From assembly GCA_951406725.2 (NCBI GenBank), contig OX597824.1, positions 58,342,001 through 58,406,000 of the forward strand: a DNA stretch of 64,000 nucleotides, in the 5' to 3' direction. This document shows positions 1-64,000 of the stretch, in pieces. Each line of letters starts with the position of its first letter. Within the stretch, counting starts at the first letter, position 1. The notes under the pieces were generated by a model. The model was not told the origin of the DNA. It saw only the letters and a program-made list of their open reading frames with translations, and searched no databases. A program made the translations under genes and the position numbers. The DNA comes from Octopus vulgaris. Its lineage: Eukaryota.

Positions 1-250
1 GGCACAAAATATAGGGTAGAGACGCTAGCGAAAAAAGAGGCCTTCATAACGATCAAGGATCATAAGCCTAACTTTGCCTCTAACCCTAAATGCAGGCTGA
101 TAAACCTGGAGAAGTCTGAGATCGGACAGGTGAGCAAAAGGCTCATCAGGAAGATCAGTAACGGAGTTAGAAACGCCTTTGATCTCGCCTTATGGCGCAA
201 CACCAACAAGGTCATCATATGGCTTAAGGCCAATAGTGGCAGGAGTAGAG
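1..250 (+). mobile_element. Penelope-like element RT N-terminal fragment (YRDD/Hydra-type)
   Basis: Frame 1 from base 1 reads ...EAFITIKDHKPNFASNPKCRLINLEKSEIGQVSKRLIRKISNGVRNAFDLALWRNTNKVIIWLK, the KDHKxNF..NPKCRLIN..KSEIG...W.NT..VI.W block of PLE RTs. It is homologous to 15250-15480 (minus). It is followed by a CA-rich tract and an HHR. Confidence 0.85.
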
Positions 251-673
251 CTACCCACCACCCCAACACATATCCCGCACACAAATTGTACACCCCACAG
301 ATACACAGACCACCCCTACACACATACACAGACCCCCCCCACACACACACACACATACATTTCACATTACACACCGAACGCTAACATGAAACCCGCCGTC
401 CCACGGCTATATTCTTTACAGATAGAAAACAGACCAACGAACACAGCTATATATACCTACACGCCTAGAAAAAAATTAATCCTGTGGCACCACTGCACAT
501 ATCATACATCCCTCCTCGACAAGAACACCACATTAATAATTCACAACTTCTCCACTGCAAGATAACTCCTAACCCAATCCCCTCACCCTTTTTTCGTTTC
601 ACAGCAGCCGCTAGCTGGTTGTGCTAATCCACCTCCGACAATAGAGAGCAGCAGCCATATTCCAATTCCAAGT

Positions 674-767
674 CGGCTAACTCTGATGAGCGTAAAGTCA
701 TGTAATTGGATTGTTACGTAACACTCCATCGTATTCTTCACACGAAACCGATAGGTAGGATCAGCCG
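674..767 (+). ncRNA. Type I hammerhead ribozyme (degenerate), PLE-associated
   Basis: CGGCT(aact)-CTGATGA(683-689)-long stem/loop II-GAA-ACC GATA GGT-A(757)-(ggatc)AGCCG. Stems I and II are imperfect. Confidence 0.6.
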
Positions 768-1196
768 TGATGAATATTTAATACTGTACATTTCGGATAA
801 TACACGCCCCCCCGCCCCCACTGGTTTCATGTAATGAGTGCTCTTAACAATTATGAATCCAGCCACGTGAGAACACTGATAGTCATCTCCATTTTAGATA
901 AGAAAATGGAAATGAGTACCAACGTTACTCCTGTGGTAGGCTCAATGGTGATTAAGAGAACATTCATTACATGAAACTATCAGAGCCTTGTTAACCCACA
1001 AAAAACATAGTTATCCATCTTTTCAGTGCTGAGCACTCATTCTCATTGTTTGATATTAGCACACACACACACATAAATATGTGTGTGTGCGCGCATGTAT
1101 GCATGCTGTAGTATGAGTTCATACATATATATATGCGTGCGTGTGTGTGTGTGCGCGCGCGCGAGCTGAACCTGCCCGAGATGCATGGAGAAGGAC

Positions 1197-1835
1197 GAAA
1201 CCGTCTTGCTGGCAACTGTTCAGTGTGCATGCGTTAGCGCCCTGTTGACTTGTGCTGAGCAGCTGCCATTTCCTATAAGACTAGTCCAGCTGTAGCCGAG
1301 CTTATAGAGAAAATTGAGGTGCGACCTTCTTTTAGTAGAAAAGAGAGTCAAATCTTTCCCTGCTTAGTGGTTGTGGCAATAGAGGCAGCATGGTGGACCA
1401 ATCTGAGAGGTCGAAGACAAACACTTCCCTACCTGGACAAGCCCTCATTAATTTCTTTAAAAATTATTTGAAGAGGAAGGTGAGGGAAGAGGAGGTGCTG
1501 CCTTCTAATGTGTTTATGAAAAGGTGTACGAGAGTCGCTAGAATGGTGAAGCTGAATGGATTTACTCTGAGTATGCTTTTCTAAGTAGGGGGAAAGAAAT
1601 TGGGAGGTAGCAGTTTGCATGCCCTGGGAGGGCAAAGTAATCCGAGACGTTTTGTGTTGGATTTACCCCCGAATTATCCTTTGTGGACTACCCCGCTATT
1701 GGGGATTCTATTGATTAATTATCTATTTTTCTAATTTCTATTTATATATCCTATTGTTGTATGCTTTAATGTTGAGCTGTTTGCTCTTGATCAGTATAGA
1801 CCCTACCTGTTTTGTGCCTTGTATCTCGTCCTTAT
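1197..1835 (+). mobile_element. Tx1/L1-clade LINE 3' end, decayed
   Basis: ORF 1390-1584 (SLPGQALINFFKNYLKRKVREE...KRCTRVARM) is homologous to the cleaner copy at 46138-46512. It is followed by a 3' UTR. Confidence 0.7.
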
Positions 1836-2547
1836 AATAATAATAATAATTATAATCCTTTCTACTATAGGCACAATGACTGAAATTTGTGGGAGGAGGA
1901 TAGTCGATTACGTCGACCCCAGTGTTTAACTGGGATGTAGTCTTATTCATTCGCAAAATGAGCCCCCTTTAATTTTGCTCAGATTGTTTTCAATTTTGGT
2001 GAATCGATGCAACTCTAGATTTTGATTACGATCAACCAATTACTTCATCTCGTAAATTAAAGAATCTGATGTTATTTGGAATTAAAGTTGAAAACTTTGG
2101 GTAATTTTAGCTAATCAACAGACAGTGAGGCATTAACAGTCTATTACCATGACAACCACACATTGTGTTGTGTTCCACCCGCACGCCACGAGATTTACTT
2201 CACCCGCGTGTTTCGTGTTAATAAAAATTTATATTTCTCAATTAGAATTTTATTGTAGATATTTTTTGCCAATTGTCTTAATATTTTACATATTTTTCAT
2301 ATATAGCAAAAGTTGTTTGCGATGTTTATACAGTTTCTTGGCATTATGAAGGTGAATGGACTATGCGAACTTAGTACAGATAATTTGACATTCTTTTTGA
2401 ATTCTGCTTGCAAAAACGTAAAATACAGGTATTCATTTTCTTGGGACAAATTCTTTGTTGACCAGTGTAATTCTTATCTTAGTTTAAAAATCCAAGAATG
2501 GAAACGTTATTCAACTTTGAAGTTTTGGAGACAGACTCCCCTTTGTC

Positions 2548-2651
<104 letters not shown>

Positions 2652-3114
2652 GCACATATATTAATGATGTACACAAACACATGGCAGGTTATCATAATAC
2701 TGAAATAGGCATAAAGTAAACACATGAAGACAAATATATTAATATTACAAATTAAAAAAAATACAATCAATCAAGAGACAAAAGAAACAGTAAGATGATA
2801 CATGTTGATTTTATTAGGCATTTCTGTTTATTTAAAAACCTACAATGAAGAGGTCATTTCACAGACGCTAAACTATAAATTTCACAGGGCACAATCTTAA
2901 AGTTGACACCGCTCCGCTCAACGCAGAAAATTTCTGTCTCGCTATTTGTTATAAATACAAAGTTTTTTCGATTTTTAAACCGCTGTTACTTTTTCCTCCA
3001 TTTTTATTTCTCCACAACATAGCAATTAGACTGGAAAACTTTATCATTATAGCCGATTTTCAGATTTTTTACTGTCTTTTAAATATGCATATTTTGCGAA
3101 TGAAAGGAACCAGA

Positions 3115-3260
3115 TCCCTCAACTGGAACTTATTTTAGCGGCCCGAAAGGATGAAAGGCAAAGTCGATCTCGGCGGAATTTGAACTCAGAACGTAAAAAC
3201 GGACGAAATCCTGCTAAGCATTTTCCCTGGCGTGCTGATGCTTCTGCCATCTTGCCGCCT
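3115..3260 (-). mobile_element. tRNA-derived SINE family A
   Basis: Reverse complement begins AGGCGGCAAGATGGCAGAAGC..., with box B-like GAGTTCAAATTCC, then GCCTTTCATCCTTTCGGG. More than 10 copies occur in the window. Confidence 0.85.
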
Positions 3261-4444
3261 TAGCCTTCAAACCGCGGATATGCTATATCTGAAAAAAGAA
3301 GGAAAAAAAAAAGACAGGATGATGACTACAGTAAATTGTTTGATCATGATGATGTTTGAGCGGAGTTAACCTTGAGCGGGCCAAATAATACACTCCCCCT
3401 CCACCCCATCATCATCATCATCATCATCATCTTCAAAAACAACAACAACATACAAAGACAGGAATGTAAAGAGCAATGACAAAGATGGGATGGAGGATGA
3501 AGCTGATAATGAAAAGGCAGGATTAGAAAAAATACAAATACAAGTGAGGAGAAAGAGGAGAAAAAGTGATCGAAGAAGCAACAAAGAGACGATAAAGCAA
3601 CAGGAGTGGAACAAAAGAAAAAGTTAGAAATATTAGATATTTTAGTGGTAGTAGCAGTAGTAGAAGTGGTGATAATAGTGGCAGTGGTGTTGGTGTTGGT
3701 GTTGGTGGTAGTGGTGATAGTAGTGGTAGAGGTGGGGTGCTGCTGGTAATGGTAGTGGTTGCGGTGGTGGGATGGTGGAAGTGGTGGTAGTAGTGGTGAT
3801 AATAGTGCTAGTGATGGTGGTGGTGTTGGTGATAGAGAGGTTAGTAGCAATAGGGGTGATGGTATTGGTGGAGTTGGCGGTGGTTGTGGTGTTTGTAATG
3901 GTAGTGGTAGTTGTGGTGGTAGAGATGGTCGTGCTAGTTGTAGTTGTGTTATTGTAGTAAGCCTGGTACAGTTATCTACTTACTATAATCTTTCTCCTCA
4001 CCCGAAGTACTTTAATTTATAGGCAATGACCCCCTTGTTTTGTTCCTTTCTTTCCAATTCCTATTGTGTATAGGCAACAAAGAACCTCATTTGACATTCT
4101 GGTCATGGCAAAAATTACTTCCGCTCGAGCTTGCGCATGTCATTTATTCATTGTACGACAAAAAGATATGACATTAGGAGGCAGTTCTGGTTTAAGAAAC
4201 AGGCCTTAACTCACTGAACAACAATAACAACAACAGCAGCAGCAGCGGCAGTAACAACAATAGCAGCAACAACAAAAAACGATGAGCCACCGAGAGTGCG
4301 TCTATACGGAAGCCAATTGGATTGCAAAAAACAATAGCCAAACCTTTCTCAAGTCACACATCATCGACATACAAATACACACACACACACACACACATAT
4401 ATTCTTTATTCTTTTACTCGTTTCAGTCATGCGGCTGCGGTCAC

Positions 4445-4678
4445 CGTGGACTTTCTGATTTCCTCAGTTTGGGGTGTTTCACATCACCACTCCTGTATGT
4501 GCCTTTGTCCCAGCTGTTGGCCCATTTGGTGTATAAATGAATTTGATTCTGCTGCTCTCGTCTGCACCTCATTTCAGGCTATTGGTTCATCCGATATTGT
4601 GGAGAGGAGGATGTCTTGTTACTTTTTGAAGATATCTACTTTCACCTTATGCAGATTTCTTAATTTTTGTGGCAGGGC
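4445..4678 (-). mobile_element. CR1/Jockey-group LINE 3' end relic
   Basis: Minus frame ALPQKLRNLHKVKVDIFKK*QDILLSTISDEP...RAAESNS resembles the LP..IRN....FK..LD..L..IPDEP C-terminus of such RTs. Confidence 0.55.
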
Positions 4679-5640
4679 GTGGTATTAAAGAGTTCCCGGA
4701 CTTGTTATGTTTAATAAAAATTAACTTATTTACCGAAGTTTTAACATCATCTCCTTCGAAATAGTAACCTTGTACAACAATACACCGGTCCCAGCGTTCT
4801 TGCCACTTTTGGAATCCGACCTGGGATTCGATTTCCTTAAACGAGTAGAAGACCTGCAATTCGCTCTGGATTTCGACCACAGGGTTAAAACGGTGGCCTT
4901 TAAGCTGCATTTTCATCTTGGGGAAGAGATAGAAGTCTGCAGGTGCTAAATATGGTGAATTGGGCAGGCGTAGAGCGATACCACGTTGTTTTTGGCAAGA
5001 AACTCACGTATGAGGAGAGCTTGCTGACAGGGTACATTGTCGTCGTGGAGAATCCAGTTCTTTGCACTCTACATATCCAGTTGTTTTCGCCGATTGACCT
5101 CCCTGAAACGCTTCAAAACGTTGCAGTAGAACTTTCGATTGAGGGTCTGGCTCTGGGGGACGAAATCTCGATGCAGAGTACCGCGGATGTCGAGAAAAAA
5201 AACCGATGAGCATGCTCTTGATTGAGCTGCGGTTCTGTCATGCCTTTTTCTGTCGTGGAGAGGAAGACTTCTTCTATTGTGACTACTGCTGCTTCGCCTC
5301 AGGGTCGTACCCGTAGGCACAACTCAAGTCACCGGTGATGATCCTCGACATGAACGATGTGTCATCGGCCGCACGCTAACGGAGATCTTGACAGACTTCG
5401 ACGGGATGTTCTTTCTGCTCAGTGGTCAGCATGGGGGCAGGAGCCAAAGTTGATAGAGACACGCTCCATGTTCAATTCAGATGTTAGAATTGCCTGCACA
5501 GACCTATACGACAGACGAACAACATCAACAATGGCGTTGATTGTCCTTCGACGATCTTCATGTACAAGCTGATGAATTTTATCCACATTTCCAGGGCTGA
5601 TGCTTATCGTATTCCAGAGATGTTCTTCCGGATTTGAAGC
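4679..5640 (-). mobile_element. Mariner transposon relic
   Basis: Fragments VHEDRRRTINAIVDVVRLSYRSVQAILTSELNM, FFLDIRGTLHRDFVPQSQTLNRKFYCNVLKRFRE and FQKWQERWDRCIVVQGYYFEGD. A TIR-like AAAGAGTTCCCGGACT lies near 4687. Frameshifted. Confidence 0.9.
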
Positions 5641-5689
5641 CATAGAAGGCCGTGTCAGCTGGCTTCGATGAGGGATGAGGCCGCATGCT

Positions 5690-5880
5690 AGCCCTTGACA
5701 AGGGTTTTGTTTTCTTTACCTGGTGGGAAATATTGAGTCTGTCTTCTCAGGGAATTGTAAGTTCGACCACGATGATCATTTTTGTATTGCTGAGTAGTCG
5801 GAATGATGTTACCACTATTTTCTCTGTGAAAAACCAATCTACCACTCAAGTCCACAAGCATCTTGCAGTCTGAGGCTGTG
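5690..5880 (-). mobile_element. RLE-type LINE (Hero/NeSL-like) endonuclease relic
   Basis: Minus frame LLSNTKMIIVVELTIP*EDRLNISHQVKKTK matches the K.IIVVELTVPWE.R......K..KY restriction-like endonuclease motif. Confidence 0.55.
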
Positions 5881-6632
5881 CGCTAAGTACAAAACGGGCC
5901 CCCTTCCTTTGCTTTCGCCTTGGGGGCTTGTCGCCTCCGTTTAGGAATTTGATACCCTTTGATGGTGGCTTATGTTTATTAACTTTCACTCTTTGTAGAT
6001 CAGTCCACTAGCAATTTCTGCTAGAACATTGTCATGTCTCTACTTGTATTGACCTTTTCCTAGTGCCTTAGAAACAAAATGTGGTTCAGGGTGTCCGATA
6101 TTTTAAGTTTGGAGTTGACAAGAGGTCAGTGACAGCCCGAAGAAGGAAGGACAATCTTCCCTTAGTTCTTTCCACGACAGTGGACACACAGGTGCCTGAT
6201 CCCAATGATCCAAACCAATCATGTATCAAACGAGACATCATCATCATCAACAACCCTCCTCCTCTTCATCATCACCGTCATCACCATTATGAGCAACAAC
6301 AACAGCATTAAACAATCTAACAAAAATACGCAAATATGGGTTTATCATTGTTGGAACATTTTCGATTACATGTCAGCATAGGATCGTATTACGAAATTAA
6401 TTAGTGCTCCTACATACATCACCTGATACGTCCAATTGTCTATATTACAATGACAAACATACCATAGAAACAACCACACACACACACACGTACATATATA
6501 TACATACACACTTGCACGCATACACATATGTATGTATACGTAAATATCTATAGGTGCATGTGTATATGTATGTGTTAGATGACTTTAAAAACTAAGGCGC
6601 AATTTAAGGAAATGTGCTCAATAATATGAGAG

Positions 6633-6703
<71 letters not shown>

Positions 6704-6764
6704 ATATATATATATATATATGCATGTGACTATGCGTCTGTATGCATGTGTGTGTTTGTGTGCG

Positions 6765-7681
6765 TGTGTGTGTGCACGTATGTATGTTGGGACGCGGGAC
6801 ACATGAGTGTATACAATTTTTTCATGTGTTTAGAAACCCAGTTCACGTCGGCGCACAAACAAGTAGTTTGCAAAACATATCGGTATGTCTTGGAGATCTT
6901 CTTAACAATTCTAATCCTGTCTTCAGCTGGGATTATCTGCTGTTTCTACATTGTTTATACTTTCTGTAACCAACAAAAAAAGGAGCAAACTTTAAAAAGA
7001 TCCTTTTTATTTTATTTTATTTTTTTTTTGTTTAGTATAATTCCGGTCGCCATCTTTTTTGTTTGTGTTTAGTTATATATGTATATGTATATAATACAGT
7101 CTTTATTGCTTCATTTTCTTTTCCAGTTATTTCTTGATGGTGAATTTCGTTAGTCGAGTGGATAGGGTTTCAGAAAGAAAGTGAAAGTTATCAGTTCATA
7201 CCCTGCTTCCGTCATTTCATTGTATAATTGTTCTGAACACCTCGTGATAGAATCTCGCCACAAGTGTTTGTAAAACGTTAATAAATAACAGCTAAGTATA
7301 ATTCCTTATATTGGTTTCAACTTTTGGCGCAAGGAAGAGCAATCTCGGAGGAAGGGTTAAGGTGGTTACTGGTATTTATTTTATCAACTTCAGAAAGCTT
7401 AAAGACAAAGTCTATGGAGTTTGAACTCAGAACGTAAAGTCGGATGAAATGCCACTAAACATTATACCCGGTGCGCTAATGATTCTGCCAGCTCGCGGCC
7501 TTATATGACTTCTTATATTGATTACTTATGTGTATGATTGTGTGTGTGTGTGCACGTATGTATGTTGGCATATGTGTACCCACACATCTGTATATACAAT
7601 TTTTACATGTGTTTAGAAACTTAGCGCACGTAGGCGCACAGACATAGGTAGTTTGCGAAACATATCGGTATGTCTTAGGAT
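6765..7681 (+). repeat. Diverged ~130 bp direct repeat pair (6765-6897 and 7542-7681)
   Basis: Both copies contain TGCACGTATGTATGTTGG...CATGTGTTTAGAAAC..CACGT.GGCGCACA...GTAGTTTGC.AAACATATCGGTATGTCTT. Confidence 0.8.
7310..7501 (-). mobile_element. SINE family A
   Basis: GGTTTCAACTTTTGGCGCAAG...TTTGAACTCAGAACGTAAAG...TTCTGCCAGCTCGCGGCCT. Confidence 0.8.
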
Positions 7682-7789
7682 TTTGATCATAGAGCTGAAT
7701 TTGGATCAGAATTAACTTGGGATTAAACAGTACGAAGGATTACATTATATGCTGGTTATATTAGCTATGCTGTTCCGAGAGATTAATAG

Positions 7790-8817
7790 TATGTCTCCTC
7801 CAGTACTGTTCTGACAGAATTCATATTTTTCCGTCCAAATGATTTTGAGGACTGCGGAATAAATTATAATCAGATGGGGCAATGTCCGGCGAATATGGTG
7901 GGTGGGGCATCGTTTCCCACTCAAACTGCTCCAGCCTTTGGAATGTTATCCTCATTGTATGTGGCCGAGCATTATCCTGATAGAAGAACACCTTTCGTCT
8001 TGTAACCAAAGATGGTCGTTTTTCTTTTAACGCTGCTCAAGCTGCTCGCAGTAGATCTCCTTTGTTATCGTTTGGTTTGGGTTTAAATGTTCAATGTGGA
8101 CTAAACCTTTCATATCCCATCAAACAGACAGCAACACCTTACGTGGATGAAGACCTTCTTTAGCCTGGGATGCCGGTGTTTCTACTTTCCCTACTCACTG
8201 TCTTCGACGTTTGACACTTTTATAGAGAACCCATTTCTCCGTCACCAGTCACTATTCGGTCCAAAACATGGTTCATTCGTGAGATGTGACAGCAAAGAAC
8301 ACACATTTACTTTCTGCGCACGATTAGACTCGGGAGGTTTGTGAGGAACACATTGACCCAGCTTGCTAACTTGATCAAATCCAAGCTTCTCTGCTAGTTC
8401 CTCAACAGTTACGATGGGATATTGTTCCACCAGGATTTGCAGGATGTCTTCGTCGAGCTCTATATATCTTTCAGGACGCGGCTCGTCTTCTAGGCTGTAG
8501 TTTCCCGCTCGGGATTTCTGAAACTATCGTTGACACTGGCTTACGCTTATTGTCCCCATATTCTGTATTAATATTCCTCGCACTTGAACTCATAAAGCAA
8601 AATAAGCCAATATACTCATTTGTCAATTCCATTATAGCTTTGAAAAACAACTGTTAAAATCGATCTGCACTCTTCAAAACTTGCACTAAGCTTAAGTACA
8701 AGGTTTAATTACTACTTGATTTTATAGTAAGTTGATGTAGGTAGTTTATCCCGTTCCCCTCCGACTTTTTAGTTCATGCAATTGAAAAAACCGCATTATT
8801 TATGGGATGACCCAATA
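7790..8817 (-). mobile_element. Mariner transposon relic with one TIR
   Basis: FYQDNARPHT...MPHPPYSPDIAPSDYNLFRSPQNHLDGK (catalytic D and YSPDL motif) and TVEELAEKLGF. The right end, reverse-complemented, is TA-TTGGGTCATCCCATAAATAATGCGG. Confidence 0.92.
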
Positions 8818-8845
8818 TAAATTACATGCACAGACACGCGCGCGC

Positions 8846-8891
<46 letters not shown>

Positions 8892-9128
8892 ACACACACA
8901 CACACTCACACACACACACATTCAACTACGTCAAAAATATTTTAATCCAACACTTTTGCTGCCATTCTGTTCTACAGACTGGATCCATCCAATAATCGGA
9001 AGTGAACCGGACTGCTGGTAGCTATTAGCGAAAGGAAGTAAATGATGATGATGATGATGATGATGTTGGTGGTGGTGGTGGTGGTGGTGGTGGTGGTGGT
9101 GATAATGATGATGATGACGACGACAATA

Positions 9129-9164
<36 letters not shown>

Positions 9165-9454
9165 TACCAAAGTCTGGCTGCTGTTACTAAATAAGTTTGG
9201 TGTGGCTTTGATGTAGCATCCACCACGTAACCGAATTACCACCGAGGCAGGGCAGGTAAGGAAATTGGTAGGAATATTTAAATAACTGGTAATTTGGAGC
9301 GTTTGTTTACATTTTTGAAACCTTTCCCATTCACACACACCACCACCATCACCACCAACACCGCCACCGTCACCACCAATACCGCCACCATACCACACCA
9401 CATCACACATTTACATAATTACATATGTGCATACGACTATATATCTTTTATTTT

Positions 9455-9650
9455 TTACTTGTTTCAGCAATCACACTGCGGCCATGCTGGGGCATCGCTT
9501 TGAATGGTTTATTCGAATGAATCAACCCCAGAACTTATTTTCTTTAAAGCCTGGTACTTATTCTACCAGTCTATTTTACTATTCCGGTAAGTTACGGTGT
9601 CGTACACAAATCAGCACCGGTCGCCAAGCAATGTGTAGGACAAAAACAAA
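9455..9650 (-). mobile_element. SINE family B, 3' half
   Basis: Reverse complement of the family-B tail (...CAGCATGGCCGCAGT...GAAACAAGTAAAA). Confidence 0.75.
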
Positions 9651-9651
9651 G

Positions 9652-9738
<87 letters not shown>

Positions 9739-9865
9739 CATATATGAGTGTGTGTGTGTGTAGGTATGTATATGCCTCTGTGTGTGTATGTATGTGTGTG
9801 TGAGTGTGTGTGTATGTGTGTGTGGGCGTATGTATATATATATATATACATGCACACGCACACAC

Positions 9866-9981
9866 AAGCGTGGCTGTGTGGTAAGAAGCTTACTTCCTAA
9901 CCACATGGTTCCCGGATCAGTCCCATTGCGTGGCAACTTGGGCAAGTGTTTTCTACAATAGTCAAGCAAAACAACACCGCC

Positions 9982-10073
<92 letters not shown>

Positions 10074-10290
10074 GTGTGTGTATATTTGTCTGTCTTTGTA
10101 AAACCCTACCAAAACCACTGCCTGACAATCAAGGATGGTGTGTTTATGTCGCCGCAATTAGCGGTTCGGCAAAATAGATAGATATAAGTACCAGGCTTTT
10201 AGAAAATAATTACTTGGGTCAATACATTCTACTAAGAATTCTACGAGGTGGTGTCCCAGAATAGTGGCAGTCTAATTACTGGAACAAGTC
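9866..10290 (+). mobile_element. SINE family B (tRNA head, CORE-like domain, internal TA/TG microsatellite)
   Basis: GCGTGGCTGTGTGGTAAGAAG (box A), GGATCAGTCCC (box B), and TGCGTGGCAACTTGGGCAAGTG, which resembles the MIR/CORE motif. Confidence 0.85.
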
Positions 10291-10321
10291 AATATATATA
10301 CATACATACATACATACACAC

Positions 10322-10380
<59 letters not shown>

Positions 10381-10384
<4 letters not shown>

Positions 10385-11112
10385 GGGTAATAAGAAATTA
10401 TTATTACCAGTGACTTAGCACAAAAACGAATTAGTCATTAGACTATATATTATTCCCATAGAATTACAATAAGAGGCTGCCAAATAGGAAAGCCTTGTGC
10501 TAGAAAGAGCAGTAAAAGACTCAAAACCACAAAATAAGGATAAATTTTCGAAAGAAATGAAAATTAAAAATGTTTACCATCTCAGTTATTTCCCAGACCA
10601 TGGTTTCTAACTATTTCCAGCAAAAAAAAAAGGCTTTCCTATTTGGAAGCCTCTTATTGTATTTCTATGTGAATAATATATAGTCTAATGACTAATTCGT
10701 TTTTGTGCTAGGCCACTAGTAATAATAATTTCTTATTACCCTATTATTATTTATTATGTTTAAATATTCTCTGATAAATTTGTTCGAAATTTTTACCGGC
10801 ATCCTCTCTGTCGCCGGGTATAATCTGCGTCTGCGCAGTGGTCTAAAGTTAGAATATACAAGCAGTTAGCTTTACATATGGCTGTGTTGTGTATTTGAAA
10901 TCGAAAGGCTGTCCCAGATGAAACTGGCCTTCAGCAAATATTTTTTTTGCTGGAAATAGTTAGAAACTATGGTCTGGGAAATAACTGAGATGGTAGACGT
11001 TTTTAATTTTCATTCCTTTCGAAAATTTATCTTTATTTGGTGGTTTTGAGTCTTCTACTGCTCATTCTAGCACAAGGCTTTCCTATTTGGAAGCCTCTTA
11101 TTGTATTTCTAT
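10381..11112 (+). mobile_element. Non-coding PLE-pLTR/retrozyme-like element with inverted arm, in (TA)n
   Basis: A 444-nt unit (10631-11074) is followed by a 38-nt direct repeat of its start (11075-11112). 10381-10630 is the reverse complement of the unit end joined to the unit start. Contains an HHR-like motif and has (TA)n on both flanks. Confidence 0.75.
10912..10979 (+). ncRNA. Hammerhead-like motif with defective core
   Basis: TCCCA-GATGA-AACTG[TTCAGCAAA..TTTGCTGGA hairpin]TAGTT-A-GAA-ACTATGGT-C-TGGGA. The inverted arm carries the perfect palindrome ACCATGGT. The core lacks CT relative to CTGATGA. Confidence 0.55.
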
Positions 11113-11274
11113 ATATATATATATATATTTGTAGCAAGTTGATTCCATACTAGTTTTGTTTGAAGAAACTTGAGGATCATTGGTCACGTATATCTTCCCC
11201 AATATATTAGTGACATTTAGTGGTTTCAGTCAACGACAGAGCGTATATATTCATATATGTCTGTGTGTGTGTGT

Positions 11275-11356
<82 letters not shown>

Positions 11357-11555
11357 ATGGATTTATATTTTCAATTTCATTTTCCTTTTCTGGAAAACTA
11401 AGAGGTTTTTTAAAATACTTTTTTAAAACCCGTTAAAACACTAAAAGAACTTTCAGAAGTTCATTTGTTACCTAATTCTTATTTTTATAGAACTATCACC
11501 AATGTTTCAGGAGTGTAACATCACCCCCTTAGATGTTTGGAGAACTCATGTGTTT

Positions 11556-11644
11556 TTTCGGCTGATGAGTACGGGTCACTTATATTTACTGCAATATTTG
11601 CAGCCTTAATAAAGCTGTCTTCGTACGAAACAATTGTACCGAAA
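11556..11644 (+). ncRNA. Type I hammerhead ribozyme, intact core (inverted-arm copy)
   Basis: TTTCGG-CTGATGA-GTACG[48-nt loop with CTGCAATATTTGCAG hairpin]CGTAC-GAA-ACAATTGT-A-CCGAAA. Predicted cleavage after GUA at 11638. Confidence 0.88.
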
Positions 11645-11731
11645 TATTGATCTATTCTTGTTGCTTTTTCTTATGTATATATATATATATATATATACAC
11701 ATAAGAAAAAAGCAACAAGAATAGATCAATA

Positions 11732-11820
11732 TTTCGGTACAATTGTTTCGTACGAAGACAGCTTTATTAAGGCTGCAAATATTGCAGTAAATATAAGTGA
11801 CCCGTACTCATCAGCCGAAA
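11732..11820 (-). ncRNA. Type I hammerhead ribozyme, sense to the PLE ORF
   Basis: Exact reverse complement of 11556-11644. Confidence 0.88.
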
Positions 11821-12961
11821 AAACACACGAGTTCTCCAAACATCTAAGGGGGTGATGTTACACTCCTGAAACATTGGTGATAGTTCTATAAAAATAAGAA
11901 TTAGGTAACAAATGGACTTCTGAAAGTTCTTTTAGTGTTTTAACGGGTTTTAGTGTTTTAACGGGTTTTAAAAAAGTATTTTAAAAAACCTCTTAGTTTT
12001 CCAGAAAATGAAAATGAAATTGAAAATATAAATCCATCCATATTGAAGAAAGTTTGAATTCTGGAGATATAAGGAGAGGTATCATACTCACAGAATATGC
12101 ATTTATCCATAATTAGTCCATAATAAAGTGTGTTTCCTGATGTGTGATGATATATATTGGTTACCTTTCTGAGAATTTCTTCAAACTGCTATGTTAGAAA
12201 TTTGTTGAAGGAGGGTTAGTGAAGTGTGGAGACATTCCCTCACATAGGGTATATTAGAGTAACTAAGAGGGGAAGGGGATGTAATTGTCCAACTATGTAG
12301 AGTAGTTTATTTCAGTGGAGACGAATTGACTAAACAGAATTTGCAAGAATCAAAGAGCTTTGAGGAGGAATGCTAATCTTGACCAAATATCATCGTTAAT
12401 TGCTATATAAGGAGGATATGGGAAGGTAAAGAAGAGTCAAAGGTTGTCACTATAGGAAAAAAGATTAACAGATTTCAGTGCAAAACTAGAAAGGAAGTTA
12501 TTTAATTAATTTCTTTATTTATTAATGTTACTACTAATAATACGATGGCATACTTTAGGATTACATTAAGGGGTCAAAAGAAAGGATTGTGAGTTGTTTT
12601 TCATAATGAAAAAACGTTATATTATTTTTATGGGATTAGCAATATTTACTAGTAGTATATAAAAGAACTACGAAGTCTAATTAATTAATTAACTAATTTG
12701 CTATAAGTTGGATTACCTACATTAGATAAAAAAATTAGATAGAATTAATTTAAATTATTTATATAGCCTATTAGAATGAAAATTTATTTGTAACTAATTT
12801 ATTTCTTTATGTTTCAAACCTGGTACAATTAGAGAGAAAATAACCATAGCCCATGAGCCCGTAGCTATCTAATTAAATATATAATATATAATATATAAGA
12901 GTATTGCATTATTAGTATAAGCAAGATAGAAAAATCACAAAATGATTGTTATATACTGTTA

Positions 12962-15490
12962 TCATTTTAAATATTTTAGAGTCTTAGTCCTAGCGTGAAT
13001 ACAAGAGAGAGCCAGTTCTATACGGTTATTCAATAAATTTTCATTTCTTCTATGCATTAGTATTTCAAATGTTTCCATGGAGCAAAGTTGACAACCAACT
13101 CTGCTATTTTTATAAGGTATTGCTTTCCTAACTAATTCCCAATTAAGGTTATACTTAATATTACTGTTTTTTAGTTCCCAGATCTTACTTGAAAGTGTGG
13201 TGCTATCAGCTTTATGAGGTAATTTGAAAGAAGAGAGATGATTACTAATACGTTTCTTAAAATTTATAGTACACCCTAAATAAATATATTTGTTATTCTC
13301 TGTGGTTATGGTACATTTATTGATTACGTTATTTAACCCGCATAGACCAGGTGCCGGGCATTTTGATCTAATTCTACAGTTACACCTAGGGGGGTCATTT
13401 TCTGATGAGGAATTACTCAAGGATAGATGTCTCATATTACTGCTATTCAAAACATTCTGAGTATATTTTACGTTATTATGGTTACTGTTGCTATCTAAAA
13501 TAGTGTTATCGTTATTATAGTTAATGTTGTTATCTAAAGCAGTATTATCATTTGTCGGTCTTTCTACACTATCATTTAATTCTATAGTCCTACCATAATT
13601 ACTAACATTATTGGTATTGCTACTATTATTGCCAGTATTAGTTTCTAAAAGCATACTGTTACTATAGATATCATTGTTGTCTTCATTCTCGGTATTTTCC
13701 CTATTGATATTATTCATATTATTAACATAATTGTTTCTATTTGTATTATTATTATTTCTAGCTATTCTATGGCTATTGGTTATACCTATGTTATGATAGT
13801 TATTATTATTATTGTGGCTATTATTACTTTCGGTAATGTTACTACAATTGCCATTTGTATTCCTAATGTTATTATTTAAATTTTTTTCTGGCTAGTTTAA
13901 TGTTATTATTATTGATCTTAGCTATTAAAGTGGACATATTTGGGAGGGTTGAATAAGAAATTCTGACCGTTTTTTTAGAAATAATTTTATGATATCTATG
14001 GGAGGTTGGGAAGTTCTTTTCCAGAATTATTTTGAATCTACTCTGAATATCCGATAGAATCGCACAGTTGAAAGGAATATTTAACCACATTATATCCTTC
14101 TTATTAAATTTCCTAGAATTAGAATTGGGGTTAGTTGAATCATTCCTATTTTCACCAGAGTCGTTGTATATATTAATGTTCCTATTTGCATGCCTCTTTG
14201 CATTATCTAAATTTATCTTATCCGTATTAACTATGTTCTGGTCTATGTTCTTATCATTATTCCTATTTTCATTTAGATTTGTTGTCATCGTAAATCTACT
14301 TCTACTTTTATTTCTGGTGTGATCTCTATTGTTGTTTACGTGGCTATTGTTACTACTTTTATTAGGAATATGTAAGTTCTCTTTATCAATGTTACTAATT
14401 TCATGTTTCTTTGTTTTATCTAAAATTATCCTATCCGAGTTACCTGTGTTTTGGTCTATGTTCTTATCTTTGTTCTCATTTCTATTTAGATTTGATGTCA
14501 CATTAAATCTATCTACTTCTACTTTTATTTCTGGCGTGATCACTATTGTTGTTTACGTAGTTATTGTTACTTCTTTTATTAGGAATATGTAAGTTCTCTT
14601 TTTCAATAAAGGTAATTTTTTGGTTGTATCCTGCCTTAGATAACGCCGCATTATAATGCTCTGAATGGGAGTTAAATATATCAAAATTGGATGATAATTT
14701 AGATTCTTAGGGAAATATTTCTAACCACGATTTAATTATATTTGGAGGATGATTGGATAATTTATTTACGTAACTAGTGATTTCACCTTCCTTTCTAAAT
14801 GGGTAATGTAGCTTAGAGTTAAGGTCTAAAGTAATATCTAGGAAATTGACTATTTTAGTGCCTGGTTCATAGGTTATGCTAAGGTTGAAATCTTTAAAGA
14901 ACCTATTAATTTTCTTTCTAATCCTTTCAATGTTCGATTTATTATTACTAGGGATAACAAACAAAGCATCATCTCTATATAGACCACTTTGTAATTCAGG
15001 GATCTCCTTTTTTATGCATTTTAAAAGATATGCGCCTACTAAATTAGTCACCTCAGCCGAATCACTGGAGCCCATGGGTATATCGAAATTATTAGGGGTA
15101 TCTGCTCTGGTCCATAATTTTCCCTCAAACTCTATAAATGTTTTTCTAGCTAAGAGTACAATGTCTATTTCCTCTCTAGATATGAGGGAGCGATTCATAG
15201 CGAATATTTAAAAGAATAGGGGAAATACTAGAGTAATAGTTGTTTATGTCAAATTGAATAAAGGCCAGATTATTAGTATTGGTTAGGGGGTTAAACCATT
15301 TTAATACCTCATCGGTATTTATCCATAGACTTAAGGGAAGAAGCGGGGTTATTTGGGGTAGAACAATATCAAGGATAGATTTACTAAGTCGGCCAATATC
15401 TGACTTAAGCTTTACCGACGGGTTTTCCATGAAATTCCTTTTGTGATTAATCCTAGGTTCACACGGTATAAGCAGTTCTGTTCTATCCGT
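12962..15490 (-). pseudogene. PLE RT-GIY-YIG polyprotein broken by small indels
   Basis: Track ORFs 15176-15490, 14707-15198, 13872-14543 and 12962-13717 join via small indels, e.g. one extra A in an A7 run at 13881-13887. Confidence 0.88.
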
Positions 15491-15586
<96 letters not shown>

Positions 15587-15715
15587 TAAATATATATATA
15601 TATATACACACATATACGTATACATATGTAAGTATATTCGTGCGTAAATACACAAACACATATATAGGTATATATACGCATTTATATATATATGAATACT
15701 TATATATATACATAT

Positions 15716-15771
<56 letters not shown>

Positions 15772-16239
15772 ATATATTGGATATATGCTCAGTAATGCTT
15801 ACAACCCATTCTGGTTCAGAGGTAATATGAGTATTAAATGAGAAGAAAGACCATAAACCTTTTTACGCTTTCAATCCTCAACACACCAACACATCCTTGC
15901 ACAAACATGCATACATTCTTCATAAACGTACCAAGTGCAGCTCTCCTTTTTTACAATGTACAGTATGTCGTCTCCATTGCCTGCTATCCGTTATACATAT
16001 AATATTCAACAGAAAATAAAGCCTAGCAAACTGTCACATCACCAAGCTAATATGTATAGCTGTCAATCACAAGCGAGTATTAACTTATAGCTTGTGTCAT
16101 GCTTTTACTGATTGTTTAAGGTGCCCATGTAGTCGAGGACAACTACAGACATCTAAGCATTCCCACCTCTGACCTTGAGGAACAATATGTATTTAACAGC
16201 TAGAAAGAGGAATAAAAACAGCTACCCCATCAATTGGCT

Positions 16240-16380
16240 TGTACCCATTTTCTACTGAGTAGTTTCGAGCAGCATAAAATAAAGTGCCTTGCTCAAGGAC
16301 AACGTACCACTTGGTCCAGATATCGAATTTAGGAGATTATGTTCATGAGCTTAAAATCTTAACCATTAGGCCTTGCGCCT
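16240..16380 (-). mobile_element. SINE family C, partial
   Basis: GAGCAGCATAAAATAAAGTGCCTTGCTCAAGGACA matches about 39587-39620. Confidence 0.55.
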
Positions 16381-16714
16381 TCACCCACATTATTTAGTCT
16401 ACACAAATAACTCTTCCAAAAATTGTAACTCACTGAACGGTATATTAGAAAGATCCGTCGTCTCACATACTATTTTAAGCCAGTACCAGTATGACCTTCC
16501 CATACCCTATCAAAAGATATACGGCCTCATACGCAAATGGCATTATATTCATATTCCCCATTAATCACCACATTCACCTACCTAGCTATTACAAGCCCTG
16601 CACGAATCAAAGAAATCTGATTCCAAATCAACAAATTAAGGCAGCACCTACCAAATTCTCTTGCTCTAACAACACTAGAAAACATCAAATACAACAACTA
16701 ATAATATTGCTTTC

Positions 16715-16888
16715 TCATTTTAACACAAGGCCAGCAATTTTGGGGATGGAATGAACTGATTACCTCAACCCCGTGTTCAACTGGTACTTATTTTATCGAC
16801 TCAGAAATGATGTAAGGCAAAGTCGACCCCGGCGGAATTTCGAGTGTTTTGCCAGGCGTGCTAACCATTCTGCCAGCTCGCCGTCTTC
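16715..16888 (-). mobile_element. SINE family A (internally deleted)
   Basis: CAACTGGTACTTATTTTATCGAC..GGCAAAGTCGACCCCGGCGGAATTT..TTCTGCCAGCTCGCCG. Confidence 0.8.
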
Positions 16889-17487
16889 ACAACTACTACA
16901 CATAATATTAAACAACATGAACATATTGTTCCGGTGATAGATTAACATAATCGGCCTTAATCTGAGAGAGGCGATTAGTGGCTAATTGTTGTTGTTTAAC
17001 ATGAGTCAGTCCTGATCAAGCAGACTAAAGGTGTACAAATATAACTACTCAGTTTTCGATTTAGACGTTGAGTATATTATCCAGGATCCTTCTGTATTAC
17101 AAATGTATTTTTGTATTTTGTAAGAGATTTAACTTTTATTTCACAACGACGTGGTTAGGCTCAACTATCAGCTGATAGGTGTGAGAAAAAGCCCTAGGTA
17201 ACTAGTCGAGGAGTCAGTAGTTCGAACACTCGTCACCAGGCAGAAAATACCAAAGGTATAACGGAGTAGTTAAATTCATTTATTGTAATCTCGATACTGC
17301 AGCTGCTGCTGCTGCTGATGATGATGATGATGATAATGATGATAATAATAATGATGATGATTATGATGATTATGATAACAGTAGTGGTGGAAGTGATGAT
17401 GTGGATAGTACTGGTGGTGATCATGTTGATAGTGATTATGATCATTTTGAAGTTGAAAATATCAATCATAGCTAGTGACTGAAAATA

Positions 17488-17527
<40 letters not shown>

Positions 17528-17852
17528 GGAGGAGGAGGAGGAGGAGGAGAAGGAGGGGGAATGACAGTAGTGATTGAGGTAGTGGATGTCAATGGCATTG
17601 AAGTGAGACTGATGATAAACTGACGATTCAAACATCAACTCAACTAGTGACTGGTAATTTAAAACTGTTAACTATTAACAGATGAGGCTGCGAGAACCAA
17701 ACAACAACAACACAGGATAATTTTTCCCAGTATAATTCCAAGATGTTATATTTAGTTTAAGGCGGGGCTAGGTGCACTATTAACAACCCTTTACACCCTA
17801 TATTTGTCTTCCTTTATGTCTTTTCGTGTGTATACATTTATACATACATACA

Positions 17853-17943
<91 letters not shown>

Positions 17944-18257
17944 GTGTGTGTGTATGGATGTATATTCCTATACATATGTACATTATACGCACGCACACTA
18001 ACATATGGCCATTGTTAAGGAACGATTTGGAGAAAAACTCAATACAAACATAACGTGCAGTAATTCATTTAGGCCGATTCATAGGCTTGTAACAACGAAC
18101 CAGCGTAAATCAACAACATGTATGTATGTATGTATGTATGTATGTATGTATGTGTGTATGTATGTATGTATGTATGTATGTATGTATGTATGTATGTATG
18201 TATGTATGTATGGATGGATGGATGGATGGATGCATGGATGCATGCATGCATGCATGC

Positions 18258-18390
18258 ATGCATCAAACCATGCAGATCATCAGTGGGGCTAAATAGTCAT
18301 ATGAGAAGCCATAAATGGAATATCAGAAATGCCGTAGACAACAAAGAAGCTGAGAGCCGACGATCGTCTGTGAAGATGGAGCAATCACAA
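18258..18390 (+). mobile_element. RTE-clade LINE 3' tip between (TATG)n tracts
   Basis: CIKPCRSSVGLNSHMRSH matches the C-terminal C..C.S..GL.SH.R.H motif of RTE/BovB-like ORFs. (TATG)n on both sides. Confidence 0.6.
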
Positions 18391-18737
18391 CGTATGTATG
18401 TATGTATGTATGTATGAATGAATGTATGTATGTATGTATGTATGTATGTATGTATGTATGTATGTATGTATGTGTGTGTGTATGTACATGTGTGCGTTTA
18501 AATGTATGTGTGTGTGTACGTACACACAAAGATACACGGTTATGGGTGGATATGTATGCACTCAGCTCTTCACACATTACATTATTCCGTTTCACGTCGG
18601 AATTTTCCCAGTAAGTTCTAAATACGCTTAAGAAGTTTCCTATAGGAATCTTCTTAAAATTTAAAAGACATCTCATTAAATTTTTTTTTTATATTTATGA
18701 AATGGATATTTGGTTACCAATATTTATATCTCTCGCA

Positions 18738-18926
18738 AAGGCGATAAGCCAGCAGAATCGTTAGCGCGCCGGGCGAAAAGCTTAGCGGCATTTCGTCTGA
18801 CTTCAAGTCCTGAGTTTAAAGGTCGACTTTACCTTTCGTCTTTTCGGGGTCGATAGAATAAGTACCAGATGAAGATTGGGGGCGATGTAACCGATTTATC
18901 CCACCCACCCGAAATTACTGGCCTTG
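18738..18926 (+). mobile_element. SINE family A
   Basis: AAGGCGATAAGCCAGCAGAATCGTTAGCGCGCCGGGCG...GGGGTCGATAGAATAAGTACCAG. Confidence 0.82.
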
Positions 18927-19151
18927 AGAGAGGGATAAAGTGAGAAAAAGAGCTGGAGTAGGTTGGCAAGAATGAAATAAGGAGAGAGGAAAAGAGAGAG
19001 TGGTGAGAGTGAAGCTCCTAAAACCACTGTGTGTGTGTGTAGGTAAATGTGAAAATGTTTTCATTTATATAGATGTGTAATACATATGAAGGAATATATA
19101 GTAGATGTATCCATGTTTATAATGCAATAGATTGCATCCAGTTAAGATTGG

Positions 19152-19209
<58 letters not shown>

Positions 19210-20221
19210 GTATGTATATATACACACACAATTGAAAAATAGGATAAAATCTTTATAAGAATTTATTAAGTAGCGTGAAAAATCTCATAAGGAAAAATGC
19301 AACAATTTTTCCTCTTAAATATATTTACTTATATTAAGGACATTACTATACATAAATGCCTTATGCTAAGAAGGACTCTTAAAGTCAAAACTACCATAAA
19401 AAATAAACACATTGTACCGAACTCGAGGGAATGCAACTCTCGAAGCGAGCATTTTAAAAACACAATTCAGCTGCATATCATATGATTTCATAATTAGTGC
19501 ACAAAATGCACTTTTTAATCGTCAGTGCAAGCATAATTCAAGACATAAAAGTGAACAAAAATCAACATGCCAGACCAACAACAAATGTATCCAGCATAGT
19601 ACATAGAATTGTTCACACTTATATATCTATGTAAAAGGCTCGCTTTTCGAAATGCATCTCGGTACCCTTGTTAATTCAGAATAAAATTCAGAGAGACACA
19701 CATATATGCACAAATCACTCCTACACACAAGCACACTCGAATACATGCAACACACGCACTGTAATAATTATGCTTCTGCATGTGTGAATTCAATAATTCA
19801 TGTAGTCGTATGTTGTATAGGATTTGTATGTCATCATGTCTTTGTGTATTGTGTTTCGGAGTGAAATAGCGTGTAGTCATGAAAAGTTAGTCGTGTGTTA
19901 AGCTAAATAGCGACAGTGTGTGTATTACTGTATCTGGGTGTTCGTGTGCTTAGATTAAGTTAGTAGTTATGTTCTTGCGGTTGTGCGTATGTGGATGTAT
20001 AATTATATGGGAGTATTTATGTGGTCTGTGAGATTTGCGTACAAGAGTGGTATACTCTATTGGGATGCAATGTGGTAGGGTAGACACGTACGCCTGAATC
20101 CAAAGGCAATGACTTCAAGGGTTTCATCGACACCAATACTCTAGTGGTACTTATTTTATCGACCTCGAAAGGATAAAAAGCATAGTCGACTTTGGCGGAA
20201 TTTGAAATCCGTTTATGTATT

Positions 20222-20430
20222 AGTTTCAAATTTTGTTACAAGGCCAGCTATTTCAAGGGAGGGGTAAGTCGATTACATCGACCCCAGTGCTTAACTGGTA
20301 CTTATTTTATCGACCCGAAATGATTAAAGCAAAGTCGCACTTGGCGGAATTTGAACTTAGAACCTAAAGACAGGCGAAATACCGTTAAGCATTTTGCCCG
20401 GATGCTAACGATTCTGCCAGCTCATCGCCT
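20222..20430 (-). mobile_element. SINE family A, near full length (another partial copy at ~20120-20210)
   Basis: GTTTCAAATTTTG...GTCGATTACATCGACCCCAGTG...GCTAACGATTCTGCCAGCTCATCGCCT. Confidence 0.85.
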
Positions 20431-21021
20431 TAGTAGCCTGTTTATATATTGATGGATATCTTTGCTACATTAAAAAATTATGTTCGTTGCAATATGTATG
20501 ATATCAAATTTCCTTTCGACAGCCTTATTACAAACATACATAAATAAATTGTACCTCCTACTCCCTTCTCTCCCTTAATTATTATTATCTCGTTATATGA
20601 CTGTCGCTTAATAACTATTCGGCTAATTGAGGTCGTGACACACTTTCAATTTCTCATAAGAACAGCTTCATACTTCCCAATCCTTTTAAGAAATGTATCA
20701 AAGTCACGGAATGCATTTCTCCTCTGCAAATAAATTTATGGCAAAAGATTCATTTAAACAAAATTGTAATGGTAAAGACTTCTTAAGGAAGTGTTCTTTT
20801 ATAATCAAGAGCTCAGTTCAATCCCATATAGTAGAGTTGTTATTTTGTGTGTGTTCTACCAATATTTGTTAATGAAGAAAGTACGGAAACTAAATTTGGG
20901 TTTTTACATTAGGTCACTTAGTGCTAGCATCTCCTTAAATTTTCTGAATTTTAATAAGTTTGCAAATGAAGAGTTTTCTAATCACTTAATCGTTTCGGAT
21001 CTTGTGCTCTGTCTCCACATC

Positions 21022-21094
<73 letters not shown>

Positions 21095-21364
21095 TGTATA
21101 TGCATGTATATATATAATGCATATATATATATACACTAAATGCATTTAGTAGGAGTTAGTTTGTTCAGGTTCAAATTGCCGAATGACAAAATACAGGAAG
21201 TCCGAGATGGCAAATGAAAGTCCAAGATTTCTACTGGAAAATGGGCTGCTACTGGTCAAGGCAGATCACATAGCGTTGTTAGAAAAGAGATCAGCATTTC
21301 AGTGACACAAGGCGCTTTGGTGTCTGAGGGCCTTCCTAGAGACTTGGAAGTTACTCCTGCTTAG

Positions 21365-21830
21365 ATAATATCGCTTCTAACGTTGCACGCTACAACAGAC
21401 GTAAACATGCACCCACAGAACCTCCAACTCAACCTGTAACTCCGAAACCCTACCAGCTACCTTCTAAGAAGATTTTGTCCCTCGAGTGCTGTAGTTTACA
21501 CATTCACCCTCACACCATTGGATTGGATAACGAGGCACTACATAAGCATGACAGCCAATAGCTTCAAGGAAGGATACACACAGCATATGCACTCTTTTAG
21601 ATGTAGAGCTAAAGAGAATTCCAACTTTTTCTCGTTTCCTCTGGTGACTCTGCAGCCTCTGGAATTAACCCTTCCCCCAACATGAAATAGACCATTATTG
21701 ACATGGCCTCACCCTACTCACCTGACTCCTGCATTTGCCAGCTCTCCTTCCATGAAAAACTGCACATTCTTACAATAACCTACTGCTTCTATTAACAGGA
21801 AACACGGCCTATCTTATTGATGCCCTCAGA
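21365..21830 (+). mobile_element. PLE GIY-YIG endonuclease relic (Hydra-type)
   Basis: Broken frames give ASNVARYNRRK..TCN....SSAVVYTFT..YISMTANSFKEGYTQHMHSFRCRAKENS, homologous to the EN at 12962-13390. Confidence 0.6.
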
Positions 21831-23149
21831 GGTACGCCCTCCAACTGAACTTCAAACTACTGACCGCCGACAACCCAGGTACACCATCTTAACATTGGCT
21901 GCTCCTCAACACTAGCTGCTAAGCAACCTAGAAGAGAGTTCCTAACTACCAATACTTACGCAGACTGTAGACTGATCCCACAAGCTTGTGTATCTTATGT
22001 AACTCCTTACATTCGCCATCATAAACGTGGTGTGCACACTCAAGCAAACTCACATATACACTTATACACACGCGCACACATACATCTACGTAGGTATACT
22101 TCTCTTATTTTTCCTCCACCACAACACCGAACCTCGGTATAATGCCTACTTTCCTCCTCCAGCAATGCTGTTGCAACAACATTAGCATGCATCTGTTACA
22201 TCCACACGCATAAATACCAAAAGCATGAATATATATGTACACAAACACGCGCACAACAGGCGTAAACACATGCATTCATATATGTTCTACACAAACTACG
22301 TGCACGCACTATGCACAAATGCATTGCATACTTACGTACACACACCCATACATGCATCCAAAGTACTTTCGTGCACGCAACAGTATACAACAGGCCCTAA
22401 CGCACACGTATTGACGCACACACACTCGCGCGCGCGCTCTCATAAACCAATAATAATCCTACATCCACGTAGTCGTACATCTGGTACGCGCGCGCACACC
22501 TACGCACATACACACAGACAGACACACACACACACTTTCTCTGGCCTTGCGTCTGTCAGCTTCCAAGACTCTACAAAGGCCCATCAGATACCAAGGCACC
22601 ACCAGTATCCTGTCCAGCGACGCGGTCCAAGAAATTCTCTTTTGTAATGCATCTGGTGTCGCCGAATTTGCTGATTCCTCTTCTAATAATATCAGGTGAC
22701 TCGCCTTGACTAAGAGCAGACCATTTTACCGTAACCATCTTGGACTTCCTATATTTCTTCATTCGGTAATCTGAACTCGAACCAATTTTCTGTTAGGAGC
22801 CAGCGAAACTTCAAGTCGTATGGAGCGGAATCGAATTGCTTTAAATAATATCATATATATATATATGTATATACACCAATATATACATATGTGTATGTGT
22901 GTGTGTGCGTGTGTACGTGCATGTGTGGATGTGGGTGTGTCTGTTTGTGTGTGTGTGTGTGCGTGCGCTATTCGATTGATTCAAAACCCATATATGCATT
23001 TATAAACACAATTCTCTCTAATTATTGTTTGGTTAGGAATGGCTTCACAATAAAAGAAATGATACTAAAGTTAACTCGTAAACCATATTTCCTGATCCCT
23101 GCTTAATATGTTTCATAGTTGCACGAAACATTTCATTTGTGCTTATTAG

Positions 23150-24080
23150 TTTCGTGTAGGTGAAGGTATAGGTCCTCCCAGACACTGTGTCTGGAGGAAG
23201 TCACAGCACCTAAGACATCTGCAGGCTCTCTAAGTCCGATGGAATTGATACTATTTATATTTCGTGTAGAAATGACAGTAGTAGGCAGATTCCAGAGGAA
23301 AAATGTTCTGGGTAAGAAGGACTCAGAAAATGTGGGGCCAAGGCGTTTGAATACAGCTAAGTGATGGGGACGAATGGATCGGCAGTGCAGGAGAGAGATG
23401 TAAGACCAGCTACTCTAAAGAACAGAGGCCATCATTTTAATAATACAAAAGTCAGAGAAGAGGTAGTATGCCTGTGGTCCAGAAATTGGAGCATGTCTGT
23501 GAGTTATTTTATGCCTGTCAGTTTTCTGACCATATCCTTTCTAAGAGTGTGGTCCAAGATGTCTGAGTGTGCAACAGTATCACAGTTCAAGAAGTGAGAG
23601 CAATATGCCATTGTGGGCCTTCTTTGATCTTTGAAAAGTGTCATCAATAATTGGGATCTGAAATATTTTCTAGTCCAGAATAGAAGGGCCAGTTGTGACT
23701 GCAGTCCAAGGATGCACTTTCGTTAGGAGAGACACTTGTCGATAGTGAGCCTAACATATAGAGCGACAATGAGAACCCCAGGGAGGAAGGTTAGGAAGGA
23801 ATGAAGATTGGCATCATGTACGCGTGGGCATTACGGCAGCTGATGGCTAGTAGATGAAGAATGTGTGGAACAAAACGGATTCCTGGGGTACACAAGGGCT
23901 TTTATAATGTTTATCAGAAATGCCTTCTGCACACGCCACAGAGCCAAGTGATAGGGGATAATGGAGTCTATAACCAGGCAGATTTGACAGCAAATTCGCG
24001 TCATTGATTTGTAAGATAAGGAATTCAAGCCCCTATAGATATGGGTTTACGAACGCCCTGCGTTGGTCATAAAGATGGAA
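23150..24080 (-). mobile_element. CR1/Jockey-group LINE RT relic
   Basis: Minus frames give VPQESVLFHTFFIY (similar to GVPQGSVL.P.LF.IY) and LFKDQRRPTMAYCSH...LTDMLQFLDHRH. Confidence 0.7.
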
Positions 24081-27000
24081 AGAAATGGTGGTGAAGAGGC
24101 AATTGTTTGGCATATAATAGTCAATTCATAAATTCTTGTTAAAACTCCATGTATTTTTCGATTCTTTTTCCGATCCTTTTGTCCTCTAGAGATAATAATA
24201 CTTTACAAAAAGTCATAAGCATCCCAACATCCTCACATTCAAACATACAATAAAACTGAAGTTTAAGTACCTTAATTATTATATTTTAGGAAACTTTACG
24301 GAAAATACATTTAAATGTACAAAATTCACTGCGTCAAACTAACGAGACAGGCTCTACTCAGTCGTTTGACCCATTAGAAATAGCAATCAAGCCTTCCTCT
24401 AATCCAAGTCTAGTCTCGTAGAAAATGACATGATCGTAATTGCTGGAACGCCTTTAATCATTGATCTGACCTATGTAAACTTTCAAGTGCTTTTAAAAAG
24501 ATCAGTTTTAGAATATTTATATGTGGCATTCACACAGAACTAAAAATTCATCAAAAGATGGTTAGAACTAATTCAGAAGGCACTTGTATACTTATTTTAA
24601 CGATCTTGGAAGGATAAAAAGTATATTCGATCTCATCGAGTTTTGAAATTAGAGTGAAAAGGAAATTAATAACATACCACAAGACATTTTGTCCTCTAGT
24701 ATTCACCCAACTTGTACGTATAACTAGAATATTGTTTATAATAACGGAACAGGTCAATTTTAGTTAATGAAGAAGGTGGAATGGTGTACGTATAGCCGAT
24801 CAATTCAACCACAGAATTTGTTCTCAGTTTATCCTGTCAGTGAGATAAAAGTGAGAATCGACCAAATGGGATTTGAATGCACAATGCAAAGGAATTTAAA
24901 TATACACAGAAAATTACTTTTCCCTCGTTTCAGTGGTTCTGTCAGTACCTCATATTTACCTGTAGACTAGAAGGTAGCATACTGAATAACGAAGTACCTT
25001 ATTATTAACAAGTAGTCTAAAGTAACTGGTTAAAGGTTGCTTGTCTTTGCCTTTCAACTCCTGACATATGTCGTGTCTTGGGCATTTTAAAACATGTCGG
25101 AGCCCACGTCGTTGTGATCCCAGCCTTTTTCTTCAATAATGAGACAGAACTGGAGAGACAGATATACAGAATGGAAGACACCCACCCACACGCGTGCTCA
25201 TACATACACACAGTAAAAAGAGAGGGAGAGAGAGAGAGAGAAAGAGAAAGAGAGAGTCGACCCCCTGAAACAGAACTCCTTTTCTATTTGTTGATACTGC
25301 ATGGGGGAAAAGCAAAGTTGACCTCGGCGGTATTTCGAACACACGTCGCTCTAACACTTTTGTCAATTTGCTGTTTCATAAAATTAAAAGATACAAAAGA
25401 ATGATCGACGAGATACCTATGGTGTGTAGTTTTTTTTTTTTTCGTTCTTTCTATAGTATTTAGTTTCTGAGTTCAAATTCCAGTAGAATCGTTTTTTCAT
25501 CCGGTCAGAGTTTGGAAAACACTAAAAGTAACCAAAGTAGGAATCACGAACGATGGTAGAATGCCAGAAATGATAAAAGACTGATTAAATGCCTTGTAGT
25601 ATTAAATTACGTCTCTTTACAATATGAGTATAAATCTCACCGTAGAGATTCTATAAAATAACTACCAGTTATGTACTGGCATTGACCCATCCACATCATG
25701 AGTCAATGTCGGAAATTATTAATTCACATGTTTCTATACTGGATTAAATGTCTTGCTGCGTTATAGTAAGTCCATTTATTTTCTGTGGTTGATTTTACAT
25801 CATGAAAATGAGCCGCAGGTAAGTACCTGGAGGTTATTTAATCTGCTATATCTTAGTCCAGATCGGGATGCCGATCTAGCTATGATCCTTAAAATGCTTG
25901 CAGGAATTTTCTCATTTTGCATTACAGGAACATTTTAAAGTACCGGAATAGTCTGTATAGTTAAGGTGTAAAGGTATGGTGCGGTGACAGTTTGTAGGTA
26001 TATCAGTGTGGGTAAGGTATGGAGGTATAGTTGTAAGGTTACGAAGTTCATTTCATAGCTGTTTGGTTTCTTACTCGACTCTTCACCGCTGCACTTCGGG
26101 TGAGTGTTTTCTACTATAGCCTGGGGTCAACAAGTCTACGCCAGCAAACTTTGACAGAAGTTGAGTAGAAGGCTATCAGAGGTTTTGGTCTTATTAACTG
26201 ATGGTACACTAAAACTGTCGTCGGATGCAATGCTCCCGCTCGGCCATTGGTTGTTTGTAGTTGACTCCACGTTGTTACAAATAATCAGGTTACATCACAG
26301 ATCTAAGGATTATATCTGACAGTCCTTTCACCAATATCGGCGCCATAAAGCACATCAAGACCGCTGTCCCACCAAATTATCTAATTCATAAAGGAGACAA
26401 AAAAGACTTTGCAACTGGGAGAGCGCAAAAGAAACAAAATCAAGCCTAAACGCTTCATCTCCCTATGTTTATTTTTAACTTCAAAACATAAAAATATTCC
26501 TCTATATTTCCCGTTACTCATTGCTATTTCAGGAATCAATTAGAATTTCGCATGATCCTACAGACTTTGCAAAGATAATTAACAATGGTAAATTATCTAC
26601 CCTGGTGAGGGGTAAAGAAGAGTCATTGATGCGCTTGTTTATTTTCGTTCTGCATTTTTTCTCTTAACTTGTTGTTCCATAACACATGTATCTTTATCAA
26701 CATTTCTACGTGTATATGTGTATATGCGCGTGCGCGCGTGTTTATTTGTCTGTTCGTTTCTAATATTTTTACATTTTTTCGCGTTGTTTCCGGTTTCGTT
26801 TCGATACACAGATATGCACAGAGGTGCACCTCACAACACATTTTCTTTACAAATTCCCCTGCAATTCCTTATTTTCTTGTTTTTCGTATTAATTTCTTTA
26901 TTACTAAATTGTTTTTGTTTCGTTATATTCGTTATTTGTTACATACTATTCCAACGGTCTGTTACTTTTACTTCTTTCTCTCTCTATATATATATATTTA

Positions 27001-28132
27001 TTTAACTTTTGGTTGTTGTTGTTCTATTTACCATTTCCTGACAAACAGAAACATTACAAAAGAGGATATGACTGTGTATGTGCGCGTGTGCGCGCGAGAG
27101 AGAGACAGAAATCGAGTTTATGAGTGTGTGTGTGTTTGTGTATATGTTGTGGGGGAAGGGCTGTGTATTTACGAACACTGTACATTCTCTTACTTAACAC
27201 AAAGAACGAAATGTTAAGATAGGAGTTGGTGCTATTTTCTCTCTCTATACATGAGACTGTATAGGGTTTGAATTTGGGAAACATTTTATCTGTGTTCAAA
27301 TTTTAAATATAATCAAATTCCAACCCTCTATCTGCTGATAGAAGGATTGTTACAATGTATCCATCTAGTTGTCTCTATGTTGGATGTATTAATATTTCTT
27401 GTGTAAAATATAAGATTGTCCCGCCAGAAATTGTGTATTATCTTAATGAATCTCGTAACTGTATATCATTTAACAGAACCACTGCATTTTTATAAAAGAA
27501 GTGACGGTGGATTTAAGGCAAAAATATGCAGAAGCACAGATACAGACTCTTTAAATTACCATTGACATTGGAAACAATAAGTTTCAATTAAGGTCTTAGC
27601 TTGGCTCTCAATTGTAGTTTTGTAGATTTTGGATAGCTTATCATAAAGTTGCATCTAGTTGTTCATAAATTCAGTAGTTGCTTTATATCTAAAGAAAGTA
27701 TCCAATTGTCTGATATTTCTCTAATTTTGTCAATGTTCATTTGAAGAGGGAGGTGACATATTTTGATCGTGTGTTATCATTTCGATCAATCTCTGTTAGT
27801 CCTCATGTCTGATGATTACTACTTTTCGCCACGCAATACATTAAATCATTCACTGTCCAAAATCTGGAAGTGTCAATTTGTATTAGGTGTTGCTTAGGAC
27901 TTGAACGATCGGGAATAAACTCAAGTCTATAACATTTTTTCTCCTTCGACTCATGCCATGATCGTTCTTTTCTTAGAGACAAACAGTGCAGACTTGTAGA
28001 CATAAACAGTAAAGTTTTGCTTAAAACATGCTCTAAACTGGATTTGTATCTGTTTTTATCCTTTACATATTTCTCTTTCATTTATTTCCACTCCGTGGAA
28101 ACATGAGTTTTCCTGTGTTATTATTGCCTGAT

Positions 28133-28202
<70 letters not shown>

Positions 28203-28341
28203 CATATATGCGTACACATGTATGTATATATATACATATATATATGTATATATGTATATATATGTATATATGTATATATATGTATATATATATATGTGTG
28301 TATATATATATGTATATATATATGTATATGTATATATATAC

Positions 28342-28372
<31 letters not shown>

Positions 28373-28456
28373 TGCATGCATGTATGTATGTATGTATATA
28401 TGTATGTGTGTATGTGTGTGTGTATGTATGCATATATACATATGTATACACACACA

Positions 28457-29760
28457 CACGTTGCGTTTCAAATTATTAACAACGTAACATATTTTTATTT
28501 TAAGATTGCTCGTTGGAATTCTATGAAATTTTCACAAACTGATGGCATTTGTTATATGTAAAAATCGGGAGATTCTATAAAACAACACAGAAACTGTGGC
28601 CATTTAACCACCAATTTACGTAAACTTTCACGGTTTCAAATTATTAGCGAAGTGTAATTAAAACTCATAAACATGGAAGAAATAGAAATAAACAAATAAA
28701 CAGCGTTCAAAAACGATAGGTGAACTGCTTAGTAAGGTATATATGAGCGTTTGTTTGAAATAAAATGGAAAAGGTGCTGGTCCATGGACCATGCTAATTT
28801 CTGAATCTCCTACCACAGTTCATCCTTGCTCCTAAATAGGCGTTCATTCTCGTTAATTCGTCGCTTTAGAAAACTCCACAAGATTTCCATTGGGTTTAAG
28901 TTGGTTTTCTATTGGGTTTAGCAAGCAGGACATTTCAGCTTCCGATGTCCACTAAAGCCCAATTGTTGCAGATACTCAGTAGTTTTCTTCGCTGAGTGCA
29001 AGGGCTCATTATCTTGCATGTTTTTTTAAATCAAGATTGAAGGTGCTCCCTCAGAAAGGCTAAGTAATAATCCGCAATCATTTTAACACCATTAGGCACT
29101 TTCTAAGGACCAACCATAATGCCTTCAATATTACCTACCCAAATCATGATGTTCTTCCCCCTTGTTGGCGTCTCCAGTGTTGATGATGATCTCGTCCATT
29201 TACAACCTATCCTTTGCTCTACCATCAAGGGTAGCACGATTTCGCCCGTAAACAAAACTTTTGAAAAGTCGACCTTCATGTTATCTTCTGCCCATTTAAG
29301 ATGATTTTGTATGTATAATTTAACTGTCACTGGTTTACCGACCTTTTTCAGAAGACAACATCTGGTAATTCTGGATATAGTTGTTTCGCCAATGCGCTTG
29401 AAAAGTTCTCCTCTCGTAAGACCTGGCTTCTTTACAGGTTCAGGCTTAATTCTTGACAGAAAACGTTAAGAAACAGCTCTCGATCGACCATTGTCGGCTC
29501 TCTTACGTATCTTCGTAGGAGCTCTAACAATTTTTTTCACTGTTTGGTGATATCTTCCAATTATTTCAGACATTTCTATTGCAAGATCAGAAGTAATAAC
29601 AGATTTCTCTGAAGCAGTTAAGTCTCATTTACTACCCATGATTACACGATTATAAAAATTTGGAACAATGAAAGTCTGCAGAAATCATGGAAATGACAGT
29701 GGTTTGTTTATACTTGTACAAAGCCATGCACATATAACTTTTTCCATTATTCTGTGGAAA
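28457..29760 (-). mobile_element. Tc1-family transposon relic
   Basis: HLKWAEDNMKVDFSKVLFTGE, GKNIMIWVG..EGIMVGP, MQDNEPLHSAKKTTEYL and LNPMEILW. Boundaries approximate. Confidence 0.82.
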
Positions 29761-29769
29761 TTTCGTTGA

Positions 29770-30720
29770 ACCCACATATACCTTCACACACACAATCCTC
29801 CACACATATAACATACACACACACACAACGTACTCATATGCACACATATACACACGCACGCACATACACTTCCACACACACTAACATGCACATAGAAACA
29901 CCCCAATCCATATATCTCCACACGAACACATGGACACACACAATTATATGTACAGTGGGAGAGAGAGTAAAAGAGAGAGAGACACAGACATACACGGACC
30001 AATACACATGTGCACACACACATATACCCATCCCCACTCCGTATACACACACATGCCAACACATACACGCACATACTCACAACCACCCATTTACATAGTT
30101 ACACCTACCCTCTCACACTCTCTTCAGACTGTCTCTGCCTCTGACTCACTACTGACCCTCCCATCTACACACGCACACACACACACACTGCCACACCCAC
30201 ACATTCACACACCTGTTACTAAGCTGCTCGCCTCTCAGAGCGACTTTAACACACACGCACACAGATCCTACAGCGCGCACACACAAATTATGCACACAAA
30301 CACACACACACGCATCACAACGCTCGCACACGCTACCTCGTACACACACACAGTTACTACCACACGCACACACGCTACCACCACACGCACACACGCTACA
30401 ACGCACACATACACACACATGCTAATACACACACATGCTAATACACACACATACTGACTATTTTCACACTCCCCTGTCCCAGAAAGCATTCCCTTCATTC
30501 CTTCTTCCGGTCATTTCAAAAATGTAACTGCACGTGATTGTTGATGATTCTTTTACTCCTTCGTCTTGAACTTTCCTGTCTTTCTTTTTTCCGAAGAAGA
30601 GTTATGCTCGAAACGTAAAACCACTACTCTTTTCTTTCTCCGTGCGTCTTAATACATTGCCTGTACCATGTCCCCACGATCATTTGTTTTTTCTTTTTTT
30701 TCTCTGTTTTTTAATTAACT
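29770..30720 (+). mobile_element. Neptune-type PLE 3' region (degenerate CA-rich tract + terminal segment)
   Basis: CATTCCTTCTTCCGGTCATTTCAAAAATGTAAC...GAAGAG....GCTCGAAAC is homologous to the reverse complement of 57780-57950, with the same CA-rich upstream tract. Confidence 0.65.
30587..30620 (+). ncRNA. Minimal hammerhead-like motif, degenerate
   Basis: CCGAAGA-A-GAG TTATG CTC-GAA-ACGT-A. U4C change and weak stem I. Confidence 0.45.
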
Positions 30721-30730
30721 ATATGTGTGC

Positions 30731-30788
<58 letters not shown>

Positions 30789-30879
30789 GTGTGTGTGTGT
30801 GTGTGTGTGTGCGTGTGTGTGTGTGTGTGTGTGTATTTGTGTGTATATATATATATGTTTCTTATCCTAACTTCAGCTT

Positions 30880-31015
30880 CTTTCTTTCCTTTTGATCAGC
30901 CACACAGATCACACGCATTCTTGTCTGTCCTCTCTATCTTTTCTCCTGTGAAAGCTTGTTCCTCCAGCGTACGTCACCTCACCTCCTTATGGCTTAGCAG
31001 TCCTTTGTTTTCACT
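30880..31015 (-). mobile_element. Possible RTE-like LINE 3' relic
   Basis: Minus strand shows weak resemblance to the ..LT....DR..WR terminal motif. Highly decayed. Confidence 0.3.
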
Positions 31016-31369
31016 GTCCTGTTTTTGTTACCAACTCTGACCCTCCGTAAATCCCAAATTCTATTTTGCTTTGCGGGAGCAACTGTTTTCTCGAAGACAC
31101 ATCTTATGGTAATTGCTCGAAATATGGAGAAGATAAACAGCCGACAACTGATGAAGGGTCGTTCTTTACGTTACTTGTCTTGTTTTCGTTGTTTGCGAAA
31201 AAAATTCGTATTCCAGGTTTTCGTATTTCGTATTTCATGTTTACGTTTTATGACGTCATGTACCCTTATATGCATATGTATATGCATATATATGTATGTA
31301 CATATGCATATATATTATTTATATTATCATGATTGAACGCCACGTATCTATTTCCAAGTAAATATACAT

Positions 31370-31491
<122 letters not shown>

Positions 31492-31884
31492 TAGTACAGA
31501 GCAACGAGAATGAGTGCTCAGCACTGCATTTGATGGATATTCTTTATTTGTTTATCCGTGTATTAACAGCAGTGCTACCGATCATTTCACGTGGAAAGAA
31601 TTTCAACCATTTTCCAAGAGATCCACTTCTTTAAAATATTGGCAATCACCTCCATTTGGGATGAACTACGTAAGACTATTCGAGAGGATGGGGGACTTTT
31701 ATTAGATGTTATGTTCTGCATGTTTAAATGAATGCATGCATTGGGTACGTATATGCTTACGTGTCTATGTGGATATATGTATAAATGTGTCTATGCTTCA
31801 GCTACGCAGGAAACTACGCATCATTTTCAACAATGTTTCGAGGAAGTTATTAAGTATAACACCATCAACACAACTACCACCACC

Positions 31885-31916
<32 letters not shown>

Positions 31917-32281
31917 CAACACCATCCTCCTCCTCCTCATCATCATCATCAGCAGCATCATCATCCTCCTCAATATCATTATCATCAACAACAGCAGCAA
32001 CCTCATCTTCATCATCATCATCATCATTATCGCCACCATTCGTCTCATCATCACCAACAACAAGAAAAACAAGAACTACAACTAGAGTTTCAGGTAGAAG
32101 AATGTCAATCACTTCTGGACGATGGAAATTACCTGTAGAAAACGATGCGAACAGACATTAAAATAATAAAAGCATAAAATATATATAAAAAATGACGAAG
32201 AAAATTATGAAATAAAGTAGTAATGGAATTCAGCTGGTATAGGGAAATATATTTAGATAGTTTGTAGCATTCCAGAAAAAC

Positions 32282-32441
<160 letters not shown>

Positions 32442-32469
32442 TAGTAATAATATATTTTCGCTAAGAATA

Positions 32470-33126
<657 letters not shown>

Positions 33127-33597
33127 AATTTTCTATTCTTTTCCCCCCATAATTTTATTTGTTTACTTTTTTAATCTTTATGTTTTACTTTTTCTCTCTG
33201 TCTTTCTTCCTCTTTTTCTCTACTTTGTAAATGAAGAATGTGGTAAGTTTATTTTAATGACGTTTAATGCTCATACCACGTCTTTGTCCACAAAGAGCAA
33301 AGACGTGGTATGAGCAGACCCCAGAAGGTGCATTTGAAAATATCAGCACTCAATTACCAACATGGCTGAAAAAAGATTGGTGCAAGTGTGAAGGCAGAAC
33401 AACTACAAAAATCAGCATTGCTTGGAACGGCAAGCATTCTTCGCTGAGTTCTTGAAGCATGATGCAGTAAACAAGTGTCACCTAAGTCTGCTGGCTGTGG
33501 ACGGCTGACACTTTCCATCATACCCAGCAAAAAAAGCTGTGAGATTCATCACATATTAATAATAATAATAATAATAATGATAATAATAATAATAATA

Positions 33598-33632
<35 letters not shown>

Positions 33633-33662
33633 CACACCACCACCACCACCACCACCAACAAC

Positions 33663-33714
<52 letters not shown>

Positions 33715-33958
33715 GTAGTAGTAGTAATAATAATAATAGTAATAGTTATCATCTACATGGTTTTTCTTGGTGTAAAATTTGGTCTATAGCAAATATCCTG
33801 CTCAGTGCTACAGATTTGCATTCCTGTTGCTTGGCCAGTTGAGCATGTCTCTTAGTGGCTGACAATATGTGCATCTCTGATCACGAACAGAAGTGGTGCT
33901 AGAGCATAACAGCCCAGATCTAGCGGTGGTGTACAAGATGCACCACATGTGCTATATA

Positions 33959-34400
33959 TAGAGATGACAAATGTTTCTTTTGGAAGAATTGTGACACCTG
34001 CGATTTGTAATTCCAGAGACATTTACAATGTTGTATCACAATGTTCCACAGTAACCCCGACAAAATATAACTGAAGACACAAGTTATCCTACATACGTCA
34101 AACCGTCCAATATCAATTAATTCGAGAAAATAATCTTCGTGCTTTTCAATAGTCCTAGAGGAAGTACGAAATAGGCTGGCTATGAAAAATGATGAAGGCG
34201 AAGATAGTGCCAATTAAGGCATCAAGAGGAATATAATGGAAATCAGAATAGAGTGCCCAGTAGACATGTTGCAAAAGGTTTGTCTCCTTGGTGCGGCCAG
34301 AATAACCAGGAAAGTATTAGATATTTGAAAAAAACAGATATCATGGTACCGTAGGCTGCAGGCAGCAAGTCCGCTACTCCTGCAAGACTTCAGGAGTTAC
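33959..34400 (+). mobile_element. R4/Dong-like fragments (zinc-knuckle region and C-terminus)
   Basis: NVVSQCSTVTPTKYN*RH (similar to HIVSGC..LA...Y..RH) and IECPVDMLQKVCLLGAARITRKVLDI*, followed by (TAA)n. Confidence 0.62.
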
Positions 34401-34414
34401 AACAAAAGTTAAAG

Positions 34415-34457
<43 letters not shown>

Positions 34458-34462
34458 AATAA

Positions 34463-34515
<53 letters not shown>

Positions 34516-35404
34516 ATAATAATAATGATGATGATGATGATGATGATGATTTCTTGCATATGTGCAAGACTAGATATTTATATAGGAGGTGATTATTTAT
34601 AGTCGCATAAGTGTAATGGTGTTTATTCATGGAAGAAGTGTATATTATAGAGAAAGGAAGAAAACATTTACATGGCCAATATCTAAAGAAAAGAACTGAC
34701 CAGGTCTAAAAGCTTAAACTGAATACTTCTTGAGTATGTCACAGGTTCAATAACTTCCCATTACTAATAAAAAAAATAAATAACGTGGTAGAATGTATGT
34801 ATGCATAATTTCGGAAGAAATACTGGACCATATTATACATTGACGGTATGAGTGTCGGGAAGTAATGTAAGTAGCCGACTGTCTCTCCAACCTAGAAGGA
34901 CTGCTACGTGCACTGTTTGACTATGGCTTCTATAAATGTAACACGTTAATTACATCTGTAGGAATATACTTTTCATAAAAGAACTCTGAACATCTAATAT
35001 TTGACTATAAAGCAGCAACAACAATGAACATATTGAGAGTGAAAAAGGTCCCCAGCAGTGAACATATCGAGTGTGCAAAAATCACCCGTAGTGAATATAT
35101 TTGAAGGTACAAAGGTCAGCTGCAATAAACATTAGAGAAGGTGAAGTAATCAACCTTAATGAATATATTGATGATATGATCGCCTGCATTAGTGGCCGCC
35201 TACGCTGAACAACTATAAACTCATGCACTTATATATGCCCTACGATATTTTCGTGAAGTAAATACATGGGTAATACTGGCCCGGATGTATATGAATGGTT
35301 AGCAGAATCAACGACAATATCTGAACAAAAGCAAACCATCATTAAGTTTAATAAAGTGGGTATTATCAGGAGATGTATTGAAGAGGATTTTCAAAATCCT
35401 CCAA

Positions 35405-35594
35405 TAGAGACGACAAATGCTTCTTTCGGAAGAATTGTATCACCTGCGTAACGTAATTCCAGAGATAATTTACAATGTTGCCTCACAATGTCCCACGGTA
35501 ATCCCGACAAAATATAACCAAAGACACAAGTTATCCTTCTTATGCCAAACCATCCAATACCAATAAATTCGAAAAACTAATCTTTGTCCTTTTT
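35405..35594 (+). mobile_element. Second copy of the Dong-like zinc-knuckle fragment
   Basis: Diverged direct repeat of 33959-34147. Confidence 0.55.
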
Positions 35595-36272
35595 TCCTTA
35601 ATCTCTTAAAAATTTTCAAATGAAAAATTGCTATAGAACCTTAACACACAGATAGATCACCAAATAACAGAGAAAATCTGATCGAAATCTCTATTAAAGC
35701 TATCACCATAATTATAGCGATTGACCAAAATGCTGTTGAAAATCGAAATGAAAGTCTAATGAATTACACGGACTGTTGAATTAAATATATGGCTGCTGAG
35801 GAATTGCTAGCAACTCATTTGAAACAAACACTACAAGTAAAGATTTTGACAAATTACATCTAAGGATAGACATAGCCTTCTAGAAAACGAATTCTGGAAC
35901 CTGTAAAGATTGTTAGGGCGTTGTCACACATTTGTTAACCTTAAACAGCATTGTTAAATCTAACATACTTCTGTATATATATTTCCCATTGAACATCCTT
36001 GTTAACCTTCAACATTTCTAGTCTCCTAACTGTGCCTATGTCTTATACAGATAAAGGAAACTCTTGATGTTTTTCTCAAACCACCATGTAATACAGACAA
36101 TAACACGGAGAGAAAAAAATATGATGATGATGAGGAGCAGGATAATGGTAGTGGTAATGGTGGTGATGGTGGTGGTGGTGATGATTATGAAGACGAGAAG
36201 AGTGATGGATGATGATGATGATAATGATGATGATGATGGTGGTCGTCGTCGTCGTGATCGCGGTGGTGATGG

Positions 36273-36363
36273 TGAAGAAGAAGAAGAAGAAGAAGAAGAA
36301 GAAGAAGAAGAAGAAGAAGAAGAAGAAGAAGAAGAAGAAGAAGAAGAAGAAGAAGAAGAAGAA
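36273..36363. repeat. (GAA)n microsatellite
   Basis: About 30 perfect GAA units. Confidence 0.95.
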
Positions 36364-36768
36364 TGTATTAATGCGAAGATTGGAATGAAGACAGTGTTAT
36401 TATGTAAATCATATTCTGTATGTAGGTGTCATTAATATGTTAGTGTGTCCCTTGCTGCGCTACTAAACAATGCAGCTCAGCATGGGGCGCCATATTGTGC
36501 TGATGATAATGACTTTAGCAGAAAAACTAGATATTCATCATGTTCAACTAGGGACTACAAAGTACCTTGTGTGCAGAAATAATTACATCTTACTATTTCT
36601 CTATCACAATATGTTGCAGTTGGCTTAGTTGTTGTCTGTGCTTCCTTGCTACTTTTTTTTTTTGCCTCTTTATTTCTTTTTATTTCATAGAGAAATGGCT
36701 ATTTGACAAACAGAAATGGCCACCCACATATATGCGTATCTGTGTATACATACATGTGTGTATGAGTT

Positions 36769-36816
<48 letters not shown>

Positions 36817-37029
36817 CATGTATGAATGTATGTATGTATGTATGTATGTATGTATGTATGTACGTATGTATGTATACATGAATACAAAGAGAAAGAACGA
36901 GAGATATGATTGTATCTATATACTCACGTCTATATATGTCTGCGTGCATATATATATATATACATACACATACATATATACATACATATATATATACATT
37001 CATATATATATATATATAATGTATATATG

Positions 37030-37073
<44 letters not shown>

Positions 37074-37104
37074 CATATACATATGCACATTTGTGTGCAT
37101 AAAT

Positions 37105-37157
<53 letters not shown>

Positions 37158-38644
37158 CATATATATAGTGAGGGAGAGAGAGATATAGATTGTGGTTATG
37201 AATATGGTTAGTCATGTGTATGATTGCACAAATGAATCTCCTAAAGCTTGTTATCCTCCATATTTATTCAACAAATGTCAATTCAAATGATGTAAGCATG
37301 TGTTTATTTATATATGAATTCATCTATCTCTTTCACTGCGTCTGGTCTGATTTAATGCATACTTGTATGTATGTGTGTGTGTATGTATGTGTGTACGTGT
37401 GTATGTGTGTATGTATGTACGTGTGTATGTATGTGTGTATGTGTGTATGTATGTATGTGTGTATGTGTGTATGTATATATGTATGTGTGTATGTGTGTGT
37501 ATGTGTGTGTGTGTGTATTCATGTATGTATGTATGTATGTATGTATGTGTGTATGTGTGTGTATACGTGTTTGTATGGATGACTATGTGTTCGTACTTGA
37601 CTTTATGGCTTTCCCAATGAGCTGTTATTTTTTCTTTTATTCAAAGCAATTTCGCCAAAGAAATAAAGAAGTTGAAGGAACTTGAGACACTGAATGGTAG
37701 AAACTTGGATCTTTTGTGTTGTACGTGGGTGAGCACGTGCGTCCGTGTCTGTGTGTGTGTATGTGTGTGTGAGTGTTCGCACATGCGTGCGTATGTATGT
37801 GTATACGTGTGTGTGTGTTTAAACTGTAAGTTGTAAGTTGTTTCAAGAGTACAGGTTGACGTAATCAATTCAGTGTGCAGAGTTTATATTATTTTGATAC
37901 AATTGTTAAATATTACTAATGTTTCATGATTCTAACTTACATGTTTCCTTGCTAAATAAATGTAGAAGGCAAAGTGTCTTTTGTTGCATTGCTGAGAATG
38001 ATGTCAACTTTCTATCCATAAATGGAGTCATAGGATTATTAACCCTAAATATCATTATCCAAATCTGTCTCAAGTAAATTAAAGTTCCATTTAGCATGAT
38101 ACGGCTGCATGGAAAGAGAAGACATTTACCTTGTTTGGTTTGTGTTGGCTAATGAATGTGCATCTCTTGTTGGATTTCTTTAATTTTGCATTAGAGGATG
38201 CACGAAAGAGCGTCTAATGTGGTACTATCTATCAGTATCAGTGCAGATTACTATCAAAGTGTTTATGACCAACTGCTAAATAAAGGAGCTAGATGGGTTC
38301 ATGATGGGGGTCTACCATTTCTCTACTTGGTGATGAAATGAAGATGAGAGGATAGCTGGTTCTTTTACCTTTACGTGCATTTATGAATGACATTAGCACC
38401 ATGCAAGAAATAAAGACAGAAGCAAAGCCTTTGTATCTCTGTTGGATGAGTTCTCCCTGTTCAAGTGAAAGAGGTAACACTGGAAATCTAAAGGAATGTC
38501 AACTTCTAGATTTGAATGTGTCACAATTGATTTAATATAAATCATGTAAATGTACATATCTGCTACATTAAAGGACACTAGAACACTGGTCCAGCAGAAA
38601 CACGTCTCGAAATGGAAATTAAGAAGATATACTTTTACTCTTTT

Positions 38645-39030
38645 ACTTGTTTCAGTCATTTGACTGTGACCATGATGTCTTTAGTCGAGCAAATCGATCC
38701 CAGAACTTATTCTTTGTAAGCCTAGTACTTATTCTATCAGTCTCTTTTGCCGAAACGCTAAGTTACGGGGACATAAACACACCTCCATCGGTTGTCAAGC
38801 GATGTTGGGGGGCGGTACAAACACAAACACATAAATAGACACACACACACATACATATATATATACATAAATACGACGGGCTTCTTTCAGTTTCCACCTA
38901 CCAAATCCACTCACGAAGCTTTGGTCAGCCCGAGGCTATAGCAGAAGACACTTGCCCAAGGTGCCACGCAGTGGGAATGAACCCGGAACTATGTGGTTGG
39001 TAAGCAAGCTATTTACCACACAGCCACTCC
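38645..39030 (-). mobile_element. SINE family B, near full length
   Basis: Reverse complement GGAGTGGCTGTGTGGTAAATAGCTTGC...GGGTTCATTCCCACTGCGTGGCACCTTGGGCAAGTG...TGACTGAAACAAGT. Confidence 0.88.
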
Positions 39031-39294
39031 TGTGCTTGTTAATATATATATTTTGAAGATGTATAACTCTCTATTCTTCATTATGATATCTTGATTATAC
39101 ACTCTCTATGTTACATGAAATACAACGAAGCAAGTTCAGGATTTACTTATCGAATGAAGAAGTACCGTTTATCTTAAGCGATTCTGAATGTTCATTCTCA
39201 TTTGACGTGGTTAGCTAGATCTGGAGTGTATCAGCGTGTTCATAACGTACCTATCTGGATTTTAAATCCCTGCTCGTGTACGTTACATCTATAT

Positions 39295-39356
<62 letters not shown>

Positions 39357-39381
39357 GTCTGCCTGTCTGTCTATCTAGATT

Positions 39382-39697
39382 AACTGGCACTCCGTCGGTT
39401 ACGACGATGAGGGCTCTAATTGATACGATCAGCGGAACAGTCAGCTCGTGAAATTAACATGCAAGTGACTGAGTACACCACAAACGCGTGTACTCTTAAC
39501 GTAGTTCTCAGAAAGATTTAGCATGACATAGAATATAAGGTCGGCCCTTTGAAATACAGATACAACTCATGTTTACTGAGTTGACTGGAGCAACGTGAAA
39601 TAAAGTGTCTTGCTCAAGAGTACACTTCGCCACCAGTTATCGCAATCATGACCCTACGATCTTGAGCCGAATACACCAGCGGCTCAGTCACACGCCA
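39382..39697 (-). mobile_element. SINE family C
   Basis: Reverse complement has a tRNA-like head, then CTTGAGCAAGACACTTTATTTCACGTTGCTCCAGTC...CGTAACCGACGGAGTGCCAG. Confidence 0.65.
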
Positions 39698-40289
39698 TAA
39701 CACAAGCCTTAACACAAACATACACGCGCGCACTCAAATACACATATTTATATACTCACATACACATACGCACACACACAAAGGAAAGAGAGAGAGGAGG
39801 AGAGAAATTTAGAGAGAGGGTGGCTGTGAGGGAGTGAGAGACACACAGAGAAACCATTAGGAAAAATTGAGTAGAACAATTTGTGGAAAAGAATGTAGAA
39901 GTTGTATTCTCCCTCCTCCCATCGCATCTCTAGTTTATTTACATTTTGCCATTTGTTTAGACTGTTGGAAAAGGTCAGTTTTATCTAAGTGAAGCATTTG
40001 TTGTTGTCGTCGTTGTTTTTGTTACCCGTAATGTTGTTGCAAGGGTTTTTTCCCCCTTAGGATTTAAGAGCAGGAATAATAATAAAATTAACTGTTTCGA
40101 AAGTAGTCACAAAGCCTGAAATTTGGCGGGGGAGGTTGTTGGTGGATTAAATGGCATTTATTACTTGGCGTGTGCTTCACTTTACCGAGTGAAGGTAAAG
40201 TTATCCTTTGCGAAGATTTGGACTCAGAAGAGTAATTCTACCAAACCTTTGCCTTCGTTAGTAAAAATAATAATTCTTTCTAGTTTTGG

Positions 40290-40983
40290 TACATGGCGAG
40301 TAATTTTGAGGAAAGGTAGTTAGTCCATTGTATCGACTCTAGTATTTGATTGGTACTTACTTCATTGACCTCCAAGAAGATGAAAGACAAATTTGACCTT
40401 AGCAGGATTTGAACGCAGAAAAGTGAAGAGCCGGAGAGAATACCGCTTAGCATCTTGTCCAACGTATTAACGATTCTGTCAACGCACCGCCTTAGTAATA
40501 ATCCTTTCTATTTTAGGCACTAGGCCTGAAATTTGGGGAGACGAACTAGCTGGTTATATTGATCCCAGAAAAGAAAATTAACATTCAACATGGGACTTAC
40601 AAAAATGTGTGAAGTAAAACAGTAAAAGTTACACAAAGACGATGGAGGTGGTTCGATAATTTGGACGAATTCAAATGTTGTAAAAGGGAAAAGCTGTGTG
40701 CAAATAAATAAAAAAGAATGATAAAAAACATACACACATACACAAAACAAAAAAATATAAACATTAAAGTTTCTTCTTAAATTGGTTTCAAACTTTGGCA
40801 CAATGCCAGCAATTTCAGAGGCGGTGGTCAGTTGATTACATCGACACCAATATTCAACTGGTACTTAATTTTATCAACACCGAAAGGATTAAAGGCAAAT
40901 TCGACCAAGGCGGAATTTGAACTCGGACGAAATGCTGCTAAGCATTTTGCCCAGTGTGCTAACGATTCTGCCAGCTCGCACCT
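40290..40983 (-). mobile_element. Cluster of SINE family A copies (~40290-40495, ~40505-40570, 40781-40983)
   Basis: Repeated family-A motifs (GGCAAATTCGACCAAGGCGGAATTTGAACTC; TAACGATTCTGCCAGCTCGCACCT). Confidence 0.75.
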
Positions 40984-41268
40984 TAATTGATCTGATATTG
41001 ATCAGGCTGTCTATATCCCTGATCATCACCCTCCATATACCACCCTTTATTGTTCAGGTTACAAACTGTTCCTGAGGAATTTTTGTGGGCTAGCGAGGAG
41101 GCCACACATTCTGGATAGTTGAAATATAGTGTTTTGTAAAGTCTCTCTGCATTTTCTCGTTTTATGCTGTTTGAAAAATGTTATTTCTTCGAGTGGATAT
41201 TCCTAGTGTATGAATTTTACTAGTTTTGGTATTCGTGAGAATGGCATTACATTCTTTTGTGTGTGTGT

Positions 41269-41299
<31 letters not shown>

Positions 41300-41309
41300 A
41301 CGTGAAAAG

Positions 41310-42250
41310 AAACAAATTCATCCTGTTGGTCAAACAGTCATCCACAGCAGATATGACGCCATCATCACTGCAATACTGCTCTCCAGCCATGTATTTTTTC
41401 ATTTTGGGGAACAGATGATAGTCAGGTGGATTGAAAACAGGAGAACAGGGAAGCCTATCAACCAGGTCAAACTCACAGTCACACACAGCAGTCATTGAAG
41501 CCAAGCAGTTGTGTGATGGAACATTATCCTGATGAAACAAGACCCTTTTACTCAATGTTCCTGGGTGTTTGGTTTTGATAAAATTTCATAAGTGCATCAG
41601 CAGGCTGGCATAGTGCTCTCTATTGATGTTGTGGTCCTTTACAAGTCAATAAAACAATGCCTTTACAAGTCAATAAAACAATGCCTTTCGCATCCCCAAA
41701 AACTGAGGCCATCACCTTCCCTGCAGATAAAGCAACCTGGGCCTGCTTAGGAGATGAGGAGAGGTGACTCCACTACATGGATTGAGTCACTTTCTTTGGC
41801 TCAAAGTGATAAATCCAACACATATCTTCTCTTAGGAAACGTTTAAGGAAACCAGTTGGAATTGCATCAAACAATGTCAGAATTTTCCGTGGTGTGATCA
41901 GCGTGGTGCACTTTTGATTATGTTTTAGAAGACATAACGTCCACCGAATATAATTTTCGTCATGCTAAGTTTAGACCTTGAGTCATCTTCAACATTCTCC
42001 ATCTCTGACCTAAATTCAGCTACCCACTTCTACACTGTTGATTAAGCTAGAGCGTCATCCCTTAATATAGCGTCCTTGTCAGAATGAAAGTTTTTGTGGG
42101 CTAAAGACTTTTTTTGTGCAGGCACTTGATAGCAGCATGATACCAAATTTTGTCGAATTCCAAAAGAAGTTACTAGTTACGTTTGAATTTTCCATTGAAC
42201 AGTCCGATTTCAGTTTACCTGGCAAGAAACAATGCAGTTATCTAGAAAGC
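41310..42250 (-). mobile_element. Mariner transposon relic
   Basis: KRVLFHQDNVPSH...LVDRLPCSPVFNPPDYHLFPKMKKYMAGEQYCSDDGVISAV, plus an N-terminal ALALINSVEKWVAEF. Confidence 0.85.
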
Positions 42251-43069
42251 ACAGAATGGGTGATGTAGCCCCAAATACAAATGTGTATGACATATAATGT
42301 AATCTTGGATACATGCATAGATAATGTATTCCCAGAAACACACACACACGCACGCACGCACACACATATACACATATCTATACATCCAAATTGAGGGAAT
42401 GGAACGGATAAAATGCAGGCTACATACGTTTCTTAGCTACCTGATCGTCTGATGCAACAATTACTCAACAAGAGAGCTCAACTTAGTTAATCATCAGGCC
42501 GAGATTACCATAATTAAATGAAGGTTATATTTTATGCTTGCAATTTTCAAGTTAACTCGCAGCAGATGTGGATGACCTTGTAGAGAGACCAGTGGTAAAC
42601 ACACGCACTTATGAAATAATGAGTCCTTGGTGAAAGCTAATTCATCCTTTCACTGGTCTAAATGTTTGCAACTGAATGGATAGTTGCTAAATACAAAGAA
42701 CTCTCAGGGAACAGTGCTAAACAGAGCTACTCATTAGGACTAATCTGATGAGAATTTCGTTTTTAACTACAGATTTTCTAGATGAGAGCTGACTTTTGGC
42801 AGCAACAAAGTTCTAGAATTAACAAACTGTTGGCCATCAGATTCACCACTCTCATATATTCTTATATCTTAAGTGTCTTACCCGTAAAGCCTTATGCAAG
42901 TTAGCTTACCTTAAGTAATGTCCTCTTAACTAAAAACCATGTGGAAACCCTCATTCTATCCACAATGAGTTACTGTTTTCCTGTGTCCACCTTAATCAAG
43001 CTGACTTAAGATTAAGGTTTTTCTAGCCTTGACCATTTTAAGTATATTTTATTGCAAGAATCTTTCTTT

Positions 43070-43470
43070 TATTTGCTTCACTCATTCGACTACGGCCATG
43101 CTGGGGCACCGCCTTGAAGAAGTTTTAGCCGAATGAATCGACCTTAGTACTTATTTTTTAAAAGCTTGGTACTCGTTCTATCGGTTTCGTTTGCCAGGCT
43201 GCTAAGTTACTGGGACGTAAACACATTAACACCGGTTGTCAAGTGGTGGTGGGGGACAAAGACAAATACAAAGACACACACACGCACATACACGCACGCG
43301 CGCACACACGCACACACACAGATACGACGGATTTGTTCCGCTTCCGATAACCAAATCAACTCAGAATGTTTTGGTCAGTCCGAGGCTACAGCAGAAGACA
43401 CTTGCCTAAGTGGAACCGAACCCATTCATGAGGTTGAAAAGCAAGCTTCTTAGCACACAGCCACGGCTGC
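43070..43470 (-). mobile_element. SINE family B
   Basis: GGCCATGCTGGGGCACCGCC...CGAGGCTACAGCAGAAGACACTTGCCTAAG...CACACAGCCACG. Confidence 0.82.
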
Positions 43471-43754
43471 GTCTGCATATATATATAAAATGACACGATA
43501 CATCGTGCCAACATTTTCTGAACCAGAGCATACCATTAATGATTTGCTTCTTATTTCTAGAAAACTGATTAACCTAACCACACAAAACGTTTCACCTTAG
43601 CACTTGTACTTATGTATTGAGTTCTTCCACCTACAGACCTTTAAGCTAACAGTCAAAGTCAACGCCCTAACCAAACTATCACGCTCTGAAAAAATAATAT
43701 CCAGAGCCATGTTATTTCTCGGACCAAATTACAACAGCAACAACCACAACAATG

Positions 43755-43836
<82 letters not shown>

Positions 43837-43879
43837 TAATAATAATATCAATAATAATAATAATAATAATAATAATATC

Positions 43880-43965
<86 letters not shown>

Positions 43966-43980
43966 TAATAATAATAATAA
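43755..43980. repeat. (TAA)n microsatellite
   Basis: About 225 bp with few interruptions. Confidence 0.95.
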
Positions 43981-44024
43981 AATTGTTTGGAAGTGTTATC
44001 ATGTATATTGTTTTGTCTGTATAA

Positions 44025-44490
44025 AAGATGGTCTACAGCAAATATTCTGCTCAATACCACAGATTTGCTTGTCAGTTGCTTCACCTAAACCAGTTGAGCA
44101 TGTCTCTTAGTGGCTGATGATATGTGCATCTCTGATCACGAGCAGATGTAGTGGGGGAGCATCATAGCCATGTGTTGAGAGGAATTCTTTGGACTTTGGA
44201 TAATTCACCTTTGGAAACATTGGTATTTTGTTCATCATCCATAAACGACTCTTATTCAGGGACCTTTTGAGCGGGATGGGCTACTCGACTTGAAGAAAAT
44301 TCCAACTGGGTCTCACCTGCAAGGTCACGCACTGTTTATCTTGATATGAAATCACCATGTCGTGCAAATATGGTTATGGTGCATGCGCTTGGTGCATCCT
44401 TAGCAGACGGGTAGTCATGATGGATATATTGGGCTTCGTATATTTTACCTCAGTGTCACTTTGATGGCATGCACTGCTCTCGCACTCAAT
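44025..44490. mobile_element. Interspersed repeat beside (TAA)n, possibly a Dong/R4 5' UTR (second copy at 33781-33915)
   Basis: GGTCTA.AGCAAATAT.CTGCTCA...CCAGTTGAGCATGTCTCTTAGTGGCTGA..ATATGTGCATCTCTGATCACGA is shared by both loci, each next to TAA arrays. Confidence 0.55.
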
Positions 44491-44885
44491 AATAATAATG
44501 ATAATAATCATAGAAGTCGAAATTAAAAACACACGCACAAACTCACACAAAAATCTCACACCTCATCACTCATCACTTCTTGGGTGCTTTCATCATTTTT
44601 CTGTTATGTGTAGCATCCTGTTTGAATCGTTATATTCACGTACGATATTAAGGATGCTTGTGTCAGATGAGAGCGCGCGCGTACACACATACAGACACAC
44701 ACAAACGCACGCGCGCGCACACACAAATATATGAGTGTGTTTATATATATATTACATGTGTGTGTTGTGTGTGTGCGTGTGCGAGTGTGTGCGTGTGCGA
44801 GTGTGTGCGTGTGCGAGTGTGTGAGTATATGTATGCATACAAACACGCGCGCATACACACATCAATCTCAAACATTGGTACATAT

Positions 44886-44934
<49 letters not shown>

Positions 44935-45428
44935 CATATAGACACACACACAAACATACACTCACACATACGCACATCACTGTGCAATCAATGGTAAATA
45001 TGTGTATGTTTATCTTATGCACGCCATGCTGTGTGCAGTTTTGGCTAACCAAAGTCTGGAACAATAAAAATACCCAGAACTCTTGTAGCGGCAACTTACT
45101 GCAATGCTGGAACAAAGCAAATACTTGGCCAGAGTTTTCATGTTTCCGCTTCAATGATTGCAACGGAATAATAAAAAAAAAGGTAACAACGAAAAGAAAA
45201 GAAACTAAATATATAAACCTTGTCAGTTTTTATATTTGTTAGATTCTTGTATTTTATTTACAGCTGGTATTTTTATTTTCTTCTTAACCGTTTCACTTTT
45301 TATTGTAGAATTGGCATGAATATCTTAGGTGGTGATTATAATGGCATGTGTTTTTGTACTTTGCTCTGTGTAGTTAAATTCTTCACTCCTTACATCTTAG
45401 TTCATAAAAACATGCAAGAGCTTTGTTG

Positions 45429-45506
<78 letters not shown>

Positions 45507-45508
45507 CG

Positions 45509-45550
<42 letters not shown>

Positions 45551-45620
45551 TGTGTGTGTATGTGTTTGTGCGTGTGTGTGTGCGTGCGTGTGTGTACATG
45601 TGTGTATGTGTGTGTACATA

Positions 45621-45668
<48 letters not shown>

Positions 45669-45912
45669 TCACACACATAAATATTCATGTATATACAATT
45701 AGCTTGTTGAGTAGGCAGAGTAAAACTTCAAGCAAAACTACAGAACTGAACGCAATTATAGCAGCATTAATACGAGTTTCCTTTAAAATTGGAATGGTAC
45801 AAGTGTAGTGTTTCCATTTTAACCAAAATTCAATATGATATTATTACCTCGATGAGATCTGCTTTACAGCGGAGGAAACTGTAAATTTGTAGAATTCGAC
45901 TTAAAATAACCA

Positions 45913-46109
<197 letters not shown>

Positions 46110-46893
46110 GAGCGACGAAACCGCTCTGCACGCAATCGTGCAGTGTCCAGCAATTTCCGACCTGTGGGCTTATGTCGAACGACTGCTGTCACGTGTGGGA
46201 CGTGTCGGTTTATCAGCCGAGTCTATCGTTAATATCGTCACGCCTCCTTCCTTCAAACGGGAAGGAAGAGCTATTTTTATCATACTTGTGGCTATGGCGA
46301 AAGAATGTATCTGGTGGACGCGCCTGAAAGGATTAGAGACAAACACTTTCCTCTCTGGTCAATCTCTCATCAACTTCTTCAAGTATCACTTGAAGAGGAA
46401 AGTGAGAGTAGAGAGGCAAGTTTTGTCTAGTGAATGTTTTAAAAAAAGATGGGTGAATGTAGCAAGGATGGCACGTATGAATGACGAAGCCACCTTGACT
46501 ATGATTCTATGAACCATAAAAATTAATACAGAGAGTTGCTTATTTGCAAAAAAAAAAAAAAAGAAATATAACATGTGACTTCATTGACCGAGGTTACCGT
46601 GGTCTTTTCCGTAGGCTTTTCTTTCCACGGGTAAACCTCACCTGTTCTCCCCTTTACACTTCATATTGACACTTCTGTGATAACGATCCCTATTGATCAT
46701 TTTTTTTGCTCTCCCCCCACCTTTTTTTTTTTTTTTTTTTATTAACCCCTCCCTTTTTTTTAGTCCTCTTTCTTTCCTTTTACGATCCCTTTTGATCGAA
46801 AACCACCACTCCCTTTTTTTTAACCCCAAAAGAAAAGCTCTACCTTGTAATTTGTTCTATCTGTGTGCAGCCATGTGTGGCTAATAAAGAAAC
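46110..46893 (+). mobile_element. Tx1/L1-clade LINE, 5'-truncated, inserted in (TATC)n
   Basis: SDETALHAIVQCPAISDLWAYVERLLS (ET..H....CP....LW, tail of the ORF2 CCHC knuckle) is open to the stop at 46512. The 3' UTR ends AATAAAGAAAC, then (TATC)n resumes. Confidence 0.85.
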
Positions 46894-46894
46894 A

Positions 46895-46932
<38 letters not shown>

Positions 46933-47444
46933 CACACAAATATATATATAAACATTGATTTGATGAAGAGTGTAGTTAATGTGCGGCACGAACATTTTGA
47001 TTACTGTAATCAAATTATTTGTGCAGGTCGCTCGGCAAAAGCTGAACATTCATCCGTCGCCTTCGATGGGAGAGTCCTTCACACATACCCCCCCCCACAC
47101 ACACACACACAGGTATGTATATTTTACATATTGGTTATGACATATGATTGGTCAGAATGTTTCCACAGGTTTCTTACCGACTATTGCACTTTGTTAATAT
47201 TGACAACTTTTCAAACAGGCAGGCCGGAAGTGCTGAGCCTCTTTTATGGTGGAGATAGACATAGACTCTGGGAGGCTCGGCGATGGTAAAGAAAAAAGCG
47301 CACACACAAATCTTTCTCTCTCTCATAAATATACACAAGAAATAATTTCATTCACCGATTTACTATTCAGTAAGAAAGCAGCAGCAACAGCAGCAGTGCC
47401 AGCAGCAGTGGCGGCAGCAGTGGCAGCAGCAGTGGCATCATCAT

Positions 47445-47480
<36 letters not shown>

Positions 47481-49403
47481 AAGTGACAGCAGTAGCAGCA
47501 GTAGCTGTAGCAGTAGCAGCAGCAGTAGCAGTAGTAGCTGCTCCAGCAGAGGCAGCAGCAGCAGTAGCAGCAGCAGCAGTAGTAGTAGTAGTAGTAGTAT
47601 ATCGAAAGACCCTGTAGAGATTACCTTGCTGACTCTTTTTGCCTTTCCTTAAGAAATAACCACCCCTTTCACAAGCACAAATACCCAGAGACATCCTTAA
47701 TTCTAAAGAAGCTATAAAGAATTAATGTCTTTGCTACATCGGTGATGGCGTTGTTTCCCCTTAAACCAATGATCTTAGAAGCACCACAAAACACACGATG
47801 CTTATCTATGCTATATGAAGTAAGCCACTTTGATGAAATCTGTACCCGCTTCCATATATAACCGACCAATAATTGTGTCCAAGACCTCATATTTTTACTC
47901 TTATCCACGGCAAACCGATTTATCCCGTTTTTAAACCATTTTAACCCACTGTTGGCCTCCTTCTCCCTCTCCTATTTACTAAATCATTATTGACTCACCC
48001 CTTATGTTAATGTTTACTACTATGTCCCCTCTATAACAACTCAGAGTAAAATTGCAAATAGAGCACAAGTCCATGTACAACCGTTCTGTTAATGTGGTTT
48101 GCAGCTGTTAGATATTCCAAACATGTGGTGCATATTTACAGGTAAGTAGACTGAGCCGCATAAAAGTTAAGAGTGCGACTGACAGTTACTTGTCAGTTCA
48201 GCTCTCCTTACTATCCACTGTGAGTATACATGAGAGGAATATGAGAAGAATGTCATCTATAGATGACATTTTCAAGAATCTACCAGACGAATATATTTTA
48301 TAGTATTTGTTTCTCGTCTTGGCACAAAGTCAACATTTTGAGGAAGGACAACCAACTATTAAATTGATGTATTGTTGGAGTGGCATTTATCGTAAAGTTG
48401 TCCCTAAAGTGATTTGCATTCGGAACAGTAATACCCGAAAGAAAACACGATCCGGAATTGAACCCGACACTGCCGTGTCCGTGCCGTCCACTCATATAAT
48501 AACGTTTTTTATACACATATTTACACCCATTTACACTGACCTCTCAAGCATACGTTATAAACCGACACGTACATGAATTTAGAAATGGATATGTTAGTGT
48601 GTACGCATATGTATATATGTGAGTGTGTGTGTGTGTGTGTGTGTATCTGCGTGTACATATAATGTGTGCCTGTGTATTATGCGTTTTCTAGTTTATCTGG
48701 TTTGTTCAGTTTCGTGCCTGAATGTGTTTATCTTTTGCTGCAACTATTAAAATAGTGCAGTAGATTTAGTGCATGGAGAACAACAATATTCATATGCAGC
48801 TGTGCACACTATTAGCACAATTGCACATTTTCATACTAGCTCATTGTTAACCAATACAGATTTATATATTTCGCAATTTTATACGTTTTTCTTCTTTCTC
48901 TTTTTTTCGAGAGAGAGAGAAAAAGAAAGTAGAGGGGGACCTTTTTATGAAATGTCTACATTTTTGGCATTTTTGTGTTGGGTGCCCCGATAGTCACTGT
49001 TTTGCCTGTTTCCCCTTTTTAATAACACATTCAACAAAAGCCACAACAAAACTAGAATTAGATTTTTTGATTCCACGTGCGACTGATTACTTGAGCATCA
49101 TGGGATTGTTGGGTCGAAAGTGTTCTGCAGCTGCACATCTGTGCCGAGTGATACTTCTCCAAAATTTAGGAACTTAATACAACATTAAAGTAACTAATTT
49201 GGTTACATTATATAGATAGTATGTGTGAGAATTACAAATTAACCCTCTCCTAAGCGATTCAGTTACAATCACTTCTGACTCCCTTACATAACACACTACT
49301 CCCATCTTCCAGACATAAAACAGGTTTAGTATTAATAGATATCTATATTGTTCGGCACACATTTTCACATTTTTCATGAGTTTTAAATGTTATATCAACG
49401 TCT

Positions 49404-49560
49404 AAGGCGGTGAGCTGGCAAAATAGCTCGCTGGGCGAAATACTTAGCGGCATTGGCTTTTATCCTTTCGTAATCGATAAAATATGGACCAGTTGAACAC
49501 TGGAGTTCATGTAATCAACTCCCTCTGAAACTGCTGGCCTTCTCTCAAAATTGGAAACCA
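49404..49560 (+). mobile_element. SINE family A (deleted)
   Basis: AAGGCGGTGAGCTGGCAAAA...GCTTTTATCCTTTCG...AAAATTGGAAACCA. Confidence 0.75.
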
Positions 49561-49664
49561 ATATTATATTAACGTCTGCTCGGCATATGAATTCCACGCC
49601 TGCGCACACATTCATTTCCTAAGTCTCAAAACAATATGTTTGTTCTTAATTTTGTTGCTTTTTT

Positions 49665-49731
<67 letters not shown>

Positions 49732-49734
<3 letters not shown>

Positions 49735-49964
49735 ACGGAGATGTACGTGCATAGCAAGTGATCTGATCTGAGATCGTGTGCTGGAACGAAAACAATAGAA
49801 GCGTGGAAGGTGTTTATAAGCCATTTAAGAAACACACAAAATCCGTTAGATTCACTTCAACATTTAAATTTAATTTGACAAAATATTTTCGTCGCTTTGA
49901 AGTGATTCTAACGGATTTTGTGTGTTTCTTAAATGGCTTATAAACACCTTCCACGCTGCAATTG
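49732..49964. mobile_element. Foldback mini-element in (TA)n, same family as 63449-63771
   Basis: Starts GTTAC.GAGATGTAC.TGCATAGCAAGTGA like the copy at 63449. Inverted arms 49801-49860 and 49897-49956. Confidence 0.8.
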
Positions 49965-49995
<31 letters not shown>

Positions 49996-51054
49996 ATAGT
50001 TTTGCCGGTTTTATCCAGTGTATCAGTGAAATACTAACAGATGTCAACTTCACATTAATGGATATGGATATAGTATCATGTTGTATGTATCAGAAAAAGA
50101 AAATGGAGAAATTGATATGCAGGCATCAATTTACTGAAACCAACTATGATTTATGCTTTAAGTTATAAAAATAAAAATTAATATTTAATTATTAATTATA
50201 GATGTTTTAACTAGGTGACTTAATTAAAAACTTTGCTGACATTTCGTACTCTGACAAGTAATAATGAAAATTTGGAATAAATGTTTTAATTATCGAAAAT
50301 ATCGGTTATGCAACCTAACTGCTCCTTTGTTTTACAACACACTAATACGCACACGCGCACAAATGCACTAAAAAAAAATTGCATATACACGAGTAAAGGT
50401 TTTTTAAAAATATAGTGGAGTATATAAACGCACATATCTGAACTTAATTCTGAGTTTGCCAATGATATATCAAAACATTGGAAAGTAGTTGCTTTTCTAT
50501 CAAGTTCTGACCTTGATGAAATGTTCAATTAACTATATTCAATATGAATCCAAATTTAATTTTTCAAATTTGAATTAATTGGGCATGGAAAGAAATATAT
50601 ATATATATATAGAAAGAGAGAGAGAGTAAAGTCAATTTGCCAAAGTAACGTGGCAAGCCTGATTAGGACGGCGTTACTACCCTTTTTAGCCTCAGCTAAA
50701 CAACTTTTCCAGCTGGCTATCAACGCACAACTACGTCCTTGTACCTTGAACAAAGGAGCTAATGTCTCCACTCAATCCTAAACGTTACCTAGTGATCAAT
50801 GGTTTCTGGTCTATTTCTCTTCATCGGCACAGGATAACCGTTGGCTAGAGGTGGCAGCACTATGCCTTGCTAGAAGTATATAGTTTTAAAGTGACAGAGT
50901 GATTTAAAGAAGGTATGCAAAGGATGTTTATTTTAATAGCATAAATTCCTGTTATTGAATGTTTTTTTCTGACACAAACACACATACAGACACACATAGA
51001 CACACACACTCACACACACACACATACACACAGACACACACACACACGTACACA

Positions 51055-51101
<47 letters not shown>

Positions 51102-51411
51102 GGTCGGACTCGCTTGGTGCGGTGTGGCGTTTAAAATTTTAGATTACAAAACTTTTTTTTGTAGTTTAAATCCCAACGACCAAACTCCTTGGGCGAAACA
51201 AAACCGTTACTTTCGCATTATCATTCCATCCAATGATCTTATGATGATCAAAGTATCAAAAACATTAATATGTCAGAGTAACAGAGAAAGGAGTAAGGTA
51301 CTTGGTGGTCGTGGGATATGCTGAAAAAACAGCTATATTTCCCTTAAATCAAACACCTTTTTGTCAGAAAATAATTTTGAAATTAAAGACAGAAATTGCA
51401 GATTTGGACTA

Positions 51412-51880
51412 TCTGTATTTTAAAGCTATAATTAAAAACAAATTTTGAAAAAAAAAAAAAAAGCCAAAATTTTAGGATTATTAACGATAAGGCTTTTTCC
51501 ATCGTTTTTCCTTGTGTAGTGCAAAAACAAATTGGCCAAAATCAGTACTAAGAGGGATGTGGGGGTAAAAATGGTCATAAATTTCCAAAATAATTGTATT
51601 TTTACCGAAAAGATGTCTCGCATTGCATTAAAGTGCGTAGTGCAAAAAGAAATTGGAGAAAATCTCTCTAGTAGGTTGGGATGGGGGTAGGTGAAAGGGA
51701 TTCATAAATTTTCAAAATTTCGTATCCATAAAATGTTTCCCCCATCATTTGCAAAAGTGTGGTGAAAAGAGAAAATTGAAAAATCGACGTCAAAATAGAA
51801 AATAAACATATGTGGGCATGCTATTCCAAAAGGCATTTCTATCGTGAAAATTATCCGGTAACGACAGGATACTCAGCTAG
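51412..51880 (+). mobile_element. Non-autonomous Helitron-like element with internal ~110 bp diverged repeats
   Basis: A|TC start, subterminal hairpin TATCC-N10-GGATA, and CTAG at 51877-51880. Internal units TAGTGCAAAAA.AAATTGG...GGGGGTA...CATAAATTT.CAAAA. The 3' flank is A rather than the canonical T. Confidence 0.55.
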
Positions 51881-51907
51881 AGTGTGAGTGCGTGCGTGCG
51901 CGAGTGT

Positions 51908-51984
<77 letters not shown>

Positions 51985-52759
51985 CGTATGTGTGTATATA
52001 TATATATCACATAACACAATTGGTATGAAAGGATATTAAGTTGTCTGCTCGATTAAGAAAAGAGAAAAGAAACAATAAGAAATAAAAACGATCAAACAAA
52101 ATTACGCACACATCAAAACCAGCAGTATAAAATACATAAATATTTGAAATACAAAAAAAAAAAGAAAACAGTTAAAATCCCAACACATCCCGGCTCCCCG
52201 ACTTTAGTGCTCAAGCAAAAGGTGGACAAACTGTAAACTCGTTGCTCAAACTACATTAAGTCGACGTTGGACGTAAATAAACATTGATATGAAACAGGAA
52301 GTTTTCCGACTGGCTCGTTGTTGGTCACACAAGTACATTTGTAAAGACTGCTTACAGAAGACTATACAACAAGAAAAACACATACTAGCATACGCAACCA
52401 TTAGCAGACAAGTTAAACATACACACGTTCAGGAGCACAAAAAGCACACACTTTTACACACGTAGGCACAAACACACGCACGCGCACACGCACACGCAAA
52501 CCCACCCACATACACACACACATACACACTCACACACACTCACACACACCCACACATACATGTACACACACAGAAGCAAATTGCACATTTATGTGTGCAG
52601 GTATGTATTCATATGTTTGTATGTATATACTTATATTTATGTATACACACACATATATCTATATCTATCTATATACATACGTACATACATACATACATAC
52701 ACACACACACGGAAACACACACACACACACAGACACACACACAAACACACATATATATA

Positions 52760-53752
52760 CAGGGGTTAGACAAAATCATAGAAACACCTAGCATCATAGC
52801 ATCATAATTTTGAAATATCTATAAAACCATCAAGAGCTTATTTATTTTTGTTTTTTTTTTATTATTTGTGTTGCTTAATAAATTTTACTAAAATTGCTGT
52901 TTCTCTTTAGATATCATCAGAAAAAAGGAATTAAAATTCATTAAATTGACAGATGTATCGGACTTTGAAGGATGTAAAATTGCTGGAAAAAGTATGGCAG
53001 GCGCTAGCCTAATAAAAACAGCCGAAATGTTTGGTGTATCAAGAAGTACTGTCTCGAAAGTAATGACAGCCTTTGAGAAAGAGGGAAGAACTTCCTCTTC
53101 GAAACAAAACCAAAACTTACAGATAGGGACCATCGGACTCTTAGACGCATTGTTAGAAAGGATCACAAAAGTATAGCTTCCAAAATTGCTGCAGAGCTTA
53201 ATGATCTTCTCAAGAACCCAGTTTCCACAAAATCTGTTTGCCAGGAGCTGCACAAAGCCAGATTTCACGGGAGGGTTGCAATCAGAAAAACATTACTTTC
53301 AAAAACAAATGTTGCAAAGCATTTACAGTAGGGTAAAAACCTACAGAATTAGTCCCTAGAGCAGTGGAAGAATGTTATTTTCTCAGACGAGTCATCCTTT
53401 ACCTTATTTCTGACCACCGGCTGTGGGGAGACAGCCGAAACAAGCATTTGACCCAGACTGCCTTCTTCCAACTCTTAAACATGTAGGATGATCTGTGATG
53501 ATATGGGGAGGGCTGTATCTAGAAAATCCGCCGGATCAATGGTCTCCATTCATGGCAGAATTAATAGTCAACAATATTTAAGCATTTTATCTGATCAAAT
53601 TCATCCTATAGTTGCGGAACTGTTTCCGGAGTGAAACAATCTTTCAGGATGATAATGCACCAATTTACACAGCTAAAGTTGTTATTGAATGGCACGAGGA
53701 ACATTCTAGTGAAGTTGAACATCTTATCTGGCGACCACAGTCCCCAGATCAC
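52760..53752 (+). mobile_element. Tc1-family transposon relic, 3' end cut by a SINE
   Basis: TA|CAGGGGTTAGACAAAAT TIR start. DVSDFEGCKIAG..AGASLIKTAEMFGVSRSTVSKVM (HTH), WKNVIFSDESSF and FQDDNAPIYTAK..WRPQSPDHN. Confidence 0.9.
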
Positions 53753-53910
53753 AATACGACGGGTTTCTTTCAGTTTCTGTCAACCAAATCCAAAGGCTTT
53801 GGTTGGCCCGAGGCTACAGTAGAAGACACTTGTCGAAGGTGCCACGCAGTGGGACTGAACCCGGAACCATTTGGTTGGGAAGTATGCTTCTTACCGTACA
53901 TCCACGCTCG
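53753..53910 (-). mobile_element. SINE family B, 5' half
   Basis: CGACGGGTTTCTTTCAGTTTC...GGTGCCACGCAGTGGGACTGAACCCGGAACCA. Confidence 0.82.
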
Positions 53911-54407
53911 TGCCAGCTTACACATATTTGCATGGATGCATGTATTAAATTGCATCTATATATGTCTGCATGTATTTGTGTATAAATGTATGTATATGAA
54001 TGTATGTATGCCTTCATTTATGAAAACATATATATGTGGGTTTCATGGAATAATAAACTCAAATTCAAATAGAACTACACAAAACAGGGATTCATCTGTC
54101 TGCAGGAATGAATTATTTTTCTACACATGTATATATATTTATGTAGGCACCAACGGATGATAGCAAAGTTTTGGCTGAATGGAGATATCGCGCCAGAAAG
54201 ACGCCGGTTCCACTAAACTAGTCGCTGCTGAACTGTAGCTTCTCTGCAGCGGCTCTTTTCAGATATATTCAGATATATATACATACATACGTAGATACAT
54301 TAGATACACACATGTATGTATGTATGTATGTATGTATGTATGTATGTATGTATGTATGTATGTATGTATGTATGTATGTATGTATGTATACAGATGTATG
54401 TATATAT

Positions 54408-54442
<35 letters not shown>

Positions 54443-54517
54443 TATATATATATATCTGTATATATATATATATATCTGTATATATATATCTGTATATATA
54501 TATATATCTGTATGTGG

Positions 54518-54559
<42 letters not shown>

Positions 54560-54852
54560 TTAGATGTGTTTAAGCATGCATATATTAGAATATATATGTA
54601 TACTTTTATACGAACATCTATGTGTATTCGTGCAAATATATATACATAAAATTATATGTATATATATATATTTACATATATATGTATATACATATATAAG
54701 TACATGTAAACATATATGTATACATATAACTGTATACACCGACGTATATATATGTGCGTGTGTATGTATGTGTTTATCTATCTATCAATCTATCTATCTA
54801 TCTATATATATATATATATATATGTGCGTGTATATGTGCATGTTTGTGTGTG

Positions 54853-54931
<79 letters not shown>

Positions 54932-55264
54932 GTATCTATCTATCTAAATATATATATATATATATATATAAACACACAATGGTGTATGTTTGTTTTACTT
55001 TGTACGTGTGTACGCGCTTCCTAGCGTCTACTGAAAATATTTTACTTAATGAGTGCTTTTATGTAGAGTTGTTTATAGGTGCATGTATAATTGTAGGAAA
55101 CATGCGTGGGAAACCCTTTTATTTTGGCATCCCTCTTGCTATTTTTCCTCGCTTGCGACATTATTATTATTGTCGTTGTTGTTATTATTTTATTATTATT
55201 ATTATGAATAGTATTATTGCTGCTGCTGCTACTACTTCTACTTCTACTACTGCTGCTGCTGCTG

Positions 55265-55340
<76 letters not shown>

Positions 55341-55807
55341 CACTACCACCACCAGCACACTACAACCGCCATTATTATTATTCGCGTATTGTTGAATGTC
55401 TTTTTGTTTGTTTTTCATTCGTTTAAGCCATTATTTGTGTTTTATACTCCTTTTTGATTTTCTGTACACGATGTTGTTGTTATTGTTTTGTAGTTTTGAT
55501 GAGATTATTGTGTAGCTGTGTTCTTTTTAGAGATGTTGTTTTGATGTTGTGCTTCAGAAGAATTACATCTGCAGTGTTAGAAGTTTTAGTTTACTATAGA
55601 TATTCCCATTAGAGAAAGACGTAAGCCCCAAAATAAAAAAAAAGAAAAGAAAGAAAAGAGGTGTATTTGGGAAGATGACAGATGTGGGATTTCACATTGC
55701 AGCTCTTGTATTTGCTGGGCTTATTTTGGTTAAGAAATCACAGTTTCTAAGATTCTTTTTCGTTTTAAAGACACCAGTGTAAAATGTAGTATGGATGTCA
55801 ACATAAG

Positions 55808-56168
55808 CAGGTGTGGCTACGGGGTAAGAAGCTTGCTTCCAAACCACATGTTTCCGGGTTCAGTCCCATTATGTGGTACCTATTTCTTTACTACCCACAA
55901 GGGGCTAAACACAAAGAGGACAAACAAGGACAGACAAACGGATTAAGTCGATTATATCGACCCCAGTGGTACTTATTTAATCGACTCCGAAAGGATGAAA
56001 GGCAAAGTCGACCTCGGCGGAATTTGAACTCAGAACGTAATGGCAGACGAAATTCCGCTAAGCATTTCGCCCGGTGTGCTAACGTTTCTGCCAGCTCGCC
56101 TTGAGCCGACCAAAGCATTGTGAGTAAATCTGATTGACGGAAACTGAAAGAAGCCCAACGTATGTATG

Positions 56169-56219
<51 letters not shown>

Positions 56220-56410
56220 ACGTCGTGCACATGTGTGTGTGTGTCTTTGAGTTTGTATTTCTACCCCCACCAACACGTCTTGGTATGTTTACGTCCCCGA
56301 AACTTAGCTTGAGAAAAAAAGAAATGATACTGGGGTCGATTCATTTTACTAAAAATTCTTTAAGACAGTGCCCCTGCATGACCTCAGTCTAATGACTGAA
56401 ACAAGTAAAA
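55808..56410 (+). mobile_element. SINE family B interrupted by an inverted SINE A
   Basis: Family-B head at 55808-55880, resuming at GAGCCGACCAAAGC (56103). Tail ends GACTGAAACAAGTAAAA. Confidence 0.8.
55881..56101 (-). mobile_element. SINE family A, alternative-tail subfamily, nested
   Basis: Clean family-A head and body, but the tail is reverse complement of TACCCACAAGGGGCTAAACACAAAGAGGACAAACAAGG. Confidence 0.85.
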
Positions 56411-56688
56411 TAGAAAAGTATAAAAGATACAATTTCAAAAACAATATTGAATTCGTAGATTTCAAAGTCAGCATAGAACTGTGATATATAAACTTCTTAA
56501 TTATCGGACTTTATTACTAATAAATTATATCTTAATTAGTTTATATGAGTCATAAGCGTCAAGCTCTATGATTGCAGGTTCTATGAGCCATAGTATATAT
56601 GAGTCATTAACACTAAGTTCTAAGGTGAATCTTATCATATGACGTGGGCCGATGTTATAAGAAGTCTTTTTGTATTATACAGACTATA

Positions 56689-56760
<72 letters not shown>

Positions 56761-57139
56761 ACACACACACACACACATATATAAATACACACATACATAC
56801 ATATATACATACATACGTATTCATGGTGTAAGAATTATCTGAGGACATATTTGTTTATCTAATAAAACAACTCTATTCTAGCAAAGACCCAGTTCAATTT
56901 AATAAAACGTTAGTGCATGTGTTGTCGATAAACATTCTCATAAGACTATCGTATCAATCTTCCTTCAGCTTCGATGACTAATAAACCGTCTGTGCATTTT
57001 GACTGCTATTTCAATCACCCTGTAATACCTAGGATAAATGTCCTTTATTCAATGTTTAGTTTGGATCTATTTCTTACCAGTAATAGCTTTATCGTATCAT
57101 CATCATCTCCCCACTCCCATTCCCCCTCCTCCTCCTCCT

Positions 57140-57318
<179 letters not shown>

Positions 57319-57688
57319 TAACGGCTCGTATGCAGGTTGCGTTTTAAAATATTCAATCATGCGGCATTGGCCAGCCCGGAATAATACATGCAACAAATTT
57401 CAGATTGTGCTCTGAGGTGGGGTTGAACACAAAAACACATGATTTCAAAACATACTTCTTAACTACACTTCAATGGCTTCAAGAAAAGCAAAAAATCTGT
57501 AACCGTCTTTAACCCCCTTCCCCAAAGTGCATATAGGACTTCATTGTGGAGTACGTTCTTTATTCCTATTCAGGCAGGATAGGATGCTGTTTGAAAATTT
57601 GAGTGTAAATTGAAGTCGCAGTTTTGAGTGCTTCGAACCTGTCCGTCAGAGCAATATAACAGGGCACCGTTCAACCTATTTCTGTGTG

Positions 57689-57723
<35 letters not shown>

Positions 57724-57749
57724 GGAGAGAGAGAGAGTATATCCAAGAA

Positions 57750-60700
57750 AAGAAGATGAACAAACACAAAAAACAACAACGCAAGGACCTGGTTCATGTA
57801 AAGTATCAGCAGACTCTCAAGGAAGGAAAGAAAGATGGCTTAAAGTTTCGAGCAACGCTCTTCAGAAACAGAGTAATGGAAGACGGAGGAAGAAAATCGC
57901 CAACGATAAAACATGTGGTTACATTTTGAAATGACCGGAAGGGAATGAGTGAAGAAAAAGTTCTTCCAGGAGAGTGTAAGAGAAGGAGGTATGTATGTGT
58001 ATAAATGGGTATGTGCGTGTGCGCAAGTCTATGTGTGTGTGCAATAGCACGTCTATATGTGTAATAGCACGTCTGCGTGCGTATGTGCGTTTATGTGTTG
58101 TATGTGTGGGATGTGCGTGTGGTTTTGGCTGTTTATATATGTATGTGAGGGTGAACTTTGTGTCTCTTAATATTGTAGGAAGAATTCAGCAGCGCGGTAA
58201 CAGGATTGGCGGTCTTTTTTGTAGCTGTGTGGCTCTTCACAAATGCGTAGAGGAATGGTCAGTAGAAAGGTGTTTGACTGGCAGTTTGAAGTATGTGTGT
58301 GCGTATGTATGTATGTGTGTGCGTGTTGTCTGTGTGTGTTTTCTGTGTAGTGTGTGCGTGTATGCGTGTATGAGTATGTTTATGTGCGTATGTGTATGTG
58401 TGTGTGGGGATGTGCGTGTGGAGTAAATGTGTGCTCCTATGTGTGTGTGCGTGTTTATACGTGTTTGTGCGTGTATGTGCATGTGTGGGAGGTTGTGTGA
58501 GTGTAGTAAATGTGTATCCCTGTGTGAGTGTGCGTGAGTGTCCGTGAGTATCCGTGCGTGCTTGTGTGTTCATGTATGTGCGTGTGTGTATATGCCCATC
58601 TATGAATAATTTTTTGCGTGTATGTATGAGTGTGAGTATATGCATGTGTATGTGTGTGCATGTGTGTATGCGTTAGTGTGTGTATGTATGTGTGTGTGTA
58701 TTTTGTGTGTAGTGTATGCATGGGTCTATGTGTGTATGTGTGTGCATGTGTGTCTATGTGCGTGTGTGTATATGTGTGCGTGGGGCTGTGTGTGGGGTTG
58801 TGTGTGGAGTATATGTGCGTTCCTGTGTGCGCGCGTGCGTTTGTATGTGCGTGTGTGTGCGTGTGTGTGTGCGTGTATCTGCGTGTGTCTATATATGCCC
58901 ATGTATGTGTAATTGTGTGCGTGTAAGTATGTATGTGCGTGTGTGTATGTGCGTTTGCGTTTGCACGTGCGTGTGCCCGTGTGTATGCGTGTGTGTGTGT
59001 GCGCGCATGCATGTGTGTGTTGTGTGTGTGCATGCATGTGCGTGTTGTGTGTGTGTGTGGTGTGTGGGCGGTATATGTGAGGTATATGTGGATTGATGTA
59101 TGTGAACGTGCCTGTAAGTGTGCGTGTGAGTACGTATGCGTGTGTGTATGTGAGTGTACGCGTGGGGTTGTGTTATGGGAAGGTACATGTGCGTCCCTGT
59201 GTGCGAGGGTGTGTGTGTGCGTGCGTGTGTATGTGCAGCTGTGTGTGTGTATGTGTGTATGTGGAAAAGAAGGGAAAGGGGTGTAGTTAGGGGATCGATG
59301 TGGGGAAGGGGAGAGGGCGGTGGTGCGATCGATTAGACGAGTACGGGCACAGGCTGTTTGGACAAGGGTTGAGGAGTATCCTCGACGCATGAACAGAAGG
59401 GCAAAGTACAGGAACTGGGTCTCGAAATCCTGGTCCCAGTTGCATAAGCGTCGGAGGTGGAGGAAGTGGGAGTATGTGTGTGCGTGTATGTGTGTGTATG
59501 TATGTGAAAGTGTGTGTGTTGTGGGTATGAGTGTGGTGTGTGTGTAGGTGGTATATGTGCGTTTATGTGTGTCCGCGGCTGCGTGTAGTTTTGCGTGTGT
59601 GTGTATATGTACATGTGTGTATGCATGTGTGCGTGTATACATAAATAAACTAAAATATAATAAAATAAGATCGATAAATAAAGGGGGAATGGGGGAAAGT
59701 GTGCAAGGTGTAATTTTTTTAAAATTAACAGATTCAAGATAAAATATAAAAAATAAAATAAAAAAGGGATAAAATAGAAATTATAAAAAATGCAATTTAA
59801 AAGTTAACCAGTTCGACAAAAAGAGGACGATAAAAATCGATGAAAGGGTAACAGTGTAAAAAAGTACGTGAGTATAAGAGAGAATAAAAATACAATGCTG
59901 CTTTTTCAAGCAGTTTGTAGAGACAGTCGTTAAGTGGAGGGGGTTGTGTTGAGTCCGAAAGGACTTTGTTTTTGTAGACTGAAAATATAATGCTGTTCCA
60001 GGCGGAGTCTTGACTCTGTGGGTCCGTGGTGTAGGGTGAGGCTAAAGACGGAAATGACGGGCGACGGGAGGTGTTCTTGCGTAGCCGAACATCTCTTTGG
60101 TGTTCGGTGAACCGGCCAGCTAGCTGGAAGCGGCTCGGCTGACCAACGTAGAGTTTATTACAGAGATTACATCTAATGCAATAAATAAGGCTTGAAGAGG
60201 TGCAGGAGAAGGAGTTTCTAAGGTGGGGAGTGTGCTGGCTGGATCCAGTGAGGGAGGTGGTGTTGGTGATGAAAAGGCAGGTGTGACAGATCTGGGTAGC
60301 GCTGGGGGGAAGAGAAGAAGGTGCTACGGACCAGTAGATTGCGTAGGTTACGAGCGCGTTTAAAGGAGGACAAGGGTAGGTGGGGAAAATGGGGTGGGTG
60401 GTGAGATATAGCTGGAGACGATGGAAGGCCCGAAGGGTCCTCCGACGAGGGGTAGGCTGGAGGAGTGGAAAAGAAGGGAAAGGGGTGTAGTTAGGGGATT
60501 GATGTGGGGAAGGGGAGAGGGCGGTGGTGCGATCGATTAGACGAGTACGGGCACAGGCTGTTTGGACAAGGGTTGAGGAGTATCCTCGATGCATGAACAG
60601 GATGGCAAAGTACTGGAACTGGGTTTCGAAATCCTGGTCCCAGTTGCATAAGCGTCGGAGGTGGAGGAAGTGGGAGTATGGGATGGCCCGTTTGGTGAGG

Positions 60701-61170
60701 GAGGGATGGGAGGAAGAGAAGTTGAGGTAGAGGTGGGAATCTGTGGGTTTGAAGAAGTCAGAGGTGGTGAGAGAATGGGAAGGGAGGTCAATGGTAAGAG
60801 AGATACCAAGGATGTTAACTGAAGTGTTAGAGATGGTAGAGGTAAATTGGAGAGAAGAGTGAAAATTAGAGAGGAAAGAGATGAAGAGTTAGATTTGTTC
60901 GCGGGAGAGGGATGTGGCGCCTATACAGTCGTCTATGTAGCGACCGAATAGCTCTGGGGTCGGCCCGGAGAATTATTATCGGGAGAATAATTGGGCCTCA
61001 ATGTGACCAACAAATAGGTTTGCGAAATTGGGGACCATGCTCGTTCCCATATTGACCTCAGATTAATGTTGGTAGGTCTCCCCAGCGAACGTAAAACTGT
61101 TGAGAGTGAGGACGAGCTCTGCCAGACGGAAAAGGGTTGAGGTGTTGGGTGTGGAGTCAGGACGCCAGTC
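57750..61170 (-). mobile_element. Penelope-like element (YIDD RT, Zn-finger GIY-YIG; Neptune-type), 5'-truncated and decayed
   Basis: RLAELVLTLNSFTFAGETYQH, GPTPELFGRYIDDCIGA, YSHFLHLRRLC..F..RGYS, and QICHTC..SFSCTSSSLIYCIRCNLCNKLYVGQ..RFTEH. Long CA-rich 3' region and a terminal HHR-like motif. Confidence 0.9.
57838..57870 (-). ncRNA. Minimal hammerhead-like motif, degenerate
   Basis: Reverse complement TTT-CTGAA-GAGC GTT GCTC-GAAAC-TTTAAG. Counterpart of 30587-30620, apparently with a short deletion. Confidence 0.4.
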
Positions 61171-62090
61171 GATATATATATATATATATATATCAATATG
61201 TCTGTCTACATAGAGATATATATCGATACCTCTATGTTTGTTGTGTATACATATCATACATACATACACACGTATACGTACATACATATATACACGCATA
61301 CACACATATACAAGCACACACACACGTACATACATGCATACATATGTGCATACTGTTTTCATCCTCTTTGTCCTGTCTTCTATTTTCTCTGCGTCTGTTG
61401 TTGTTGACGTGTTCACATTATAACAACAACAGTAACAACTACAACATATATGAAATCATTCTTTCCGCTCTGGGAATATATTGTTATACACTCAACAGAC
61501 ATATTTGTCTTGGATCCATTTTCATGTCGTTGATGAGGATCTACAGCATTTGATTTATTCATTTGACATATATCTATATCTAAACAACAGCAAGTATCTT
61601 TATTTCTCTCTAAATTCTGTAATATTAACAAATTTCCCCTCTTTCTTACAATCGAATATAACACTATCTAACCATTTTTATTAGCATTATTTCACTATTA
61701 TATTACTCCAATTAATTTCTTTCCCTGCTCCGCGATTTTCTGTCTACTTATATAAATAAATCGAATCTACCCACACTTCCTATCCCAGGTATTTTTCTTT
61801 TTTAATTTTTAACCATTTTTAATTTCAAATATTTTTTCATTGTACACCACTCATAACTGTCAATCCCACTGGATGCTTATTCTTTATATGTATACGATTA
61901 TGTTTGCGTGCATATGTATGCTCGTTTTTCATGTGTGTGCGTGTATGTATGTGTATATATTATATGTGTGTGCGCATTTTGCTTTTTTGTATACACGCAC
62001 ACACATATATATATATATATATGTATATCTGTATGTGTGTGTATGTTTATATGGATATGCGTATATGTATGAGCGTATGTATGTGTTTAT

Positions 62091-62153
<63 letters not shown>

Positions 62154-62510
62154 TTGTGTGTATATGTGACTATATCTGCCTTGCATGTTTATTGATATTT
62201 ATATAATTTAATTTATTCCTCATGATATAAACTTATATGGTATGTGTTTCACAATATTACCTATACCCCTATAGAGAGAACGCTTTAATTTTTCATACTT
62301 ATTATTTCTAAATATCCGTATGCTAAACCAGTTTTAGTTCATACACAACTAAACCCAACACTACATAACCATGCTTTTATATTTTATATTTCATCTTTCA
62401 CATTCTTTTTATTAATATCCGAATGAGTTATCTGACACGGACTCAATGCAGTATCCTGTATCAACATATTTCTTCTTCTGTTACGACTTTTCTGATATTT
62501 TCTTCTTTTT

Positions 62511-62620
62511 TTTTGTCCTGACGAGAATGGTAATATGTAATTAAATTAATTATAATCAATCTAATCTCTTCCATGTTTCTTACTTGTTGGTGTTACCATT
62601 TGAAACGATCGTATGCAAGG
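62511..62620 (+). ncRNA. Type I hammerhead ribozyme with long stem II and large loop
   Basis: CTGACGA(62518-24)-GAATGGTAATA..55 nt..TGTTACCATTT-GAA-ACGATCGT-A. Stem I (TTTTGTC/TGCAAGG) is weak. AATAAA follows directly. Confidence 0.7.
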
Positions 62621-62860
62621 AATAAAATGTTATCAAAGTTTTAACATCTTCATTTCTCCATCTGTGATTTTTTGTTGAGTTGATATAGGACTGTTTTCTA
62701 TAAATGCTCATAATATAACTTATACTTGTATAATTTTCATATTTTTAATAAAATAATTGCAATAACAAGCTACAAATTTAATATGAAAAATCTTTATTAG
62801 AAATCTAACTTTGGACCCCGCGAAGTAAACTGTTCTAATTGAACTCAACCTTTCTCTTAA

Positions 62861-62953
<93 letters not shown>

Positions 62954-62954
<1 letters not shown>

Positions 62955-63348
62955 TAGCAGTATCGCCCGGCGTTGCTCGGGTTTGTAAGGGAAATAATTA
63001 TATAAGCATTTTTAGAGATGTAAAGTATAATAGCCATCTCAATATGGCTAACCACAAAGAGGGAGGGATGTTACTGTAGCTTTTTACGTTCTGAGATTTA
63101 ATAATACATTTTAGAGAGTTACTTCCCTTATATATGTCAAAAATGGATTAAAAATGGGAAAAATTGATGGTAAATTTTTTTTTAAATCGTAGACTCATCG
63201 TAGACGCGCGCTAATACCCAGACGGTCTCGATATGAATCACGACTATAAGATACCCGGTTTTGGTTAAACTGCACCGCAAAATGTGGGAGTAGTTAGGAA
63301 TCTAAATCGTAGGAGACAGACACACAACCTCACTTTTATATATAAAGA
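62954..63348 (-). mobile_element. Non-autonomous Helitron
   Basis: Minus strand has an A|TCTTTATATATAAAAG start, subterminal hairpin CCCGAGCAACGCCGGG, and CTAG|T end. All Helitron hallmarks are present, including the AT insertion site. Confidence 0.85.
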
Positions 63349-63448
63349 TTTCCTCTATTTACATAATATTGAGGTCTCTTTCTTTCTTTTGTTATCTTAC
63401 TGTTTTTACCAATATACATATATATATATATATATAAATATATATATA

Positions 63449-63771
63449 GTTACAGAGATGTACTTGCATAGCAAGTGACTTGATCTGAGATCGTGTGCTG
63501 GAACGAAAACAGTTGCAGCGTTGAAGGTGTTTATAAGCCATTTAAGAAACACACAAAAACCGTTAGATTCACTTCAACATTTAAATTAAATTTGTCAAAA
63601 TATTTTCGTCGCTTTGAGACCGCGACCTGTTAGCACGATATTTTTGTCAGTGAACAGGTCGCGGTCTCAAAGCGACGAAAATATTTTGGCAAATTAAATT
63701 TAAATGTTGAAGTGAATGTAACGGTTTTTGTGTGTTTCTTAAATGGCTTACAAACACCTTCCACGCTGCAA
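63449..63771. mobile_element. Foldback mini-element in (TA)n carrying a variant hammerhead
   Basis: Inverted arms of about 119 bp (63513-63631 and 63653-63771), TA-repeat flanks, and a second copy at 49732. Confidence 0.85.
63643..63693 (+). ncRNA. Type I hammerhead ribozyme variant with G3-C8 core
   Basis: TTTGTCA-GTGAACA-G-GTCGC GGTCTCAAA GCGAC-GAA-AATATT-T-TGGCAAA. Confidence 0.65.
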
Positions 63772-63849
63772 TATATATATACACACATATATATATATGT
63801 ATGTATGTATGTATGTGTGTATATGTGTATGCATATATGTGTGTGTGTG

Positions 63850-64000
63850 TGCGTGTCTGTGCTTGTGATTGTCCTCCACCACTGCTTGACAACGAATGTT
63901 GGTTTGTTTACATCCCTGTCACCTAGTGGTTTGACAAAGGAATCAGATAGAATAAGTACAATGCTTACAAAAATAAAACTGGAGTTGATTCATTAAACTA
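63850..64000 (+). mobile_element. SINE family B, 3' half
   Basis: CCACTGCTTGACAAC...GATAGAATAAGTAC, as in the other family-B tails. Confidence 0.65.

Follow-up and report, generated by a model that had tools for sequence, protein, structure and literature searches.

Organization of the window locus

The locus studied here lies in a 64,000-nt stretch of the Octopus vulgaris genome (the window), and it raises the question of how a short hammerhead-bearing repeat came to lie in a (TA)n microsatellite beside an inverted copy that reads directly through the junction between the end and the start of the unit. Non-LTR retrozymes are small hammerhead ribozyme (HHR) repeats that form circRNAs and are thought to be mobilised by Penelope-like elements (PLEs), and a first-pass annotation of this DNA had proposed an element of that kind. 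Based on the analyses below, the locus is probably an insertion, two-armed and now decayed, of a ~453-nt hammerhead repeat of the retrozyme type that is dispersed in the genome and encodes no protein; a borrowed PLE reverse transcriptase (RT) and endonuclease likely placed it in (TA)n. The window locus consists of an S2 arm and an S1 arm, named after the two fixed sites at which copies of the repeat end:

10323..10380, no strand: (TA)n target microsatellite, left
10381..10629, minus strand: inverted arm, a 5'-truncated copy (unit 311-444 + 1-117) with its 3' end at the downstream fixed site S2 in (TA)n
10621..10631, no strand: head-to-head arm junction, within an A-run and coinciding with the 5' truncation point of the forward arm
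10630..11112, plus strand: forward arm, one full period (444 nt) and 38-39 nt more, with its 3' end at the upstream fixed site S1 in (TA)n
10912..10979, plus strand: type I hammerhead motif, predicted to be inactive (C3-U4 deleted, loop-3 palindrome CATG changed to TATG)
11110..11127, no strand: (TA)n target microsatellite, right

Most of the geometry given in the first-pass annotation was confirmed. The described 444-nt unit followed by its own start corresponds to positions 10630-10668 recurring at 11074-11112 (39 nt, 100% identity, spacing 444). The inverted arm (10381-10629), when reverse-complemented, equals unit 311-444 joined to unit 1-117, as had been claimed for the upstream ~250 bp, with two alignment blocks, one of 172 nt with 94.2% identity and one of 116 nt with 94.8%. 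This arm (~250 nt) extends ~79 nt further than the direct repeat, close to the ~75 nt noted earlier, and the layout of one S2 arm and one S1 arm fully explains that extra sequence. The outer ends of both arms run into (TA)n, in agreement with the locus being embedded in it, and the unit lacks an ORF as stated (no ATG frame exceeds 37 aa, and no open frame in the circularised unit exceeds 49 aa). Position 10631, which had been taken as the start of the unit, is only the truncation point of this copy, as other copies have their 5' ends at places all round the unit. Similarly, the length of 444 nt holds for the window copy and not for the family: small deletions have occurred here, and other copies have periods of ~453 or ~462 nt.

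Hammerhead motif in the window copy and the family

In the forward arm, stem I is formed by TCCCA (10912-10916) and TGGGA (10975-10979), with GTC at 10972-10974, and the family cleavage site falls after 10974. The stem I and GUC site of the HHR-like motif reported previously were therefore found as described; its palindrome was not, as that position in the forward unit is mutated and reads ACTATGGT instead of ACCATGGT. The intact palindrome is confined to the inverted arm, where the 5' half of the ribozyme is missing. In addition, the forward copy reads TCCCA-GATGA, such that C3-U4 are gone, the sole gap of this kind among 39 aligned segments. The window locus thus has no intact hammerhead.

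The question of whether CTGATGA is intact, raised with the first-pass annotation, has a divided answer: the window copy lacks C3-U4, whereas most covering segments of the family retain an intact core (57 of 72, or 39 of 52 when those chosen by the motif are set aside). Both stems covary between the two subfamilies of the repeat described below, stem I being TCCCA/TGGGA in one and TCCTA/TAGGA in the other, and stem II CAGCAAA/TTTGCTG and CAGTAAA/TTTACTG, respectively. The predicted minimum free energy structure of an intact copy has the hammerhead arrangement, and the palindromic loop 3 of the family resembles the dimer-active type as presented in PMC4209133. Rfam returned no hammerhead match for the window at the gathering threshold, nor for loci L003 and L093 at E<=5; Rfam matches obtained by E-value were microsatellite-driven miRNA models and were rejected. 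Since Rfam was silent, the ribozyme call is based on the motif and its covariation, from which the family is predicted to carry a type I hammerhead. The stems having stayed paired across ~20% subfamily divergence suggests that cleavage mattered.

A further feature of the unit is a TGCG..TGCGCA motif together with the B-box-like GTTCGAAA at window positions 10782-10837. Both precede the hammerhead by 80-130 nt, and sequences similar to the TGCG motif occur in subfamily B (see below) and in a more distant relative, L091. They may represent promoter elements.

A dispersed family of non-coding repeats

To place the window copy in its family, we searched the genome (2.8 Gb in 227 contigs, the window being on contig C11). 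A search with the unit gave 1991 first-look candidates, and among the 40 that were scored, non-self matches had 85-94% identity. A 26-nt motif over the end-to-start junction had 264 exact matches genome-wide, and a hammerhead-core pattern had 53 genome matches. Ninety loci were fetched (30 best BLAST matches, 20 hammerhead-selected and 40 junction-selected), and removal of four segmental duplicates on C17 left 86 for analysis. The C17 group (L017, L018, L021, L022 and L025, at 67.5-79.5 Mb) comprises five ~98%-identical segmental duplicates with one two-armed insertion common to all.

Units were 444-462 nt long, with a GC content of 32-35% and a longest ATG frame of 36-44 aa. They formed subfamily A, with a period of ~453 nt, and subfamily B (~462 nt), which is ~80% identical to A, and the two were mixed in none of 81 assigned loci; L091 is a more distant relative. 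The median pairwise distance was 6.7% in A and 12% in B. The closest pair was 2.4% apart, so no very young copies were seen among the examined loci. At L089 (C5:72487000-72494000), a two-armed insertion finishes at its 3' end with tandem repeats of a unit that an internal deletion has reduced to 165 nt.

Upstream of any arm in the 86 loci there was further unit sequence, an inverted arm or flank. An attached PLE ORF was found in none of them, and an RT + GIY-YIG ORF between pLTRs was absent in all 86 (flanks were 1.5 kb for L001-L030); among the 60 wider loci, L031-L090, five contained chance PLE protein fragments. Together with the hammerhead and the PLE-type insertion anatomy, these data agree with the earlier proposal that the element is non-autonomous, and support a non-autonomous, non-coding family with a closed tandem period. 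Assembled contigs of four runs presumed to be RNA cover the family patchily, and a further placement of contigs on the window gave nothing more; such contigs can show neither strand, ends, level nor circles. In the papers searched, there was no description of this hammerhead repeat family, and a term search of the main text of an octopus repeat-annotation paper (PMC13282606) gave no mention of ribozymes.

Two fixed 3' ends and the pairing of arms

The 5' ends of the arms were scattered all round the unit, whereas the 3' ends clustered at two sites ~90 nt apart, S1 near unit 36 in A and S2 near unit 120-130. Both sites were given wide intervals, since the ends pass gradually into AT-rich DNA. 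There were 46 head-to-head pairs, of which 8 had an arm ending at neither S1 nor S2. Both ends were classifiable in 38, and 35 of these combined S1 with S2 (expected 0.50, p=3e-8), the exceptions being two S1+S1 pairs and one S2+S2 pair. The junctions lacked intervening TA, and most gaps were within a few nt. The S1 arm reached further 5' than the S2 arm in 18 of the 35 S1+S2 pairs. Fold-back copying can produce neither the window arm nor these 18 pairs. In the literature searched we found no count of such a one-site-per-arm rule; this quantified rule, with the coding-element control below, is a useful by-product of the locus study.

The cleavage site was crossed once by 72 of 113 arms and twice by 4, being continuous within them, which bears out the previous suggestion of a template longer than one unit. 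Crossing of this site means that the template was a circle or an uncleaved multimer. The longest arm was 804 nt, and all 130 site-assigned arms were shorter than two units. Few 5' ends lay within 12 nt of the cleavage site (8 of 60 arms in the junction-selected set, 9 of 113 overall) and formed no clear peak; larger peaks were located 56-77 and 254-275 nt upstream of the junction.

Repeats at the same locus also had polymorphic alleles in common. In subfamily A sharing was 10/11 for direct and 14/16 for inverted copies, compared to 19% between loci, and in subfamily B it was 2/8 and 15/22, respectively. This would fit one template or sister templates, with gene conversion and age structure as alternatives. 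Divergence was 5.2-5.5% within loci versus 6.3-6.9% between them, a difference that is weakly informative.

A coding Penelope-like family as a control

The neighbour of the window locus has relatives in a young coding PLE family (L103, L104 and L105 on C9, C15 and C19, and L123-L152) with ORFs of 976-1091 aa, end copies that are 98-100% alike and a tail of ~120 nt. In the full-length coding elements L104 and L105, the inverted arm passes the pLTR end and continues ~120 nt into the start of the element. Among 30 loci of this family chosen for the longer of the two ends, at the corresponding site S2', the partner arm had the shorter one, at S1', in 14 of 14 short pairs resolvable by eye; the other 16 were single-armed, ran into the ORF, were complex or left the fetched stretch. 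Reading of the inverted arm through the junction is thus general PLE behaviour in this genome.

Frangieh et al. 2024 (PMC11167929) showed that the PLE protein PAc (Anolis Poseidon) cuts both strands of its target and extends each of them. Its RT starts at two internal sites, which delimit the tail; neither site is preferred on one strand, and hammerhead cleavage is not needed in vitro. The read-through in the window is this published Penelope tail. As the coding family shows like read-through and the published tail matches it, read-through is not special evidence for a circle, and the weight that the first-pass annotation had placed on it in this respect is lost.

Both arms start at one position in L128, L145 and L150, which are among the two-armed coding copies, resulting in near-perfect palindromes. 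By eye, the unit and the coding family have a faint TCTT(A/G)TTG-like resemblance before their 3' ends.

Mechanism of insertion and nature of the template

The marks of a PLE-mobilised insertion are present in the family (5' truncation, an inverted 5' arm, a one-ended tail and a (TA)n target). The direct repeats are partial tandems, and target-site duplications are unreadable within (TA)n. In the mechanism we propose, a PLE RT-endonuclease acting in trans would cut both strands of (TA)n, one cDNA would be primed at S1 and another at S2 on an RNA longer than the unit, and the two truncated cDNAs would then be joined head to head. The RNA would be a circle or an uncleaved multimer, a circular template being possible and about as probable as the multimer.

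We give an even chance to a ~453-nt circular RNA, produced by hammerhead cleavage and ligation, with the RT reading round from both start sites. A circle would agree with the closed period and its continuous permuted 5' ends, with the passage of arms over the cleavage site and with the predicted circular fold (z -4.4 for A and -3.7 for B, against 30 shuffles each), and has precedents in mussel, coral and axolotl (PMC7229834). Rare alleles were also common to direct repeats of the same locus in 10 of 140 cases in subfamily A, versus 0.9% between loci, and at L093 a private stem-II deletion occurs in both of two cores spaced 434 nt apart, although L093 could be a local duplication. It counts against a circle that no arm attains two full units, that none of 8 dimer-spaced junction matches are adjacent, and that PAc uses unprocessed RNA with the hammerhead dispensable in vitro (PMC11167929). 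The alternative of an uncleaved linear read-through transcript of a genomic copy of 1.3-1.8 units, for which a circle is unnecessary, is a real possibility that falls somewhat short of an even chance. It accommodates the sub-dimer length of every site-assigned arm, and coding PLEs give the same ends from partial tandems; however, the source would shorten in every round unless the RT re-copies or jumps, and the persistence of paired hammerhead stems between subfamilies also speaks against it.

We regard two further explanations as very improbable. All the anatomical marks of a PLE and a coding PLE 240 bp away would suit a solo pLTR or the 3' end of a coding PLE, possibly the neighbour, but past S2 the sequence returns via the hammerhead to S1 without an ORF, no attached ORF was found in the 86 loci and the unit has no similarity to the ends of the neighbour. 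The chance PLE fragments in L031-L090 indicate that adjacency means little. In the 86 loci, the earlier reading of the unit as something other than a pLTR survived. A DNA-level fold-back or inverted duplication at (TA)n, or two independent insertions in one microsatellite, could draw on the alleles common to both arms and on (TA)n being an insertion hotspot. However, the window arm contains unit 39-117 past the junction, which is not contiguous in the forward arm, and independent insertions would not yield S1+S2 in 35 of 38 pairs or junctions without intervening TA.

Returning to a PLE acting in trans, we tentatively suggest, as a reading that is less likely to be right than wrong, that a PLE dimer sits on one RNA with one RT start site for each (TA)n strand, and that this RNA is the 453-nt hammerhead circle read round from both sites. 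Three of the 38 pairs are against the one-site-per-arm rule, and no coding partner was identified among the families compared. If the pairing of sites is as suggested, the anti-correlation in 35 of 38 pairs, repeated in the coding family, would be a genomic record of that step, and the rule predicts paired-end products in the PAc in vitro assay. These results bear on two open mechanistic questions, namely the origin of the PLE tail and inverted arms, and whether retrozymes move via RNA circles. The family itself is a poor experimental handle, because it is old and the window copy is dead.

Comparison with known systems

Cervera and de la Pena 2020 (PMC7229834) defined non-LTR retrozymes and showed their circRNAs, and Li, Clavereau and Pollet 2026 (10.64898/2026.07.22.740005) linked retrozymes to pLTRs. 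As in the animal non-LTR retrozymes presented in these two papers, the octopus unit is non-coding, of low GC content (32-35%) and a few hundred nt long, with a type I hammerhead, a short palindromic helix III, a self-paired predicted fold and PLEs in the same genome. In contrast to them, the octopus insertions are dispersed and sub-dimer and do not form arrays of many units (though families rich in monomers are among those of Li et al.), stem II is long, self-cleavage is predicted and a circRNA is a possibility, and a parent PLE was not found.

The criterion of Li et al. 2026 (10.64898/2026.07.22.740005) for an active element is at least two consecutive complete hammerheads in a head-to-tail tandem. 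Two complete cores were present at L093, whereas the window locus does not have two consecutive hammerheads. An exact two-core pattern at normal spacing had no matches genome-wide, and no long tandem arrays were found with exact-match patterns, which miss decayed arrays, the junction matches listed being the first 100 of 264. Of what the first-pass annotation had expected of other copies, the permuted 5' ends and the lack of an attached ORF were thus observed and long arrays were not.

For PLEs, Craig et al. 2021 (PMC8557442) described copies in partial tandem, with a truncated copy lying inverted beside them and a tail of 30-40 bp that is often one-ended; Arkhipova et al. 2013 (PMC3846280) described the same insertion anatomy. 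The octopus insertions resemble those EN+ PLE insertions in being 5'-truncated and partly tandem, in having at the 5' end an inverted copy that is itself 5'-truncated, and in their often one-ended tail and microsatellite targets, and differ in having no ORF and a tail of ~90 nt instead of 30-40 nt. They share with PAc (PMC11167929) the two fixed 3' ends bounding the tail, an AT-rich target, extension of both strands and a predicted dimer; unlike PAc in vitro, with its lack of strand bias, the genomic pairs use one site each. Non-autonomous Chlamys PLEs such as MRC1 (PMC8557442) are similar in that they derive from PLEs, have no coding capacity and occur as pLTRs and head-to-tail copies. In that type, the 3' end resembles an autonomous partner and the clade is described as lacking canonical hammerheads, whereas the octopus unit contains a hammerhead motif and no partner was found. 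Overall, we place the window element in the PLE-mobilised, retrozyme-type class, as a genuine but unremarkable member that has decayed.

The neighbouring element and other hammerhead repeats

Downstream of the locus is a separate insertion with the following features:

11351..15487, minus strand: broken EN+ Penelope-like element with RT and C-terminal GIY-YIG
15487-14710, minus strand: RT pieces, Pfam score below the curated cut-off
within 12965-13891, minus strand: GIY-YIG piece, Pfam score below the curated cut-off
11738-11814, minus strand: hammerhead, unlike that of the unit
11562-11638, plus strand: inverted end copy with a hammerhead

This PLE, 240 bp downstream, had been suggested as the partner of the unit. 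Comparison of the unit with its ends gave scores of 33-35, against shuffle means of 35-40, and hence no similarity above shuffles, so that the suggestion was not upheld. No similarity to the unit was found in intact relatives of the neighbour, or in the L105 and L108 families, and none of the three PLE ends compared shared terminal sequence with it as an autonomous partner might. The partner search covered the family of the neighbour and one ~66%-identical RT family, with no link to the unit.

The 3' end of the neighbour is present twice (11351-12043), tail to tail round a short (TA)n, the two copies being ~99% identical barring an 18-bp tandem duplication. Both copies have one common stop site and each has an intact-looking hammerhead; the tail-to-tail arrangement is unusual compared to the common head-to-head form. 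Between RT and EN, the region 12965-14552 (minus strand) has asparagine-rich segments and a 213-bp duplication, and these N-rich inserts resemble those of the rotifer Penelopes in PMC3846280.

Loci around a second hammerhead family, in which the CATG palindrome recurs, likewise lacked an attached PLE ORF. At least one further group of non-coding hammerhead repeats was observed (L092, L095-L102 and L110-L122; period of ~350 nt in L099), sharing the palindrome GAAACCATGGTC and a basal A/A mismatch in stem II; it has inverted arms, and within the flanks fetched no PLE ORF was attached. Elsewhere in the window, hammerhead-like motifs were found by a loose pattern at 42421-42497 (minus strand) and 683-753 (plus strand), with a stem I of 3 bp only, and these may be PLE ends or chance.
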